Below are positions 1 through 64,000 of a DNA stretch of 64,000 nt, one piece after another (within the stretch, counting starts at the first letter, position 1; each line of letters starts with the position of its first letter). The notes below the pieces were generated by a model that saw nothing but the letters and a program-made list of their open reading frames with translations, did no database searches and had not been told where the DNA came from. The translations under genes and the position numbers were made by a program. The DNA is taken from assembly GCA_031362565.1 (NCBI GenBank), contig JANLSU010000132.1, forward strand, positions 1 to 64,000, given 5' to 3'. Source of the DNA: a bacterium (lineage in GTDB: Bacteria; Krumholzibacteriota; Krumholzibacteriia; G020349025).

Positions 1-439
1 GCACATGCCGGAGACCGCCTACGGGCTCCTCTTCACCATCAATTGTGTGATGATCGTCTTCCTCGAGGTGCCGCTCAACGTGCGCTTGGCGCACCGGCCT
101 CACAATCGCGTCATGGCGGTCGGCGCGATCCTCATCGCGGCGGGCTTGGGCGCGATCGCCTTTGCACACGACTTCAAGACTGCGGCAGTCACGATGGTCA
201 TTTGGACTTTCGGTGAGATGATTCTGTTTCCGGCTTCCAATGCATTGCTGGTCGACGTCACGCCGCCCACTCGGCGCGGCGAAGCGATGGGCCTCTACAC
301 GGCGACCTTCGGCGTCGGCTGCATGCTGGCGCCACTTCTCGGCACCTGGGTGCTGCAGCGTTGGGGCGCCGACGCCGCCTGGGCCGGGACCTTCGCCGTG
401 GGATGTATCGCCGCCTGGATCTTCGTGCGTGTAGACTGA
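1..439 (+). CDS. MFS transporter, C-terminal part (5' truncated by window edge)
   Basis: Multiple hydrophobic helices; IWTFGEM and PPTRRGEAMGLY are typical MFS C-domain motifs. Confidence 0.8.
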   Translation, partial: HMPETAYGLLFTINCVMIVFLEVPLNVRLAHRPHNRVMAVGAILIAAGLGAIAFAHDFKTAAVTMVIWTFGEMILFPASNALLVDVTPPTRRGEAMGLYTATFGVGCMLAPLLGTWVLQRWGADAAWAGTFAVGCIAAWIFVRVD

Positions 440-472
440 CGGCCTAGCGTTCTCTTTCGGGGGTTGATCGCC

Positions 473-1810
473 ATGGGTGTTCTGATGCAGGCTTTCCACT
501 GGGACTGCCCGCGTGTGGACCAAAAGGAATTCGCGTGGTGGAGCCATGTGCGCTCTCATCTTCCGGCGCTTGCGCAAGCGGGCTTTACGTCCTTGTGGCT
601 GCCGCCGGCGCACAAAGCCGCCAACATCGGCGGGCCGTCGATGGGATACGACCCGTACGACTACTACGACCTCGGCGAGTTCGACCAAAAGGGCCGGGTC
701 GAGACCTGGTTCGGCTCCAAGCAGGAACTGCTCGATTTGATCCGCGACGCGCATGTGCAGAAGATGACGGTGCTCGCCGACGTGGTCATCAACCACAACA
801 GTGGCGCCGATGCGACCGAGGTCAACCCGATCAACAATCAGAATCGCTGGACGGTCTTCAATCCTGCGAGCGGCAAATTCCCGCGTGACTGGGGATGCTT
901 CCACCCGAGCATGTATGAGTCCTGGGACGAGGGTGTCTTTGGTGACATGCCCGATCTCTCGCATCGCAATCCGCTGGTCTTCGCCGAACTGCTAAAGCTG
1001 GCACGCTGGCTCGTCGAGGAGATCGGCTTCGACGGTTTCCGTTTCGACTTCGTTCGCGGCTACGGGGCGAATACCGTCACGTCCATCCAAGAGTACCGGT
1101 ACATGCGCGACGGCAAGCCGTTTCAGCCCTACGGTGTCGCCGAATTCTGGGACGATGCCCGCGCCATCGCGCGCTGGGTGGATACCTCGAACTTCTCGAA
1201 TTCCAATCCCGTCGACGCCTTCGATTTTCCGTTGCGCGAGACGCTCAAGGCGCTCTGCGACCAGCAGAATTTCAATCTCCGCGATCTGACCACAGCCGAC
1301 ACGCTGCTGCAGCGGGAACCGCAGTCGACCGTCACGTTCGTGGAGAACCACGACTTGCGCGACGACGGCCGGACGATCACCAACGACAAGCTGCTGGCCT
1401 ACAGCTTCATCCTGGCGCACGAGGGCTACCCGTGCGTCTTTTGGAAGGATTACTACAACTACGGCCTCGGGCTCGAGGGCACGCCGAACGGCATCGCCGC
1501 CCTCGCCATCGCGCACGAGAAGTACGCCGGCGGCGGCACGCAAGTCCTGTGGATCGACGATGGCCTCTACATCATGCAACGCAGCGGCTACGGCACGGCA
1601 CCCGGCCTGATCTACGTCCTCAACAACCGGCGCGACGCGTGGCATGGCGAATGGGTCACGACGCAATGGCGAGACAAGAATTTTACACCGGTCGCTTGGT
1701 GGGGTACGAACGACCGGCGCCGCCCGGACGATCAACACGTTGGCTCCGACGGACGTGCGCAGTTCTTTGCCGCGCCCCGCGGCTACTCCGTGTACGCACC
1801 CATGGGCTAG
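473..1810 (+). CDS. alpha-amylase, GH13 family
   Basis: MQAFHW, WLPP, GYDPYDYYDLGE, DVVINH, GFRFDFVRG, VAEFW and FVENHD conserved regions. Confidence 0.92.
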   Translation: MGVLMQAFHWDCPRVDQKEFAWWSHVRSHLPALAQAGFTSLWLPPAHKAANIGGPSMGYDPYDYYDLGEFDQKGRVETWFGSKQELLDLIRDAHVQKMTVLADVVINHNSGADATEVNPINNQNRWTVFNPASGKFPRDWGCFHPSMYESWDEGVFGDMPDLSHRNPLVFAELLKLARWLVEEIGFDGFRFDFVRGYGANTVTSIQEYRYMRDGKPFQPYGVAEFWDDARAIARWVDTSNFSNSNPVDAFDFPLRETLKALCDQQNFNLRDLTTADTLLQREPQSTVTFVENHDLRDDGRTITNDKLLAYSFILAHEGYPCVFWKDYYNYGLGLEGTPNGIAALAIAHEKYAGGGTQVLWIDDGLYIMQRSGYGTAPGLIYVLNNRRDAWHGEWVTTQWRDKNFTPVAWWGTNDRRRPDDQHVGSDGRAQFFAAPRGYSVYAPMG

Positions 1811-1939
1811 GTTTGCCGGCGCTTTGGGCGCATGCTTGACCCCGGCAGCACGGAACACCTACCTTCGGGCTTGGGAATCGTGCCGTCTCTGCACAGTGAG
1901 CGCCACTCTCCGTCGAGTCCGATGTTCCTGGAGGTTCGA

Positions 1940-2572
1940 ATGCTTGTGAATCGCAACACCACGGTCCGCGCTTTGGCTGCCGCGGTCACTCTCTGCGCCG
2001 CCAGCTTCGCTTTTGCCGACGAGCTCGCAGTCGGCGCCAAAGGACCTGATTTCAGACTCATGAATGTCGACGGCAAGCAGCGCTCCCTGGCGGATGTCGC
2101 CGTCGGCAAGGACGGCAAACCGGCGGCAGCGACGGTCGTCGTGTTCACGTGCAACAACTGTCCGTTCGCCATCGCCTACGAACCGGTGCTGCTCGACATC
2201 TCGAAGCAATTCGCCGACAAAAACGTCGCGTTCGTGTTCATCAACTCGAACGACCCGAAGATCGTCCCGGCCGACTCGTACGAGAAGATGCAGGAGCGCG
2301 CCAAGGAAAAGGAGTTCCCCTTCCCGTACCTCTTCGATGCGTCGCAGGCGACCGCCAAAGCCTACGGCGCCTTGGTGACACCGCACGTCTACCTTCTCGA
2401 TGGCAAGGGCGTCCTGCGTTACCGAGGCCGCGTCAATGACGCTAAGGATCAAACCGAAGTGAAGTCGAACGACCTCATCAACGCCATCGACGCCGTGCTC
2501 GCCGGCAAGACCGTCGACATGGCCGAGACCAAGGCGTTCGGCTGCGGCATCAAATGGAAGAAGGCGTCCTGA
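1940..2572 (+). CDS. exported thioredoxin-family/redoxin (AhpC-TSA-like) protein
   Basis: Signal peptide, GAKGPDF, FTCNNCPF, YGALVTPH, GCGIKW; GGAGG RBS before ATG 1940. Confidence 0.85.
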   Translation: MLVNRNTTVRALAAAVTLCAASFAFADELAVGAKGPDFRLMNVDGKQRSLADVAVGKDGKPAAATVVVFTCNNCPFAIAYEPVLLDISKQFADKNVAFVFINSNDPKIVPADSYEKMQERAKEKEFPFPYLFDASQATAKAYGALVTPHVYLLDGKGVLRYRGRVNDAKDQTEVKSNDLINAIDAVLAGKTVDMAETKAFGCGIKWKKAS

Positions 2573-3078
2573 ACCGAGGCTGGTGGAGCACCGCGGCGGC
2601 GGCGCTCATGCTCTCGAGCAGTCTGGGTCTGGGCTGCGGGCCGCGCACCGGCGATGCCGCACCGCGCGTGCTCGACGCTCCAGCATTGCAACAACGGGTG
2701 GCCGGCTCGACCGGCCACCCGTTGCTCGTTGTGTTCTGGGCCACGTGGTGCCAGCCGTGTGTCGCCGAGATGCCGGACATGGTCGCCCTCGACCAGGAGT
2801 CGCCGGGCGGATTGCGGATTCTCGCCGTGAGTCTCGATTTCTTCTTGTCGGGCAAATCCACCGAAAAAGTGGTCGGCGACTACCTCCACGCTCACCCAGC
2901 GCCGCTCGAGCACGTCATCTACAGCGGCTCACAGGACGCGATCTTCAGCGCCTTCGAAATGCCCGGCAACATCCCCTACTCGATCCTCTACGACAGCCAG
3001 GGCCACGTGCTCAAACGCTTCACCGGCCAGGCCGCCCCCGCCGACGTTCGCGCCGCCCTCGCAGCATCTCCCGGCTGA
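2554..3078 (+). CDS. TlpA-like thiol-disulfide oxidoreductase, probable lipoprotein
   Basis: FWATWCQPCVAEMP active site, cis-Pro NIPY, lipobox-like LGC; start uncertain. Confidence 0.85.
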   Translation: MEEGVLNRGWWSTAAAALMLSSSLGLGCGPRTGDAAPRVLDAPALQQRVAGSTGHPLLVVFWATWCQPCVAEMPDMVALDQESPGGLRILAVSLDFFLSGKSTEKVVGDYLHAHPAPLEHVIYSGSQDAIFSAFEMPGNIPYSILYDSQGHVLKRFTGQAAPADVRAALAASPG

Positions 3079-3172
3079 AGGAGAGTCCCTTGGCCTTTGA
3101 CACTCGCCCCCAACGCGCCGCATACTCTGGGGCCTGACATTTCGCGCTTGTTTCCTTTTGCGGGAGGACGCC

Positions 3173-3886
3173 ATGAACCGCAATGCCATCGCACACCCAC
3201 GCCTTTGTCGCCGCATTGCTCAATTCACCGGCGGGACGGTTCTCGCTCTGGCGACGACGTTCGCGTCCGAGGCCACCGCAGCGCCACTGCCACAATCGAC
3301 GCTCGTCTCGAACTGTTTTGGCTGCAATCTTGGAATCTTCGATGACGCAACCATGACGTCGAACCGCGGCACGGTCCTGCCGTTCGCTATCAAAGACATC
3401 TACGTCGGCATCCAATACAGCAGTGGCTTTTCTCAACTCTCCGGCATCGAATTCAGCATTACCGGACTTCGGAGCGACGTAGACGGAATCATCGGGTTAG
3501 CGTTCGAACCGCTTGCCCCCGGAGCAGTCACCATCGGCACGATACCCTCTCCGGCTGACACGAGCGCGACGAGTGTCGGTACGGGCGGAATTAATATCGC
3601 CTGGCCGGGCTGCCTGGATGGCAATCGCGCCCTGGTGAAAATTTCATTCTTTAGCTTCACGCCGATCTCGAACAAGGTCATCACGCTGAAGCGGCGTTAC
3701 CCGACAACGAACCCCACCTTCTGGCACACACCCATCTTCGTCCAATGCGATGCGCCCGTGTTCTCTATCGTTCGCGTTTCGGGCGGGTGCTACGGAATCA
3801 ATGTGCCACCGGGGCCGCTGCCGTGCGACGCCGTGGTCGGGATCGAACGGACAACATGGTCGCAGGTGAAATCGCTCTACGAATGA
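3173..3886 (+). CDS. exported hypothetical protein with C-terminal TTWSQVKSLYE tag
   Basis: GGAGG RBS, signal peptide, beta-rich body with several Cys. Confidence 0.7.
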   Translation: MNRNAIAHPRLCRRIAQFTGGTVLALATTFASEATAAPLPQSTLVSNCFGCNLGIFDDATMTSNRGTVLPFAIKDIYVGIQYSSGFSQLSGIEFSITGLRSDVDGIIGLAFEPLAPGAVTIGTIPSPADTSATSVGTGGINIAWPGCLDGNRALVKISFFSFTPISNKVITLKRRYPTTNPTFWHTPIFVQCDAPVFSIVRVSGGCYGINVPPGPLPCDAVVGIERTTWSQVKSLYE

Positions 3887-3909
3887 GACAATGGCGGCGC
3901 CGGCGCACG

Positions 3910-4968
3910 TCAACGTTTGGCGGGCGCCCGGCGCTGGCCCTTGCCGCCGTAGAGCGATTTGACATCGGCCCACGAAACCGCGTGCAAAGGTACGGTGGGA
4001 CCGGCCCACTTCTGGACATAGCAGCAGTTCGTGCTGCCCTGAAAATCGAGCACGTAGATCTGACCGCGTGCGTCGCATGTCATCCCGTGCGATGAATCGA
4101 ATTGGCCCGGGCCGAACCCCTTGGTGCCGAAAGCACCCAGATAGTCGCCCGCATTCGAAAAGATCTGGACGCGGAAGTTGTGGTGATCGACGACGAGCAC
4201 GTTGCCCCCGGGGTCGATCGCGATCCCAAAGGCAGTCTTGAAGAGACCGGGGGCGGCGCCGAAACCGCCCCAGCGCGCCAACAATTCGCCGGCCGGCGAG
4301 AATTTTTGCACGTAGTTCGTCCCGACGTCAGACACGAACACGTTGCCGGAACGATCGACGGCAATTCCCAGCGCCGCATCGAACTGCCCGGGGCCGCCCC
4401 CATCGGTACCAAACCGGCCGAGATAGACGCCGTCATTGGTGTAGTGCTGGATGCTGCCGTCGAAATTCTCACTCACCCACACACTGCCGTCCGGTGCGAC
4501 GCCGACGGCAAACGGCAATTCGAAATGGGTGACGCCGGATCCGTCCCAAGAAAGCACGAAGTCGCCGGACGTCGTGAGCTTTTGCACCCGGCGGTTGTTC
4601 TCGTCGACGACAAAGAGGTGGCCCAAGGCGTCGGCCTCGATGTCGACCGGGTGGTCGAATTCCCGGGGACCGGTGCCGAAAGATCCCCACGTCGCAAGCA
4701 GAGTTCCGGTGCTGTCGTAGGTCATGATGCGGTGATTCATCGAGTCGGTGATGTAGACGGTGCCTTGCGGGTCGACGGTGATCCCCCGCGGTTGCTTCAA
4801 TTCCCCCGCCGCGTTGCCCTCCGGGCCCCATTCGCGCACAAAAACCGCGATCGGCACCCCGATCGACGGACCGGCGAGGGACAAGCCGAGAGCCGCCCCC
4901 ATCGCAATGATGCTGAGAATCCTTCTGGAGAACCGAAACCGAGCCATGGCGAGCGCGCCGACGGTCAC
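3910..4968 (-). CDS. NHL-repeat beta-propeller protein with C-terminal VSWADVKSLY tag
   Basis: Repeated G-x-G-P-G-x-F-x-x-P-x-G-I-A-V-D...N-x-R-V-Q-K-F units; N-terminal signal; start 4968 or 4947. Confidence 0.88.
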   Translation of the reverse strand: MTVGALAMARFRFSRRILSIIAMGAALGLSLAGPSIGVPIAVFVREWGPEGNAAGELKQPRGITVDPQGTVYITDSMNHRIMTYDSTGTLLATWGSFGTGPREFDHPVDIEADALGHLFVVDENNRRVQKLTTSGDFVLSWDGSGVTHFELPFAVGVAPDGSVWVSENFDGSIQHYTNDGVYLGRFGTDGGGPGQFDAALGIAVDRSGNVFVSDVGTNYVQKFSPAGELLARWGGFGAAPGLFKTAFGIAIDPGGNVLVVDHHNFRVQIFSNAGDYLGAFGTKGFGPGQFDSSHGMTCDARGQIYVLDFQGSTNCCYVQKWAGPTVPLHAVSWADVKSLYGGKGQRRAPAKR

Positions 4969-5229
4969 GAGGACCTCCGAACGAATCGGTGGTGGAATCG
5001 AATCGGGGAATCACCGACCCAGCAACCGGCGAGGTTCCAATCAAGATACGCGCCGCCCTCCGGGCGCGCAAGCGGTCCACAACCGGCGCTTCGGCGGTCC
5101 GGTGTGCGCACGCCGGCGCATGTGGGGCTTTTTCAGCAGTTTGATCGGCCGCCCGGCCGCACGAAACCTTTACAGAACACCGGGCCCACGTGTAATCTTG
5201 GTGTCCAACGCCTCAGTTACCGGGGGTTC

Positions 5230-6618
5230 GTGCGACCCAATCGATTCGGCTTATTCGTCGTCGGGCTCCTCGGGTTCCTGGCGTGTACGAACATTGACAT
5301 TCCAACACGACCGTCCAAAGCAACGGTCCGTTCGGCCAGCGGCAGGGTGTGGCGCGTGCGCCCCGACGGCACGGGCGACGCTCCGACGATCCAAGCCGCC
5401 GTGAATCTGTCGGCGACGGGTGACGTGGTGCTGCTCGGCCCCGGTGCATACACTTGGGCGTCGCAACAAGCGCGCGGCGAGTCCATGCTCGAAGTCTCGA
5501 AGGCAATCACATTGCGTGGTGAGGCCGGCAGCGACGCCACGATTCTCGACGCGCAGCGTCACGGCCGCATCCTGCGGATCACGCGCTGCGACTCGGTGAT
5601 GCTCGAAGGATTGACGATTCAAAATGGCCAGGACCCCGGCGACTTCGTCAATGGCGCCGGAGTGGCGGCGGACTCGACACCGGTGTACATCCGTTCCTGC
5701 GTCATCCGGGGCAACCTCCCCGCACCGAACGGCGACCGTGGCGGCAGAGGTGGTTGTGGCATCGCCGCGACATTCGTCGCCATTTCGAACTCCCGTGTCG
5801 CGGATAACAGGTCCGGCGGCATCGGCGGCGCCGGCATCCAATGCGGCATTATCGTCGCCACGAACTGTCTCTTCTCGCAGAACATCGTCCTGGGAGTGAA
5901 CGCCATGGATGGCGGCGGCGTCTGCGCCGAGAATGCCAACCTCACGAATTGCAACTTCGAGCGCAATATCATTGTTGGGTCGTTCGCGGCGGGCGGCGGC
6001 GCACGCATCGGCGCCGGCGTCGTCAACGGCTGCACCTTCCGCGGGAACCGGGTACGTGCCGACGCCGACCTGTCGGCATTCGGCGGCGGGCTGCATATCG
6101 ATCGAGTTGGGTTCGTGACACGCTGTGCGTTCATCGACAACACCGCCGACTGCAACGTCGCAGCGCGTGGCGGCGCAATCTCGGGCTTCGGAAGCGCTAT
6201 TACGGTCACCAACTGCACGCTGTACGGCAATCACGCCGCGACCATCGAACCCGACAGCATTCTCACCGTCGGCGGCATCGATCTGTCCGGTGGCAGCGTC
6301 GACCATACGATCTTCTACGGAACGACCGGCCCGGCGGTCAGCCCGAGTACTTCGACGGCTTTTTGCTGCTTCTTCGCGACCTCCATCGGCGCGAGCCTGC
6401 ACGGCATCGACCGCGGCGGCAGCTTCACCGCCGATCCGCTGTTCTGTAAGAACGATGCAAGCGCGACCCTTGACTTACGGCTCCAATCCGATTCACCCTG
6501 CGCGCCAGGCCGCAATCCCACGAACCCGCGCGCCGGGCTCCTGGGTTCCGGCACCGTCGGTTGCGGGCCGGTACCGGGCGGTGGCCGAAGCGGCAACGGT
6601 GCCGGCCGTCCGCGCTGA
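5230..6618 (+). CDS. right-handed parallel beta-helix repeat lipoprotein
   Basis: Lipobox LAC, DGTGDAPTIQAAV, repeated NCxFxxN...GGG units, ADPLFC...SPCAPG; true start inside the long ORF 4102..6618. Confidence 0.8.
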   Translation: MRPNRFGLFVVGLLGFLACTNIDIPTRPSKATVRSASGRVWRVRPDGTGDAPTIQAAVNLSATGDVVLLGPGAYTWASQQARGESMLEVSKAITLRGEAGSDATILDAQRHGRILRITRCDSVMLEGLTIQNGQDPGDFVNGAGVAADSTPVYIRSCVIRGNLPAPNGDRGGRGGCGIAATFVAISNSRVADNRSGGIGGAGIQCGIIVATNCLFSQNIVLGVNAMDGGGVCAENANLTNCNFERNIIVGSFAAGGGARIGAGVVNGCTFRGNRVRADADLSAFGGGLHIDRVGFVTRCAFIDNTADCNVAARGGAISGFGSAITVTNCTLYGNHAATIEPDSILTVGGIDLSGGSVDHTIFYGTTGPAVSPSTSTAFCCFFATSIGASLHGIDRGGSFTADPLFCKNDASATLDLRLQSDSPCAPGRNPTNPRAGLLGSGTVGCGPVPGGGRSGNGAGRPR

Positions 6619-6640
6619 AGCGCGGCCTCCGGGGAGCATC

Positions 6641-7642
6641 GTGCGACGCATTGTTTGGGGCGCCGGCCTCGTCTTCGCCTGGAGCACGGCCGCCGCCGCG
6701 AGCCCGCTGCACCACTACGTCTTCTTCGCCCTCGACCGCGCGCGCATCGCCGATTCGACCTTCGTTCAGTCCAAGGTTTTCGAAGGCGCCCAGTTGAAAT
6801 ACACCTGGCGCGAACTCGAGCCGCAGCCGGACGCCTACACCTTCGACGCCATTCGCCACGACCTGGCCTTCCTGACTTCGCACCACAAAAACCTCTTCGT
6901 GCAGCTTCAAGACGTGTCGTTCGATTCGTCGATCGTGCTCGTTCCGGAGTATCTGCGCGTGACCCCGAGATACCACGGCGGCGCCGACCCGCAATATGAA
7001 TACGAGGGCGACGACGAATCCCATGCCGTTCCCGCGGGCTGGGTCGCGAGGCGCTGGGATCCTGCCGTGCAGGCGCGTTTCCAGCGCCTTCTCGCGGCTC
7101 TGGGCGCCGAATTCGACGGCAAGATCGCGGGCATCAACCTCCCCGAGACCTCGGTCGAGTTCGGCACGAGCGGCCGGCTGTTTCCAAGCGGATTCACATT
7201 CGCGGCTTATCGTGATGCCGTGATTGCCAACATGGCGGCACTCCGGCTTGCATTTCCAAAATCGGTCGCGATGCAGTACGCCAACTTCATGCCTGGGGAA
7301 TGACTTCCCGGCGACGACCGTTCGTTTCTGCGCGATGTCTACCAGCACGCTCGGGATCTGGGCGCCGGGGTTGGCGGTCCCGAGCTGCTACCCTACCGGC
7401 GCGCGCAAATGAATCACGCCTACGGGCTGATCCAAGCGTCGCACGGTATCGTCCCGACGGGCATCGCCGTCCAAGACGGCAACTACGCGTACCAGAATCC
7501 CAAGACGAGCCGGCCGGTCTCGATCGCCGAGCTGGTCGCCTTCGCCACCGACTACCTGCGGGTCGACTACATCTTCTGGTGCACCAAGGAGCCGTTCTAC
7601 AGCCGCCACCTGCTGCCGTTTCTCGAGTCTGGACCCCATTGA
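6641..7642 (+). pseudogene. exported hypothetical protein (possibly glycoside hydrolase-like barrel) interrupted by one in-frame TGA at 7301-7303
   Basis: GGGGAG RBS plus GTG; signal peptide; YTWRELEP motif; the same frame continues past the TGA into ORF 7409..7642. Confidence 0.7.
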
Positions 7643-7771
7643 TCGGACCGCGGCCGGGACGCGATGATGCAACCGCATCGACGCCGGGCGCCAACATTGA
7701 GAAGCTGTCATCTCCCGTTCACGCCGGCGTCATGAAGACGTGCGTAGTCTGCGGAAAACGCGAGGAGAATC

Positions 7772-8440
7772 ATGCGCTGGGTATTTCTGACTTTGACGCT
7801 GTTTGCCGTGCTGGGTTGCTCGCAAGACCCCGGGCAGAGCCACAACGCGAAACCCGTGACTGCACACGCGGCCGTGAACGCCGACACCACCGCGGCCGGC
7901 GATGCGAAGCATTCCGGCACCTACACGCTGACGCCGGAAAGCCGTTTCGAGGTCAAGACCGCGAAGGCCGGGGTCTTGGGCGGATTTGCCCACAACCATG
8001 TGATCCGGGCCCAAACCTTCGTGGGCGTGATGAACTACGACGCGCAGCATCCCGGCGATTCGAAATTCGAGATCACGGTGGCGGGAGAGGGGCTCGAGGT
8101 CCTGACCGCGGCGAAAGAATCCGACAAAGCCAAAATCCGCCAGACGATGTTCACCAAGGTGTTGAAGGTCAAACAATTCCCCAACATCACGTTCGCGTCG
8201 CGCCGGGTGGCGGGGACGGCGACCGGCGTGCGGATCGAGGGCGACCTGACTCTGCTCGACCAGACGCGGCCCGTAAGCGTCGACGTGGTCTTGAAGGAGC
8301 AAGGCGACAAGCTCTCGGCCCAGGGGACGTTCGCGATTTTGCAAAGCGATTTCGGCATCAAGCCGTACAGCGCCGCCTTGGGCAGCATCAAGGTGGCCGA
8401 CAAACTCACCTTCGACTTCGAAGCCGTCGGCGCCCGCTGA
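7772..8440 (+). CDS. YceI-family lipoprotein
   Basis: Lipobox LGC; VLKVKQFPNITF, GDLTL, QSDFGIKPYSA. Confidence 0.85.
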   Translation: MRWVFLTLTLFAVLGCSQDPGQSHNAKPVTAHAAVNADTTAAGDAKHSGTYTLTPESRFEVKTAKAGVLGGFAHNHVIRAQTFVGVMNYDAQHPGDSKFEITVAGEGLEVLTAAKESDKAKIRQTMFTKVLKVKQFPNITFASRRVAGTATGVRIEGDLTLLDQTRPVSVDVVLKEQGDKLSAQGTFAILQSDFGIKPYSAALGSIKVADKLTFDFEAVGAR

Positions 8441-8453
8441 CGTCCCGCGATTC

Positions 8454-9173
8454 TCACCACGGAATCGGTTCGAGATCCTGAAAGAAGCCGCCGTTCGGGC
8501 CGTCGCCGGGGAGTGTCGCGAGCCACACGATTGTTTCGGCGCCTTTTTCCGGAGTGCGCGTCGCGGTCGGCCCGCCCATGCGGGTCCGCACCCAACCGGG
8601 GTTCACGGCGTTCACCTTCACATCACCGCGCAGGGTCTTGGCGAGTTTGACGGTCAAAGCGTCGAGTGCCGCCTTCGAGATCGAGTACGCACCGGGGCCT
8701 TCGAGACCGGCTCCAAAGGAACCACAGTCGGACGAGACGTTGACGACCCGGCCGTAGCCGCGCTGCAACATGCCGGGGATGAACGTGCGGCACGTCCACA
8801 AGGGCCCGAAGAAATGCACCGCGAAAGCTTCGTGGTACACCGCGTCCGACTGTTCGAGAACATCGCCGCGCGGATAGATGCCGGCGTTGTTGACGAGCAC
8901 ATCGACGTGCATGCCGGTGGCCCGGATGGTTTCGTGGCACGCCTCGGCCGCACCGGCGCGTGCCACATCGAGCTCGGCGGCGAGCACCCGGGCGGCCGGT
9001 GCCGCTGCTCGCACATCCTGTGCCGCCTGTTCGGCGTCACTGCCACGGCGTGCCGTGACCACGACATCCAAGCCACGGCGCCCCAACTCACAGGCGACGG
9101 CCAGCCCGATACCGCGGTTGGCGCCGGTTACAAGCGCGGTTCGCGGCTCACCACGCCGGCGTTCGCCACTCAT
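8454..9173 (-). CDS. SDR family oxidoreductase (carbonyl reductase-like)
   Basis: TGANRGIG, NNAG, YSISK, NPGWVRTRMGG. Confidence 0.92.
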   Translation of the reverse strand: MSGERRRGEPRTALVTGANRGIGLAVACELGRRGLDVVVTARRGSDAEQAAQDVRAAAPAARVLAAELDVARAGAAEACHETIRATGMHVDVLVNNAGIYPRGDVLEQSDAVYHEAFAVHFFGPLWTCRTFIPGMLQRGYGRVVNVSSDCGSFGAGLEGPGAYSISKAALDALTVKLAKTLRGDVKVNAVNPGWVRTRMGGPTATRTPEKGAETIVWLATLPGDGPNGGFFQDLEPIPW

Positions 9174-10525
9174 TGCACCGCCAACGCGTCGCGTTTTTTC
9201 TTGAGCGCGGCAATCGTCGCGTCATTGCGCTGCCCCGGCGGCAGAGCCTCCGCCTCGTGAACCGCGTCGTCGAGCGTTTTTCGCGCCTTGTCGAGATCGC
9301 CGCGCCCCTTGTAGATGTCGCTGCGCGTCTGCAGGATGCCAAGCCGCCGTGGGCCGTAGGCTTTCGTCAGCGCTCGATCCGACGCCGCAAGCGCGTCGTC
9401 CCACTGGTGCATCACCTTGTAGATCGTCGCCAACCGCGCCGGCGGATTGTAGTCGTCCGGCAGGTCGCGTTCCGAGGCTTGCAGCATGGGAATTGCTCGC
9501 TCGGGTGTCCCCAGGTCGAGACACGCACCCAGACGGTGCGAGTCGAACACGGCGCGCGCGTCCGGGTTCGCAGCGCGTGCCGCCGCGCCATCCAAGAATG
9601 CCGCCCACTGCACCGTATAGTCGTGCACGCCGGTCGAATCCTTGGCATCGTCACGCGCCGAGATCAACGTCTGATAGACGCCCGAGATATCGTCGGCGGC
9701 GATTTCGAGCGCCAGGCCGGTGACGGCGCTGCGGGAGTCGGCTTCGAAAGCCTCGACCCACTCCTTGCGATGCGCGTGTTCGGGCGGCAACTGCAAGGCA
9801 CAGTCGAGTCCCGAAGCTGCGATGCTGGCCATCGAGACACCGCGGCCAACCTTGGGATACGCTTCGCGCGCCAACATTGCGGCGGTCTCGTATTCCTTGC
9901 TCGACGAGAGCGCGAACAGCGCCGATTCCACGGCGCGCGCGTAGTGCGTCCAACCGGCGGGAGCGGCGGCGATCGCTGTACGGTAGGCAGCGGCCGCTTC
10001 GGGATACTTGCCTTCGCCGTACAGAGCGTCGGCCTGCTTCAACGCGACGTCGGCAGCGTCCTTGCCGGTCGTGCCACGCACCAGGGCCTCACCGTCATCG
10101 AGCACGCCACGAATTTGGGCTACCGTCAGGCCGCCCACCCAACGCAACACCAGTTTTTCGGTGGCCGGATCGATGACGAAGAACGACGGCAACGCCGTGA
10201 ACGAAAACTGCGCCTTGAAGGGACCGTTCTGAGCTTTTTCGGAATCGATCGCGAGCCAGACGAACCGTCCGGCTTCGCTCGCGAGGGCTTTGTCCGTGAA
10301 GACATAGGCCCGCATCGAGCGGCACGTGTGTCACCAGGGAGCCCACACGTCGACGAATATGGGCTTGTGCGTGGCCCGAGCTTGTTTCAGAGCGGCCGCG
10401 TAGTTGTCTTCCACGAACGGCAACACGGATTTCGTGGCCGGCTCGGCAACCGCCACGGCTGCAGGCAGTGCGAATGCGGCCGCGACGGCCAGCGCCGCCA
10501 AGCCGCGGTTGAACCGCAGTTTCAT
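9170..10525 (-). CDS. exported thioredoxin-like plus TPR protein, probable selenoprotein (Sec at codon 65, TGA 10333-10331)
   Basis: GGGAGG RBS, ATG 10525, signal peptide, KPIFVDVWAPW-TGA-HTCRSM in frame with ORF 9170..10315; TPR-like helical C-terminus. Confidence 0.85.
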
Positions 10526-10659
10526 CGTTCCTCCCGTCGAACGCCGGGTGATCGGCGGGGCGTGGTCTGCGACACACGAACCGCCCGAAGTGCGATGCCT
10601 GCGAGGCGCCTGCATTGTAGCACTTGCAACTCCAGTCGCCACCGGACGCGGGCTTGCCC

Positions 10660-11346
10660 TCAGCGCGGCGTTTGCCCCGGCTTGAAGACCCGCGACCCGC
10701 CGGTATCGCCAACGTGCAGCTCGTGCACCATCCCCACGAACAGGCCATGGCCGACGACACCGGGTACCGCCGCCACCCGCACCCCGAGGGCACCGGGGTC
10801 GGCGATGCTGCCGAAGTCGACGTCGAGAATGTGGTTGCCGTTGTCGGTCGTGTACGCCGCTCCCGTTCCCTTGTCGTACCGCAACACCGGGCGGCCGCCC
10901 AAGGCTTCCAGCCCACGCCGTGCAACACCCAGCGCGAACGGCAAGAACTCCACCGGCACCGGCTTGTCGAGCCGCAGCGACAACTTCGAAGCATCGACCA
11001 TGACCAGAAACCGCGCCGCCGCGAGCGCGACGATTTTCTCGCGCAGGAGTGCGCCACCGTAGCCTTTGATACACGCGAGCTGGGTGTCGACCTGGTCCGC
11101 ACCATCGATAGCAATGTCGAGCACTGGCTGCTCGTCGAGCGTGGCCATGGGAATGCCGCCGGCTCGCGCCTCGCGCTCGGTTGCAACCGACGTCGCGACA
11201 CCGACAATACGAATCCCTTCGTCGCGGACGCGTTCGGCGAGCACGCGTACCGCCACCAAAGACGTCGATCCGCTGCCCAGCCCCACCGCCATGCCGTTTT
11301 GAATCTGTGCCACGGCCGAACGGGCGGCGATCTCCTTGCGGTCCAA
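10660..11346 (-). CDS. rpiA: ribose-5-phosphate isomerase A
   Basis: GLGSGST, DGADQVD, IKGYGGALLREKIVA, TDNGN, GVVGHGLF. Confidence 0.96.
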   Translation of the reverse strand: MDRKEIAARSAVAQIQNGMAVGLGSGSTSLVAVRVLAERVRDEGIRIVGVATSVATEREARAGGIPMATLDEQPVLDIAIDGADQVDTQLACIKGYGGALLREKIVALAAARFLVMVDASKLSLRLDKPVPVEFLPFALGVARRGLEALGGRPVLRYDKGTGAAYTTDNGNHILDVDFGSIADPGALGVRVAAVPGVVGHGLFVGMVHELHVGDTGGSRVFKPGQTPR

Positions 11347-11371
11347 CTTGCGCTTCCCCCTTCGCTTGCGA

Positions 11372-13342
11372 TCAGTAGATGGGCCGCTCCGAGGCGAGCG
11401 CCGCCAGCACCCGGCCGACGATCGCGCGCTGCACTTCCTCGTTCAGCCCGGCGCGTAAGAGGCCCGACTCATACCATTTGTCCGGGTCGATCAACAGGGC
11501 GCTCGCACGCTGTACCGCTTGCCGCACGTCGGGACGCGACTCACAGCGCTGATCGTACCAAATGAGGAAGTTCAGAATCGCTGGGGTGCGGGCCCACTCG
11601 CCGTACACGCCGGTGTTGCCCCAGGTGCCGTCCGGGCGCTGGTTGCGTAGGAGCCAGGCGACGTGTGGCCGGAGAGCGCGCTTCAAGCGTTCGTGCGCGA
11701 CTTTTCCAAGATCGCGGTCCGCGGCCATCCAAGCCTCTTCGACATAGGCGGCCGTGGTGAACGGCCACTCGACAAGTCCGTCGTGAACGAACGACGCGAA
11801 CGAACCATCCGGTTGCAAACTGCTGAGCGTGTAGTCGAGTGCGGCGAGTGCCCGGACCCGGTACGCTTCGTCGTGGGTGTGCACGTACAGCCAGGCGTGG
11901 GTTTCAATGCCGGCCAGCGCCGTGCTCACCAAATACGGTTCACGAACGGCGGTCGATTCGCTTCGCACCCGCGTCGCTTTCCAGCCGACGCCGCAGGCGC
12001 CATTCGGCAGCAACATGCCGTCACGCTCGAGAGCGTGTGCGAAGCGGGCGGCAGCCGCGACGTAGTGTTGGCGGGTAGCTGGCGCCGCGTGCGGCTCCAA
12101 GGCCGAAAACAATCCGACGACTGCCGCCATGTCGGCGATGTACACCGCCTTGTAACCGAGCGGCCAGTAACCGTCGGCATCTTGTCCCGAAAGCATCCAG
12201 TCTGCGAACGACAAGGCTTGCAGCACACCGTGTTCCGTGTCGGCGCTCCGCCGGCGTGGCGCAGCTCCGGGCCGCGGCGCGAGGACGTCATGCGCCGCCA
12301 CGAGCCCGCGCAGAAAGTAGCCTTCGATGAACAAGCGCTTCGACACTTCCGGCCGGTCGAGGGTGTGTGCGGCCCAGAGTTCGAGAGCCGCGGCCGCGAG
12401 CCGTGTGTCGAGCGCGTAACGGCCACGTGGCGCATCGAGCGGCGGTGCCGTCAGTGCGGCGGTGCGGCGGTCGAGGTCGAACCGCGAACAGGACAGTGCG
12501 TCGTTGCCATCGCGGCTCTCGATCGCAAAGGCGGCAATGACGGTGTCTTGCCTGGACACGAACGACACGCTCACTGGAACCTCGCCGGCGGCGCGAGCCA
12601 GCGGCGGCAAGCGGGTCCACGTCGCCCCGTCGTCCTTCGAGACTGCGAGCCGCAACGTCCAAACGCCCGGCAACGCGGCGTTGCTATCGGCCGGGCCTTC
12701 CGTCCACGCCAAGAGCAAGCCCTGTTGGATGCGCGCCAAGGTATGCGGCAGCGAGTCGGTTGCCAGACCGAGCGGAGTACCCGCCGACCACGACCGGCCG
12801 TCGTCCATCGACACCCGCCGCACGAGTTCGCGCGCCACGCGCTCGACGAGAACGAGCCTGCCGTCCGCCGTCTTCACGACGGCAGGTGCAATCGTTCCAC
12901 TCGGTGTAGTGAACGTTTCGAGCCCGGCCGTGGGTTCGGTCCATTCGGTGCCGTTGGCCGCGAGTCGTCGAATGGCCTGCAGCGGCGCGCCGGACGGCGA
13001 TTCCAACCTGTAGCGAATGACCGGGGTGCCATCAGGCGCGGCGCTGAGGCGCGGGTTCGTACCATCGAAGAGCACCATCGACAACGGTTGAGAAACCGCA
13101 CCGGTACCCGCGGTCAAGAACGTCGAGACGCGAATGCGATTTTTGCCGGACGGGCTGGGTTCGGTCCATGCCACCAGGTTCTTGCCGCCGGCAATTCCAA
13201 TCGTCAAGTGACGCGCTGGAGTGCGCGGCGTGCCCGGCCCGCCGATCGTCCACAGAAGGGTTTCCGCGGCCTTCTCCGCCGAGGACGACGGTGATCGTCC
13301 ACAGCCGGTCATTGCGAGCGCGATTCCAAGGAGCCCGCGCAT
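11372..13342 (-). CDS. lipoprotein with Asp-box (BNR/sialidase-like) region and C-terminal alpha/alpha-toroid domain (paralogue 3)
   Basis: Lipobox-like MTGC; SMDDGRSW, SKDDGATW; QxxDGxW repeats; alternative GTG start 13366 overlapping the upstream stop. Confidence 0.7.
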   Translation of the reverse strand: MRGLLGIALAMTGCGRSPSSSAEKAAETLLWTIGGPGTPRTPARHLTIGIAGGKNLVAWTEPSPSGKNRIRVSTFLTAGTGAVSQPLSMVLFDGTNPRLSAAPDGTPVIRYRLESPSGAPLQAIRRLAANGTEWTEPTAGLETFTTPSGTIAPAVVKTADGRLVLVERVARELVRRVSMDDGRSWSAGTPLGLATDSLPHTLARIQQGLLLAWTEGPADSNAALPGVWTLRLAVSKDDGATWTRLPPLARAAGEVPVSVSFVSRQDTVIAAFAIESRDGNDALSCSRFDLDRRTAALTAPPLDAPRGRYALDTRLAAAALELWAAHTLDRPEVSKRLFIEGYFLRGLVAAHDVLAPRPGAAPRRRSADTEHGVLQALSFADWMLSGQDADGYWPLGYKAVYIADMAAVVGLFSALEPHAAPATRQHYVAAAARFAHALERDGMLLPNGACGVGWKATRVRSESTAVREPYLVSTALAGIETHAWLYVHTHDEAYRVRALAALDYTLSSLQPDGSFASFVHDGLVEWPFTTAAYVEEAWMAADRDLGKVAHERLKRALRPHVAWLLRNQRPDGTWGNTGVYGEWARTPAILNFLIWYDQRCESRPDVRQAVQRASALLIDPDKWYESGLLRAGLNEEVQRAIVGRVLAALASERPIY

Positions 13343-13362
13343 CCATCTCTGGCGTGCCGCGC

Positions 13363-14529
13363 TCACTGGACGTACCGCCCGGTCACGAGCGCCGCCAACG
13401 TGCGCCCGGCCAGCGCGCGGTGGATCTCCTGCAGGTCGCCGTCGGCAAAGAACGCCCGCGCCCGGAGTGCTTTCGCATCGAAGTAGTAGTGTCGCGCGCG
13501 CCCGACGGCAGTCTCGGCGCCGGCAATGGCTGGCGTTTGCTGCGCCACCCACAACAAATAATTCACCAGCTGCGGCGTGCGTGCCGCATCGCCGGGGTTG
13601 CCGTTGTTCCAGCCGCCATCTGCACCTTGCAATCCCAGCAACCAGGGGACGTGCGTCGCGGCAGCATTGCGGACCAGCACGGCGGCCTCGGGCCCGAGCC
13701 ACGCGACCGCCGCCAGCCATCCCTCTTCGACGTACGCCGCAACCTGGAGCGGACCTTCTTGTTTGCCGCGGGTGGGCAAAGATCCATCGGTTTTCAGGCG
13801 CGACACCGTGACCCGGAGCGCCGCGAGCGCCCGGGCGCGATACTTGTCGTCTTGTGTCCGGTGAAAGAGCCAGGCGTGAATTTCGATTCCGGCCAATGCC
13901 GTGCTCACCATGTATTCATCGTCCGACCAACCCACATCCGAGCGCCAAGCACGGGTTGCACCGGCAGCCTTCTCACCCAGCGGCCACCCGAGTCCGACCC
14001 CACCGGAGGGCAGCACGAGTCCCTCGTGCTCGAGCGCGGTCACGAAATGCGCCGCCGCCGATTCGTACGCCGGCAGTTTTTCCGGCGCCACGCCCGCGGC
14101 CTCGAGCGCACCGAATACCGCGACGGCGGCCGCCATGTCCGCGACCCAGCCGCCTTCGTAACCGATCGCCCACAAACCATTCGCACCCTGCGTATGCACG
14201 AGTGAATCGGCGAAGGTTTGCGCACATGCACGCGCCGAATCCGCGAGCCCCCGGTCCGGCGCCAGCGAGCTGCAGGCCGTTTGCAGCGCCGACGATGACG
14301 CCGCGAGTCCGCGCATGAAATAGCCCTCGACGAAAAGGCGTGTTGCCGGCTTGGGTCGCGCCAGCGTATGCCGCATCCAGGCACGCAACACGGCGCATTC
14401 CGCTGCCCCCGCCGGGTGCAGCGCCCGACTCGCCACACCATTCGATACCGCGCCGGGATCGCCGCTTTGAATTGCGCGGCGCCCGCCACACGATTCGACC
14501 GCAAGCAGGCCCAAGAGCACGGCGGCCAT
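13363..14529 (-). CDS. probable lipoprotein, stand-alone alpha/alpha-toroid domain (paralogue 2)
   Basis: Hydrophobic leader ending in Cys; shares RLFVEGY, ADMAAA, VSTALAGIE and AYVEEGW with both neighbours. Confidence 0.7.
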   Translation of the reverse strand: MAAVLLGLLAVESCGGRRAIQSGDPGAVSNGVASRALHPAGAAECAVLRAWMRHTLARPKPATRLFVEGYFMRGLAASSSALQTACSSLAPDRGLADSARACAQTFADSLVHTQGANGLWAIGYEGGWVADMAAAVAVFGALEAAGVAPEKLPAYESAAAHFVTALEHEGLVLPSGGVGLGWPLGEKAAGATRAWRSDVGWSDDEYMVSTALAGIEIHAWLFHRTQDDKYRARALAALRVTVSRLKTDGSLPTRGKQEGPLQVAAYVEEGWLAAVAWLGPEAAVLVRNAAATHVPWLLGLQGADGGWNNGNPGDAARTPQLVNYLLWVAQQTPAIAGAETAVGRARHYYFDAKALRARAFFADGDLQEIHRALAGRTLAALVTGRYVQ

Positions 14530-14574
14530 CCGCCGCCATGCGACGCCTCGAGTTCGGATAAGGCCAGCCTCCGG

Positions 14575-16851
14575 TCAGAGGATGAATGTGCCCGTGACGA
14601 GTGCGACGAGCGCGCGTAGAGAGTGCGCGCGTTGGACCTCGTGATGATAGCCGGCGTCGAACAGGCCGGTCTCGCGCCAGCGGCCTGGATCGAGAAGCGG
14701 AACGCTGGCGCGCCGGATGGCCTGGCGCACCCCCTCGCTGTGGCGACAACGCTGATCGTACCAAATCAAGAAGTTGACGATCGCCGGGGTGCGGGCGAAT
14801 TCCCCATTGGCGCCGCTATCCCACGTCCCGTCGCGATGCTGCGTCGAGAGCAACCATTGAACGTGGGCCGGAAGCGCGGCCCGCAGGCGCTCGAGCACCT
14901 TGGAATCGCCCAAGAAAACGTCGGCCGCCATCCAGCCTTCCTCGACGTAGGCGGCGGTCGTCAGTGCACCTTCGCCGCTCGCGTGCTCGGGCAACGAGCC
15001 ATCGGGTTTCAACTGCGCGAGCGTGTACTCGAGGGCGTGCAGAGCGCAGTCGCGGTACGCCACATTGCCGGTACGCTTCCACAGCCAGCCGTGAAGTTCT
15101 ATTCCGGCCAGCGCGGTGCTCACCAAATACGGATCGCGTGCGATCCGTTTGTTGGAACGCGGCACGTAGGTATTCCGCCAGCCAATCCCGAAAGCGCCCG
15201 ACGGCAGCACCATCAGATCCTCTTGCAGCGAGTGCACGAACTTCTCCGCCACGGCCTGCCAGCGTTGTAACTGCACGCTGTCCGCGTCTGCCTCGAGACT
15301 TGGAAACACGCCAAGCGCCGCCGCAATGTCGGCGATGTAGATCGCGCCGTACCCGATCGACCAATACCCGGTCTTGTCCTGATGCGCCGCAAGCTGATCG
15401 GCAAAGCCGCGCGCCCAAGCACGACACGGCCCGGCATCGAACCACTCGGCCGCATCGCGATCGGCACCCAACGCCGCGGTCGCGCCGGCCAAGCCGCGCG
15501 CCAAGTACCCTTCCACGAACAATCGCCGTGGCGCCGCCGGACGGGACAGTGTGTGCGCCACGAGCAGCCGCAGCGCGCGGCGCGCCGCCGCCGGGTCGAC
15601 GGCATACGGTCCTTTGGCCTCCGGCGCCGGCCATGCTTGCGGGGCGCGCAACGTTCGCACCTCGAAGTCGAGGCATTGCAGGCGGCCGGTCGAATCGGGC
15701 CGTGCTCCCACCGTGTCCGGCGCCGCAGCCTCGACAAAGAGCGCCGTGATGCGATCGCCGGTCGCCACAAGCGCTGGTGCCACAGCGACGCGACCCGGAC
15801 GCACGACAAGCGGCCGGAGTGGGGTCCACGTTTGCCCCGCATCCGCGCTCAGTGCGGCGCGTAAGGCTTGCAGCGGCGGCAGTGCCACGAGGGTGTCCGG
15901 CACCGGATCGTTCCACGCGATGGCCATCCCATCACCCGATTCGAACGACCGGAGTGCGAAGGGCGCTGCGAGTGCGGTCACGGCCAGACCGCCGGGCCGG
16001 ATCAAGGTGACGGCCTCTTTGGTGAGAACCCGGCATCGCAAGTGCGTCCCGAGCCGGCTGACGAGAAGCCATTCGCCTTTCGACCGGCCTGCAAGTGCCG
16101 CATCGCATTCGCCGCGCTCGACCGGCACGACCGCCATCTCATCCCAGGTGCGAGCATCGCGGCTGCGATAACACACAATCTCGGTGCCGCGCTCTGCCGT
16201 CACAGAACAGACCGGAAGCACGAGCCCACCGTTGTGATCGCGCGCCAACCGGCCGGCGGCAAGTGTCGTCGTCGCGTCTCGTGCGCCGAGTGGCTCCGGG
16301 TCGCTCCAGGTGCGGCCATCACGTGAACCACGCCGCACGACGATGAGCGCTCGGGACGTCGAATCACCGGTGATTGTCACCAGAACGAGGCTGCCGTCCG
16401 CAAGCCGTTCGAGACTCGGATTGCGGCCTGGAAACCGGGCCAAGACCGAGGACCGCTCCGGGGTTTGCACTTGGACGATGGAGATGGAGTCGCCCGTACC
16501 GTGCCGCGAGCGCCAACCGGCCGCCACCCACGTCGTGTGGCCGTCGACCAGCACGTCGCCCGACGTGAATCCCGGTTGCCGAGCGCGCGCCCGCCACCGG
16601 CGCACCGGCTCGGCCCGCATGGTGTCGCTTGGAAAGGCGGTCCATTCGTCGAGCTGCGCCGCGGCCGGCGGACCGCTCGACCAGCGAATGCGCTCCGGCG
16701 CCGGCCCCGCGCCGGCGGGCACCGCCAGCGCCCAAATCAACAACAGACATCCCGCACCGCATGCGACGCGCACCCGGCTCGACTTCGGGTGCAATCGGGC
16801 CGGTGCTCCAAGTCTCGCGCTCACGGCATCCCCTCGCGGCCACGATACCAC
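14575..16851 (-). CDS. exported protein with Asp-box propeller and C-terminal alpha/alpha-toroid domain (paralogue 1)
   Basis: SRDGRTW, SRDARTW, SADAGQTW; same C-terminal motifs as the two downstream genes; start uncertain. Confidence 0.7.
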   Translation of the reverse strand: MVSWPRGDAVSARLGAPARLHPKSSRVRVACGAGCLLLIWALAVPAGAGPAPERIRWSSGPPAAAQLDEWTAFPSDTMRAEPVRRWRARARQPGFTSGDVLVDGHTTWVAAGWRSRHGTGDSISIVQVQTPERSSVLARFPGRNPSLERLADGSLVLVTITGDSTSRALIVVRRGSRDGRTWSDPEPLGARDATTTLAAGRLARDHNGGLVLPVCSVTAERGTEIVCYRSRDARTWDEMAVVPVERGECDAALAGRSKGEWLLVSRLGTHLRCRVLTKEAVTLIRPGGLAVTALAAPFALRSFESGDGMAIAWNDPVPDTLVALPPLQALRAALSADAGQTWTPLRPLVVRPGRVAVAPALVATGDRITALFVEAAAPDTVGARPDSTGRLQCLDFEVRTLRAPQAWPAPEAKGPYAVDPAAARRALRLLVAHTLSRPAAPRRLFVEGYLARGLAGATAALGADRDAAEWFDAGPCRAWARGFADQLAAHQDKTGYWSIGYGAIYIADIAAALGVFPSLEADADSVQLQRWQAVAEKFVHSLQEDLMVLPSGAFGIGWRNTYVPRSNKRIARDPYLVSTALAGIELHGWLWKRTGNVAYRDCALHALEYTLAQLKPDGSLPEHASGEGALTTAAYVEEGWMAADVFLGDSKVLERLRAALPAHVQWLLSTQHRDGTWDSGANGEFARTPAIVNFLIWYDQRCRHSEGVRQAIRRASVPLLDPGRWRETGLFDAGYHHEVQRAHSLRALVALVTGTFIL

Positions 16852-17019
16852 GCAGTCATGCCGCCCCCTCGGGCGACCGGCAGAGAAGGGCGAACGACCG
16901 GGCGATCCTGGGACCTGAGCGGGGCCACTTGGGCGGCCTGCATCTCGTATCCTGCAGAAGATCCAAGGGCGAGCGGACGGGCCAACGCGCTGCCGGCGCG
17001 CTTCGAACGGGAGGCGATC

Positions 17020-17946
17020 GTGATCGAGGTCCTCGACCTACGCAAGACGTATGGCGACGTCCAGGCGCTGGATGGAGTGTCGTTCGCGGTCCCCGAGGGC
17101 GCGGTGTATGGATTGTTGGGGCCGAACGGCGCCGGCAAATCCACCGCGATTTCCATCCTTGCAGGGCTCGTCAAGGCGACTTCGGGACGCGCCAGCATCG
17201 CCGGCCACGACGTCGCCACCGACGCGATGGCCGCCAAACAAGCGCTTGGATTCGTGCCGCAGGACGTCGTGCTGTACGACGAACTGAACGCGGCCGAGAA
17301 CCTGGAGTTCTTTGGCGGCCTGTATGGCCTGCGTGGTGCGGCCTTGCGAACGCGCGTCGCCGAACTCTTGGTGGAAATCGACCTGGGCGACAATGCCAAG
17401 CGGGCGGTCGAAACCTATTCGGGCGGCATGAAGCGGCGCCTCAATTTGGCCTGCGGGCTCGTGCACCGTCCCAAAGTGCTCTTGCTCGACGAACCTACCG
17501 TCGGGATCGATCCGCAGGCCCGCCTGCACATTCTCGAGATGGTGCGGCGCATCGCGCGTGAAGGCACGACGGTGCTCTACACCACTCATTATTTGCAGGA
17601 AGCCGAGGAACTCTGCCGGCGCATCGCGATCATCGATCACGGACGCATCCTAGCCGAGGGCACGCTCGAGGAATTGCGGGCCCAGGTCGGTGAGCGGGAC
17701 CTGGTGTCCTTGCGTGGCCGTTTCGATGTTCCGGCGACGCGCCAGCTCATCGAAGGCTTGGAAGGCACCGAGATCCTGTCGATCAAGGAAGACGAGGTGC
17801 AGCTCGCGATGCGGCATGGCGGCGACGCATTCGGACGCCTGGTGCGCGGCCTCGGAGAATGCGGCGAAGCACGCGAGATCAACATTCGCCAGCCGAGCCT
17901 CGAGAACCTGTTCATCAAACTCACCGGCCGCGAACTCCGCGAGTGA
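17020..17946 (+). CDS. ABC-2 type exporter ATP-binding protein
   Basis: [38 protein letters not shown] before GTG. Confidence 0.95.
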
Positions 17947-17954
17947 AGGTGCAC

Positions 17955-19223
17955 ATGCGATTGTTTCTGCATCTCTTGCGGACTGACGCGCGGCGCCTCT
18001 TGAAAACGCCCAGCGTGCCATTGCTGTGGCTGGCTTTTCCGCTCGCGCTGTCGCTCATCGAATACGGCGCCTTCGGACAGGTGGGACGCAGTGCCAACGG
18101 GCTGCCGAAGGGCACGCTGCTTCTGGTCGACCACGACCGCACATTGTTGTCCGGCGTGTTTGCCCAAGCGCTGACTCGCGAGCCGCTGTCGGAATTCTTC
18201 GAAGTCGTGCGGCTCGACACCACCAATGTCTTCGAGAAGAAGCTCGCGAACAACGACGCTTCGGCAGCCCTGCTGTTGCCGGCCGGCTTCCAGGATTCGA
18301 TTCTCGCCGGCGGCCGCGCCGGCCTGACATATGTGCCGAACCCTCGCCAGCAGATCCGTCCGGCGATGATCGATGCCGCGCTGCGCACCTTCCTGGAAAT
18401 CGGTAATCGTTTCCTGCACGAGGCGCACGACGCCATGGCGCTCGTGCGCTCCCAGTCGCAGGTCGCCGGCGCCCCGAACCGCGCCGCCGTGCTGTCGATC
18501 AGCGCCGCGTTCTACGACGCCGGCCAACATTTCACGAAGTTGGGCGCGCTCCGGAGCCTCGATCTCAAGGTGCAACGCCCTGCACCCAAGCCGGGACAGC
18601 CGGCGACCGCCGGTGACGCGGTGAATTTCTTCGCCTATTTCTTGCCGGGCTTGTTGTTGTTCAGCCTGCTCATGGTGAGTCAAGGATTCGAGCGGCGCGC
18701 GTTCGCGCTCCGCGAACGCGGTCTCTTGCGGCGGCTGGCGGCGGCGCCGGTGGGGCCGGGTACGGTACTCGCGTCACAAGCCGTTGCGGCGCTCATTGCC
18801 GCCCTCACGACCGGCGCCGTGATCCTGGTGCTCGGCGCGCTTCTGTTCAAGATTCCAATGCACCAGCCGCTCGTCATCGGACTGACGCTCGTCGGCTTCT
18901 CCTTGTATGCCGTCGGGCTCATGAAGATGTTATACGGCGCCGCCAAGACGAAGCGTTCGGCGGAGGCCTTGGGATCGGTCGTGACACTGCTGTCGACGCT
19001 GATCGGCGGCGGGTTCGCGCCGATCGAGATCTACGCCAATTCGGTGCGGCCATTCGCGGCGGCGACACCGGTGGGCTGCGCGAGTTCGAGCATGGTGGAT
19101 GCAATCGTGCACAACCACAGCCTCGCGATGACCGCACCCCACGTGCTCGGCATGTGGGCCTGGGGCATCGGATTCTGCGTCCTCGGCGTCGCCATCTCGT
19201 GGAGGACGCATGCCCGGCATTAG
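17955..19223 (+). CDS. ABC-2 type exporter permease
   Basis: N-terminal TM, periplasmic loop, five C-terminal TMs, ERGLLRRLAAAP. Confidence 0.88.
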   Translation: MRLFLHLLRTDARRLLKTPSVPLLWLAFPLALSLIEYGAFGQVGRSANGLPKGTLLLVDHDRTLLSGVFAQALTREPLSEFFEVVRLDTTNVFEKKLANNDASAALLLPAGFQDSILAGGRAGLTYVPNPRQQIRPAMIDAALRTFLEIGNRFLHEAHDAMALVRSQSQVAGAPNRAAVLSISAAFYDAGQHFTKLGALRSLDLKVQRPAPKPGQPATAGDAVNFFAYFLPGLLLFSLLMVSQGFERRAFALRERGLLRRLAAAPVGPGTVLASQAVAALIAALTTGAVILVLGALLFKIPMHQPLVIGLTLVGFSLYAVGLMKMLYGAAKTKRSAEALGSVVTLLSTLIGGGFAPIEIYANSVRPFAAATPVGCASSSMVDAIVHNHSLAMTAPHVLGMWAWGIGFCVLGVAISWRTHARH

Positions 19224-20352
19224 GTGGAGCGCCGTGGCGCACGTCGCCCGCAATGATGTCCGGCTCATGCTGCGCGACCGCGGCACGGTGTTCTGGTCGT
19301 TCGTCGGTCCGTTCCTGTTCATGACGTTTTTCGGACTGCTGTTCCGCGACTCGCCGGCGGTGAAAACCAGGCTGACGATCCGCAACGCGGATGTGTCGCC
19401 GGCGTTCGCCACCGCGCTCACCGTCCTCCGGCGCGACGACAGCATCAGCGTCAAGAACGCGGCCAACGGTGCGGATCCCGCCGATGCCTTTGTCCTGGTG
19501 ATTCCGCCCGGTTCGAGCGACTCGCTCCTGGCCGGCCGGCTGCCGCACCTCGTACTCCACACGCCGGAAGAAAATCCAACGCCGCGTGAGCAGACGCTCC
19601 GCGCCCAAACGCTGCGCGCCATTCTCGGCGCATTCTTGGGACTCACGCCCGCCGATATTCACGCCACCCTCGACGAGGCCGCCGTCCGTGCCCGCGTCAC
19701 CTACGAGCCGGCGATTCGACTCGACAAGCGAACGCTGGACTACGCGCCGCCGTCCTTCGGCTTCCAGCACACCGTGCCGGCGTATCTCGTGATGTTTCTG
19801 TTGATGACCTTGATGACGAGCGGCGCCGAAATCTTGATCGCCGAGCGGCGCGCCGGCCAACTGCGGCGGGCCCAGGTTTCGAGCACCGCCGCGAGCGAAA
19901 TCCTGTGCGGCAAATTCCTGTCGCGCTTCGGATTCGCGTGGATTCAGATCGCCGCCATGCTGGGCGTCGGCATCTTGGGATTCCGGGTCCACTTCGGCAC
20001 CCATCCCGAAGCACTCTTCGCATGTTTAGCAGCCCTCGCTTTGTGTGCGACCGGCATGGGCCTCTTGTTCGCGACGCTCTTCCGCAACGCCGACAAGGCC
20101 GGCGGCTTCGGCAGTCTGATCGTGATGGCGATGGCGGCTCTCGGCGGCTGTTGGTGGCCGCTCGAAATCGTCCCCGGCTGGATGCGCAAGATCGCCTTCC
20201 TGCTGCCGACCGGCTGGGGGTATGACGGGCTCAATCGAGTCATGGCGCTCAACAGCGGTCTTTCGGACATCGCGCCGCATCTGGCGGTGCTCCTCGGCAT
20301 CGCGGTGGTGACCCTTACCCTGTCGATTCGCCGCCTCGGCCGCGCCGACTGA
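19210..20352 (+). CDS. ABC-2 type exporter permease
   Basis: ERRAGQLRR, LGGCWWPLEIVPGWM, PTGW. Confidence 0.9.
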   Translation: MPGIRWSAVAHVARNDVRLMLRDRGTVFWSFVGPFLFMTFFGLLFRDSPAVKTRLTIRNADVSPAFATALTVLRRDDSISVKNAANGADPADAFVLVIPPGSSDSLLAGRLPHLVLHTPEENPTPREQTLRAQTLRAILGAFLGLTPADIHATLDEAAVRARVTYEPAIRLDKRTLDYAPPSFGFQHTVPAYLVMFLLMTLMTSGAEILIAERRAGQLRRAQVSSTAASEILCGKFLSRFGFAWIQIAAMLGVGILGFRVHFGTHPEALFACLAALALCATGMGLLFATLFRNADKAGGFGSLIVMAMAALGGCWWPLEIVPGWMRKIAFLLPTGWGYDGLNRVMALNSGLSDIAPHLAVLLGIAVVTLTLSIRRLGRAD

Positions 20353-20360
20353 GAGCCGTC

Positions 20361-20473
20361 GCACTGCCCCGTGCCCCGTGGTGCCGCCCACTGCACCGGT
20401 GCGGTGCACCGGCACCTGCACCGAGAAGTCCAGCCCCGGTGCACCGGTGCGGGCAACTGCACCCGGGCAGTGC
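20361..20473. repeat. imperfect long palindrome containing five TGCACC units
   Basis: Ends GCACTGCCC and GGGCAGTGC are inverted; TGCACC at 20392, 20405, 20417, 20440, 20458. Confidence 0.6.
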
Positions 20474-20619
20474 AGTCGCAATCCTTCAGCGCGATAGTTA
20501 AGTCCTGCACCAGCAGTGTTTTATCGCAAAGTTTCCAAGACGGCGCATGCTAGAATACCAATTGCTTGCTACCGCAGAATCATCGGCTTCCCAAAACTCG
20601 CCTGCGAAGGGACGGGGAC

Positions 20620-22581
20620 ATGCGATCGGTCGCGTTGGCTCTTGCGCTACTCCTTCCGGTCTCGGCTGCTCTTGCACAGCCCCCGCCTCCCCCGCCACCG
20701 CCACTCGGACCGCCACCGCAGCCGGCGGGAAACCTCGTGACGACGGCCAAGGCCAACCTGGGCAAGGCGCTTTTTTTCGACGAGCAGCTGTCATCGACCC
20801 GCACCGTTGCTTGCGCAACCTGTCATCAGGCCGAGCACGGGGGCGGCGACCAGCGCGCCGCCGTAGGCACCGCCGGGTCGACAAACCCCGGTTTGGACGG
20901 CCTCTTTGGGACCGACGACGACATCGCGGCCTCGCCCGGCGTGCCGCTCAACCTCGCCGACGGCACCTACGACTGGTCGGCGAGTTTCGGACTACAGAGC
21001 CAAGTGACACCGCGCAAGTCGCCGTCGTCGATCAACGCCGCCTACTTCCCGCTGCTCTTTTGGGATGGGCGGGCGACGTCGACATTCCGGGATCCACTGA
21101 CCAACGCGGTTGTCTTGACGAATGGCGGCGCGCTCGAGAGCCAGGCCGTAGGGCCGCCCGTTTCGAGCACCGAGATGGCGCATGTCGGCCGCGATTGGAA
21201 CGCGGTCGCGGCCCAGATGACGAACGCCAATCCGTTGGCCCTCGCGCCGACGATTCCGGCCGCGCTCGAGACGTGGATCGCCGGCCGCAGTTATCCGCAA
21301 CTCTTCACGGAAGCATTTGGTTCGCCGGACGTCACGCCGTCGCGCATCGCGCTCGCCATCGCGTCCTTCGAACGCACCCTGTTTTCGAACCAAACGCCGT
21401 TCGATAGCGAGAATGGTGGGATTCCATCCCTCACCACGCAGGAACGCGCCGGACGTTTGCTGTTCACGACGATCAATTGCGGCGTGTGCCACGGCGGCGC
21501 ACTCCTTACCGACAATCTGTTTCATTACATCGGCGTGCGCCCGACGGCCGAGGATCAAGGCCGGTTCACCATCAGCGGCAATCCCGGCGACATGGGCGCC
21601 TTCCGCACCCCGAGCTTGCGCAACGTGCAGTTGCGCGGACCGTATTTCCACGACGGCCGATTCGCGACACTCGAGGAAGTCGTCGAGTTCTACAACCGCG
21701 GCGGCGATTTCAACGCCCCCAACAAGAGCCCGGCGATTCGACCGCTCAATTTGAACGCGCAACAAAAAGCCGATTTGGCGGCGTTCTTGAAGCGGCCGCT
21801 CACCGATGCGCGGGTTGCTGCTGCCACGGCACCGTTCGACGCCCCCGCGCTCTACAGCCAATCGACGCGGGTACCGCAGATCCTCGGCACCGGCACGGGG
21901 GGTTCAAACGGCCTCGTCCCGCAGGCCGAAGCCCTCGAGCCGCCGATCGCCGGGAATCCGAACTTCACGGTGGGTGTGTATGGGGCACTGGGAGGCGCAA
22001 CAGCGACACTCGTCATCGACTCGACGCAGCCGGGCACCGGCCCGGAGATTCCCGCCGCCGCATCTCTGGCACGGACGACGGTGCAATTGTCCGGGGTCGG
22101 CGCCGGAAACGGTTTCGCATCCGTCAGCCTGGCGATTCCCGCCGGTCCGGGGGCCGTCGGTACGGAGCTTTTTGGACGCTGGTTCATCGCCGACCCGGGC
22201 GCCGAAGGCGGCGTCGCGGTGACCGCAGCGTTTCATTTCACGATCTTCGGGCCTGCCGGCACGGCGACCGACGTCGCGCTCACGCCCGGTTCGCCGCTGG
22301 CGATCGCGCGGTTACACGCGAATACGCCGAATCCGTTCAATCCGGAAACCACGATTCGCTACGACCTGCGAGACGCATCGCCGGTGCAACTCGGCATCTA
22401 CGATGCCGCCGGGCATCGCGTCCGCCAACTCGTCACCGCCGCGCTACAACCCAGTGGCAGCTACGACGCGCGTTGGAACGGCCGCAATGACGCCGGCGCC
22501 ACGGTCGCCTCGGGTGTGTACCTGTATCGCCTGCAAGCCGGTTCATACACCGAAACGCGCCGCGCGGTGTTGCTCAAGTAG
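20620..22581 (+). CDS. di-heme cytochrome c peroxidase/MauG-family protein with C-terminal FlgD-Ig/T9SS-like domain
   Basis: Signal peptide; LGKALFFD, CATCH, FWDGRA, CGVCH, FRTPSLRNV, PYFHDG; PNPFNP...WNGRN...ASGVY. Confidence 0.88.
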   Translation: MRSVALALALLLPVSAALAQPPPPPPPPLGPPPQPAGNLVTTAKANLGKALFFDEQLSSTRTVACATCHQAEHGGGDQRAAVGTAGSTNPGLDGLFGTDDDIAASPGVPLNLADGTYDWSASFGLQSQVTPRKSPSSINAAYFPLLFWDGRATSTFRDPLTNAVVLTNGGALESQAVGPPVSSTEMAHVGRDWNAVAAQMTNANPLALAPTIPAALETWIAGRSYPQLFTEAFGSPDVTPSRIALAIASFERTLFSNQTPFDSENGGIPSLTTQERAGRLLFTTINCGVCHGGALLTDNLFHYIGVRPTAEDQGRFTISGNPGDMGAFRTPSLRNVQLRGPYFHDGRFATLEEVVEFYNRGGDFNAPNKSPAIRPLNLNAQQKADLAAFLKRPLTDARVAAATAPFDAPALYSQSTRVPQILGTGTGGSNGLVPQAEALEPPIAGNPNFTVGVYGALGGATATLVIDSTQPGTGPEIPAAASLARTTVQLSGVGAGNGFASVSLAIPAGPGAVGTELFGRWFIADPGAEGGVAVTAAFHFTIFGPAGTATDVALTPGSPLAIARLHANTPNPFNPETTIRYDLRDASPVQLGIYDAAGHRVRQLVTAALQPSGSYDARWNGRNDAGATVASGVYLYRLQAGSYTETRRAVLLK

Positions 22582-22589
22582 CGGCAGTC

Positions 22590-22937
22590 TCAGCTTGCGA
22601 GTTTTTTCTCGAGAACGCGAATGAGGCCGGCTTTGCGGGAGCGCGCCTTGGGTTTGATGACGATTTCGACGTCCTGCCCGAGCGCGTTTAGGAAGCGAAA
22701 GAGCCGGTCGGACGAGAAACCTGCGAGGTGTCCGCGCATGAGAGCTGACACCTTTGGTTGATCGATGCCAAGAACATCGCCGGCCTGGGCCTGAGTGAGC
22801 TTGCGCTTCGAGATGATTGCGCAGATGCGTTCCGCGATCTCCGCTTTCGCCAAGGCTTCCGCGGCCTCTGGAATCTGGAGGTCCTCGAACACGTTGCCGC
22901 TGCTCTCTCGAACTTCAGTCGTTGCCTTGCGTCCCAC
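22590..22937 (-). CDS. XRE-family HTH antitoxin (HigA-like)
   Basis: SSGNVFEDL, LTQAQAGDVLGIDQPKVSAL, FSSDRL. Confidence 0.88.
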   Translation of the reverse strand: MGRKATTEVRESSGNVFEDLQIPEAAEALAKAEIAERICAIISKRKLTQAQAGDVLGIDQPKVSALMRGHLAGFSSDRLFRFLNALGQDVEIVIKPKARSRKAGLIRVLEKKLAS

Positions 22938-23313
22938 TGCCCTCTCTCCTTGCTAACCACTCTGCGTGCATTTCCGCCCTTTTGAGCCGCCGTCTCACGA
23001 GGTCCATCTCCGGTTTCGGTGTTTGAATGCCCTTCTTCGCCTTCTTCTGAAACGCATGCAACGCGTAGACCGCGCCCTGGAAGTTGATGGTGTAGACAGC
23101 CCGGTAGCTGTCGCCGGCGTGGTCGTCCACCACCTCCAGCACCCCACCCCCACCAAAACCCCGGAGAGCCCTCGCACTGATGTGCTTTCCGCCCTTCTGT
23201 GCTTGGAAAAGCGCAAATCCAATCGCGTATCGCACTTCCCTGGGGAATCCACATACGTCGTGAAGGGCCGACCCCACCCAGAAGAGCGGCTTGGGTACCG
23301 GCGCGATGCTCAT
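22915..23313 (-). CDS. RelE/ParE-superfamily toxin (Gp49/HigB-like)
   Basis: KPLFWVGS, GVLEV, YRAVY, LHAFQKK; toxin upstream of and overlapping the antitoxin. Confidence 0.88.
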   Translation of the reverse strand: MSIAPVPKPLFWVGSALHDVCGFPREVRYAIGFALFQAQKGGKHISARALRGFGGGGVLEVVDDHAGDSYRAVYTINFQGAVYALHAFQKKAKKGIQTPKPEMDLVRRRLKRAEMHAEWLARREGSGTQGND

Positions 23314-23316
23314 ATT

Positions 23317-23332
23317 ATGCCATTTTTGGCAT
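23317..23332. promoter_or_regulatory. probable TA autoregulatory operator ATGCCA-N4-TGGCAT
   Basis: Perfect inverted repeat a few nt upstream of the toxin ATG, flanked by -10-like TACAAT/CATAAT and TTGCAC on the minus strand. Confidence 0.55.
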
Positions 23333-23521
23333 TGTAGTGCAAGGCGGTCCCTCTCCCGGATCCTTCGATCCTGCGTCCAAACTGGACGCGGTTTCCATGA
23401 CCGTGAATGGGAGGTGGATCGTGCATCGGGGTGAGCGCCGCCGAGTTCGCGCTGGCGGAGCGCGAAGGCGATAGCCGGCAGTACTAGCAAGCACAGCGCC
23501 AGAGTGAATCCAGCGGAGCGG

Positions 23522-24415
23522 TCAGCGTCCTTGGGCGGCCGGTTGCCCGCCGAACAGGCGCTTGAAGTCGGACCACGTCGTGTGTTGGACGGCGGTGCGC
23601 GCATCGGAGATGTCGGTGGCGTAGAGCGAGTCGTGGACCGTGTCGCTCAACCAGAGATACTCGCCGTCCCAGGCTTGTCCCACGGGATGGGGTCCGGCCG
23701 GCTTGTAGGTGTTCAACGTGTCACCGGTCGCGACATCGATCGCAAACCCGAGGTCGAAAATCCAGTCGACGCTCCACAGGTGAATCCCATCCCACGCCAG
23801 GTCTTCGACCCAGTACACCGGCAGGCGAAGAAAACCGACGCTTTGGAGCGTCTTTGGATCGAGCTTCCAGAGTTCGCTCGTGTCACCGACGTTGGCGCCG
23901 AAGCACGCGAGCCACAGGTTCGAACCATCCCATTCGAGACCGACGGGATTGCCGGCCCCGGGCGGCTTGTCGTAACTCGCGACCACCCGCACCCCGGTCG
24001 GCGTGACCGCGACCTTCATGATGCTGCGCCCGTTCAAGTTATCGTGGTCGCAGGTCCACAAGTAGGTGCCATCCCACGCCAGGCCCTCCGGGTGCACCGG
24101 CAGGAGCGGGTCGGTGTAGGCGCCAAGCGTGGCGCCCGTCGCTGGATCGACCTTGTACAGGGTGGAATTCGAAAAGTTGTTCGACCACAGAGCGTGACCG
24201 TCCCAGGCCAGACCCTCGGGGTAGTCGCCCGGCGACGGAAACCCCCGCACCATCCGCCCGATCTTCCTCGGCCCCAGGCCCCAGGCCCCGGTCGCGGCCC
24301 ACACGGCCGCTAGCAAACCCACCGCCAGCGCCAGCCGCGCCAGCTGCGCCTGGCGCGACAAGCGCGACAAGCGCCAGAAGCGCGACCGCGAGGTGGAAGA
24401 CAGGGCGTCGGGCAT
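23522..24415 (-). CDS. exported beta-propeller (glutaminyl-cyclase/YncE-like) with C-terminal TTWSDFKRLF tag
   Basis: Five P-x-G-L-A-W-D-G-x-x-L-W-like repeats; signal peptide. Confidence 0.75.
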   Translation of the reverse strand: MPDALSSTSRSRFWRLSRLSRQAQLARLALAVGLLAAVWAATGAWGLGPRKIGRMVRGFPSPGDYPEGLAWDGHALWSNNFSNSTLYKVDPATGATLGAYTDPLLPVHPEGLAWDGTYLWTCDHDNLNGRSIMKVAVTPTGVRVVASYDKPPGAGNPVGLEWDGSNLWLACFGANVGDTSELWKLDPKTLQSVGFLRLPVYWVEDLAWDGIHLWSVDWIFDLGFAIDVATGDTLNTYKPAGPHPVGQAWDGEYLWLSDTVHDSLYATDISDARTAVQHTTWSDFKRLFGGQPAAQGR

Positions 24416-24602
24416 GTTCGAGAGACCTCCGGGCAGCGCGCGAACCCTTAGGCGGGAAAAGGGGGCGGCACCGCAATTGTACCATTGCCGCCCGGTGCCG
24501 TAACCTGCGGCGCCATAATTTCGTAGGCCCTTTCAAACCGGGCTCTTACTCGCCGCCAGAGCCGATTGCCTCATCACCTCGAATGCGGGAAGGGCCAATC
24601 CC

Positions 24603-26408
24603 ATGACCCGGACAACCTTTTGCTTGGCGCTCTGCCTCGCGCTCCTGGGGACAGGCAGCGCGCGCGCGGCGGTATTTCTCCGTCTGGATGACTACGACAC
24701 CAAGGACCTGAAGACTGCGGGCTTCGAGCTCGCCCGCAAGGCACACGTCGAAATCGATGCGCTCGGGGTCCGGAACCCCTGGTCCGACGAGTACGCGGCA
24801 TACGCCTGGATCATCGACGCGAACACCCGCCAGGTCGTCTGGTCGCAGGACGACAGTGACGGCACCACGGTCCGCGGCGGGCATCGCGACCGGCGTGACC
24901 GCCGCATGCTGCGGACCCACGAATCCGTCGACCTTGGCCCAGGACGTTACGAGCTGTATGCATGGGCGGGGCTCGGGTACAACGGCAACTTCAACAACTT
25001 CCGTTTTCATTTCAGCAGCCTCGGTAAGCTGCGCGATCTCGTCGATCTCGCCGACTCGCACGATGACGGCGACGTCGATGACCGGCGGTTCAAGACGGCG
25101 CTGCGTGACTGCTACGTCGAACTCGCCTCGAATGACATCCAAAAGAGCGAGGTGAAGAACTTCGACCCGACGGGTGAAGTGCCGGGTGCCGTGTTCCGCG
25201 CCAACCGTCTCGGTGATCATGCGTTCGTGGAGAAGGGCCTGCGCGTCGACAAACCGCTCGACTTGCGTTTGTACGGCACCTGCGAGTGGCCCAACGACTG
25301 GCGCGAACCAGCCGACGCGACCTGGATCATCAACGCCGACACGCGCGAGCGTGTTTGGGAGCTCAGCCGCCGTAACACCGAGGACGCGGGCGGGGCCGAG
25401 AAGAACCGCTCGTTCGACACCGAAGTGCACCTGGATGCAGGGCGTTATGTTCTCTGCGCCGGCACCGACGATTCGCACTCCTTCGACGAATTCAACGCCG
25501 CACCGCCCTATGACCCGGCGGCCTGGGGTGTGCAGGTCCTGCCCGGCCACAGCTTCGACGCCGCCGCGTTCCATGTGGAAGACGCGCCGGTTAGAGGCGA
25601 GCCGGTCGTGGATCTCACCAAAGTCCGCGACAATGACGTCCTCGAGCGCCGCTTCAAAGTGAACCGCGATGGCGACGTGCTGGTTTACGCCCTTGGCGAA
25701 TGGAACGACAACGGCGACGAGTTCGCGGACCGTGGTTGGATCACGCGCGCCGGCAGCCGCGATGTGGTCTGGGAAATGAAGGAACGCAACACGCACCACG
25801 CCGGCGGCGCGGAAAAGAACCGTATGTTCGACGGCTTGGTGAAGCTCGCGGCCGGCGACTATGTGGCACATTTCGAGACCGACGACTCACATTCGTACCG
25901 GCGTTGGAACTCGGAGGCGCCGTACGACCGCGAAGCTTGGGGACTGGCGGTCTACCCGGCGCATGGCATGACGGCCCACGACTTCCAAGTCAGCGAACTG
26001 CGGAAGAACGACGACGGCTCGGCGGACAAGTACGATAAACCGGCGGATGCCCTCGCGTCGATCACGCGGGTGCGCAATCATGCCCACGAGCACGACAAAT
26101 TCACCCTCACCAAGGCCACCAAGGTTCACATCTATGCACTCGGTGAAGGTGTCGATCGCGACATGGCCGACTACGGCTGGATCGAGGACAAGAACGGCGA
26201 AGTGGTCTGGGAAATGACCTGGCGAAAGACACACGAAGCCGGCGGGGCGCGCAAGAACCGCGAATTCGACGGTGACGTGCTGTTGGATGCCGGCACCTAC
26301 GAAGTGCACTTCGAGACCGACGGCTCGCACGCCTACGGCTCGTGGAACGACCGCCGTCCGGACGACCCGAGCGCCTGGGGCATCACGATCACGCCCGCGA
26401 AACCGTAA
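24603..26408 (+). CDS. exported protein with four tandem ~125-aa beta-rich repeats, unknown function
   Basis: Signal peptide; repeated VWE...AGGAxKNRxFD...LxAGxY...TDxSH...PxDxxAWG. Confidence 0.8.
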   Translation: MTRTTFCLALCLALLGTGSARAAVFLRLDDYDTKDLKTAGFELARKAHVEIDALGVRNPWSDEYAAYAWIIDANTRQVVWSQDDSDGTTVRGGHRDRRDRRMLRTHESVDLGPGRYELYAWAGLGYNGNFNNFRFHFSSLGKLRDLVDLADSHDDGDVDDRRFKTALRDCYVELASNDIQKSEVKNFDPTGEVPGAVFRANRLGDHAFVEKGLRVDKPLDLRLYGTCEWPNDWREPADATWIINADTRERVWELSRRNTEDAGGAEKNRSFDTEVHLDAGRYVLCAGTDDSHSFDEFNAAPPYDPAAWGVQVLPGHSFDAAAFHVEDAPVRGEPVVDLTKVRDNDVLERRFKVNRDGDVLVYALGEWNDNGDEFADRGWITRAGSRDVVWEMKERNTHHAGGAEKNRMFDGLVKLAAGDYVAHFETDDSHSYRRWNSEAPYDREAWGLAVYPAHGMTAHDFQVSELRKNDDGSADKYDKPADALASITRVRNHAHEHDKFTLTKATKVHIYALGEGVDRDMADYGWIEDKNGEVVWEMTWRKTHEAGGARKNREFDGDVLLDAGTYEVHFETDGSHAYGSWNDRRPDDPSAWGITITPAKP

Positions 26409-26436
26409 GCGATTGGTGGAACGCCGCGGTGGTGGA

Positions 26437-27585
26437 TCAGCGCCGCGCCGCGGCGGGCTCGGGCACGCTTTGGACGACGCGGAGGATGTTGTAACGCGAA
26501 TCTCGTTGCGCGGGCACATAACCCGCGCCGCGGATGTGCCGTTGCATGGTGATCTCCGCGACGTGGCGGAGTGACGTGCCGGCCGCCGACACGACGTTCT
26601 CTTCCAGCATCGTGCTGCCGAAGTCGTCGCAGCCGAACTCGAGCGCGACCTCGGCCAAGCGCAGGCCTTGCGTCGGCCACGACGCTTGCACGTGCGCGAA
26701 GCTGTCCAGGAAGAGCCGGGCGACCGCCATCAAGCGCAGGTATTCGTTCGCGCTCGCGCCATACGAGTCGCGATTCTTACTGCGGCCGAGTGGCGTATTG
26801 TCCGTCTGCAACGTCCAGGCGATGAACGCCGAAAACCCGTGGCCGTGCGCCGCACGGCTCGCGTCCTGCAAATCGCGCAGCTTTTGCAAGTGGCCGATGC
26901 GCTGCTCGACCGTCTCACCAAAACCGATCACCATGCTGGCGGACGTCACGAGTCCCAGCTTTTGCGCGATCCGCATCGCCTCCAGCCAGCCCGCGGCGCT
27001 CTGCTTCTTGGGGCTGACACGCTTGCGCACCTCGTCGTCCAGCATCTCGGCGCCGCCGCCCGGCAGGCCCGCGAGTCCGGCCGTTTGCAAGCGCCCGAGG
27101 ACTTGCTCCATCGAGAGGCCCTCGACGGTCGCAATGTGGTCGATTTCGGACGGCGAAAACGCATTGATCTCGATCTCGGGGTAGGTCGCGCGTAGCCAGC
27201 GCAGCAGGTCTTCGTACCACGCGAGCGGCAGGTCGGGATTGTGGCCGCCCTGCATGAGAATGCGCGTCCCACCGACCTCCATGAGTTCTTCGATCTTCTG
27301 CGACAACTCGGCGCGCGTCAGCGTGTACGACTCCGGATGGTTCTTGTTGGGCCGGTAGAAGGCGCAGAACTGGCAGTCCGTGATGCAAATATTCGTGTAG
27401 TTGATGTTGCGATCGATGAGGTACGTGACGTGGCGTTCGGGCACCTGCCGGAAGCGCGCGGCTTGCGCCGCCTGGCCGAGCGCGTGCAGGTCGGCCTCCC
27501 GGTAGAGACGCGCCGCGTCCCCAGCTTCGAGGCGCTGCCCGGCGCGCACATCGTTCAGAATCTTGTCGGCGCTCGCGACTGCCAC
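26437..27585 (-). CDS. mqnC: cyclic dehypoxanthine futalosine synthase (radical SAM, CofH/MqnC family)
   Basis: IDRNINYTNICITDCQFCAFYR, LMQGG, PGGGAE, QASW, DFGSTMLEENVV. Confidence 0.9.
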   Translation of the reverse strand: MAVASADKILNDVRAGQRLEAGDAARLYREADLHALGQAAQAARFRQVPERHVTYLIDRNINYTNICITDCQFCAFYRPNKNHPESYTLTRAELSQKIEELMEVGGTRILMQGGHNPDLPLAWYEDLLRWLRATYPEIEINAFSPSEIDHIATVEGLSMEQVLGRLQTAGLAGLPGGGAEMLDDEVRKRVSPKKQSAAGWLEAMRIAQKLGLVTSASMVIGFGETVEQRIGHLQKLRDLQDASRAAHGHGFSAFIAWTLQTDNTPLGRSKNRDSYGASANEYLRLMAVARLFLDSFAHVQASWPTQGLRLAEVALEFGCDDFGSTMLEENVVSAAGTSLRHVAEITMQRHIRGAGYVPAQRDSRYNILRVVQSVPEPAAARR

Positions 27586-27694
27586 GGACCCTCCGGAAAT
27601 GATGCTGCGGGCACTCCAGGTGTCGTGTCCCCGCGCGTCTGCGCGCCCACGGTACCTGAAGACGTTCGGGGGCCGCAACCGGGGACGGCCTTGG

Positions 27695-28195
27695 CTACAC
27701 GGACCCTTCGAGATCGAGAGTCATGTAGACATTCGCCGTTTGGTAGCGCACGTCGGCCGGCAGGTCGGCATGGCGAAAGCCGAGTGTCTCATAGAGGCGG
27801 ATGGCATCCACGAGGGATGTATGCGAAGTCAGGACGACCTGGATCGCCCCGGCGTCGCGCGCGAATTCAATCACGGCCTCGGAGAGCTTCCGTCCAAGGC
27901 CGCGGCGTTGTGCCGCCGGATCGACGGCGAGCTTGGCCAATTCGAAGATCGTGGGTGCGATGCGAATCGCCGCACACGAGCCGATCGCAGCGCCATGTTC
28001 CACCGCGAAGAAGACTTGCCCACCGGTTGCCAGAATGCGGCCCTCCGGATCCTGGAGGTATTCGAGGTCGACGGGTTCAAGAAGGTCGTGCCCCTCGAGC
28101 CACACACGATTCAAACGTTCGAACGCGGCGCGGAACTCGGGGCGATAGGGCACGACCGAGATGGACGCCTGCCCGGAGATTGGATCAAATGCCAT
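27695..28195 (-). CDS. GNAT N-acetyltransferase
   Basis: ELAKLAVDPAAQRRGLG, AIRLYETLGF. Confidence 0.88.
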   Translation of the reverse strand: MAFDPISGQASISVVPYRPEFRAAFERLNRVWLEGHDLLEPVDLEYLQDPEGRILATGGQVFFAVEHGAAIGSCAAIRIAPTIFELAKLAVDPAAQRRGLGRKLSEAVIEFARDAGAIQVVLTSHTSLVDAIRLYETLGFRHADLPADVRYQTANVYMTLDLEGSV

Positions 28196-28324
28196 CGCTG
28201 CACCAACCTCCGAAATCATCGAGCGCCGAACGACCGCCGCAATGATGCGTGGACGCGCCGCGGCGCGCAAAACGGCGGTGGCCGTCGACAAAGGTCGTGA
28301 TGGACTGGATGGACTGGCTAGGAT

Positions 28325-28723
28325 TCATCGGTCCAACGCGTAGTCGAACTCGTACGAATGCTTGCCATCCGCGATGCTGATCGCCATCTTGCCGGCGAGT
28401 CCGACGAGTTCGCCGGTGCCGGAGTCCGGCACGACGGTCACGGAAAGCTGCGGCGTACCGCGATCCATGGTGCCGGTGTGTTGCAGCGCAAACGTGCCGG
28501 TCTTGCCCTGCAGCGTGCCGGTGACGCGCTCCATCGCGACGTACCCGGCGGAGCCCGGAGTGTCGGTGCCGGCGGCCAGCATCTGCCCCCGGCTCGTCGC
28601 TGCGAGATCGCCGTGAAACCGCTTGTCGAGCCCCAGCCGGCCCACGGTTGGATCTCCGACGTTCTCTTCCGCGGCCTGAGGGGTCATCTTCACTTCGAAC
28701 GTGCCGCTGGCGCGATTCATCAC
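28325..28723 (-). CDS. DUF3224-family protein
   Basis: GSAGYVAMERVTGTL, GTFALQH, VVPDSGTGEL. Confidence 0.85.
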   Translation of the reverse strand: MMNRASGTFEVKMTPQAAEENVGDPTVGRLGLDKRFHGDLAATSRGQMLAAGTDTPGSAGYVAMERVTGTLQGKTGTFALQHTGTMDRGTPQLSVTVVPDSGTGELVGLAGKMAISIADGKHSYEFDYALDR

Positions 28724-28880
28724 TGCCGCCTCCGTCTAGTGTTCCATGGTCCGTTTGCCCGTCACGCGGTGGATCCTTGGGCTCGAGACCATCGTCCCAG
28801 CGAGTTTACTGCTTTTCGTCACCGCCTTACTCGGGGGGGGTCCACGCCCTGCCACCGGTGTTCCTTGGTATAGTTTCAGA

Positions 28881-30968
28881 ATGACTTCGGCAACCAACCA
28901 GCGCGTGCAAACGGCCCCGCCTGTGTCACGAACCGCCGACTTCCTCGCGGCCGGGTACGCACTCGCGTACACCTTGTTCCTGCTGGCGATCTCGTGGACC
29001 GCGCCGGCGCTCGGCGATCTCGATCTCGATACCGATTTCTACGGTGACCTGGTCTTGGCGGCGCAGGCGCTCGTGCGCGGCCACTTTTCGGTGGAGAACT
29101 ATCCATACAAGGGGCCGTTGTATTCGTTGGTGATCGCCGCGGTCCACGCCGTAGTCGGCGATTGGTATCGAGCCGCGGTCACGACCAGCGCCTTGGGTGC
29201 CGGGGCGGCGTTGTTCGCGGTGTTCCGCCTGACCCGCCAGGTCTTCGGGTCGTGGGCCGCACTGGGAACGAGCGTCGCAACTTCTCTGATCGTGGATTTC
29301 TTCGTGCACGCGCACCACGCTACGACAGACGTCCTTTTCTTGGCACTTGCGGTTGGTTCGCTGGCGCTTTTCTGCGGCCAGGCGCCGGCCTGGCGCAGCC
29401 GCGGCCTGGCGGGTGCACTGGCGGGACTCGCTTTCCTCACCCGTTACAACGGCCTGGTGTTGCCACTGGCGGCACTCGCGTGCGACTTCGTGGTCGCCCG
29501 CGAGGACCGGTCACGGGCGGCGCGCACCCGGGCAGCCGCATGGTTCGTGGGCGCTTTTCTGCTGGTGGCAAGCCCGTGGTTTGTGGCGAACCTGCACGCC
29601 ACGGGCCGGTTGTTGCCGGGGAAGAACGCCCAAAACGTCGTCGCCGGCCTCTTTGGAGCGGTGCGCTGGTCGCAAGTGCACGCCGACGATGAGGGTGGCA
29701 TCGTCGCGCTCTTGCGCGAGGCACCTCTGCGCGCCGGCGCCCAATTCGTCCGCAATCTCGTCACCCACTTCGGCCTCGATCTGCAGCAATTGCTCGAATG
29801 GCCGCTGGCACTGCTCGCGCTCGCCGGCGCCGCGGGACTGCTGCTTCGGCCGCCAAATGCGCCGATGCGCTGCATCTTGTGCTTTGCGATCGGCCATTTT
29901 CTGGCGATGGGGCTGCTTTTCTACTCGCCGCGCTTTTCGTTTTTTCTTGCTCCGATGTACCTGTCGGCCGGGTTTTCATTCCTGACCGGGTCGCCGCAAA
30001 GACCGCGCTTCCGATGGGCAAACCGGTGGCGCGCCCGGTTTCTGGATGGTGCCACCGTGACGCGCGCCGCGCTCGTCGTGGGAATCGTCTTGTTGGGATG
30101 CGCCGCCTTTCAAATACCTCGCATGGCTTCGATCGAGCATCGTCTTCGCGCCCGGCAGCCGCTGTATCTCCTTGCCGCGGCGGAGGCACTGCGGACGCAC
30201 GCCGGTACTACGGCCAAAGGCGATGACCCACCCGTGTTGATGGCGCGCAAGGGCCATCTCGCGTTCGTTGCCGGGCTCAAGTATCAGCCGTACCCCATCG
30301 CTGCGGCACAATCGCTCGAGTCGTTGATCCAGTTCGCGCGCCAGCACGGAGTGCGCTACGTGACCTATGGCAGTCCGGAATTCGATCTCTGTCCGGATTT
30401 GCGTTTCATGGCCGTCACCGACTCGATTCCCGGTCTCGATCTGGTTTATGCCGCGGCGCGCGTCCGCATTTTTCAACTGAACCAGGCACAAACCGCGATC
30501 ACGGTCAGCGATGCGGATCAACTTGCGATGTTCGAGACGAATGTCCGCATTGCAGACAAGCGTGGCGTACCGGACATCCAAGCGCGGGCGCTCGGTGAAC
30601 TCGCCCAGTTTCAGGCGGAACACGGCGCCACGGCGGATGCAGAAGCCGCATATCACCGCATCATCGATCTGTGCAATGCCGCGACGGTGCATCGCGACGC
30701 GGCGGCCTTCAACGGCGCGATCGCGGGTCTCAAACTGGCACGGTTGCTTCTCGATCTCGGACGTGGTGCAGAGGCGGCACCGCTGGCGGACGCGAGCGCT
30801 GCTTACTTCGAACGTCAGGGCCCCGCTTCGAACGCGGTGCGAGCGTATCTCTTGGCGGCTCGCTGCCAGGACTCGCTCGGACAAGCGGCACAGTCGGCGG
30901 CTCGGACGGCAAAGGCCCGGGATCTCGAGGCGCGCCTACCGCGCGCGCAACGCAGAACGGCGCCGTAA
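28881..30968 (+). CDS. GT-C/ArnT-like (GT39-like) membrane glycosyltransferase with C-terminal TPR-like domain
   Basis: DTDFY after TM1, YKGPLY, TTD, LAFLTRYNG, about 11-13 TMs, helical C-terminus. Confidence 0.75.
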   Translation: MTSATNQRVQTAPPVSRTADFLAAGYALAYTLFLLAISWTAPALGDLDLDTDFYGDLVLAAQALVRGHFSVENYPYKGPLYSLVIAAVHAVVGDWYRAAVTTSALGAGAALFAVFRLTRQVFGSWAALGTSVATSLIVDFFVHAHHATTDVLFLALAVGSLALFCGQAPAWRSRGLAGALAGLAFLTRYNGLVLPLAALACDFVVAREDRSRAARTRAAAWFVGAFLLVASPWFVANLHATGRLLPGKNAQNVVAGLFGAVRWSQVHADDEGGIVALLREAPLRAGAQFVRNLVTHFGLDLQQLLEWPLALLALAGAAGLLLRPPNAPMRCILCFAIGHFLAMGLLFYSPRFSFFLAPMYLSAGFSFLTGSPQRPRFRWANRWRARFLDGATVTRAALVVGIVLLGCAAFQIPRMASIEHRLRARQPLYLLAAAEALRTHAGTTAKGDDPPVLMARKGHLAFVAGLKYQPYPIAAAQSLESLIQFARQHGVRYVTYGSPEFDLCPDLRFMAVTDSIPGLDLVYAAARVRIFQLNQAQTAITVSDADQLAMFETNVRIADKRGVPDIQARALGELAQFQAEHGATADAEAAYHRIIDLCNAATVHRDAAAFNGAIAGLKLARLLLDLGRGAEAAPLADASAAYFERQGPASNAVRAYLLAARCQDSLGQAAQSAARTAKARDLEARLPRAQRRTAP

Positions 30969-30986
30969 GGCCCGTGATCCGACACC

Positions 30987-32144
30987 TCAGCGCGGGAACG
31001 CTGCCAGGAAGGCCGTTGCAAACGGCGATCGCTGGACTGCGGCTTCGTCCAAACCGTTGCCCCAACGCAGTCCGTCGGAATTTGCGAGCAGGATGACGGT
31101 CAAGTGACGGGCCGGCGCTTTGAGATAGAGCGCGGAGTAGGCGCCCTCCCACAAGCCCGAGTGCCAGATCAGCGGTTCGCCGGTATCGTCCTGCACGAAC
31201 CAACCGAGGCCATACGGCAAGACCGTCCCCGAAGGCGCCCGCCCCGCCGTCCACATGGCATGCAGCGACGCCGGCGAAAGCAGGCGGCCGCGCGTCAGCG
31301 CGATATCGAACCGCGCCAGATCCATCGCCGTCGAGACGACACCGCCCGCGGCGCCATCGCCCTGCGGCGGCGGCGGTGCGGACACGACGACCGTCCCCGT
31401 CGAATCGACGTGATAGGGCGTCGCAAGCTGGCTTGCCAACGCGGGCGTCAACGCGAGGCGCCGGTTGGTCCGCGCCGAGTGGGTCATGCCGGCCGGCACA
31501 AAGACCTCGGCCGCAATCAACTCCGAGAACGTGGTGCCGGCGACTTGCGCGATCGGGCGCGACGCCCACGAATACGACGGCGGATTGTAGAAGAATCGTG
31601 TCCCTGGTACGCCATTTGCCGTCATCGACAACACGTTGCGCAGCGTCAGCGGGTAACGATCGCATTCGTAGTCGCGGAAAAAGATACCGCCATTCCCCCG
31701 GACATCGGCGCAGAACTCCGTGAACCCGTCGTAGGTCGTCATGGGCCGGTCGAGATCGAGCCGGCCGCGCTCCACCAAGCGCAGTGCGGCAACCGCCGAG
31801 ATCGGTTTTGCCACCGAGGCGATATTGAAGGGCGTTTCCGGTGTGACAGGCACCGCACGCGCGAGATCGGCGTAGCCCAAACCACGTGCCAGAACAACCG
31901 TCGTGTCGCGGAGAACGACGATCGCCAAGCCCGGAATGTGAGCGGCCGAGCGCAGTGAGTCGGCACGGGTTGCGAAGCGTGCCGCGGCGGCGCGATCGCT
32001 GGAGCCCGACGCCGGGTTGATGCGGCTCGGCGGCGGCCGATGCGCACACGCGGACAAGAGTACGGCGCCCGTCAGAACGCCTCGTGCAAGAGTCGAGCGC
32101 AGCAAGCGAAGCCTCGATTCAAATGGCCAAGCCGTTCTAGACAC
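30987..32144 (-). CDS. serine hydrolase, beta-lactamase class C-like, probable lipoprotein
   Basis: FNIASVAK (SxxK), FFYN, YGLGW, WHSG; lipobox LSAC. Confidence 0.9.
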   Translation of the reverse strand: MSRTAWPFESRLRLLRSTLARGVLTGAVLLSACAHRPPPSRINPASGSSDRAAAARFATRADSLRSAAHIPGLAIVVLRDTTVVLARGLGYADLARAVPVTPETPFNIASVAKPISAVAALRLVERGRLDLDRPMTTYDGFTEFCADVRGNGGIFFRDYECDRYPLTLRNVLSMTANGVPGTRFFYNPPSYSWASRPIAQVAGTTFSELIAAEVFVPAGMTHSARTNRRLALTPALASQLATPYHVDSTGTVVVSAPPPPQGDGAAGGVVSTAMDLARFDIALTRGRLLSPASLHAMWTAGRAPSGTVLPYGLGWFVQDDTGEPLIWHSGLWEGAYSALYLKAPARHLTVILLANSDGLRWGNGLDEAAVQRSPFATAFLAAFPR

Positions 32145-32835
32145 GGCCGGGCACGGGGATCGCGGCGCCGGTCACGGCGCTCGCCGCATCCGACAACAGA
32201 AACACGATTACGTCGGCGATGGCTTGTGCCGGAACCCAACGGCTGAAGTCGGCGGTGGGCATGGCGGCGCGGTTCGCGGGCGTGTCGATCAGACTCGGGA
32301 GAACCGCATTGACCGTGATGCCACGGTCCTTCAGTTCTTCGGCCAGCGACTCGGTCAGCTTCAGCACCCCGGCCTTCGACGCCGCGTACGCGCCGATCCC
32401 GGCACCCGACTTGGCGGCGGCAGCGAGGGCGGCGATGTTGACGATGCGTCCGCCGCCGCGTTTCAGAAGATACGGCAGCGCCGCCTGCGACGCACTCACC
32501 GCACTTCGTAGATTGACTCGATACAGCAGATCCCAGGTCTCGAGACTGCCCTGTTCGAGTGTTTCAGAACGGAATGTGCCCGCCACATTCACCAGTGCGT
32601 CCAAGCCGCCAAAGCGTTCGGCGACTTTGCCTAAGGCTTGCCGGGCGGCCTCAGCGTCGGCGAGATCGAGCCCGCCGAGGGCAAACACGCCGCTGGGCAC
32701 CGCGGTACCCGCAGCCGGCCGTGAATGGTCCAACATCGCAACCTGGGCTCCCGCATCAAGAGACGCGCGCACGACAGCCATCCCGAGTTGTCCCAGGGCG
32801 CCGGTGACGGCCACAACCTTCCCCTTGAGCGCCAT
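32137..32835 (-). CDS. SDR family oxidoreductase
   Basis: TGALGQLG, YAASK, NAVLPSLIDTPANR. Confidence 0.92.
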   Translation of the reverse strand: MALKGKVVAVTGALGQLGMAVVRASLDAGAQVAMLDHSRPAAGTAVPSGVFALGGLDLADAEAARQALGKVAERFGGLDALVNVAGTFRSETLEQGSLETWDLLYRVNLRSAVSASQAALPYLLKRGGGRIVNIAALAAAAKSGAGIGAYAASKAGVLKLTESLAEELKDRGITVNAVLPSLIDTPANRAAMPTADFSRWVPAQAIADVIVFLLSDAASAVTGAAIPVPGRV

Positions 32836-32853
32836 GTTGCTGTCCTCTCCGCC

Positions 32854-33468
32854 TTATGGATACAACGTTTCGTGCTTCGCCAGCATGCCGACGAACTTCT
32901 CGATACGCTTGGCGCGAGTTTCAGCCTTCTTCGCGGTTTGTATTCGGTGCAGAATAGCATAGCGGTTGAGGCGATTGAGCGTCGCAAAGAAGGCTTTCGC
33001 CGTCGCATTCCGGTTCAAAGCGGCCTGAAGATCGCTCGGGACGCCGGCCTGGCGGGGCGAATCGTATGCCGCAACGCCACGGTTGCGAGCGGATACTGTG
33101 ACGGATCGAGGTCTTGTGGTTGGGGCAACGTCACAAGCCGGCTCGTGACACCCTGAATCAAGACGACGGTGGCCAGGCCGAGAACACCGGCGAGAATCGC
33201 CATTCCCCAAACGTCGTCCGAGAGATGGTTGGCGCGACAGTTCGCGCGCCGCGCCTCGGCCGCCGAGCGCGGCCAACCGGCGCCTCGCACGTAGCGCCAA
33301 CAGCCACAGATAGAGAGCGGTCGGTGGCACCGCCCAAGGCACCCGCGACCCATGCTTGAGGTTGAGCGCGACGAGTCCGGCCCAGGGCAAGGTGCCCGCC
33401 GAGGCTGCTACAAGCCCCATAAGAAGCGCCCGCAACACCACCGGGAGGCGATTCCAAAACGCTCGCAC
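32854..33468 (-). pseudogene. chimeric remnant: frameshifted 5' part of a membrane protein (CPBP-like) fused to the 3' part of a YdeI/OmpD-associated gene
   Basis: Coding frame shifts near 33300 (LYLWL to WRYVRGAGWP) and joins AAYDSP...VPSDLQAAL...NRYAILHRIQTAKK near 33073. Confidence 0.65.
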
Positions 33469-33522
33469 GCCGCTCGTTTCTGGGGTTCAAGAGGGTCAAG
33501 GGCCGCTGGCTTGATGCTACGG

Positions 33523-34197
33523 CTACAGAAATGTCGCGATGTCTTCCAGCCGCTTCTTGGAAATCACCGGCACCTGCGCACCTTCTGCCGGGTAGCCCAC
33601 CACCAGAATCAGAAACGGCCGCTCGTGCGCCGGGCGGCCGAGGATGTCGTTCAAGAACCCCATGGGACTCGGCGTATGGGTGAGCGACGCGAGCCCCGCG
33701 TGGTGAACGGCGGTGATCAGAATGCCGGTCGCAATGCCGACCGACTCCCGCACGTAGTAGTGCTTCACTCTTCGCCCATCCGCAAGTTCGCCATAAGTCT
33801 GGGCGAAGACCACGATGAGGTACGGCGCGGTTTCGAGAAAGGGCTTGTGCGCGTCGGTACCGAGCGGCGCGAGCGCCTCGAGCCATTCCGGCGGGGCCTT
33901 GTGGTGATAGAACTCGTGCTCTTCTTTCTCTGCTTCCAACCGGATCCGGCGCTTGATCGCCGCAGCCGCGACCACGACAAAATGCCAGGGCTGCAAATTG
34001 GCGCCATTCGGCCCGGTGCCGGCCGCCCGTAGGCAGTCTTCGATGATCTCGCGCCGCACCGGCCGGTCCGAGAACTCGCGCACCGTGCGCCGCCGCCGGA
34101 TGTCGGCATAAAACTCGGACGCCCGGCGCTGCATTTCCTCGACCGGGTATTCGCGGTAGGAAGGGTGTGGGATGAAATTCGCACCAACCATCGACAT
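33523..34197 (-). CDS. nitroreductase family, iodotyrosine deiodinase-like
   Basis: [49 protein letters not shown]. Confidence 0.88.
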
Positions 34198-34338
34198 CTC
34201 CTCGAGGGGGCCAGCCGACCCAGGGGTGGACCGAAAATTCTCCATGGCAGAAAATAGCTGCAGACTCGAAGGTTCGCCAGATGGTCGCTGCACGATCACT
34301 CCCGCCGCGTCGCGGCGCCCAAGGAGGCCCGGTCACGC

Positions 34339-35217
34339 ATGGAGAATCGATTCGCGACCCGCCTCGCGGAGCCCGGCTTCGTGCTCTTGGATGGCGCCAC
34401 CGGCACCGTGCTCGAGGCGCGGGGCTTTTCTGCACCGCTGCCACTTTGGACCGGCGACGCGGCGGTCCGCGCTCCCGTCACCTTGCTCCACGTGCACGCC
34501 GAATACTTGGCGGCCGGCGCTGATGTCGTAACCGCGAACACGTTTCGCACCAGTCCTTATGCGCTCCGCGCCGCCGGATATGCGGGCGAGGCCGCAGCAC
34601 TGACGCGGGACACGGTAGCGATTGCGCGCGCGGCGTGCGCGGCGGCGGGGCGCGGCCTGGTGGCCGGCAGTGTCGCGCCGCTCGAAGACTGTTTTCATCC
34701 AGAGCGCGTACCCAATGACGCAACGTTGAAGCACGAGCATGCGGCGCACATCCGCAACCTGTGCGATGCGGGCGTCGATGTCTTGTTGCTGGAGACGATG
34801 AACACGGGGCGCGAAGCACGGATTGCCGCACAGCTCGCGCTCGAGACGGAACGGCCCGTGCTCGTGAGCGTGATCCTCGATGCGGAGAATTCGCAGCAGC
34901 TCTTGTCGGGGGAAAGCGTGGCGGTGGTTCTCGAGCAGCTCGGCCAACTACGAGTCAGCGGCCGGCAGGTCGCAGGGGTGCTGGTCAATTGCGCGCCGGC
35001 CGCAATCGCCGGGCGGGCGTTAGCGGAGAATCGCGGCGCCTTGATCGGCGCCTACCCCAACGCCGGCCATCCGCCGGCCGCGTCCGCCAGCGATTTCGCC
35101 GCCTGGGGCCGCACTGCATTGGCGCTCGGGGCGCAAATCTTCGGTGGGTGCTGCGGCACGACGCCGGACCATATCCGCGCCCTGGCAGCCTTGCGATTGC
35201 CCGGCACCGCACGCTGA
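34339..35217 (+). CDS. homocysteine S-methyltransferase family protein
   Basis: LLDGATGT, HAEYLAAGAD, NTF, LLET, VNC, GGCCGTTPDHI. Confidence 0.9.
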   Translation: MENRFATRLAEPGFVLLDGATGTVLEARGFSAPLPLWTGDAAVRAPVTLLHVHAEYLAAGADVVTANTFRTSPYALRAAGYAGEAAALTRDTVAIARAACAAAGRGLVAGSVAPLEDCFHPERVPNDATLKHEHAAHIRNLCDAGVDVLLLETMNTGREARIAAQLALETERPVLVSVILDAENSQQLLSGESVAVVLEQLGQLRVSGRQVAGVLVNCAPAAIAGRALAENRGALIGAYPNAGHPPAASASDFAAWGRTALALGAQIFGGCCGTTPDHIRALAALRLPGTAR

Positions 35218-35241
35218 GCGGCTTGGTGGCGCCGCGGCTCT

Positions 35242-36477
35242 CTACTTCGTCAGTATCAGCCGCTCGCGTGCCGAGTCGGTGTCGGTGCGAAGCAACGCCA
35301 TGTAGACGCCGCTCGCCAACCCGCGGCCTTCGAAGATGACCTGATGCTCGCCGGCCGGTCGCACGCCATCCAACAGGCGCGCGATCTCGTGGCCGGCCAC
35401 GTCGTAGATGCGCAGCGTGACCTGCGCCTCATGGTCGAGGGCAAAGTGGATCATCGTCGTCGGGTTGAACGGATTCGGACTCGCACCCACGAAACGGACG
35501 CCGGATTTTGCCGGTGCGCCGTTGTTGGCGCCGAGCAGCGGCAGGATCAAAGACGGTGTCGTGAGCCGCGAACGGAATGCACGCAGCGCCCAGTTCATGC
35601 GCGCCATTTGTCCCGACGTGAACTCGTACATCGCCGAGTCGTCGACGTAGTCCATGTAGTTGTGAATCGGATCGGTTCCCGGGCTCGGGCACGTGTCACG
35701 GCTGATCGGCTTGCCATAGGCGGGGGTGGCCTCGGAGGGTGTGTCACCGACGTAGTCGCCCGGGCTGCTGCAGCCGCCCTCGAAGGTATGATACAGGCCG
35801 AAATAGTGGCCCAGCTCGTGGGTCGCCGTGTCGCCCTGGTTGTAGTGGCTGACGCTGCCGCCCGGCAATGTGCCGTAGTGAACAACGAGCCCTTGGAGGG
35901 TGTTCGACTCGGCAAATGCCCACGGGTAGTACGCCCACCCGATCTGGCCGTTCGGAATCCCGCTCGTGTAGATGTTCAAGACGTGGGTGGGGTCGATCGC
36001 CAGCGTTCGCTTGCAGGCCGCCTCGGCCGACGAACCCATCGTCATGTTGTACCACGTGGCGTTTGTCGAGCGATCCACGCTGCGCTTGGCGAACTGAACC
36101 CCAACCGGTGCAAACGCTCTGTTGAGCACTTGGATCTGCGCGTCGAGCTTGCTCGTCGAAACGTCGCCCACCTTGGTACGGACACCGCTCTTGATGACTT
36201 CGGTCGAGATCACATGGAACGCCACCGGCACCGTGATCGTATTCTCGAGGTGCGGTGCCTGTCCTTTTTCGAATTCCGGCGCGCGCAACGCACTCGACGC
36301 GCCATCGTCCAACGCCCCGCATCGATCCACGGCGCCGGATTGCAGCAGTGCATCGAGCGTTGCTTCTTCGGACTGCGGCGCGGCGTTCGAAATCTCGCAA
36401 CGGGCCGCTTTCGGCGCCCACGAACCGCAAACAAGGACCAGGAGACAGGTAAGAATAGAATGACGAGTGGCTCGCAT
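35242..36477 (-). CDS. M43 (pappalysin/ulilysin-like) zinc metalloprotease with C-terminal FlgD-Ig/T9SS-like domain
   Basis: Signal peptide, RCG cysteine switch, HELGHYFGLYH, NYMDY Met-turn, PNPFNP...ASGVY. Confidence 0.92.
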   Translation of the reverse strand: MRATRHSILTCLLVLVCGSWAPKAARCEISNAAPQSEEATLDALLQSGAVDRCGALDDGASSALRAPEFEKGQAPHLENTITVPVAFHVISTEVIKSGVRTKVGDVSTSKLDAQIQVLNRAFAPVGVQFAKRSVDRSTNATWYNMTMGSSAEAACKRTLAIDPTHVLNIYTSGIPNGQIGWAYYPWAFAESNTLQGLVVHYGTLPGGSVSHYNQGDTATHELGHYFGLYHTFEGGCSSPGDYVGDTPSEATPAYGKPISRDTCPSPGTDPIHNYMDYVDDSAMYEFTSGQMARMNWALRAFRSRLTTPSLILPLLGANNGAPAKSGVRFVGASPNPFNPTTMIHFALDHEAQVTLRIYDVAGHEIARLLDGVRPAGEHQVIFEGRGLASGVYMALLRTDTDSARERLILTK

Positions 36478-36720
36478 GAGGGTGCGACTCCAAACAAAAT
36501 ATCGTAATCGGCGGGGATCCTGCGGTGGTCGGGGGCTTCCTGGCGACCAGAAGCGCGGGCGTGTATTTAGTGAGTCGCTCGAGAGACTCCTAAAGATTGT
36601 ACCGGACGCAGACCCGCGCGCGCACTGAGTGATTCCACACGCATTGGCGCCAAAGAGGGTGCAATGTGGCGCGTTGTGCCTCGAAATGGCGTCGGCCCAA
36701 CGCGGCCCCAGGAAATCTTG

Positions 36721-37791
36721 TCAGGCGAGCGGCAACAGGGCGACGACGGCGCCCGTGCGTGCCGTGCCCCCGGCCACTTCCAGGGCGGTTCCCGGCGCCG
36801 CAAACTCGCGGTGCACGTAGGCAAGAGCCACCGCATGGCGGAAGTGCGGCGATTGCGTGGCACTTGTCACGACGCCCACCCGCCGGTCGCCCGCATACAG
36901 TTCGGCGCCGCGCGGCGGCACCGCGCCATCGCCAAGATGCAACCCGCGCAACGTCCGGTTCACGTGTCCCAGGTGGTGTAGACGCGAAATCGTCTCCTGC
37001 CCCAGATAACAGCCCTTCGTGTAGCTGATCCAACCGGCCTCGAGCCCCGCTTCCTGCGGGAATTGCTCACCCGTGATCTCCGATCCGAACCACGGAATGC
37101 CGGCCTCGATCCGGCGCACATCGAGCGCTGCGAGCCCCACCGGCTGGGCACCGGCTGCGGCGAGCGCCCGCCACACGGCCGGCGCATCGGCGCCTTCGAC
37201 CCAAAAATCGAAACCTCCACCGCCGCAGTGATCGTTGCGGACGACTCGCACCGCAGCACCCCCGATCCGGGCCGCCTCGTGATCGAGCGCGGCGCCCGGC
37301 ACCAACGCAGCCGCGACGCCGGCCGTTGACAACACGCGCTCCGCCTGCGGTCCCTGCAGCGCCAAGAGCGCCCATCCATCGGTCCGATCCTCGATCGTCG
37401 CGTCTTCCATGATCAGATGCTTGCGCAAACCTTCCAGCACACGCACCGCGGCGCCGGGATCGACGTCGCACCAGAGCGCATCCTCGAGACACAACACATG
37501 CAACGCGCCCTCCATCTTGCCCTGCACGGAAAGCTTGGCGGCATTGCACCCCTGTCCGGGACGCAGTGCCAGCACATCGTTCGTGACCATGTTGTGGAGA
37601 AAAGCGGCGCGATCGGGTCCCGTGAGACACAGTTTGCCGCGCAGCGACAAGTCGAGGAGGCCGGCGCCGGCGCGCAATGCCGCGTACTCGGCGTCGGGCG
37701 CGCCAAAGTCGGCGGGCACGGCCCAACCGTCCGCATCCATCCAATGCACGGGTGCCGCGGCGTGAACGACATCGAGCGGAGTGCGGCGCAT
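36721..37791 (-). CDS. GcvT/YgfZ-family folate-binding protein
   Basis: LDLSLRG, LQGP, RIEAG, KGCYLGQE signature. Confidence 0.9.
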   Translation of the reverse strand: MRRTPLDVVHAAAPVHWMDADGWAVPADFGAPDAEYAALRAGAGLLDLSLRGKLCLTGPDRAAFLHNMVTNDVLALRPGQGCNAAKLSVQGKMEGALHVLCLEDALWCDVDPGAAVRVLEGLRKHLIMEDATIEDRTDGWALLALQGPQAERVLSTAGVAAALVPGAALDHEAARIGGAAVRVVRNDHCGGGGFDFWVEGADAPAVWRALAAAGAQPVGLAALDVRRIEAGIPWFGSEITGEQFPQEAGLEAGWISYTKGCYLGQETISRLHHLGHVNRTLRGLHLGDGAVPPRGAELYAGDRRVGVVTSATQSPHFRHAVALAYVHREFAAPGTALEVAGGTARTGAVVALLPLA

Positions 37792-38004
37792 GGTTCTCCT
37801 CGCGGCGTCCCTTGGCGTGCTTCGGCGCGACGCTCTGCCGCGCGCCGCCTCGGCCCATTCTAGCGGCCAAGGCGCGGGAAAGCGAAGCGGGTGGCTCGCG
37901 GCCCTAGAGCCTGCAAGCCACCCGAGAAGATCACTTCTTGTGTAGAGGAGCCAGGCGTCGGCCGCTTCAGAACCAAGCGGCGAGATCGCCCGGCCCGTTG
38001 CCTG

Positions 38005-41000
38005 TCACTTGATGAGCACGGCCTTCGCACGCGTGTCCTGGCCGTCGGCCCGCAACCGCACGAAGTAGATGCCGCTCGCCAAGCGTGCTTGGCTGTTCTG
38101 GCGCACCAACCGCACCTCGTGCATGCCGGCCGGCATTGCGCCATTCAGCAACGTGTCCATGAGGCGGCCGCGCACGTCGTACAGCTCGAGGCGCACCGGG
38201 CCCGTTGCGTCCAGCCTGAAGCGCACAATGGCTTGCGGGTTGAACGGGTTCGGCTCGATGCGGAGCCGCGGTCCGTGCGCCGGCGGCGGCGGATCGTTCT
38301 CCGTGTCGGTGACCAGAGGCACCGTCACGTCGAGCGGCGCCGATGCTGCACCTTCCTGGTTGCTCGAGTTCATCGCCTTCACGGTGTAGCGATAGGTGAC
38401 CGTGGGCGTGGCGTTGGCGTCCGGGAAGACCGGCAAGTCCGCTGGAATCGTGCCGAGCAGAGTATTGGCACCGCTCGGCAGTTGCTGCCGGTACAAGTGG
38501 TAGTTGAGCACGAGACCACTCGGCGGCAGCCCCCACGTCACGCGCACGACCGGCCGGCGTGGCCCGCCGCGATACAGCTGCGGCGGCGTAAAGGGACCGG
38601 TGTACTTGAGGGTGTTCGAGATCCGCACCAGATCCATGTCGCCGGTGAAGAAGTTCGTGAGCGACCCGGGTATACGGGCTCCGAAGAACACGGACTCGTT
38701 GCCGGTGTACAACGGACCCGAATTCGTCGAGGTACCCGCCGCCGCACCGTCGATGTAGATCGTGCTGACGGACCCGGTAGGGTTGTACGTGCATGCGATG
38801 TGATGCCACGTCGTGTTGTCGGTGATGAGCGTCGTGGACGTCGTCTTCTTGAGCGTGCTGCTGCCGTTCTTGGTCCACGAGAACTCGACGGCTCCGCTAC
38901 TCAGAATGGCGATGCTGTAGTTGCGTTTCGAAGAACTGGCATCCTTCGATAGGATCGTTTGCGTGCCGGTCAGCGTACCGCGCTTGATCCAGGCCTCGAG
39001 GGTAAATGGAGTTGTAGCGAACCGCAGTTCCGGGGCATCCGCCACTTCGCAGTAGTCATTGCCGTCGAAACGCAGCGCCGGGCCTTCGAAGGCGGTGATC
39101 CAGTGCGGCTCGGCCGCATCCGCGAGTCCCAGCGCGCCGAGGCGCGCATCGTGCCCAAGCTCGGTCCCATCCTCGAGGAAAGAACCGAGACCGTCATCCA
39201 TTTCCCAGAAGCCGGGGCCGTCGAGCGATGCGGTCGCCGACGTCCAATCGAGACCCTGCGGTGCCGTTGGAATCGCGGGCGGTGAGCCTTCCCAGCGGAT
39301 CTGTGTGGTAGCTGCGCTTCCTTGTTGCGTCAGTGCGTCTTGGGCGCGAATCGAGTAGCCCAAGATTCCATCCACCGGCGCGAAGTCCGGGAACCATGGA
39401 TTGTTGAACACGGGCGGCGAGAGGTTCGTCGGCGTTCCGCCGTTGATGCCGCGCGAGACTCGATATCCGACGACACCCGCCAGGCTGGACGTCGGCGTCC
39501 AGCTCAATCGGATGTATTTCTGCGCCGCCGCCGGATACAAGAGTGGCGGCACGAAGTCGCCCGAGTAGACGGCGGTGTTCGAGATCGCCGCGAGGTCCAT
39601 CGTTCCCGCGAACTGCCGTTTGACCCGGTCGCCTTGCACAAGGGCACCGCACACGAGCGGGTAGTCGGCATCCCAGGCCGGCGCCAGCATCAGCTTGTTG
39701 GCGACCTTGTGGCCGTCGATATAGAGACGCCCTTCGCCGGCAACGGCGTCCCACACTGCGGCGATGTGATGCCAAAAACTGTCGCGCAGTTGGCCAGTCG
39801 CCTTGATGGACACATCGATGGTATCGGTCACGGACCATTGGCATTGGAGCGTGTTGCCGTTGATCTGCAGCGAGTACTCTTCGTGCACGGTGTCGGCGCG
39901 GCAGAAGATCGTGCCCGTACCAGCGCTATTCGACAAATCGGGCTTGATCCACGATTCGAGCGTAAAGCTGCTGCCCAGGAGCTTGAATGGAGCGCCGGAA
40001 GCACTCAGGTAGTCGGTGCCGTCGAAGAACAGCGCACCGTTCATGAGCCCGGGCACCCAGTGGGGATTCTTTCCGAGTGCCGAGGACCCGAGCGTCAAGG
40101 TGTGGTTGTTGCCGCTAGCGTCGGTGGCCAATGTGCCGGTCGCGTCATCGAAACGGCACAGAAGAAGCCGCGAAGCCGGCGACTCGGTCACCACCGCAGA
40201 GGCCGGATTCGTCGGCGCCACCGGTGGCGGCGCCAGCTGGCCGCCCGGATCCAATCCGCCAATGGTCGAGATCGGCCCCCAACCGCGCCAGTACGCCTTG
40301 AGGCTGGTCGTGCCGCCCTCGCACAGGATGGCAAGTGAGCCGGTCGGCAATGGCCGTTTCGATCCCGATGCGTTGTTCATCTCGATGTTCGACGCCGAGA
40401 TGACCGGCGTGGGCAAACTAAAGATCATGTCATCGAGATTTGCCACGCGCTCGTCGATCGCGTGGTTGCCGATACTGACGCAGGTTTCCCAGTGTGTGTA
40501 GAACAAATAGAGTTTGTTCAAGGTCTCGTCGATCTGCAGGACCGGGCGGGTGCCGCAGTCGAGCCCGCTGGCGCCCGTGTTGAGCGTCCAGGTGCCGTTC
40601 GTGTTGCGCCGCGCGACCCAGACGGAGTCGAAGAAGTCCTTCACCGCGAGGAAGACGCGCCCTTGGCCGTCGGCCTTCATGTTCAGGTGATCGTCGACGG
40701 TCGCAAAGCCCTGCCGGATGATCTCCAGCGGCTGCCACGTGCCGAGCGGGTCGGCGTCGTTCCGATAGCGGAAGCAGGCCCGTTCGCCGAGCTGGTCGCT
40801 CCAGGCGACGCCCATCTTGTTGCCAAACGCTACGATCGTCGTGATGTCGTCGGGATCCATCCCCGTGCCAAGCGCCAACGGCACTGAATACGTCTTGTAG
40901 TCCGCCGTCGTGTTGTACGATACGTAGGCCTTTTGCTCGGCCGCGTATGAGATCCACAAGCGTCCTACCGAATCCTTGTCGATGACGATCGTTTCCGACC

Positions 41001-41424
41001 CCGGGCGCATGGTGATGTTCACGGGGAAACCCGCCACCAGGGCGTAGTTGTCGGTGACCGGGTTGTACGTCAGCCGGTACAGCTTCGATGTCGCTGCGCC
41101 CCAAACGGCTACGAAGAGATTGGTGCCGTCCGCTTGCACATCACAGGTACCGCCCAACAGAACAGGAATCGCGGCGTTCTGCACGTCGAGCTTCTTGGTC
41201 CAGGTGGCGGTGTCCAGCTTGTAGATGCTGAGCTTCGTCGCATTATTGACACAGCACCACCAATCGTTGTTCTGGGTCCAAAGCTTGGACTGCGGCTTAT
41301 CGCTCGTCCCTTTGGTATCCGTGAAAATCGCCCCTTGCGCCCCGGCCACACCGGGAGCGACGACCAGAGCGATGGCGATGAGTGCAGCGGGCAGTATAGC
41401 CAGCTTGTTGCGAGCCCATTCCAT
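38005..41424 (-). CDS. large exported protein: propeller-like N-terminus, two LamG jelly-roll domains, FN3-like segments, FlgD-Ig/T9SS-like C-terminus
   Basis: Signal peptide; DKPQSKLW; two ALxFDGxDY...FTLExWIK...WHHIA...YIDG units; PNPFNP...ASGIY. Confidence 0.82.
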   Translation of the reverse strand: MEWARNKLAILPAALIAIALVVAPGVAGAQGAIFTDTKGTSDKPQSKLWTQNNDWWCCVNNATKLSIYKLDTATWTKKLDVQNAAIPVLLGGTCDVQADGTNLFVAVWGAATSKLYRLTYNPVTDNYALVAGFPVNITMRPGSETIVIDKDSVGRLWISYAAEQKAYVSYNTTADYKTYSVPLALGTGMDPDDITTIVAFGNKMGVAWSDQLGERACFRYRNDADPLGTWQPLEIIRQGFATVDDHLNMKADGQGRVFLAVKDFFDSVWVARRNTNGTWTLNTGASGLDCGTRPVLQIDETLNKLYLFYTHWETCVSIGNHAIDERVANLDDMIFSLPTPVISASNIEMNNASGSKRPLPTGSLAILCEGGTTSLKAYWRGWGPISTIGGLDPGGQLAPPPVAPTNPASAVVTESPASRLLLCRFDDATGTLATDASGNNHTLTLGSSALGKNPHWVPGLMNGALFFDGTDYLSASGAPFKLLGSSFTLESWIKPDLSNSAGTGTIFCRADTVHEEYSLQINGNTLQCQWSVTDTIDVSIKATGQLRDSFWHHIAAVWDAVAGEGRLYIDGHKVANKLMLAPAWDADYPLVCGALVQGDRVKRQFAGTMDLAAISNTAVYSGDFVPPLLYPAAAQKYIRLSWTPTSSLAGVVGYRVSRGINGGTPTNLSPPVFNNPWFPDFAPVDGILGYSIRAQDALTQQGSAATTQIRWEGSPPAIPTAPQGLDWTSATASLDGPGFWEMDDGLGSFLEDGTELGHDARLGALGLADAAEPHWITAFEGPALRFDGNDYCEVADAPELRFATTPFTLEAWIKRGTLTGTQTILSKDASSSKRNYSIAILSSGAVEFSWTKNGSSTLKKTTSTTLITDNTTWHHIACTYNPTGSVSTIYIDGAAAGTSTNSGPLYTGNESVFFGARIPGSLTNFFTGDMDLVRISNTLKYTGPFTPPQLYRGGPRRPVVRVTWGLPPSGLVLNYHLYRQQLPSGANTLLGTIPADLPVFPDANATPTVTYRYTVKAMNSSNQEGAASAPLDVTVPLVTDTENDPPPPAHGPRLRIEPNPFNPQAIVRFRLDATGPVRLELYDVRGRLMDTLLNGAMPAGMHEVRLVRQNSQARLASGIYFVRLRADGQDTRAKAVLIK

Positions 41425-41774
41425 GGCAGATCGACTCCGATTCAATCGTTCCCATTGTTGTGATGACAAGCGTGCAACACGACATCCCTGTGTGCGCGCG
41501 ATGTCTGGATTGTACACCAATTCCCGAAGCGGTTCCAGTCGTAGAAACGAAAATCGCTACATTGTCGGGCTGTAAACACCGCGCAGCGCACCGATTCGTC
41601 GCCAACGATTGCACTGCTGGTTTTTTTCACGCAAGACGTTCGAGAAATCCACCGCCGCTCATGGAATCAACAGGGAATCATCGGACATTGTTCGCACGCC
41701 GTCGCAGCAATGACTCTATACACCGTGCATCCGTTGCATACATTTGAAGTGTGGTTGAAGCCGCCTGAACGAAT

Positions 41775-42461
41775 TCAGCCTGGCAGGCGGTAACCGACCT
41801 TTTGCACGGTCTCGATCCACTCGGGGCCGATTTTCTGGCGCAGCTTGGCGACGTGGTTGTCGACGGTGCGGGTATTCGGCGGGTTGTCGGCCGGGTAGCC
41901 CCAAACATCGTGGAGCAACTGCTCGCGGGTGACGACTTCGCCACGATGCCGCAAGAACAGCCGCAACATTTCATATTCCTTCAGCGCCAGCGGCACCGTC
42001 GCACCCTCGCGGCGGACTTCGCGCTGCGCAAAATCCACTTCGACTTCGCCCAAATGCAGCACCGTCTCCTCGGCTGCCGCATCCGGCGCGGCGCGCTTCA
42101 ACACCGCTTGGACCCTTGCCAGGAGTTCGTGGACACTAAAGGGCTTTGTGACGTAGTCGTCGGCACCAAGACGAAAGCCGTGCAGCTTGTCCGATTCGAG
42201 ACTCTTCGATGTCAGCAGGATGACCGGCAGGCGTGGGTGGGTGCGCCGCAGCTCGACGAGCACCGCGAACCCATCGACTTGCGGCAGCATGACGTCGAGC
42301 AGCACGAGATCCAGCCGCAGCTTTTCGATCTTCTGCAGCGCATCGCGGCCGTCCACCGCGCCGACCGTCTCGTAACCCTCGAACTCGAGATTGTGGCGCA
42401 GCCCGAGGAGCATCGCCTCCTCGTCCTCGACCACCAGAATCAAGCGCTTTGCCTCTGCCAC
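41775..42461 (-). CDS. OmpR-family response regulator
   Basis: [31 protein letters not shown]. Confidence 0.95.
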
Positions 42462-44209
42462 GGTTCACCCGCTTCCGGAGCCGCGACCGCGTCCGGCGGC
42501 GCCACCGCTTCCCGCACCGGCAGCCACAGCGTGAATGTGCTGCCCTCACCGGGGCGGCTCTCGACCTCGACGCGCCCGCCATGCGCCTCGGCGACGTGCT
42601 TCACGACCGCGAGCCCAAGGCCCGAACCCTTCACGTCGTGCAGCAAGCCCTTTTCGATACGGTAGAAGGCTTCGAAGATCTTGCCGCGTTCGGCGGCCGG
42701 AATGCCGATGCCGTGATCGCGGACCCGAATCGCGAGTTCCGGACCCGCCGGCGCCGCGGCCACGGCGCCGCCCGCATCGACTGCATCGCCCGCACCGCTC
42801 GGCCACTGCACCGACACTTCGATGCGCCGGTCCTGGCCCGAATACTTGACGGCATTGTCGAGCAGATTGAGAACCGCTTGGCCCAGCGCATCGCGGTCCA
42901 AGGACATCGTTGGCAATGGGTCGGCGGCCTCCAGCGACAGCTCGAATCCCTTGTCGCGCAACTGGTACGCATACGAATCCACTACACCGCGCACCACCGC
43001 GCCCACCGGCGCCGGTGCGAAGGTGTAGCGCCGCCGCCCCTGCTCGATGCGCGAGAAATCGAGAATATTATGGATCAAAGCCCCCAGCCGCACCGTCTCG
43101 CGGTGAATGATGTCCAGGAAGCGATCCGACTCCCCGCGGTCGCGCACCCGTCCTTGCCGCAGAGTCTCGGTATACAGTTGAATGGCCGCCAGCGGCGTCT
43201 TGAGTTCGTGCGTGATATTGGACACGAAGTGCGACTTGAGGCGCGAGAGTTCCATCTGTCGCAGGCTGAACCGAATCATGAACAGCGTCCCGAGAACGGC
43301 CAGGAGTGCCGCGATCCCGAGCACCACAACCTGCAGCGTCAGCACCCGCTTCGACCACGCGAAGCCGCTCGCCTTCGTGTAGGTGATCCGCACGTGCCAG
43401 CCGGGGAAAAGGTCGGTGATCGGCGCCTGGGCTAGAAACCGCCGCCCGCCGCCGGCTTCGTCGGTGTCGTTCTCGTGGCGGTGCGTATACACCTCGTGTC
43501 CCGCCTCGTCGTTGACGACGAACGTCAGCACACGCCCAAAGTCGGGCGAGAAACGGTCCTCCGCCGCATGAATCGTCGTGTTCAGGATGTGGCCGACGAC
43601 ATCGCGCCGCACTGTGTCCTCGTTGAGGAAGAAGCCCATGACACCGCGCGGCAGGTTGTTCGAGTCGCGGGCTGGGAAAGCCACGACCTGATAGGGCGCC
43701 CCGTCATCGCTGCCAACGTAAAAATGAATGTCGCCGGACAACAGAACGTGCTGCACCGCGCCGTTGTCGAGGACGTGATGCACGATGCGGTCGGCGCGCG
43801 CGCTGCGTTCGGCGAGCGTGGCCGCCATGCAGCTATCGCTCGGTACGTGCGCCCGCCGCCCGAAGACCACACTGCCGTCGCCACAAGCCAGGAACGCGTT
43901 GTCGATGAGCGGGTATTCGAGCTCGGCGCGCCGCAGTTCCATTTCCGGCACGAAGGAGTCGGTAAACGACACGAGTTGCAGGTACGACGCGATGGAGCGT
44001 TCGTCGTCGGTGACCTGCCGGACGATCTCGTCGGCGGCGTACTGCACGGAAAACCGGCTGTAGTCCTGCAGGATTTCGTTCTGGAAGTGGAAGAGGCGTT
44101 TGACGAGGTCGAAGCCGACCAACGTCAACACCAAGGTCGGCAGGAGAATACCGGCGATGGCCAGCGTCACGACGCTACGGCGCGAAATCCGAAGGTGGGG
44201 ACGGCGCAT
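42440..44209 (-). CDS. sensor histidine kinase (two TM helices, periplasmic sensor)
   Basis: [30 protein letters not shown]. Confidence 0.95.
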
Positions 44210-44281
44210 GCGCAGGCACTCCTCGGCCCCAGCGGGGCTCGCGACAAGTGTAGCGCGTGGCGCGCCGGGGGGCGATGCGCT

Positions 44282-44866
44282 CTAGAATCGCGCCGGAACC
44301 AACTGGGTGGCGCGCAACGCGGCGAAGATCTGTTTGACGATCTCCGGGCTCGTGGAGGTGTACACGAGTTCCACACCGGTCGGAATACGGTGCGCCGAGA
44401 TGTGCAGGTCGCGCAGCATTTCACTGCGCGCCCGGCACGCGGCACACAAATGAGTATTCTCACCCGTGCGGAGCGTTTGCACGAGTTCGCCGCGGGCCAC
44501 GGCCGCTTTCCAGAGGAGTTCGCGGGCATCCGGATCGTTGGCGGTAGCGCGCACCGCGATCCCATCCGGCAGGAGCTGGGATTCGAGATGAATACCGGCG
44601 AGCGGGATCCGGCCCGTCGTCCCATCCGCGAGTTTGCAGGCAGCGCAATCGCGCGGCGTCACGTCGGGGTCGAGCTGCGCCGGAACTTCGCGCTGCGGCG
44701 CGGTGAGACGCGGCGATGGAACCGGTGGATCGAGACGCGATGCGGCCGGTTTGGCTTCGGCGGCTATTGCCGCGACCAACGCGACGAACGCCAGGCCAAC
44801 CGTCAACCAACGCAGCGTCGAAGTCCGACTTCCGAAAATTTCGGGGCGAGACGGAACGTTCCGCAT
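44282..44866 (-). CDS. exported hypothetical protein with two CAAC motifs
   Basis: AAGGGGG RBS; signal peptide; internal duplication, each half starting with CxxC. Confidence 0.7.
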   Translation of the reverse strand: MRNVPSRPEIFGSRTSTLRWLTVGLAFVALVAAIAAEAKPAASRLDPPVPSPRLTAPQREVPAQLDPDVTPRDCAACKLADGTTGRIPLAGIHLESQLLPDGIAVRATANDPDARELLWKAAVARGELVQTLRTGENTHLCAACRARSEMLRDLHISAHRIPTGVELVYTSTSPEIVKQIFAALRATQLVPARF

Positions 44867-45050
44867 AGGATCCCCCTTCACTTCAGAGACCAGGCTTCTC
44901 CGGAGAACGCCGTTTGGGCCGTTCGGGTTGCAGCGCGCCACCAGCCGCGTCGTGCCGCCAAGATAAGCAAAGAGTACGACTTGCGCACCTTGTGAAAGGT
45001 CACGGGCTTGTAATTTTTCTGTCGCGACAGCGGGCGGGCCTGGAAAGGGC

Positions 45051-47576
45051 CTACCGGGCACCGGGGACGGCCAGCGACGGGGCGCCCAGATAGCCGGCCA
45101 GCCGCAGGAGGTCGGCGAACACACCGCCCGCCGTGACTTCCGGCCCGGCGCCTGGGCCCCGGACGATGAGCGGCTGGGTCGAATACCGGTCGGTTGTAAA
45201 GGCGACCAGGTTATCGGTCGCCGTGAGCCCGCCGAAGGCATGCTCCCGCGGGTACGTTTCAAGCCGCACCCGGGCGGCCGGACCCGCCGGATCGACGACC
45301 CCGACATAGCGCAGCACCTGGCCGGAGCGCCGGGCCGCCTCGAACCGGTCCTGCATCGCCCGGTCGTGCTCCGGCAGTGCGGCCAGAAAATCCTCGATCT
45401 CCATGGCGCCCCGTAGCGCCGCCGGCACCAGGCTCTCGACCTCGACCGCATCCAGCTCTAAATCGAGGCCGATCTCCCGCGCCAGGATGATGAGTTTGCG
45501 CGCCACATCCATGCCGGAGAGGTCGTCGCGTGGATCGGGCTCGGTCCAGCCGCTGGTCCGCGCATCCCGCACCAACTGCGAGAACGGTGTCGTGCCGTCG
45601 TAGACGTTGAACAGATAGCTGAGCGTGCCCGATAGCACGCCTTCGATGCGGCGTACTCGATCGCCGGTCTGGATGAGGTCACGGAGCGTCGTGATGATCG
45701 GCAGTCCGGCGCCGACGGTCGCTTCGTACAGATAGTGGGTGCGATGCCGGCTGCCCAATTCGCGCAGGCGTCGGTAGTCGTGCATCGCACCGCTATTCGC
45801 TTTCTTGTTCGGGGTCACGACATGAATGCCGCGGGTGAGCCACTCGGCGTAGTGCGCCGCAACTTCCGCGCTCGCCGTGCAATCGACGATCACCGCATGT
45901 GGCACGTGATCGGCCTGCACGTGGGCCGCGAACGCCGCCAGATCGGTTGGCACACCATGGCCGTCGAACGCGGCGCGCCAGTTCGTGAGATCCGTCCAGC
46001 GCGGCTCCAACAGCATGCGGGCGCCGCGCGCGATGCCGCGGACGCGCAAATCGATGCGGAAACGTTCGTGCAGCGCCTGTTGCTGGGTCGCCAGTTGCTG
46101 CAGAAACGCCGCGCCGACGTTGCCGGGGCCGATGACACCCACCGAAAGGGTCTGATCCGAAAGATAGAACCCCGCATGCACGGCGCGCAGCGCCCGCGGT
46201 GCATCGGCGCCGGCGATGACCGCGGTGATGTTGCGCTCCGACGAACCCTGCGCCACAGCGCGGACATTCACTCCGGCTTTGCCGAGCGCCCCGAAGAAAC
46301 GCGCCGCCACCCCCGGCGTGTGCGCCATCGCATCACCCACGGCGGCCAAAATCGCGCAACCTGGCGTGACCGCGACCCGCTGGATCTGTCCATGATGCAG
46401 TTCGCCGAAAAATGCCTCTTCGATCGCCCGCCGGGCGCGCGTTGCTTGGTCCTCGGGCACCGCGACGCAAATCGAATGCTCGCTGCTCGCCTGGCTGATC
46501 ATGATCACCGACACGCCCACCGCCTGCAGCGCACCGAACATACGCCGTGCCACGCCGGGCACCCCGATCATGCCGCTGCCCTCGACATCCACCAGCGCCA
46601 GGTCGGTCACGGTGGAGAAACCGCGCACCGCTTCCGCGATGTGCGTCGCGCGCGGCTGGAACTCGCGCCGGCCAATGTGGGTGCCGGGCGCCGAGGGATT
46701 GCGGCTGTTGCGGATCCACAGCGGAATGTTCTTGCGCACCGCCGGCTCCATGGTGTGCGGATGCAGCACCTTGGCGCCGAAGTACGCGAGTTCCATGGCC
46801 TCGTCATACGAAAGCTCCGGCAGCACGAAAGCTTCCGGTACGAGCCGCGGGTCGGCCGTCAATACGCCATCCACATCGGTCCAGATGATGGCGCGTTCGG
46901 CATCGAGGAGTGCCGCGAAGATCGACGCCGAAAAATCCGAGCCATTGCGGCCGAGCGTGGTCGGCGCGCCCTCGGGCGTCGAGGCGACAAAACCCGTCAC
47001 GACAATGATGTGCTGCGGATGCGCGCCGAGCCAGGCGTTGAGTTTCTTGGTGGACACGTCCCAGTCGACGACCGGACCGGTTTCGCCCTGCGTTACGACG
47101 AGGACGTCACGCGCGTCGAGTGCCGTCGCGTCGGCGCCGGCGGCGCGCAAGGCGGCCGCGAAGAGCGGCGCGTTCCATAGCTCACCATGGCCGGACACGA
47201 GTTCGCGCATTGGGTCCGGGACGCTCTTCAAGAGCGCGAGCGCTCGGAGTGCATCCGTCAGTTCGGTAACGTTCGCGGTAATGGATTTTAGAATCGCGTC
47301 GAGGTCGGCGCCGGTTAGCAACGCGGCGGCGGCAGCGCGGTGGCGCGCGGCGAGCGCTTCGAGCCGGATGATCCAGGCCTCGTTGCCGGCGGCAGCAAGC
47401 CGCGCCAGCGCCAACAGTTCGTCGGTGATGCCGGCCATCGCCGAGACGACGACGCACGGGCGCCGCGCCGGGTCGGAGGCGCGAACGAGGCCCACCGCGT
47501 TGCGGATCGCAGTGGCGTCCGTAACGCTCGTGCCGCCGAACTTGTGGACAATCCAGGAACCCGCCGGCAATTCCAT
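45051..47576 (-). CDS. thrA: bifunctional aspartate kinase/homoserine dehydrogenase I
   Basis: HKFGGTSV, TTLGRNGSD, two ACT domains, GPGNVG, YEATVGAGLP, EPDPRDDLSG, GPGAG. Confidence 0.95.
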   Translation of the reverse strand: MELPAGSWIVHKFGGTSVTDATAIRNAVGLVRASDPARRPCVVVSAMAGITDELLALARLAAAGNEAWIIRLEALAARHRAAAAALLTGADLDAILKSITANVTELTDALRALALLKSVPDPMRELVSGHGELWNAPLFAAALRAAGADATALDARDVLVVTQGETGPVVDWDVSTKKLNAWLGAHPQHIIVVTGFVASTPEGAPTTLGRNGSDFSASIFAALLDAERAIIWTDVDGVLTADPRLVPEAFVLPELSYDEAMELAYFGAKVLHPHTMEPAVRKNIPLWIRNSRNPSAPGTHIGRREFQPRATHIAEAVRGFSTVTDLALVDVEGSGMIGVPGVARRMFGALQAVGVSVIMISQASSEHSICVAVPEDQATRARRAIEEAFFGELHHGQIQRVAVTPGCAILAAVGDAMAHTPGVAARFFGALGKAGVNVRAVAQGSSERNITAVIAGADAPRALRAVHAGFYLSDQTLSVGVIGPGNVGAAFLQQLATQQQALHERFRIDLRVRGIARGARMLLEPRWTDLTNWRAAFDGHGVPTDLAAFAAHVQADHVPHAVIVDCTASAEVAAHYAEWLTRGIHVVTPNKKANSGAMHDYRRLRELGSRHRTHYLYEATVGAGLPIITTLRDLIQTGDRVRRIEGVLSGTLSYLFNVYDGTTPFSQLVRDARTSGWTEPDPRDDLSGMDVARKLIILAREIGLDLELDAVEVESLVPAALRGAMEIEDFLAALPEHDRAMQDRFEAARRSGQVLRYVGVVDPAGPAARVRLETYPREHAFGGLTATDNLVAFTTDRYSTQPLIVRGPGAGPEVTAGGVFADLLRLAGYLGAPSLAVPGAR

Positions 47577-47825
47577 ACGGGGGAAAGCTCCTTGCGCTCT
47601 TGGGACCGGCGCGGATGGTACCGCATCGCGCTAACGGCCGGTGGGCTGAGGTGGTGCGAACGCGGCGAGCCTGCGGGCCCGGTCGGCATAGAGGCCGAGC
47701 GAGAAGCGCGCGAAGCCATCCCGGCCAACCAAGGGCGGCCGCGGCGGATCGAAAATCGGTTATTCTGTGGATCGCTTCCTCGCCCGCACCCGACTGCACG
47801 TTCCGCCTGCCCGGAGGGGTCCGCG

Positions 47826-48497
47826 TTGATCGTCTACTTCGCCGGCATCGCAGCGGGACTCGTCCACGTCCTCACCGGCCCGGACCACTTGGCGGCACTG
47901 ACGCCGCTCGCCGCGTCGCGGCCGCGTCAGAGCGTTCGCGCCGGTGTGGAATGGGGCCTGGGTCATACGGGCGGCGTTGCACTCGTGGCCTTGCTCGGCA
48001 TTCTGCTGCGCGGTGTTCTGCCACTCGACCGACTGTCATCGTGGAGCGAACGTGGGGTGGGAATCGTGCTCATCGCCATCGGTCTTTGGGGCCTGCGCGC
48101 TGCGTTCTCCACCCGGGTGCATGCGCACGAGCACGAGCACGAGGGACATCCGCATGCGCATGTGCATGCCCATGCACAACCGCATGCTGCCGCGAATGCG
48201 GTGCCCGCGCACCGTCACTCGCACGCGGCTTTCGGGGTCGGGATCCTGCACGGACTCGCCGGTAGCTCGCATTTTCTGGGTGTACTTCCGGCGCTCGCGT
48301 TACCGTCCGCGGCCGCGGCCGGCGTCTACGTACTCGGCTTTGGCACCGGCAGCGTCGCGGCAATGGCCGCCTATTCGGCGTGTGTCGGCGCACTTGCATT
48401 GCGCAGCCGCCGCGGGCCCGCGCAGGCCTATCGCCTGCTTCTGGGCGGGGCCGCGACGGCAGCCCTTGTCGTCGGTTGCTTCTGGCTACGCCCTTGA
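47826..48497 (+). CDS. UreH/NiCoT-like nickel/cobalt transporter with His-rich loop
   Basis: HVLTGPDHL, WGLGH, HAHEHEHEGHPHAHVHAH, GILHGLAG; GGAGGG RBS before TTG. Confidence 0.8.
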   Translation: MIVYFAGIAAGLVHVLTGPDHLAALTPLAASRPRQSVRAGVEWGLGHTGGVALVALLGILLRGVLPLDRLSSWSERGVGIVLIAIGLWGLRAAFSTRVHAHEHEHEGHPHAHVHAHAQPHAAANAVPAHRHSHAAFGVGILHGLAGSSHFLGVLPALALPSAAAAGVYVLGFGTGSVAAMAAYSACVGALALRSRRGPAQAYRLLLGGAATAALVVGCFWLRP

Positions 48498-49319
48498 ACG
48501 GCGCTTGAAGGCCAGCACCGCTCCCAATACTGCCAAGCAGGCTGCCAGCATGACGAGAATGCTCGGCGACGCCGGCAAGTCGTAGTGCACCGACCCCAGC
48601 AGTCCCCCAACGCTCGCCAGGAACGCGAACAGCCAGCCGACGGCGAGTGCCGCACCTGGCCGCGACGCCGCCAGAATTCCCGCCACCGCCGGAATCACCA
48701 GCAGGCCGAAGACGAGCAGCACGCCGGCAATTTGCACCGACTGTGTCACCACGAGTCCAAACAGCGCATAGAACAGAAAATCCCACAGGAAGATTTTCCG
48801 TCCGCGCGCCCGCGCCCCCTCCGGGTCATTCGTGATCTCGAAGAACGGTTTGCGCAGGAGCACGTGCACGACGCTAATCGCGACATACAGGACGGCCGTC
48901 TTCAGCAAGCGGTTGGGGTCGACAGTGTAAAGAGTTCCGACCAGCGTTTCCTTCAGGTGTTCCATGCCCGAGGGATTGCTCTCGAGGACTAGGAACACCG
49001 CCGATTGCGCCGTCGCGAACACGATGCCGATGAAAGCCTCGAGTGGCACGCGACGGTCTTGGCTCCGGAGCCAAGCAAAACAGGCCGCCCCCACCAGCGT
49101 CATGCCGAGCGGCCAGAGATAGCTCGCCACCGGGTTCTCGTGCATCCCGGTGGCGATCGCAAACGCCACCCCGAGCGCCGCCATCTGCGCCAGCGCCAGA
49201 TCGACGAAGATGACACCCCGCCGTACTACGTGGAAGCCCAGATAGGCATGCAGCCCGGCCAGCACCAGAATCGCAAAGAGCGCGATGCGGAAAAAAGGCA
49301 GAGAAAACGCCTCCATCAT
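48486..49319 (-). CDS. metal ABC-3 type permease (ZnuB/MntB-like)
   Basis: LGFHVVRRGVIFVDLALAQ, EAFIG, GVLLVFGLLVIPA. Confidence 0.85.
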   Translation of the reverse strand: MMEAFSLPFFRIALFAILVLAGLHAYLGFHVVRRGVIFVDLALAQMAALGVAFAIATGMHENPVASYLWPLGMTLVGAACFAWLRSQDRRVPLEAFIGIVFATAQSAVFLVLESNPSGMEHLKETLVGTLYTVDPNRLLKTAVLYVAISVVHVLLRKPFFEITNDPEGARARGRKIFLWDFLFYALFGLVVTQSVQIAGVLLVFGLLVIPAVAGILAASRPGAALAVGWLFAFLASVGGLLGSVHYDLPASPSILVMLAACLAVLGAVLAFKRRSRA

Positions 49320-50200
49320 TTGCCTCCCGCAACCTGGTCCAGAATTGCCTGGATATGCGCCAGGTAGGACCCTGCTTTGATGTCGTCGCACGATCCGGAG
49401 GCGTGCACGATGCGAATCCCGGCTTGCCGCTTCAGGAACTCGCCGCCGTCTTCCGAGAAATACGGTTCCTCGATCACGACCGGGATGCTCTTCTGCTTGA
49501 TCACGTCGACGAGTTCCTGGAGGTGCCGGGCAGTCGGCGGAATGCCCGGAATGGGTTCGATCGTCGACACCACGTTGAGACCGAACGCGTCACCGAAATA
49601 GGCCCATGACCGGTGGTACGTGAGGATGTCGCGGCTCGACATCGACTTCATCTGCATGGCCCCGCGCACAGTGAGGTCATTGCATGCCTTCGAAAACTCC
49701 TCGGCATGTTTGTCGAAGTCGGCGGCGTGCGCCGGGTCGACCCTGGCGAGTGCCTCGGCGATCGTTTGTCCGGCGATGGCCGCATTGCGCGGGTCGAGCC
49801 AATAGTGCGGGTTGCCGTTCGGATGCACGTCGCCCATCGATGCGTCGACCTTGCCGGTCGGCTTCTCGAGCACATTGACGTTGGCCGAGCAGTCCACCAC
49901 AAGCACCTTGCTGTTGTGCGAACCATCGATGATCTGATCCGCCCACTGGTCGAGTCCCAAGCCCACCTTCAAGTACACCTGAGCGCGCGACACGCGCACC
50001 ATGTACGACGGCAGAACTTCGACGCGGTGCGGATCGGCGCCGGGACGCGCGATCGTCACCACCTCCACTTGGTCGCCGCCGATGGTCGAAGCGATGGAAC
50101 CGAGGTCGGTCGTCGAAGCAGCGACATGGATCGCGGCCTGCGCCGGCCCGAACGCCAACGCGGCCAGAACCACAAACACGCCGGCAAGATTGCGTTGCAT
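49316..50200 (-). CDS. metal substrate-binding protein (ZnuA/TroA cluster A-I)
   Basis: DPHRVE, GDVHPNGNPHYWLDP, TYHRSW, EPIPGIPP. Confidence 0.92.
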   Translation of the reverse strand: MQRNLAGVFVVLAALAFGPAQAAIHVAASTTDLGSIASTIGGDQVEVVTIARPGADPHRVEVLPSYMVRVSRAQVYLKVGLGLDQWADQIIDGSHNSKVLVVDCSANVNVLEKPTGKVDASMGDVHPNGNPHYWLDPRNAAIAGQTIAEALARVDPAHAADFDKHAEEFSKACNDLTVRGAMQMKSMSSRDILTYHRSWAYFGDAFGLNVVSTIEPIPGIPPTARHLQELVDVIKQKSIPVVIEEPYFSEDGGEFLKRQAGIRIVHASGSCDDIKAGSYLAHIQAILDQVAGGK

Positions 50201-50214
50201 GATTGTTGCCTCCA

Positions 50215-51333
50215 TTAGAACTGATGCGCCTTGTGCGGACCCATCGAATAGATGACGCGCAGCGTGTAGGTGTCGAACGAATCGCCGCCATCGGGGACGG
50301 TGCGGCGCCATTCACCGCGGAACACCGTGCTCTCTTCGAGCAGTGCGAGACCGGCATACGCGCCGATGCTCTGATCGCGCTCTTCGCCCAGAGTGGGGCG
50401 TTGGAAGGCTTCGTACGATGCGCCGGCATCGTAGCGCGTCGCCCAGTTGAAATCGGCGAAGATGTAGCCGCCGGTCGGAGTCACGACGCTCGTTTCGTAC
50501 CCGGTTGCGGGGTCCCATGCGGCCACGTCGCGATCGAGGTGCAGCGCTTCCCCTTGCAGTACCAGGCACGCCCGCGGACTCGTCCACAGCTTGGCTTTGG
50601 CATCGACCCCGAAGACACGGGTCCGCGCTCCGGCCGCAACGTTGTTGGTGCCACCGGTCGCCGACACACCGAATTCGATTCCCGATTGATCGCCGGCGAG
50701 TGCGAAGCCTGACACGCGACCGTTGTACGCCGGACGCGATTCCCCCGCCGCGTCGTCACCGCCCAGTGCAAGCGGGTCGCCGGCATCGCCGGACGGCAGG
50801 CGCGCGATCCGGAATGTGTCGCCCTGCAGCCAGTCGGCGGAGACATCGAGCGAAAAGTCGCCGGCGACCGGCACGCGCCGCGACAACGACACGCCGCGTT
50901 CAATGAGCGCCTCATCACCCGGCAGGTACGCCGCCAAGACGCCGAAGCGCTCCGCAAATGGCAACGCGTGCGGATGGGTCGGATTCAGATGTCCGAACGC
51001 GGTACGATACTGCCCGCCTTTCAGCGCCAACCCGGCGGGCAGGCCGCGCACCAGCGTGAAATAGCCTTCCTCCAGCTCGAGTCCGCCGGTACCCAGCGAC
51101 ATGGTGAAGTTGCCGTGTGCATACGGGTTCAACGGTGCGTCAAAGACGATCTCGGTTTCGCCGATGTCGATGCGCGGCCGTTTGCGATCGGCCGCCGCGG
51201 GGTCGTTGGTGAATGTGATGAACGGCTGCCCGATCACCGAAATGTCGGGGTTCACCACGCCGGCGATCGCGACCGCCGCCGCGAGCGCCAGAGTTGCCGA
51301 TGCCACCAGGGTCATCAGCCCAATACGAGACAC
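50215..51333 (-). CDS. outer-membrane beta-barrel associated with metal uptake
   Basis: Signal peptide, NPDISVIG, EEGY, FGHLNPTHPH, amphipathic strands, C-terminal GPHKAHQF. Confidence 0.75.
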   Translation of the reverse strand: MSRIGLMTLVASATLALAAAVAIAGVVNPDISVIGQPFITFTNDPAAADRKRPRIDIGETEIVFDAPLNPYAHGNFTMSLGTGGLELEEGYFTLVRGLPAGLALKGGQYRTAFGHLNPTHPHALPFAERFGVLAAYLPGDEALIERGVSLSRRVPVAGDFSLDVSADWLQGDTFRIARLPSGDAGDPLALGGDDAAGESRPAYNGRVSGFALAGDQSGIEFGVSATGGTNNVAAGARTRVFGVDAKAKLWTSPRACLVLQGEALHLDRDVAAWDPATGYETSVVTPTGGYIFADFNWATRYDAGASYEAFQRPTLGEERDQSIGAYAGLALLEESTVFRGEWRRTVPDGGDSFDTYTLRVIYSMGPHKAHQF

Positions 51334-51341
51334 GTGCAATC

Positions 51342-51402
51342 CTCCAAGGAATCATCCTGGAATCGTCGCCGGCGCACCGCACAAGTTGTTAATGCGATGC
51401 GC
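51342..51402 (-). promoter_or_regulatory. two predicted RNA hairpins in the leader of the barrel gene, one overlapping the GGAGG RBS
   Basis: GCGCAUCGCA/UGCGGUGCGC stem (51402-51372) and UUCCAGGA-UGAU-UCCUUGGAG stem (51362-51342), paired by eye. Confidence 0.5.
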
Positions 51403-51476
51403 AAACACAGCTCGATGCACGGCGATTGAGACGCCGGTCGTCGAGACGCTGCGTGTGGCTCATGGCACGGGCCGTG

Positions 51477-51764
51477 TCAGGCGATCGCGAGATTCCCGGG
51501 AGGGGCGCGGAGCGGTGCGTGAACGATGCTCGGAGGTTCAAGGCGGCGGTGTTCGACGCGCCAGGTGGTTTCGAAAACCTGCGCCTCGAGCAGGCGCGTT
51601 ACATCATAGACGACGGGTGGAGCGCCGGAGGGCGCCGCGACGACGCGGCAGTATCCGCAAGCTGCTTCCTCGAAGACGCAGTGGTGCCCATGCACCGGCT
51701 CGGCGCGGGCCACGAACGACACGAGCAGCACCAGGCAGAAGAGTATGGCGCGCACCCGTGGCAT
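51477..51764 (-). CDS. DUF2946/CruR-like leader protein (signal peptide, His/Cys cluster, CxxC, RAPP)
   Basis: Hydrophobic leader ending ARA, HGHHC...CGYC, C-terminal PLRAPP; first gene of the metal-uptake cluster. Confidence 0.72.
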   Translation of the reverse strand: MPRVRAILFCLVLLVSFVARAEPVHGHHCVFEEAACGYCRVVAAPSGAPPVVYDVTRLLEAQVFETTWRVEHRRLEPPSIVHAPLRAPPGNLAIA

Positions 51765-51941
51765 CGGCTTCCCCCCGTTGCGGCCGGCCGGCTTCGAACC
51801 GGCGGCAAGACGGTCGAGCTCTTGAACGCTAGAGCCCCGGGCGGCGAGCCGTCAATCCGATCCCGGCCGCGGGCGATTCCAGACAGTTCCACGCATGCCC
51901 CTTACGGGCACCTTGGAACGGCCTTGCTGACGGACCGCCCC

Positions 51942-51992
51942 TTGACCCGGCCCGCAGGCGACCCGTATTCTCTGATTGAGATTGAGTCTCAA
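51942..51992 (+). promoter_or_regulatory. sigma70-like promoter with downstream Fur-box-like palindrome
   Basis: TTGACC (51942-47), 18 nt, TATTCT (51966-71); TTGAGA-TTGAG-TCTCAA (51976-92) upstream of fur-feoB. Confidence 0.65.
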
Positions 51993-52042
51993 CTACAGGT
52001 TGCGGCCGGGTGTTCCGGCCCCTCCACGGGGGAGCCGAGAAG

Positions 52043-52558
52043 ATGGAAGCCCAGCCCGCGCGCCGGCGCGCCGAACGCGGCCACCCCAAGACGGCCGAGC
52101 CCGAAGAGCGCCTCCGCGACTACCTGCGGTCCAAGAACCTGCGCATGACCCCCGAGCGGAGGTGGGTGCTGCAAGGCGTGCTGTCCCGCGACGGCCATTT
52201 CGATGCCGAGGAGTTGCTGCAGTTCCTGCATCGCCGCCACATGCCGGTCTCCCGCGCCACGCTCTACCGCACCCTCGATCACCTGACCGCGTCCGGCCTC
52301 GTCAAGCGGCACCGCTTCGGCCAAGGACACGCGCTGTTCGAGCACATCTATGGACGGCACCACCATGACCACATGGTGTGCGACCGCTGCCATAGCGTGA
52401 TCGAGTTCATGAATGAAGATATCGAGCGGCTGCAGGACCAGGTGTGTTCCGAACACGGCTTCGTGTCGACCAATCACGTCATGCAAATTTTCGGCATCTG
52501 CAAGAGCTGCCAAGAGGCGGAGGCGAAACGCATGTCGATGGCGACTCGTGAAGCATGA
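52043..52558 (+). CDS. fur: Fur-family transcriptional repressor
   Basis: LRMTPER, HFDAEEL, SRATLYRTL, HHHDHMVCDRC, GICKSC. Confidence 0.9.
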   Translation: MEAQPARRRAERGHPKTAEPEERLRDYLRSKNLRMTPERRWVLQGVLSRDGHFDAEELLQFLHRRHMPVSRATLYRTLDHLTASGLVKRHRFGQGHALFEHIYGRHHHDHMVCDRCHSVIEFMNEDIERLQDQVCSEHGFVSTNHVMQIFGICKSCQEAEAKRMSMATREA

Positions 52559-54687
52559 GCGACGCCAACCACAACTTGGCGCTGGGCGACAGCGATGTGA
52601 CAAGCGGCGACGCCGCGCTTTCGACCGCGGCACGGCTCGGGATGCGTGGCGAGAGTACGGCGTCACTGCCGCGCCTCGTGCTCGTCGGTAATCCCAACGT
52701 CGGCAAGAGCGTCCTCTTTGGATTCCTCACGAAGCGTTACGTGACGGTGTCGAACTATCCCGGCACGACCGTCACTGTGACGCGCGGCAGAGCAACGATC
52801 GACGGGCGCGAATTCGAAGTCCTTGACTCGCCCGGAATCAACAGCCTCGTCCCGATGTCGGAGGACGAGGAAGTCACCCGTAACATCCTGTTGCGCGCCC
52901 CGGCCGAGGCGGTCGTGCAAGTCGCCGATGCCAAGAACTTGCGCCGCGCCCTCATCTTGTCGACGCAACTGGCCGAAATGGGTGTGCCCTTCGCGCTCGA
53001 CCTCAACATGACGGACGAGGCGGCCGAGCTGGGTGTACGCATCGATCGCGAGCGGCTCGAAGAGCGCCTCGGAGTGCACGTCGTGCGCACCGTAGCCACG
53101 CGCCGCAACGGCGTCGACGACCTGCGCCGCGCGCTCGTGAACCAACGGCGTTGCACGTTGCGGATCCCCTATCCCGCCGCCCTCGAAGAGGCCATTGCCG
53201 CGATGGCGCCGACGCTGCCGGACACCCACCTCGACAAGCGCGCCCTCGCAGTATCAGTGCTGTCCGGTGACGAAACACTCCGGCCGTGGCTGCACGAACG
53301 AATCGGTGACGCCGGTGTGCAAATGCTCGAGGATTTGCGCCGCCAGACGGCAGCCCGCATCCGCGAGCCGTTGTCGGTGGTCGTGAACCGCAGCCGCTTG
53401 CAGGCCGTCGATGCCCTGCTGCGTGAGGTCGAATCACGGCCCAAGCACCGGGTCGGCGGCTGGCTCGATCAACTGGGCAGTTACAGCATGCACCCTTTGT
53501 GGGGCGTGCCGATTCTCTTGGGCGTCTTGTGGGTCATGTACCAGTTCGTGGGGGTCTTGGGCGCCGGCACTCTGGTCGACGTGCTGGAAAACAAATTCTT
53601 CGCCGCCCATTTGTCGCCGTGGGCCATGCAAGCGGCCGACGCCCTGCTGCGGTTTCCGCACACTCACGTCATCGTGAACGGCGTCATTCAATCCGACTAC
53701 ACGTCGACGGCGACGGCGTACACCACCGCCCAGCAGGTCGCGCGCTTCGTGCACGATTTGCTGGTCGGGCAGTACGGCCAGATCACTATGGCGCTTTCCT
53801 ATTCGATCGCCCTCATTCTGCCGATCGTGTCGACATTCTTCCTGGCCTTCGGGATGCTGGAGGATTCGGGCTACCTGCCGCGCCTCGCCGTCATGGTGAA
53901 CCGGCTCTTCAAATTGATGGGCCTGAACGGCAAGGCCGTGCTTCCCATGGTGCTCGGCTTGGGCTGCGACACGATGGCGACCTTGACGACGCGCATTCTC
54001 GAGACCAAAAAAGAGCGGATCATCGTGACGCTGCTCTTGGCACTCGGCGTGCCGTGCTCGGCGCAACTGGGCGTCATTCTCGGCATGATCCGGTCGCTGT
54101 CGATCGGCGCCACGATCGTTTGGGGCGGGTCGATCGTGGTGACCATGTTCGCGGTCGGCTGGCTCGCGGCCAAGCTCCTGCCGGGACAATCGTCCGACTT
54201 CATTCTGGAACTGCCGCCCATCCGCCTGCCGCAGTTGAGCAACATCGTCGTCAAGACGCTGGCACGGATCGAATGGTATCTGAAAGAAGCCGTGCCGCTC
54301 TTCCTGCTCGGCACTTTGGTGCTCTTCCTGGCCGACCGCCTGCGCATTTTGGGCGTCATCGAACGTATCTCCGAACCCATCGTCGTCGGGGTGCTCGGGC
54401 TGCCGGCCAAGGCCGCCGACGCCTTTCTGATCGGTTTCTTGCGGCGCGACTACGGCGCCGCCGGCCTGTACGACATGGCGCGCGACGGCCTCCTGAACCC
54501 CGTCCAAGTCGTGGTGTCGATGGTGACGATCACCCTCTTCATCCCGTGTATCGCCAACTTCTTCATCATGATCAAGGAACGCGGTGCCAAGACCGCGCTC
54601 CTCATGACGGCGTTCGTCGTGCCCATGGCGCTCTTCGTCGGTGGCGTGCTCAACTTCGGCCTGCACGCGCTGGGGGTGACGTTCTAG
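52555..54687 (+). CDS. feoB: ferrous iron transport protein B
   Basis: GNPNVGKS, NYPGTT, DSPG, NMTDE, LEDSGYLPR, GLGC, PCSAQ, ELPP. Confidence 0.96.
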   Translation: MSDANHNLALGDSDVTSGDAALSTAARLGMRGESTASLPRLVLVGNPNVGKSVLFGFLTKRYVTVSNYPGTTVTVTRGRATIDGREFEVLDSPGINSLVPMSEDEEVTRNILLRAPAEAVVQVADAKNLRRALILSTQLAEMGVPFALDLNMTDEAAELGVRIDRERLEERLGVHVVRTVATRRNGVDDLRRALVNQRRCTLRIPYPAALEEAIAAMAPTLPDTHLDKRALAVSVLSGDETLRPWLHERIGDAGVQMLEDLRRQTAARIREPLSVVVNRSRLQAVDALLREVESRPKHRVGGWLDQLGSYSMHPLWGVPILLGVLWVMYQFVGVLGAGTLVDVLENKFFAAHLSPWAMQAADALLRFPHTHVIVNGVIQSDYTSTATAYTTAQQVARFVHDLLVGQYGQITMALSYSIALILPIVSTFFLAFGMLEDSGYLPRLAVMVNRLFKLMGLNGKAVLPMVLGLGCDTMATLTTRILETKKERIIVTLLLALGVPCSAQLGVILGMIRSLSIGATIVWGGSIVVTMFAVGWLAAKLLPGQSSDFILELPPIRLPQLSNIVVKTLARIEWYLKEAVPLFLLGTLVLFLADRLRILGVIERISEPIVVGVLGLPAKAADAFLIGFLRRDYGAAGLYDMARDGLLNPVQVVVSMVTITLFIPCIANFFIMIKERGAKTALLMTAFVVPMALFVGGVLNFGLHALGVTF

Positions 54688-54929
54688 TGAGCGCCGCGCA
54701 TGAACCCATGACCATGCCCTGCCCGCTGTGCGGCGGCACCCTCCGGGAACAAGTCACCGGCTGCTCGACTTGTCCCATGAATGGTGGCTGCGACATGCTG
54801 TGTTGCGATAACTGCGGATACGAGACCGTAGCACCACGTTCAGCGACCGTGGCCCTCGCGAAGAAAATCATCCGCTTTGTGAGAAGGAAGAAACGTGCAT
54901 CCGGAATTTCTGACCCAACCCACGGATGA
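54687..54929 (+). CDS. small Cys-rich FeoB-associated protein (8 Cys)
   Basis: CPLC-x9-CSTCP-x4-CDMLCCDNCGYE; GTG overlaps the feoB stop (alternative ATG 54708); hidden at the end of shadow ORF 53499..54929. Confidence 0.75.
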   Translation: MSAAHEPMTMPCPLCGGTLREQVTGCSTCPMNGGCDMLCCDNCGYETVAPRSATVALAKKIIRFVRRKKRASGISDPTHG

Positions 54930-55557
54930 GATCCTCGAGTCGCTGTGGTGTTTGCGCGAAGAAAACCGCGCCAATCTGCCGGCGCTCCTGGCGCGCATGC
55001 CCGCCGGCGACACCGAGGCGCTCGTGCGCCGTATGGCGGCGTCCGGCCTGCTGCGCCTGCAGGACGGCAACATCGAACTCGTGGGCGAAGGCGAAGCCCG
55101 CGCCCGCACCATCGTACGCTGCCACCGGCTCGCCCAACGCCTCCTGCACGATGTGCTGCTGCTGACGCACGACGAATCCGAGCAGACCGCCTGCCTGATG
55201 GAACACGTCTTGTCGCCGGTCGTGGCCGACGCCGTGTGCGGCTTCCTGGGACATCCGCCGACGAGTCCCTCGGGGCTCGCGATTCCGGACGGCGCCTGCT
55301 GCACGGCGCGCCATGGGGATGTACGGCCGGTCGTCGTGTCGCTGCGCGATCTCGAAATCGGCAAACCGGCGCGCATCGTGTTCATGTCGCAAAGCTTCCA
55401 CAAGCGCGTCGACCGCCTGGGCAGTTATGGTGTCGTGCCGGGAAGCATGGTGCGGCTGCGCCAGCGGCGGCCGTCGTACGTGCTCGATGTCGACGGCACG
55501 AGTTTGGCGCTCGATTCCGAGGTTGCGAGCGAAATCTACGTGCGGCGGGAGGACTGA
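54895..55557 (+). CDS. DtxR/MntR-family metal-dependent regulator with C-terminal FeoA domain
   Basis: DEILE, RCHRLAQRLL, ACLMEHVLS, LGHPPTSPSGLAIP; FeoA-like RLGSYGVVPG. Confidence 0.88.
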   Translation: MHPEFLTQPTDEILESLWCLREENRANLPALLARMPAGDTEALVRRMAASGLLRLQDGNIELVGEGEARARTIVRCHRLAQRLLHDVLLLTHDESEQTACLMEHVLSPVVADAVCGFLGHPPTSPSGLAIPDGACCTARHGDVRPVVVSLRDLEIGKPARIVFMSQSFHKRVDRLGSYGVVPGSMVRLRQRRPSYVLDVDGTSLALDSEVASEIYVRRED

Positions 55558-55559
55558 TC

Positions 55560-56873
55560 TTGGGCGACGCGCGCATTCCGATCGCCGGGCCGACCGAACT
55601 GCCGCCGGAGGCCGCCCACGGTCGTCTCTATCAACGCGACGAACTCCTGGCGCGGCTCGCGGATCCCACTCTCACTATTGCCGATGTGCTGCCGCGAGTC
55701 GCCTTCGAGGATGCACGCATTCCGGGCTCCTTGTGCCTGCCCCTCGACGAGATTCCGCAGCGCGCCCGCACGCTGCTCCCGGACATGGATCAAGAGATTG
55801 CGCTGTACTGCGGCGGCCCGACGTGTCCGCTGAGCGAGCAAGCGGTCGGCCAGTTGCTGCAGATGGGCTATCACAAAGTCGGCCACTATCCCGGCGGGAT
55901 CCTCGAGTGGACGGAAGTCGGTTGCCCGGTGGAGACGGGACCGGAGGATGCGCCGCGCAGGGTCACTGCGTCGGCATCGGCATCTGCCTCGGAAACCGGC
56001 GGCAACACGTCGAGCCAGAGTGTTGCGTCCGCCGCGGCGCGCAACCGGGGCACCGCATTTGTGCGCGGCCTGCGGGCGCGCCCACGGAGTTGGATCGAAC
56101 GCCTGGCGAATGTGTCCTACGGGGGACTGATCTGGCGTTGGTTCGCCATGGTTGGCGGGTTGGGACTCGCATACTGGATGATTCCGGCCTTGCATTGGGG
56201 CGCGCTCCGCGATGCCGGTGCGCCGGTGGAATTCACGTTGCCGGGTCTACTGACCGCGCTCTATTTCAGCGCCGTCACCGCAACCTCGGTCGGATTTGGC
56301 GATGTCGTCCCGATCGGCATACTGCGTCTCTTGGCGGTCGTCGAGGGCGCCGCGGGCCTCCTGCTCTTCGGCTGCATCATTTCGAAGCTCGTTTCGGCAC
56401 GGCAGGAAATGCTCGTCGAAGAAACCCATCGCACCGCCTTCGAGGACCGATTGGAACGGGTACGCACCAACCTGCACCTGGTGCTTTCCGAACTCCAAAC
56501 GATCGCCATCACGAACGCTACACAAGGATCGACTTCGGAGCGTGCCCTCGCCCGTCTCGAGAGCGTCGCCATGATGCTCGCTGGAGAGCTGCGCACGATT
56601 CACGACCTGCTGTACCATCCGCAGCAGGCGCCGGACGAATACATGCTCGAGGGATTGCTGGCCGGACTGGCCGCCGACCTGCGCGAGCTTGCCGATCTCG
56701 TCGCCGCGGCACCGCAAGCTCGCGAGCGTTCGCCGCTTCTCGGCACGACTTTGCTGAGCGTTCGCACCCTGGCCGGTGAGGTGTGTGGCGAATGTGTCCC
56801 CCGCCAGTACGCACCGCATCTGAAGGTGTGGATGGACCGCATCCAGGAATACGCCCGCACTCTGGCGCCATGA
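55560..56873 (+). CDS. rhodanese domain fused to a 2-TM potassium-channel domain
   Basis: RIPGSLCLP, YCGGPTCPLS, YPGGILEW; LYFSAVTATSVGFGDVVP; GGGAGG RBS before TTG. Confidence 0.82.
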   Translation: MGDARIPIAGPTELPPEAAHGRLYQRDELLARLADPTLTIADVLPRVAFEDARIPGSLCLPLDEIPQRARTLLPDMDQEIALYCGGPTCPLSEQAVGQLLQMGYHKVGHYPGGILEWTEVGCPVETGPEDAPRRVTASASASASETGGNTSSQSVASAAARNRGTAFVRGLRARPRSWIERLANVSYGGLIWRWFAMVGGLGLAYWMIPALHWGALRDAGAPVEFTLPGLLTALYFSAVTATSVGFGDVVPIGILRLLAVVEGAAGLLLFGCIISKLVSARQEMLVEETHRTAFEDRLERVRTNLHLVLSELQTIAITNATQGSTSERALARLESVAMMLAGELRTIHDLLYHPQQAPDEYMLEGLLAGLAADLRELADLVAAAPQARERSPLLGTTLLSVRTLAGEVCGECVPRQYAPHLKVWMDRIQEYARTLAP

Positions 56874-58405
56874 ACGCGGCGCGGCGCGGTCCTGCGTGGT
56901 GGCCGGTCGCTGCTGCGGCGATTCTGCAATGGTCCGTCTTGGCGCGCGCGCCGTTCCTGCCGTTCGTCGATTTGCCGCAGCACGTCGCCCAGGCGCAGCT
57001 GTGGCTGCATCTGCACGGCGCGAACGTGGCCCGGTTGTTCGAATCGCAGTTGATTCCGCAGGTAAACGTCCTCGCACTCCTGGTGCTGGCGCCGCTTCAC
57101 GCCCTCTCGAGCGAGGGGCTCGCGGTGCGCGCGCTGCTCGCCCTGTACATCGGCGGCCTCGCCTGTTCGCTGTACCGGTTGACGCGCGTTCTCGGCACAC
57201 CGGCGTGGGGCGCCGTTGCCGGGTTGCTCTTCGCGGTGCAGTTCAACCTGTGGTATGGGTTCCTGTCGTACTGCCTGGCACTGCCGGTTTTCGTGCTGCT
57301 CGTGTCGCGCTGGGCGGGCAGCGCCGCGGCCCACGCGCCGCGCGCCACCAAGCGCACGTTGGCAGTGGACGCGCTCCTGTGGTGGGTGCTCCTCCTCGGT
57401 CACACGCTGGTCTTCGCCTTCGCGCTCGCCACCTTCGCGCTGTGGATCGGGTTCGGCGCCGGCAGACGGATGCGTGTCGGGCGAGCCATGGCACTCCTGC
57501 CCGCGCTCGGATGGTTCGCGTGGTGGAATATCTCGAACCGCGCGCTGCTTGCCCGGCATTTTCCGGAGGGCGGTGGTGCGCTGGACGCAATTTGGGAAGG
57601 CCCCGGAACCAAACTGCAGGATTTGGGACGTTCGCTGCTCGTCGCCAGCTCGCCCGGTCGCACGGAGACCGTGGTTCTTTGGGTGATTGCAGCCGTGACG
57701 TTGTGGCTTTTGCTTCGCGGTGCACCGGCTTCGACCTCAGGCGCCTCGGCCCCCCGCAACTGGGTTCGTTGGGCCGGAGCACTGGGGTTGGTCGCCTACT
57801 GCGCGCTGCCCTACTCGATCTACGAACGCGACCGCGTGACGTACGGGCTCTTCATTCTCTACCAGCGTTTCGCGGTGTTTGCACCGCTGCTCGTGCTGCC
57901 CACCTTGAAAGCACCGTCCGGGCGCACAACGCGCCGGCTGCTCGCCGCCGCGGTCGCGGCCTGCCATATCGTCCTCGCGCTGCAATGGAACGCCGTCTTG
58001 ACGAACGTGGCCAAAGAGGCCGCGCCGCTCGACGACGCCATCGCAACCATGGCGCCGGGCCGCGTGCTCAAGAGCCTCATCTACAAACCGTATCCGGCGG
58101 GCCTGCGCTTTGAGTCGTTCTTGCATGTCGCAAGCTATTATCAGGCACGCCGGCTCGGCGAGACGGATCAGAGCTTCGCCGTGCTCCTGCCGTCCCCGAT
58201 TCACTATCGGGATCTGCGTCATCCCTACCTGTCACTTCAAGACGAACATTTGCGCCCCGAAGAATTCGACTTCGAACACGGTGGACCGCTCTATGATTTC
58301 ATCCTGACATACGTCGCCCCGAGCACCCTCCCGGGGGCAACGACGCTCTTCACGCGCAATGGTTGGCGCATCGAAACTCTCGCGGCCTCATCTGCCCGCC
58401 ACTAG
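56870..58405 (+). CDS. polytopic membrane protein, possible GT-C fold glycosyltransferase
   Basis: DLPQH after TM1, YGFLSY, more than 10 TMs; ATGA-coupled to the upstream gene. Confidence 0.6.
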   Translation: MNAARRGPAWWPVAAAAILQWSVLARAPFLPFVDLPQHVAQAQLWLHLHGANVARLFESQLIPQVNVLALLVLAPLHALSSEGLAVRALLALYIGGLACSLYRLTRVLGTPAWGAVAGLLFAVQFNLWYGFLSYCLALPVFVLLVSRWAGSAAAHAPRATKRTLAVDALLWWVLLLGHTLVFAFALATFALWIGFGAGRRMRVGRAMALLPALGWFAWWNISNRALLARHFPEGGGALDAIWEGPGTKLQDLGRSLLVASSPGRTETVVLWVIAAVTLWLLLRGAPASTSGASAPRNWVRWAGALGLVAYCALPYSIYERDRVTYGLFILYQRFAVFAPLLVLPTLKAPSGRTTRRLLAAAVAACHIVLALQWNAVLTNVAKEAAPLDDAIATMAPGRVLKSLIYKPYPAGLRFESFLHVASYYQARRLGETDQSFAVLLPSPIHYRDLRHPYLSLQDEHLRPEEFDFEHGGPLYDFILTYVAPSTLPGATTLFTRNGWRIETLAASSARH

Positions 58406-58479
58406 CCTAGATGCGGCCCTCCCATTGCCGCGCAGTGTTTCGCTCCGCTACCCTTGACGGCATCTGCCTGTGAGGGGGT

Positions 58480-60363
58480 GTGCAGTTGCGAAACGTGTCC
58501 ACGATCGCGCTCCTCGCCGTCGCGATGGTCGCAATCCTGGCAACGACGACGCGCTACCATCGCGTTCACCTGCACGAGCCCGGTGAGGCGGCGCGCCCGG
58601 TCGAAGTGCTGGCCGGCCAATACGTTGCCTCGACCGCCTGCAAGGCCTGCCATCCGATTGAGTATGCGACGTGGCACGCCTCCTATCACCACACGATGAC
58701 TCAGAAGGCGGCTCCAGGCGCTGTGATCGGGCGCTTCGACGGCAGCGAGATCGCGACCGAGGGCTACATCTACAAAGTCGAGCACCAAGGAGATGACTAC
58801 TGGGTCGAGATTCGGAGCGCGCTCGATCCGCCCGGCACCGCCGGCATCAAGCGTACGATCCTCATGACCACGGGTTCGCACCACCAACAGATCTACTGGG
58901 CGGACAGCGGCATCGGCCGGGCGTTGGAATTGTTGCCGCTCCTATGGAACGTGCAGGAGCAACGGTGGAGAACTCGCGACGCCTTGTTCCTGCGGCCACC
59001 CAAGACCGTCGACGCACTTTCGAATCCCGCCCCGGGCGAGTGGAGCAAGAACTGCAACCGTTGCCATTCGACTTTTCCGCGGCCACGCGTCACCGAGCCG
59101 TTCCTGAAGGTCGACACGCAGGTCGTGGAGTTCGGGATTGCGTGTGAAGAGTGCCATGGCCCGGGTGACCACCACGTGCAGGTCAACATGGATCCGATCC
59201 GGCGCTTCCGCGAATACACCAACAACAGCCCGGACTCGACCATCGTGCAGCCGATGCGTTTGTCGCATCGCAGGTCGTCCGAGGTGTGCGGCCAGTGCCA
59301 CGCGGTGTCATTGCGCGGCCGGGCCGAAACCGCCCACTGGAACACTCAGGGCTTCAGCTTCGAGCCCGGCGGCGACCTGGAAGCCACCCAAACCCTCGTG
59401 CACAAAGGCGACGACACGCCGCTGCTGCGTTCCGCTGTGAAAGAGGTGCCATCCTTCGTCGATATGATGTTCTGGCCCGACGGTGTTGTCTGCGCCGCCG
59501 GGCGTGAATACAGCGGCATGCAGACGGCACCTTGTTTCGAACGCGGCACCATGTCTTGCATGTCGTGCCACCAAATGCACGAACGGCCGGGCGATGCGCG
59601 CCCACGGGCCGAATGGACCGAGGATCAGTTGAAGCCCGGCATGCGCGGCAACAACGCTTGCATCCAGTGCCATCCCAAGTTCAACGACGAGGCGCGTCTC
59701 ACGGCCCACACACACCACAAGGCGGCCTCCTCCGGCAGCAACTGCTACAACTGCCATATGCCGTTCACGACTTGGGCGCTCTCCAAAGCGGTGCGCAACC
59801 ATCACATCGACTCGCCGGTCGCGCAATCGAGCACATTGACGGAGCGGCCGAACGCTTGCAACCTCTGCCACCTCGACAAGACGCTCGAATGGACCGCCAC
59901 ATCCTTGTTCGACTGGTACAAAACACCGAAGCCGGAATTGACCGCGGCGGATCGGTCGATCGCGGCGGGCGTCCGTTGGGCCGTCTCCGGAGACGCACGC
60001 CAGCGGGTCTTCGTGGCGTGGTGCATGGGCTGGCCAGACGCTCAAGAAGCCAGCGGAACGGCGTGGATGGCGCCTTACTTCGCGCAACTGCTCGAGGATC
60101 CTTACGACCTGGTGCGTTTCGTTGCACAGCGTTCCCTGCGTACGGTGCCGGGCAGCGTGACGATCGGTTACGACTTCATGGACCCACCAGCGGCGCGGGC
60201 GCGCGCCACGGGACTGCTGCGGCAGTCGTGGCGGCGCGACGGTGCTCCGGCGGCGGCGCGCCACGCAGCGCTGCTCGTCGACGCCGAAGGCCGCTTGATG
60301 GACGCGGCCTTCTTGCAACTCCTCAACCAGCGGGAGAATCGTGATGTCATCCTCGGTGAGTGA
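58480..60363 (+). CDS. octaheme c-type cytochrome
   Basis: Eight CxxCH: CKACH, CNRCH, CEECH, CGQCH, CMSCH, CIQCH, CYNCH, CNLCH; N-terminal signal/anchor. Confidence 0.9.
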   Translation: MQLRNVSTIALLAVAMVAILATTTRYHRVHLHEPGEAARPVEVLAGQYVASTACKACHPIEYATWHASYHHTMTQKAAPGAVIGRFDGSEIATEGYIYKVEHQGDDYWVEIRSALDPPGTAGIKRTILMTTGSHHQQIYWADSGIGRALELLPLLWNVQEQRWRTRDALFLRPPKTVDALSNPAPGEWSKNCNRCHSTFPRPRVTEPFLKVDTQVVEFGIACEECHGPGDHHVQVNMDPIRRFREYTNNSPDSTIVQPMRLSHRRSSEVCGQCHAVSLRGRAETAHWNTQGFSFEPGGDLEATQTLVHKGDDTPLLRSAVKEVPSFVDMMFWPDGVVCAAGREYSGMQTAPCFERGTMSCMSCHQMHERPGDARPRAEWTEDQLKPGMRGNNACIQCHPKFNDEARLTAHTHHKAASSGSNCYNCHMPFTTWALSKAVRNHHIDSPVAQSSTLTERPNACNLCHLDKTLEWTATSLFDWYKTPKPELTAADRSIAAGVRWAVSGDARQRVFVAWCMGWPDAQEASGTAWMAPYFAQLLEDPYDLVRFVAQRSLRTVPGSVTIGYDFMDPPAARARATGLLRQSWRRDGAPAAARHAALLVDAEGRLMDAAFLQLLNQRENRDVILGE

Positions 60364-60838
60364 GAGCCAGGACGCCGTGCAGCACTACCGGCACCGCCAT
60401 CTGCGATTCGGTTGGTGGTCGATGTGGTGCTACTTGACACTCGGGATCGTGCTCGAGTCGATGCACGGCTTCAAGGTTGGCTGGTACTTGGGCGTCAACA
60501 ACGAAACCCGCCGCCTCATGTGGACGCTGGCGCATGCGCACGGTGCGCTTTTGGGGCTGGTCCACATTGCGTTCGCCCTGACCCTGCCCGCACTTGCGCC
60601 GTCGTTCGCGCGCCGGCAGGCGGTCGTTTCCACATTGCTCATTGCTGCGAGCTTCTTGCTCCCGGGCGGGTTCTTCCTGGGCGGCATCGTCGTCTTCGGC
60701 GGCGATCCCAATCCGGCAGTGTTGTTAACGCCCGTGGGTGCGCTCTTCATGTTGATTGCGGTGTTTCTGACGGCGTCCAACATCGCGCCGCGCGGCGGAC
60801 GGAACGGCAGCGGCGGTTCGAACGCCGGCGGCGATTAG
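60344..60838 (+). CDS. 4-TM membrane protein with HAHG motif
   Basis: Four hydrophobic helices, WTLAHAHG, PGGFFLGG; overlaps the cytochrome stop. Confidence 0.75.
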   Translation: MSSSVSESQDAVQHYRHRHLRFGWWSMWCYLTLGIVLESMHGFKVGWYLGVNNETRRLMWTLAHAHGALLGLVHIAFALTLPALAPSFARRQAVVSTLLIAASFLLPGGFFLGGIVVFGGDPNPAVLLTPVGALFMLIAVFLTASNIAPRGGRNGSGGSNAGGD

Positions 60839-60873
60839 CATCGGCCTCGGGCAAGCGCTTGTCAGGCCGCCAA

Positions 60874-61869
60874 TCAGGGCTTCTCGAATGTCGCGCGCCC
60901 GTTCGGATAGTCGACGGTGACGCGGAAGTACTTGAGTGCGGAACCGCCCAATGCACCGTCGATTTTCTGATCCATCCACTGCGACATGTACTCGTGGAAG
61001 TTGCGGTCGGGGCGCATGGTGAACCACACGGGGCCCACCTCGTAGCCGGCAATCGTCACCCGTGGCACTTCGATCACCGGCATGTGCGTCAGCCGGTCGG
61101 CGGCCGGCACGACGTGCCAGTCGGGGTGGCGGCCGCGCCAGGCGTCGAACCTACTTTGGGTGATGAAGCTGGTGCCGCGCTCCGCCGCACCCGGGCTTCC
61201 CAGGGCGGCGAGTGCGGCCTGGGCGCTTTCCGCGAGCGCAACCGTGGCGCCGGAATCGAGCAACAAATCAAGTGCTTCGCCGTCGACATCGATTCGAATG
61301 CGGGGGAATTGGGTCGTGCGCCGGCCGGACCAACGGTGTTGGAAATGCAACGGTACCTGGTGTTCCGCGTGTTCCTTGGGCCCGTGCGCCAAAAGCGACA
61401 GCGCCTGTCCCGGGTAGTCGAAGACCCAAACGCGATTCGCAAACCAGTGGCGCCCGAGAAAACCGTCGCGGCCCTGCTGAATGCCGTTGTCGGGCGGCGT
61501 GATCACCAGGCGCGCGCCGCGCGGTTCCGGCGCGTGCGGTAGCGGAATCCATGCCGAGGGCGCGAATGCGGGGAGATCGACCAAGTGCAGGGTGTCGCCC
61601 TGCGAGATCGCCGGCGTCGGCTTCATTTGGAGCCGTGGCGCCGCCGATGCCCACAGCATGTTCAGGCCACCGCCTGTATCGGTGTAAAACTCGAGCGTAT
61701 CACCGCGTTCGGTGACCGGGGCGACGGCAAAGCGGTCGGCGAGGTATCGCGTCGGCAGCGGCCGGACTTCCTGTCCGGCGGCGAAGTCGGCGCTGTCCGG
61801 CAACACACTTGAACGCGAACAACCGCATGTCGCGCCGAGTGCAAGAATGACCCACGCCCGTCTCGACAT
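60874..61869 (-). CDS. aspartyl protease-like lipoprotein with two retropepsin-like lobes
   Basis: FYTDTGGG...GFLG and LLLDSGAT...GALG...VTVDYP. Confidence 0.72.
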   Translation of the reverse strand: MSRRAWVILALGATCGCSRSSVLPDSADFAAGQEVRPLPTRYLADRFAVAPVTERGDTLEFYTDTGGGLNMLWASAAPRLQMKPTPAISQGDTLHLVDLPAFAPSAWIPLPHAPEPRGARLVITPPDNGIQQGRDGFLGRHWFANRVWVFDYPGQALSLLAHGPKEHAEHQVPLHFQHRWSGRRTTQFPRIRIDVDGEALDLLLDSGATVALAESAQAALAALGSPGAAERGTSFITQSRFDAWRGRHPDWHVVPAADRLTHMPVIEVPRVTIAGYEVGPVWFTMRPDRNFHEYMSQWMDQKIDGALGGSALKYFRVTVDYPNGRATFEKP

Positions 61870-61877
61870 GGTTTCTC

Positions 61878-62888
61878 CTACGATGCCGGTTGGCTGCGCT
61901 GGCTATCGAGCATTTGCATTTGGTGTGCGTCGTAGCGCGTGCCGGCGGCCGCATCCGGCGGGACAGCCTTTTCGATGCGGCCGAGGTCGTCGGAGGTCAA
62001 CACGACTTCGAGCGCGCCAAGCGCTTCCGACAGACGGTCACGCCGGCGTGCGCCGATGAGTGGGACGATGTCGTCGCCACGGCCCAGCACCCAGGCGATC
62101 GCAATCTGCGCGACCGTGGCGTGTTTGTCGTCCGCTACCGCCCGTAGTGCATCCACGAGCGCCAGATTGCGGTCCAGGTTGTCGCCCGTGAAGCGCGGCA
62201 GATAGTTGCGGAAGTCGCCCTTTACCAAGGCGCGTTCCTTCGACCAATGGCCGCTGAACAAACCGCGCGACAGCACGCCGTAGGCGGTGATGCCGACGCC
62301 GAGCGCCCGCGCTGCCGGCAGGATCGCCGCCTCGATGCCGCGCGAGATGAGCGAGTATTCGATCTGCAAATCCGCGATCGGATGCACGGCGTGGGCGCGC
62401 CGCAGCGTGTCGGCGCCGATTTCGGACAACCCGATCTGCCGGACGCGGCCGGCCTTGATGAGGTCGGCAATCGCGCCAACCGTATCTTCGATCGGCACGC
62501 CGGGATCGATCCGCGCCGGACGATAAATATCGACGTAGTCCGTACCGAGGCGGCGCAACGTGTAGGCGAGAAAGTTTTTGACTGCTGCGGGACGGCAGTC
62601 GGCGCCAAGCCACGCCCCGGACGCGTCACGCAGCGCGCCGAACTTCACGCTGATGAGGACACTTTCGCGCGCCCGGCCGCGCAGCGCGTCGCGCAGCAGC
62701 ATCTCGTTGTGTCCCATGCCGTAGAAATCGCCGGTATCGACCAACGTGACCCCGGCATCGAGCGCTGCATGGATCGTCGCGATGCTTTCCGGCTCATCCG
62801 CGGGCCCGTACAGATCGGACATCCCCATACAGCCAAGGCCGAGGGTCGAGACCCGGAGACCGGTGGAGCCAAGGGATCGAGTGAGCAT
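61878..62888 (-). CDS. aldo/keto reductase
   Basis: GLGCMGMS, DTGDFYG, KFG, IGLSE, QIEYSL, PLIGARR. Confidence 0.95.
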   Translation of the reverse strand: MLTRSLGSTGLRVSTLGLGCMGMSDLYGPADEPESIATIHAALDAGVTLVDTGDFYGMGHNEMLLRDALRGRARESVLISVKFGALRDASGAWLGADCRPAAVKNFLAYTLRRLGTDYVDIYRPARIDPGVPIEDTVGAIADLIKAGRVRQIGLSEIGADTLRRAHAVHPIADLQIEYSLISRGIEAAILPAARALGVGITAYGVLSRGLFSGHWSKERALVKGDFRNYLPRFTGDNLDRNLALVDALRAVADDKHATVAQIAIAWVLGRGDDIVPLIGARRRDRLSEALGALEVVLTSDDLGRIEKAVPPDAAAGTRYDAHQMQMLDSQRSQPAS

Positions 62889-62897
62889 GACGTCCTC

Positions 62898-63587
62898 CTA
62901 TGCAGCGGATCCGAACAGTGCTCCGACGCCCGAGGTAATTCCCATCGCCAGCGCTCCCCAGAACGTGACACGCAGTGCACCGACGATCGCCCGCGCGCCG
63001 CCGACGCGGGCTGCCAGGCCGCCGAGAACCGCGAGCAGGACCAGTGACGTTCCAACCACGAACGGGGCAACATGCGTTGGCGGCGCCAGCACCACGGTCA
63101 AGAGCGGGATGGCCGCGCCGGCGGCAAATGTACCGGCCGAGGCCAACGCCGCCTGTACCGGCCGCGCCGTCATCGTCTCGGAAATACCCAGTTCGTCGCG
63201 CGCGTGGGCGCCGAGTGCGTCATGCTCCATGAGTTGCACCGCGACCTGTTTCGCAAGTACTGCATCAAGGCCTCGACCCATGTAGATTGCCGCCAGTTCC
63301 CGGAGTTCGGCATCCCGGTCGGTATTGAGTTCGTGCCGCTCACGATCGATATCGGCGCGTTCCGTGTCCGCCTGGGAACTCACCGACACGTATTCACCGG
63401 CCGCCATCGACATCGCCCCGGCCACGAGGCCCGCGACGCCTGCAATCAGCACATCGCCGCGCGCCGCATGCGCGGCGACGACACCGAGCAACAGACTCGA
63501 CGTCGACAAGATGCCATCGTTGGCGCCCAAGACGGCCGCTCGGAGCCAGCCGATGCGATCGGTGCGGTGGCGTTCTTTGCCGTGCAT
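62898..63587 (-). CDS. VIT1/CCC1-family Fe/Mn transporter
   Basis: LRAAVLGANDG, SMAAGEYVSVSSQ, AHARDELG. Confidence 0.93.
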   Translation of the reverse strand: MHGKERHRTDRIGWLRAAVLGANDGILSTSSLLLGVVAAHAARGDVLIAGVAGLVAGAMSMAAGEYVSVSSQADTERADIDRERHELNTDRDAELRELAAIYMGRGLDAVLAKQVAVQLMEHDALGAHARDELGISETMTARPVQAALASAGTFAAGAAIPLLTVVLAPPTHVAPFVVGTSLVLLAVLGGLAARVGGARAIVGALRVTFWGALAMGITSGVGALFGSAA

Positions 63588-63716
63588 TGATTTCGACCTT
63601 GCCGTTTTGCGATGCTCGAGACCCGGGAGGGGTGCCGCCGGATCATGCACGTGGCCCGCGCCGAGCACAACACCCTGCATGGCCGAGAGGCGGCCACCGA
63701 CTCGCGCGCCGTGGCG

Positions 63717-63883
63717 TCAGCCGCTCCTGACCTTCGAGACCCAATCCGGCGCGGAATCGGTGTTCTGCCGCAGAAGGACCTCGTCCGTCAATGCATCGAT
63801 CGTCGGAAGTCGAGGAAGAAGAGCGCATGAAAGACGGTGTACCAGAACTGCTGCCAGAGAATGGTTCTCCAGGTGATTTCCAC
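63717..63883 (-). pseudogene. heavily deleted DinB-family gene remnant
   Basis: Hand translation gives MEITWRTILWQQF/WYTVFHALFFLDF, then in a shifted frame TIDALTDE/VLLRQNTDSAPDWVSKVRSG-stop; blocks resemble dispersed parts of DinB-like proteins. Confidence 0.5.
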
Positions 63884-63927
63884 GCGCTCATCCCTTCCGA
63901 TGAGATCCGGCGCCAGGCGACATTCGG

Positions 63928-64000
63928 CTAGACCGCCACCGCGAACAGTTTGATCGCCGGTTCATTTTCGTACAGATTGATCATTTGCTCATACTCAAAG
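63928..64000 (-). CDS. 3' end of a gene truncated by the window edge
   Basis: Open frame FEYEQMINLYENEPAIKLFAVAV-TAG; too short to assign. Confidence 0.4.
   Translation of the reverse strand, partial: FEYEQMINLYENEPAIKLFAVAV

Follow-up and report, generated by a model that had tools for sequence, protein, structure and literature searches.

The minus strand of the window, by which we mean the whole stretch of 64,000 nucleotides that was analyzed, carries between positions 10525 and 9170 one reading frame with a single internal stop. That stop is a TGA at codon 65 (10333-10331), in the context DVWAPW*HTCRSM, and a second TGA (9172-9170) ends the gene. If TGA65 is read as selenocysteine (U), the product is 451 residues long. 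A preliminary description of this DNA had placed the in-frame TGA at the first cysteine of a thioredoxin (Trx) CxxC site and had joined the two flanking open reading frames into one 451-residue protein; retranslation agrees on both counts. The ribosome-binding site that it named is present as GGGAGG, and its layout of signal peptide, Trx domain, and TPR repeats is borne out by Pfam, an AlphaFold model, and a hydrophobic N-terminal stretch (Table 1). A public contig, possibly the source of the window DNA, covers the entire stretch with one mismatch, at 10711, and none at the TGA.

Under translation table 11, the list of open reading frames gives only the 381-residue piece from Met71 (9170-10315), which is also the protein database entry P0002. 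The Trx-TPR selenoprotein family is routinely annotated without its active site, and databases split the gene in two. The gene shares an ATGA overlap with an SDR gene (8454-9173). This overlap, from which translational coupling had been proposed, is real in the window, but it is not part of a conserved system: of the 129 other family loci that extend at least 500 nt downstream, none has an SDR homolog there, and the only other SDR match is weak (E = 6e-7) and sits at the far end of locus L094. SDR and RpiA were ruled out as partners since neither is conserved, and among the family loci we found no conserved neighbor pointing to a substrate. A scan for promoters and terminators returned no promoters and six terminator-like sites, with 3.0 expected.

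Table 1. Features of the Trx-TPR selenoprotein locus in window coordinates
Feature	Positions	Strand	Basis
Complete Trx-TPR gene, 451 aa with Sec65	9170..10525	-	Terminal TGA is the true stop; full-length Cys homologs 48-60% identical
Shine-Dalgarno-like GGGAGG	10530..10535	-	Sequence; 4 nt upstream of ATG
Probable Sec-pathway signal peptide, residues 1-27	10445..10525	-	By eye: basic n-region, hydrophobic core, AVA before E28
Thioredoxin-fold domain, ~residues 33-150, with W-U-H-T-C and invariant Pro113	10076..10429	-	Pfam, PDB sequence matches, fold comparison, conservation
In-frame UGA, inferred selenocysteine 65	10331..10333	-	Of 311 family loci (sampling not neutral), 225 have TGA and 86 have TGC/TGT; no other codon
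Cys68, resolving cysteine of UxxC	10322..10324	-	100% conserved in 185 proteins
Met71 ATG, false start of gene callers	10313..10315	-	First residue in 64/120 best homologs and 45/150 profile hits
Spacer hairpin, nt +13 to +58 (U of UGA = 1)	10276..10321	-	Includes GGGC/UGUC-UUCACG-GACA/GCCC stem; loop without G
Distal SECIS-like hairpin GCCGGAC-GGUUC-GUCUGGC	10255..10273	-	Loop 10266-10262, begins 64 nt after UGA; present with TGA (counts in text)
TPR-like alpha-solenoid, residues 155-451	9173..10063	-	AlphaFold model, fold searches, conservation

Domain architecture and spread of the family

The Pfam models Thioredoxin_7, Thioredoxin_2, and Thioredoxin score above their cut-offs within residues 35-141, with PF13098, a broad criterion, at 28.3 bits against a cut-off of 27; TPR models match only below theirs. 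In the AlphaFold model (mean pLDDT, 93), a helical-repeat solenoid comes after a Trx fold. Matches of the Trx domain to PDB sequences include the DsbD C-terminal domain and 2kuc, and a structural match to 2lst has a Z score of 15.2 and an rmsd of 2.7 over 126 residues. Among solved structures searched by sequence and by fold, none matches both domains well. From the anatomy of the Trx fold, we take Pro113 to be the cis-Pro position. Across 185 proteins, near-invariant residues of the solenoid are D278, D279, R324, D328, R331, R364, R393, and Y359/N360, and these charged and aromatic positions suggest that it may bind a defined ligand. By a heuristic criterion, a hydrophobic stretch precedes the domain in 178 of 191 loci with TGA and in 55 of 60 with Cys, compared to 44 of 737 control windows. 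A search for longer forms returned four proteins, two of them a fusion. The family comprises 738 clusters at 50% identity (E up to 1e-30), and it occurs in 105 of the 206 genomes from one phylum and in 248 of 301 genomes sampled from the class to which Myxococcus xanthus belongs. M. xanthus itself carries the Cys form (locus L017).

Codon 65 alternates between TGA and cysteine

Selenoproteins with a UxxC Trx fold are known, and they need selA, selB, selC, and selD. Within the Trx-TPR family, codon 65 is either TGA or a cysteine codon (Table 1). The downstream frame is open for at least 340 codons in 157 of the 158 TGA loci whose frame closes inside the locus, and a stop within 30 codons upstream of the TGA occurs in 0 of 214 loci. 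On the tree, Sec and Cys forms are interleaved, with at least 16 changes between them. In the window's phylum, the gene was found in 7 of 208 genomes, all seven with TGA. The window genome carries selA, selB, tRNA-Sec, and a selD that itself has an in-frame TGA. The preliminary description had proposed selenocysteine at the UxxC site and had named the Sec genes, along with homologs bearing either Cys or TGA, as the evidence to look for; all of these exist, and the proposal is supported by the Cys/TGA alternation together with the full machinery. Sec machinery was rejected as a means of telling TGA from Cys carriers: SelB is nearly universal in the phylum (200 of 208 genomes) and is present in four of five Cys carriers, so it is uninformative on that point. 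A scan of contigs gave Cys forms solely (34 of 34) because its seed pattern contained Cys, and these sequences were used as a control set only.

It is possible to imagine that the TGA is a real stop, yielding an exported 64-residue peptide and a separate 381-residue protein from Met71, or else a shared pseudogene. Met71 is 96% conserved, and the 381-residue form is abundant in databases. However, Met71 is conserved in Cys forms as well, the cut would lie inside the predicted Trx fold, between a strand and the active-site helix, and TAA or TAG occupies the site in none of the 311 loci. Together with the open flanks and the interleaving of Sec and Cys forms, this makes a real stop exceedingly improbable. 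We give just as little weight to the idea that a variant code or leaky read-through inserts Trp, Gly, or Cys at UGA. TGA-C is a leaky context, and in 216 of 225 loci the base directly after the TGA is C, but that C is also dictated by the His codon. Moreover, TGA is the terminal codon of the window gene and of 28 of 88 complete TGA-type genes, homologs have Cys rather than Trp at the aligned site, and the genome encodes a tRNA-Sec with a UCA anticodon plus a normal tRNA-Trp. SelB and tRNA-Sec would almost certainly decode UGA65 as selenocysteine. We infer this insertion, like the role of the hairpins described below, computationally and from sequence.

A distal SECIS-like hairpin is found with the UGA

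The consensus bacterial SECIS of bSECISearch has 16-37 nt between the UGA and the apical loop (PMC13188914, section 5). In the preliminary description, this element was sought in two hairpins just after the UGA. Both can be drawn, and the larger one, which lies within the spacer hairpin of Table 1, is part of the MFE fold, but their identity as SECIS did not hold up: they are probably not SECIS elements because their loops, UCGAU and UUCACG, have no G at either of their first two positions. Just 40 of the 209 distinct TGA sequences can form the smaller hairpin (CCGC-UCGAU-GCGG), and only 20 carry a G at nt 34-36. The hairpin that does track Sec, at 10273-10255, lies almost wholly outside the range that had been proposed for a SECIS scan (10330..10270).

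This distal hairpin, a 7-bp stem with a (G/A)GUYY loop, is present in 208 of 209 distinct TGA sequences and in 1 of 79 Cys sequences; one TGA locus (L155) has the stem with the loop AGAUC. Its loop begins 64 nt after the UGA in 204 of the 208 sequences and 61 nt after it in the other 4. The hairpin was defined on a first sequence set and then tested on two sets fetched afterwards, where it was found in 64/64 TGA and 1/27 Cys sequences (phylum of genome G208) and in 34/34 TGA and 0/26 Cys sequences (class of genome G210). Some TGA-bearing genomes of this class are single contigs. Of 12 independent pairs on the tree, 11 link the hairpin with Sec, and none shows the reverse (P ~ 0.001). Synonymous positions do not vary in TGA genes (Val GTC in 58/58, Gly GGA/GGG in 59/59, and Arg CGG in 53/53), while same-phylum Cys genes are freer at those sites (Val GTG in 19/26). 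In TGA genes, stem changes preserve pairing even when the residue changes (W to R in 4, V to A in 4, and G to R in 3 of 204). Four divergent paralogs that are one codon shorter keep the hairpin 3 nt earlier, with a different spacer sequence. The stem itself barely covaries (four of seven pairs are invariant, and two-sided changes affect a single pair, in 3 of 83 rows), so the protein may account for some of its conservation.

With the loop GGUUC on 7 bp and an energy of -15.1 kcal/mol over a 29-nt stretch, the distal hairpin has the shape of a bSECIS (loop of 3-9 nt, G at position 1 or 2, stem of 4-16 bp, -7.5 kcal/mol or lower) but departs from the 16-37 nt rule, sitting at roughly double the permitted distance. 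A bulged U like U17 of E. coli is evident neither in the 7-bp stem nor in the listed stems of the genome's other genes, and an Rfam search of positions 8000-12000 yielded nothing at E up to 1. In the 10.8 million nt of the window genome, the motif is present 90 times. When TGA sites with the motif no more than 37 nt away are scored by codon usage, SelD, two redoxins, and two Rdx/SelW genes take the top five places; among TGA sites with the motif farther away, the window gene ranks first. The genome's ordinary SECIS loops lie at 17-32 nt, and those of the SelD, redoxin, and Rdx genes share the (G/A)GUYY type with the distal loop. A codon-score scan for other selenoproteins missed the window gene at its first threshold, so the genome's selenoprotein list is incomplete; none of four molybdopterin-domain matches in this genome has a TGA inside it. 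SelB very likely binds the distal hairpin, 64 nt past the UGA, and selenocysteine at UGA65 and this binding are jointly only a little less likely.

The spacer hairpin and the distance to the UGA

The stretch between the UGA and the distal hairpin folds more stably in TGA genes than in Cys genes (median MFE, -23.0 versus -14.3 kcal/mol). Against synonymous shuffles, its median z score is -2.44 in 64 TGA genes versus -0.51 in 26 Cys genes, and it beats the synonymous null in 55/64 versus 5/26 genes. A single hairpin of at least 38 nt forms in 207/208 TGA sequences versus 43/79 Cys sequences. Two-sided changes were detected at 12 of 24 pairs, a level reached by 0 of 500 shuffles, and rare AGG and fixed CTC codons serve the stem. 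The register of the spacer is variable, with 65% of cells paired in its long helix, and the spacer tracks Sec in only about 9 of 12 tree pairs.

According to PMC4513850 and PMC8659212, the ribosome covers about 11 nt, and the upper stem in E. coli lies 11 nt from the UGA. We lean toward a model in which the ~45-nt spacer hairpin would fold just outside the ribosomal mRNA channel and loop out the extra distance, with the result that the distal stem would start ~10-15 unpaired nt from the UGA, like an ordinary bacterial SECIS. The Sec form has been swapped with the Cys form many times, and the hairpins decay upon such a swap.

Alternatively, the distal hairpin could be the SECIS and act at 64 nt by simple SelB tethering, with the spacer incidental or a helper; this keeps the decoding of UGA65 and the binding of SelB to the distal hairpin and substitutes only the looping-out. 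Consistent with tethering, GC-rich Cys sequences fold here too, the computed effective linker does not differ between TGA and Cys sequences (median, 13 versus 14 nt), and the spacer register slides between lineages. Yet the spacer is ~9 kcal/mol more stable in TGA genes, it exceeds the synonymous null mostly in those genes, and the AGG and CTC codons serve its stem, leaving tethering a tentative and rather unlikely account. We consider it far less likely that Sec is inserted through recognition of the proximal long hairpin by SelB, as a non-canonical element without a loop G, while the distal hairpin only pauses the ribosome or stabilizes the mRNA. The proximal hairpin does have its loop at the usual distance (about +31), folds more stably in TGA genes, and covaries, and reviews report some bacterial SECIS outside the model. 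Its loop, however, is variable and mostly lacks G, and its sequence is quite different in the paralogs, while the distal loop follows Sec more closely and matches the loop type of the SelD, redoxin, and Rdx genes.

Predicted function of the protein

The Trx-TPR protein is a putative redox enzyme. Once exported, it probably acts as a periplasmic or surface thiol-disulfide oxidoreductase (a reductase or isomerase), in which Sec65 would attack, Cys68 would resolve, and specific client proteins or peptides would be held by the TPR solenoid. A different function, that of an extracytoplasmic holdase ("chaperedoxin") like CnoX, which would mainly shield unfolded clients from oxidants rather than catalyze reactions on specific ones, seems doubtful. 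The protein shares with CnoX/YbbN (PDB 3qou) the order of a Trx domain and a C-terminal TPR domain, E. coli YbbN ranks third in a Foldseek search (E = 7.9e-6), and JGI labels several Cys homologs "thioredoxin-like negative regulator of GroEL." On the other hand, the match to the whole YbbN structure is poor (TM, 0.20; rmsd, 24; 16% identity), and the near-invariant solenoid residues suggest a defined ligand. CnoX passes its clients to cytoplasmic GroEL and DnaK (PMC8129009). It is ~280 residues long, whereas the window protein has 451 residues, a probable signal peptide, a longer solenoid, and Sec. The heuristic hydrophobic N-terminal stretch of the TGA loci likewise sets the family apart from the cytoplasmic CnoX/YbbN.

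Relationship to known selenoproteins

A UxxC-Trx protein that is exported and has a helical tail has been published before. The "Thiol:disulfide interchange protein" family (PF13098, UxxC; WP_011366075.1; PMC13188914, Table 1; PMC12013277) also has, by eye, a Trx_2/Trx_7-type UxxC domain and helical repeats, and one entry of that name in deep-Sep supplementary file 1 (439 characters; PMC12013277) has a signal-peptide-like start and a long tail. The printed PF13098 representatives, in contrast, are ~190 residues long without a signal peptide, have the contexts FNPGUIGC, WFDGULGC, and SSDYUSSC where the window protein has WAPWUHTC, and, by eye rather than by alignment, lack the motifs PDDYNPPARL and AYGPR. 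The Sec-containing thioredoxin (PF00085, UxxC; WP_010956703.1) has in common the WAPW-U-x-x-C site, the Trx fold, and the presumed chemistry, but it is a single domain of ~110 residues without a signal peptide or TPR solenoid. The NF041199 Trx7/PDZ (seleno)protein and TsoB (NF045694) are catalogued selenoproteins with a related Trx7/DsbD-like domain; the window protein reaches 21 of the 300 and 30 of the 805 bits needed, respectively, and theirs are CxxU or UxxxxU sites with other partner domains. None of the 10 NCBIfam families listed for the window protein reaches its cut-off, and 80 family members match only the same broad models (best E, 1e-11).

The Trx-TPR family is not named in the 2026 catalogue, and we found no description of it or of a distant SECIS in the open-access literature searched. 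Family members may be filed in BSepDB under generic thioredoxin names, and one of the two unnamed "thioredoxin" selenoproteins of Anaeromyxobacter dehalogenans (PMC1794560) may belong to the family. The UxxC thioredoxin type is no surprise; the distant SECIS is the unusual part. Compared to the canonical bacterial element of the E. coli fdhF type, at 16-37 nt, the one described here lies at 64 nt (61 in four paralogs), with a conserved ~45-nt hairpin in between.

Implications

We assign a probability of about 0.55 to the reading that these genes represent a second architecture of bacterial Sec recoding, in which an obligatory spacer hairpin brings an ordinary SelB-binding hairpin, located more than 60 nt from the UGA, to the mRNA entry site. 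Canonical SECIS elements account for 87.4% of BSepDB; a share of selenoprotein genes escapes the 16-37 nt rule, for reasons that recent papers describe as unknown. If the architecture is real, such SECIS elements would be missed by distance-limited searches, and they could explain some of the catalogued bacterial selenoprotein entries, 12.6% of the total, that lack a canonical SECIS. In the design of recombinant selenoproteins, a SECIS beside the UGA forces amino acid changes, as noted in PMC10778597. The distant-SECIS model bears on such design and on gene prediction, and hundreds of natural sequences with matched Cys controls offer a testable model for bypassing the distance rule. For the genes themselves, the codons beside the redox active site would be freed from encoding the SECIS, and the family of exported Trx-TPR selenoenzymes that the architecture would serve is large, mis-annotated, and spread over at least three bacterial lineages.

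A highly probable selenocysteine codon inside an exported thioredoxin-TPR gene

The minus-strand gene is a single reading frame in which the sole internal stop is the TGA at codon 65 (context DVWAPW*HTCRSM). Reading this codon as U yields a product of 451 amino acids, while the table-11 list of open reading frames holds only a 381-amino-acid piece from Met71, as does the protein database entry (P0002). In Pfam, residues 35 to 141 score above cut-off as a thioredoxin-like domain, and TPR models match C-terminal of it, all below cut-off. The AlphaFold model (80 sequences; mean pLDDT, 93.2; pTM, 0.88) has a thioredoxin fold followed by a helical solenoid. In fold searches, the N-terminal part resembled thioredoxins (Z = 15.2 to 2lst, with 126 residues at rmsd 2.7), and the remainder resembled TPR domains (Z = 17.6 to LGN, with 287 residues at rmsd 5.5). 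The N-terminus looks like a signal peptide. By a simple hydrophobicity test, which is a heuristic, 178 of the 191 TGA loci and 55 of the 60 Cys loci have a hydrophobic N-terminal stretch, compared with 44 of 737 control windows. These results bear out the split gene and the anatomy of signal peptide, thioredoxin fold, and TPR helices that had been proposed in the preliminary description. A long open frame antisense to the gene is probably a shadow of GC-rich codon usage, and a second thioredoxin-fold gene lies in the same window.

Coordinates of features in the window and elsewhere in its genome (contigs C6 to C126)
Feature	Position	Strand	Remarks
Gene under study	window 10525-9170	minus	
TGA codon 65	window 10333-10331	minus	
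GGGAGG	upstream of the ATG	minus	
Distal hairpin, GCCGGAC-GGUUC-GUCUGGC	window 10273-10255	minus	loop starts 64 nt after UGA
Antisense open frame	window 9173-11062	plus	629 codons
Thioredoxin-fold gene (AhpC/TSA-Redoxin)	window 1832-2572	plus	7 kb from the selenoprotein gene
Six probable selenoprotein genes	C11 61378(+), C75 34189(-), C51 64523(+), C115 12967(+), C39 6828(+), C6 975(+)	as marked	canonical SECIS-like hairpins
YHS-domain gene (L289)	C18 12733	minus	
Lipocalin gene (L290)	C44 4753	minus	
Second tRNA-Sec match (L007)	C70 109509-109606		52.6 bits
HExxH-protein homologue	C126 28031-29932		

The window's genome (100% complete, 5.4 Mb) contains the machinery that the preliminary description had called for (selA, selB, selD, and tRNA-Sec), and its selD itself carries an in-frame TGA. 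Another match also exceeds the gathering score for tRNA-Sec; ARAGORN did not call it. Homologs with either Cys or TGA at the site, for which that description had proposed a search, were found both in databases and among relatives. The best 120 database homologs comprised 56 full-length proteins with CxxC and 64 that begin exactly at Met71; among the best 150 profile matches, 95 had CxxC and 45 the Met71 start. Within the window's phylum, the gene occurs in 7 of 208 genomes, each time with TGA. A TGA-specific pattern recovered at least 120 metagenome loci, and the translated flanks, among the matches listed, fit the family. TGA and stop-free forms are mixed in the phylum of G208 (Candidatus Eisenbacteria, locus L016; gene in 105 of 206 genomes) and in the class of G210 (Myxococcus xanthus, locus L017; gene in 248 of 301 sampled genomes).

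Across the 311 loci examined, the codon at the site was TGA (225), TGC (59), or TGT (27), proportions that do not measure prevalence because the metagenome pattern picked TGA, the genome scan picked Cys, and loci from the G208 phylum and G210 class were chosen by hand (from the phylum the best 30 and another 60, from the class the best 20 and another 40, with the additional loci picked to cover both types). Where the frame closes, 157 of 158 TGA loci stay open for at least 340 codons, and 67 others are open up to the end of the locus. No stop occurs in the 30 codons 5' of the TGA in any of 214 loci. From these comparisons, it is nearly certain that TGA65 encodes selenocysteine, at the first position of UxxC as originally proposed.

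A FastTree phylogeny of 185 proteins, computed with the site masked, interleaves the Sec and Cys forms, with at least 16 changes. The tree is unrooted and so does not give their direction; the position of individual Cys genes (L202 and L222) within groups of Sec genes suggests repeated loss of Sec. The phylum of the window's genome uses selenocysteine almost throughout (SelB C-terminal domain in 200 of 208 genomes); with SelB also in four of the five Cys carriers tested, the machinery does not discriminate between the forms.

A distal hairpin accompanies selenocysteine

The preliminary description had placed the SECIS in two hairpins directly after the UGA, which the family does not support. 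The small one (CCGC-UCGAU-GCGG) can form in just 40 of 209 distinct TGA sequences, and the larger one has mostly a UUCACG or UUCACC loop, with G at nucleotides 34 to 36 in 20 of 209. The element that tracks Sec is instead the distal hairpin. In the first set, its mean pair probabilities were 0.95 to 0.98 in 119 TGA sequences, and it was absent in 32 Cys sequences. A descriptor derived from that set (7 pairs, 5-nt loop, GU at positions 2 and 3) was applied to later sets, where it matched 64/64 TGA versus 1/27 Cys sequences in the phylum of G208 and 34/34 versus 0/26 in the class of G210. When the sets are pooled and each distinct 90-nt sequence is counted once, the hairpin is present in 208 of 209 TGA and 1 of 79 Cys sequences. 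The one TGA sequence that does not match (L155) retains the stem and has an AGAUC loop. The Cys exception (L222, G352:C59) has TGT with the hairpin fully intact, is sister to a Sec gene in the tree, and is probably a recent Sec-to-Cys change, resembling the remnant SECIS cases described in PMC1794560.

Of the 12 independent pairs on the tree, 11 show the hairpin together with Sec, and none shows the reverse. Its silent positions do not vary among TGA genes and vary more freely among Cys genes from the same phylum. Two-sided covariation in the stem is scarce (3 cells in an 83-row alignment), and the rare stem substitutions in TGA genes keep pairing even at the cost of Trp-to-Arg or Val-to-Ala changes.

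The loops in the family (GGUUC, 142; AGUUC, 31; AGUUU, 29; n = 204) can be compared with those of six other candidate selenoprotein genes of the genome, identified by Pfam as SelD, two exported redoxins (one with a FlgD-Ig tail), a deiodinase-like protein, and two Rdx/SelW proteins. Their hairpins lie 17 to 32 nt from the TGA and have GGUCU, GGUCC, GGUC, AGUCU, and AGUUU loops. A scan of 10.8 million nt of this genome located the hairpin motif at 90 sites. When TGA sites were ranked by codon usage, the top five with the motif within 37 nt were five of these candidates, and the top site with the motif further away was the gene under study. Given the shared loop type and this ranking, the distal hairpin looks like the organism's ordinary SelB-binding element, unusually placed.

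Two other genes of this genome have in-frame TGA codons. A YHS-domain gene reads C-TGA-T-P-C at this codon, is followed by a G-loop hairpin some 20 nt further on, and encodes a candidate selenoprotein. A lipocalin (Blc-type) gene has its TGA within the Pfam domain and no SECIS-like hairpin near; either a defective gene or an error in the assembly could account for this.

A spacer hairpin between the UGA and the distal stem

Positions +13 to +58 of the mRNA form a single long hairpin, the spacer. Relative to synonymous shuffles, its z score is -2.9 in the window gene; 64 TGA genes have a median of -2.44, with 55 of them below -1.5, and 26 Cys genes have a median of -0.51, with 5 of them below -1.5. 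Median MFE is -23.0 kcal/mol (TGA) versus -14.3 kcal/mol (Cys), and a single hairpin spanning 38 nt or more is predicted in 207/208 TGA versus 43/79 Cys sequences. In the 83-row alignment, 12 of 24 pairs have two-sided changes, more than in all 500 shuffles; just 65% of cells pair in the long helix because the register slides between lineages. A separate covariation analysis agreed with this result. Four divergent second copies (L260 to L263; 33 to 37% identity; W-U-Y-S-C site) are one codon shorter, and these distant paralogs reach the same arrangement from a different spacer sequence; their distal hairpin is unchanged and lies at 61 nt.

PMC4513850 and PMC8659212 give about 11 nt as the length of mRNA that the ribosome covers, and 11 nt as the distance between the UGA and the E. 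coli upper stem. With the spacer folded, 10 to 15 unpaired nucleotides separate the UGA from the distal stem, a linker that is no evidence by itself because the same calculation gives a median of 14 nt for Cys sequences. We infer, with a probability of roughly 0.6, that the spacer would loop out the extra distance and bring the distal stem close to the UGA.

Gene neighborhood

The overlap (ATGA) with the downstream SDR gene is real and, set against 129 other loci with enough downstream DNA, unique to the window's genome; the proposed translational coupling is thus not a family trait. Neighboring genes give no clue to function. In one clade, the gene is preceded by one for a 665-amino-acid protein that carries an HExxH motif and matches no Pfam model. 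The two genes are separate in L112 and fused in L142 (TGA form, match at 3001-3033) and P0122 (Cys form; P0123 has the same length), with no signal peptide between the parts of either fusion. A homolog of this partner, 63% identical, is encoded elsewhere in the window's genome. Other clade-limited upstream genes, labeled by eye, are amidohydrolase-like (12 loci, including L073, L087, L096, L097, L110, L119, and L120) or peptidase-like (6 loci: L094, L098 to L100, L104, and L143).

Novelty and putative function

The protein passes no NCBIfam model's cut-off. No Trx-TPR family is named in the portion consulted of the 119-entry catalog of PMC13188914, and the term "TPR" is absent from that paper and from the consulted portions of BSepDB (PMC13326102) and deep-Sep (PMC12013277 and four supplements). 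The architecture is not new, since the cataloged "thiol:disulfide interchange protein" family (PF13098, UxxC) likewise has a helical tail, judged by eye, and one deep-Sep entry of that name begins with a stretch resembling a signal peptide and also has a long tail. Family members may sit in databases under generic names, and the protein is a new subfamily of an already known type of selenoprotein. The putative recoding signal departs from the canonical SECIS model in its distance from the UGA (64 nt, compared with 16 to 37 nt in the model) and agrees with it in apical loop, stem, and free energy. In the openly accessible literature, we found no description of a bacterial SECIS about 60 nt from the UGA behind a spacer hairpin; the signal is new in that distance.

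Thiol-disulfide exchange is suggested by the U/C-H-T/S-C site, by Pro113, which is invariant, and by the nearest sequences of solved structure (the DsbD C-terminal domain and 2kuc, a putative disulfide isomerase). The probable signal peptide would put the protein outside the cytoplasm. Near-invariant residues of the solenoid (D278, D279, R324, D328, R331, Y359, N360, R364, and R393) suggest a defined ligand. The protein could alternatively be a CnoX-like holdase instead of a disulfide enzyme. We lean toward a putative disulfide reductase or isomerase, located in the periplasm or at the cell surface, that would hold its clients on the TPR solenoid.

Follow-up and report, generated by a model that had tools for sequence, protein, structure and literature searches.

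What does a short reading frame that joins an export signal, a His/Cys cluster and a predicted ribosome-arrest motif do directly upstream of a set of metal-transport genes? Such a frame lies at 51477..51764 on the minus strand of the window, the 64,000-nucleotide stretch of Krumholzibacteriota DNA analysed here. We give a probability of roughly 60% to the reading that it senses a metal through ribosome arrest, as leaders of the CruR/CutF (DUF2946) type do, and so sets the expression of a metal-import cassette, with zinc as the most likely metal. Copper is the only metal shown so far to act via such leaders, and Roy et al. point out that riboswitches for Cu or Zn have not been described.

A leader with a putative metal site and a RAPP motif

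The 95-residue leader has a basic and hydrophobic N-terminus ending in ARA, followed by a putative His/Cys metal site (H25 G H27 H28 C29 ... C36 G Y C39; 51648..51692, minus strand) that reads HGHHC-VFEEAA-CGYC in translation. A variable linker of 46 residues separates this site from a predicted RAPP arrest motif (51498..51509, minus strand; codons CGC GCC CCT CCC), after which six residues (GNLAIA) precede the TGA stop. The GTG start of the next gene, at 51333 and itself preceded by GGAGG, lies 143 nt past the leader stop. Translation thus confirmed what an earlier note had described, namely a 95-aa ORF with HGHHC-x6-CGYC and RAPP (51509-51498), 143 nt before a gene for a barrel protein; the Sec-type leader that it had proposed is likewise borne out as a signal-peptide-like N-terminus, judged by hydrophobicity alone (12-residue mean of 3.3).

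Scanned in all six frames, the genome yielded 39,893 candidate frames, 7 of which had a CxxC as well as a terminal R[AG]PP; by inspection the leader ORF is the only one of these with a signal-peptide-like N-terminus. The leader frame had a codon-model score of 14.9, and four other frames scored between -31 and -43; an antisense frame reached 12.9, which leaves the codon model indecisive on its own.

A single-sequence search with the leader in 40 relatives returned only noise (best E 0.008), and relatives were therefore located via the downstream porin and permease. A first set, obtained by scanning with the barrel encoded downstream of the leader, gave 80 loci, titled mostly Eisenbacteria and Krumholzibacteriia, with further lineages in Latescibacterota, Fibrobacteria, Elusimicrobia, Calditrichota, Gemmatimonadota and Spirochaetota; 13 loci with less than 500 nt upstream were dropped, leaving 67. 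Directly before the homologous porin, 66 of these 67 loci had an ORF ending in R[AGS]PP; among 1753 control positions there were 35 such ORFs, all of them without a CxxC at the right distance from the motif. The check put forward in the earlier note, a look for CxxC...RAPP frames upstream of homologous barrels, was thus positive. The terminal motif was RAPP in 55, RGPP in 10 and RSPP in 2 of the 67 counted with the window leader, and CxxC was 43-46 residues from the motif in all 58 first-set leaders that have one (46 in the window). A hydrophobic N-terminal segment (12-residue mean of at least 2.2) was found in 57 of these 58. The second set comprised 26 loci picked by permease, by score range, from 40 genomes of the window's class, four of them repeating first-set loci; porin, binding protein and leader were present in all 26 (25 by profile, L152 by eye).

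In an alignment of 88 leaders, no residues but the R and both prolines of the motif were invariant, at a mean column identity of 19%, and H25, H27, C36 and C39 were each conserved at 90% or more. Only the signal region, the His/Cys site, the spacing and RAPP are conserved. CxxC is present in 72 of the 88 leaders; the other 16 have CxC (7) or a single Cys (9) and keep several His. At least two His occur in 87 of 88, and Met is rare. We regard the frame as a real, conserved regulatory leader.

The sole Pfam family matched by the window leader was DUF2946 (PF11162; E 9.3e-4), and NCBIfam gave no match. The relationship to DUF2946 put forward in the earlier note was thus recovered, at a score (20.4 bits) under the family cut-off of 23.7, and we accordingly describe the leader as divergent and DUF2946-like, short of formal family membership. 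DUF2946 was matched by 35 of the 88 leaders at E <= 0.1 (best 2e-5) and the next family by two, and a language-model atlas placed the window leader close to clusters named DUF2946 (score 0.95). The fixed distance from CxxC to RAPP is also kept: in CruR (Bp2923) of Bordetella pertussis it is reported as 45, conserved within 1-2 (PMC9426467), against 43-46 here, which upholds the DUF2946/CruR-like reading. The leader is probably a divergent branch of the DUF2946/CruR type. By profile match alone, irrespective of gene context, the leader profile matches 5,697 clusters at 50% identity.

Several variants were observed. The sole first-set locus lacking the motif (L078:3200-4100) has a leader with a His cluster and CxxC that ends in RSPT. 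In seven loci (L134, L135, L143, L146, L147, L128 and L133) a single Cys and extra His replace CxxC, variants that are useful for probing metal choice. Sulfurovum mangrovi (NZ_CP087125.1; L156:3842-7148) carries the same cassette behind a His/CxxC leader that ends in HAPP at a spacing of 69, possibly a decayed or altered switch. The window's genome has a second leader-like ORF (G000:C20:8273-8749; L097:2274-2750), 158 aa long, His-rich and with CxC, which ends in RGPP plus three residues, 213 nt before an operon read as TolC/RND heavy-metal efflux; in a duplex calculation its RGPP codons pair with the SD of the next gene at -15.9 kcal/mol.

The leader precedes a porin, binding protein and permease cassette

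The gene directly downstream (50215..51333, minus strand) encodes an outer-membrane porin with an OprP-like predicted fold, an invariant HxH and a C-terminal His motif. Neither Pfam nor NCBIfam matched it, nor did its profile match PDB sequences. Folding of the single sequence gave a pLDDT of 31, and the alignment-based AF2 model (pLDDT 94.7) was used instead; its best structural match was OprP (2o4v; Z 28.2, rmsd 2.6 over 298 residues). The 346-residue mature model has no plug, and TonB-dependent receptors matched at Z of about 11; that label does not fit the predicted structure. Its His and Glu residues are kept in distant members. On the basis of this model, the database label 'zinc-regulated TonB-dependent receptor' may well hide a metal porin.

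The porin gene is followed by genes for a cluster A-I (ZnuA-family) binding protein (49316..50200, minus strand; Pfam ZnuA, E 3e-54) with histidines H58, H132 and H196, and for an ABC-3 (ZnuB-like) permease that ends the cassette (48486..49319, minus strand; Pfam ABC-3, E 7e-34). All NCBIfam scores for these two proteins were under cut-off. Each of the three His was present in 102 of 102 aligned cassette sequences, the third ligand position being His throughout. Among loci with room, the binding protein followed the porin in 74 of 74 and the permease was present in 71 of 71. The proposed link of the leader to a porin/SBP/permease set is therefore tight, whether loci are picked by porin (66/67) or by permease (26/26).

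No ATPase gene follows the window permease. An ORF with Walker A plus the ABC signature was absent from all 75 loci checked, two of which had a Walker-A-like motif alone; at L053:6792-8522 an ORF directly after the permease has such a motif and no ABC signature. In one locus of the second set, an ABC ATPase gene lies two genes farther on. Fourteen genomes have strong ABC-3 permeases of this type only; in 12 of the 14 there was no ZnuC/AztA-like match (E <= 1e-36) among up to 60 candidates scored per genome, at a genome completeness of 64 to 100%. AztA-like ATPases in two genomes (G016, G036) were rejected as partners, lying away from ABC-3 permeases in what we read, from neighbouring ORFs, as B12-type operons. 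The window's genome also encodes another cluster A-I system, of conventional make-up and equipped with an ATPase of its own (G000:C91:43962-46461; L096), which is a candidate donor; the cassette may use an ATPase borrowed from elsewhere. In the coupling-helix region of the permease, D, A and G are kept and two aromatic residues of ATPase-linked permeases are missing (100 versus 21 sequences). Three loci (L151, L152, L153) have two different permease genes in tandem and no adjacent ATPase motif. A binding protein and ABC-3 permease with no ATPase gene of their own are the transport question that this cassette raises.

Predicted pairing of the RAPP codons with the porin ribosome-binding site

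The 143-nt intergenic region between leader and porin (51334..51476, minus strand) has more C than G over its first 60 nt and ends in an SD arm, GAUUCCU-U-GGAGG (51353-51341). This arm is predicted to form a helix with CCUCC-C-GGGAAUC (51491..51503, minus strand), an anti-SD arm that overlaps the stall site. The computed energy of this duplex with the porin RBS is -23.7 kcal/mol, and in context the arms pair with a probability of 0.67. Codon choice in the motif is unusual across the family: the first Pro codon of RAPP is CCT in 37 of 67 loci, compared with 6% in porin genes, and in 15 of 19 of the second set, and the Ala codon is GCT in 26 of 55, compared with 5%. CCT-type RAPP codons spell CCUCC, the complement of GGAGG. 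The mean energy of the native RAPP-SD duplex was -14.39 kcal/mol, against -12.49 +/- 0.3 in GC-binned permutations (0/5000); since the loci are related, p-values for this pairing are overstated. In 45 of 65 cases the computed duplex of the RAPP region with the porin RBS was more favourable than that with the binding-protein RBS of the same locus. Both in the first set and in 19 further loci, the pairing excess was greatest at the stall site (of 21 second-set loci two were dropped, no start being found, and the start of L007 was set by hand). On these calculations the RAPP codons double as an anti-SD arm that covaries with the porin RBS across the family.

A stall footprint on RAPP lowered the mean RBS opening energy by 1.57 kcal/mol, compared with 0.13 and -0.11 kcal/mol for control footprints 45 and 90 nt upstream, in equilibrium folding calculations that ignore the order of transcription. 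A gain of at least 1 kcal/mol was found in only 33 of 67 loci, and a loss as large in 7, the window locus among them: despite its predicted helix, its RBS opening energy rose from 12.8 to 15.2 kcal/mol under the footprint, and accessibility was unchanged (0.27 versus 0.26). RAPP-SD pairing exceeded 0.3 in only 22 of 67 loci, the native RBS was the best partner of 67 in just one locus, and SD accessibility moved from 0.37 to 0.40 under the stall footprint, a comparison made without a shifted-footprint control.

A second feature of the transcript is an excess of C over G, of +0.17 in the leader linker (positive in 64/67) and +0.18 in the 60 nt after the stop (62/67). The corresponding values are 0.035 downstream of the permease stop and 0.026 for 840 co-directional intergenic regions in the window's genome, where rho is present. 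No intrinsic terminator was found between leader and porin, and the overall folding energy of the intergenic region is unremarkable (z -0.99). Together, the anti-SD arm and the C>G bubble imply that a stall should switch the uptake operon on.

Upstream region and genomic neighbourhood

A putative sigma-70 promoter for the leader operon, TTGACG-18 nt-TAGCGT (51826..51855, minus strand), was read from the sequence; a consensus promoter scan did not list it. CTTGAC is the most enriched 6-mer upstream of the leaders (36/88 versus 6.25 expected), and no operator common to all 88 was found there. A palindrome, TTGAGA-n5-TCTCAA (51976..51992, assigned to no strand), lies just after a plus-strand promoter at 51942-51971; we take it to be Fur-box-like, and it probably belongs to the divergent fur-feoB operon and not to the leader. 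A Fur-like box accompanies 4 of 88 leaders, all in the window's family, and Fur control as a general feature of the cassette was rejected on this count.

The divergent fur-feoB operon (52034-55557, plus strand) also holds a DtxR-dimerisation/FeoA-domain gene and, near 54684-54900, a short ORF rich in Cys. In L130, L131 and L136, too, fur-feoB lies head to head with the leader operon, and feoB alone adjoins the cassette in L133, L135, L143, L146 and L147. Three of these loci (L135, L146, L147) have in common, between leader and divergent feoB, the palindrome TTAG[C/T]CTAGACTAA, which resembles a DtxR/IdeR-type box. On the other side of the cassette, a gene whose His-rich membrane-protein product weakly matches Ni/Co transporters (47655-48497, plus strand; E 7e-5) is convergent with the permease and overlaps its end; it was found in none of the 80 related loci. 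Farther along the plus strand are a rhodanese plus ion-channel fusion (55557-56873) and a multiheme cytochrome c (58480-60363).

Zinc as the likeliest signal

The three genes have homologues in Vibrio campbellii (profile E 2e-50 for the porin, 2.5e-52 for the binding protein and 5.7e-33 for the permease), where the porin is preceded by two Zur-like boxes, judged against the site printed in PMC9817125, and by no leader. According to the same source, V. campbellii and V. parahaemolyticus have this cluster in common, and omr-znuAII-znuBII of V. parahaemolyticus rises 283-1033-fold under zinc limitation; ZnuAII is reported to help growth in low zinc (PMC3794297). By way of V. campbellii, we infer that the V. 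parahaemolyticus genes are homologous to the leader-linked cassette. In the window's genome we found no Zur. It has two Fur-family genes, one beside feoB and the other PerR-like near genes read as ahpC/ahpD, and from their sequences and settings they look like Fur and PerR. Four carriers of the leader cassette (G019, G024, G029 and G034; 95-96% complete) gave no Fur-family match at all. The leader thus appears, from these gene inventories, to stand in for Zur, the regulator of the homologous Vibrio cassette.

Zinc is our best guess because of the three-His binding protein, the Zur-like boxes and zinc-limitation induction in Vibrio, the lack of a detected Zur in the window's genome and the leaders that keep His, and we rate it as the likeliest signal, somewhat better than an even bet. 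Three-His binding proteins are not strictly zinc-specific. Also against zinc, the neighbours of the window cassette are Fe(II) uptake (fur-feoB) and the His-rich Ni/Co-transporter-like gene, and CxxC at this spacing is the copper signature in CruR (PMC9426467). The extra His had been taken to suggest Zn, Ni or Co: a metal other than copper does look likely, and zinc has gained comparative support, whereas Ni and Co have gained none specific to them.

Proposed mechanism and alternatives

In the mechanism that we favour, the ribosome would stall with the two Pro codons of RAPP in its P and A sites, as expected from the family. The stalled ribosome would cover the anti-SD arm (RAPP and the next few codons), which computation at the family level otherwise pairs with the porin RBS, and would shield a C-rich stretch open to Rho loading, so that porin, binding protein and permease would be made. 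Plentiful metal, encountered either inside the cell or, as the earlier note supposed, on the periplasmic side during export, at the mouth of SecY, would bind the His/Cys site, which would lie 43-46 residues before the motif and just beyond the tunnel; the site would fold, and the pull of folding would free the stall, after which the SD would be sequestered again and/or Rho would terminate, turning uptake off. Arrest at RAPP, metal-driven release and shut-off of uptake are proposed here by analogy with CruR and ApdP-type peptides.

The same leader could act in the same direction mainly through Rho-dependent termination, as in CruR, with the SD pairing a by-product of a rut site rich in pyrimidines. 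We think this possible but rather doubtful. As in the map of CruR, the C>G bubble starts in the linker and continues past the leader stop, the intergenic regions are long (51-243 nt across the family), rho is present and the window's own locus gains no RBS opening; a rut site, however, would not predict better pairing with the porin RBS of the same locus than with those of other loci, nor that the porin RBS should beat the binding-protein RBS beside it (45/65), nor pairing that is strongest at the stall site. Both layers of control could operate together. There is also a limited chance that the leader works as proposed with Cu, Ni, Co, Mn or Fe as signal and cargo. The CxxC of CruR, at this spacing, is reported to sense Cu, with only a moderate effect of Zn (PMC9426467), and His-rich CutF-like leaders have been tied to Ni/Co genes (PMC9973294); fur-feoB or feoB adjoins the cassette in two families, and the window has its adjacent His-rich gene with the weak Ni/Co match. 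Against these metals speak the retention of several His in the 16 of 88 leaders that have no CxxC, the near-universal pair of His (87/88) with Met rare, the invariant third His of the binding protein (102/102), the restriction of the Fur-like box to 4 of 88 leaders and the Zur-like boxes of the Vibrio counterpart.

We consider it unlikely that polarity is that of CutF, with metal binding prolonging the stall and inducing a cassette for sequestration or detoxification. Unmasking of an SD by a stalled ribosome is the mode of CutF, which is copper-induced (PMC9973294), and the permease, which comes with no ATPase, is changed at conserved positions, so that the direction of transport is presumed; the V. 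parahaemolyticus counterparts are nevertheless induced by zinc starvation (PMC9817125), ZnuAII aids low-zinc growth (PMC3794297), and spacing and RAPP motif match CruR. Less likely still is an arrest peptide that monitors secretion or disulfide formation, or a product that is simply a small peptide, exported and able to bind metal, that regulates nothing. Sec export is monitored by RAPP peptides such as ApdA/ApdP, some RAPP peptides precede thioredoxin-like genes (PMC12992588), and 57 of 58 CxxC leaders have the hydrophobic N-terminal segment; against these ideas speak the conserved His cluster, the fixed distance from His/Cys to RAPP across an unconserved linker, and a leader strictly first before a metal transporter.

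If the metal-sensing arrest leader is tuned to zinc as proposed, it would be a post-transcriptional zinc sensor and would explain control of zinc uptake in genomes with no detectable Zur. A bolder reading, to which we give a rather low probability, is a zinc-sensing nascent peptide that takes the place of Zur across numerous poorly studied phyla. One 12-nt stretch would serve both as arrest motif and as anti-SD arm, and the leader would control a zinc-selective porin lined with His and coupled to an ATPase-free ABC-type permease. Natural variants within the family, with CxxC, CxC, or one Cys and His at a fixed distance, bear on the choice of metal and on how one scaffold yields 'off' (CruR) or 'on' (CutF).

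The claim of a new target class was overstated: leader-porin pairs already stand among the rows listed in the source data of PMC12992588 (2025), whose main text has no 'zinc', 'Shine-Dalgarno' or 'stem-loop', and the neighbour lists of PMC9973294 may include ZnuA or porin neighbours. In a search mainly of openly available literature, we found no paper describing in its text a zinc-sensing leader or the pairing of leader and cassette. The present analysis adds the absence of an ATPase gene from the cassette and the predicted pairing of RAPP codons with the porin RBS. As a separate observation, DUF2796 (ZrgA, a zinc-uptake protein) is listed among the genes most enriched behind RAPP ORFs (137 versus 2; PMC12992588). 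Vibrio zrgD (DUF2607) is numbered next to zrgA (PMC9817125), and one leader matches DUF2607 weakly (E 0.003); by this similarity, ZrgD may be a leader of this kind.

Comparison with known systems

Like CruR, the window leader is the first gene of an uptake operon, with an export signal, CxxC, about 45 residues and a C-terminal RAPP, and it too is followed by a long intergenic region with a C>G bubble, which in CruR holds a rut site. Arrest of CruR at RAPP has been demonstrated in vitro (PMC12992588). In contrast to CruR, the window leader is 95 rather than 145 aa long, is His-rich, scores under the Pfam cut-off and lies outside Proteobacteria; it has a predicted anti-SD arm on its RAPP codons, and its target is a porin/ZnuA/ZnuB cassette, whereas that of CruR is a TonB-dependent transporter with a PepSY_TM protein. 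CutF of Rhodobacter capsulatus has in common with it a Sec signal, a Cys/His site and a Pro-rich C-terminus, and its stalling unmasks the downstream SD; CutF, however, has CxxxC and a PPP repeat in place of CxxC and RAPP. CruR is reported to work without a signal peptide and CutF to require one (PMC9426467; bioRxiv 2025.02.05.636593). CutF is copper-induced and controls a detoxifying oxidase, whereas the target here looks like an importer, and the opposite polarity is therefore predicted. Non-copper CutF-like leaders have been proposed (PMC9973294).

In SecM, MifM, VemP, ApdA/ApdP and uDF (PMC10987492), a stalled ribosome opens a stem that hides the next SD, as is predicted for the leader family here, with RAPP/RAGP-type arrest among them. 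Unlike the window leader, SecM-type peptides monitor protein export and have no metal site, and ApdA/ApdP stand upstream of sec/yidC genes rather than of a porin, binding protein and permease; the arms in the window are about 145 nt apart. The downstream genes resemble Vibrio omr-znuAII-znuBII in porin, three-His ZnuA-like protein, permease and lack of an ATPase gene. They differ in that the Vibrio cluster is assigned to the Zur regulon and, in V. campbellii, is preceded by no leader ORF; its 'TonB-dependent receptor' label misfits the predicted porin fold of the family. With ZnuABC and AztABC the cassette shares a cluster A-I binding protein and an ABC-3 permease, in contrast to which it has no ATPase gene and a partly changed coupling-helix region. 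By analogy, then, the anatomy of the leader and its predicted direction are those of CruR, and its predicted SD step is like that of CutF or SecM.
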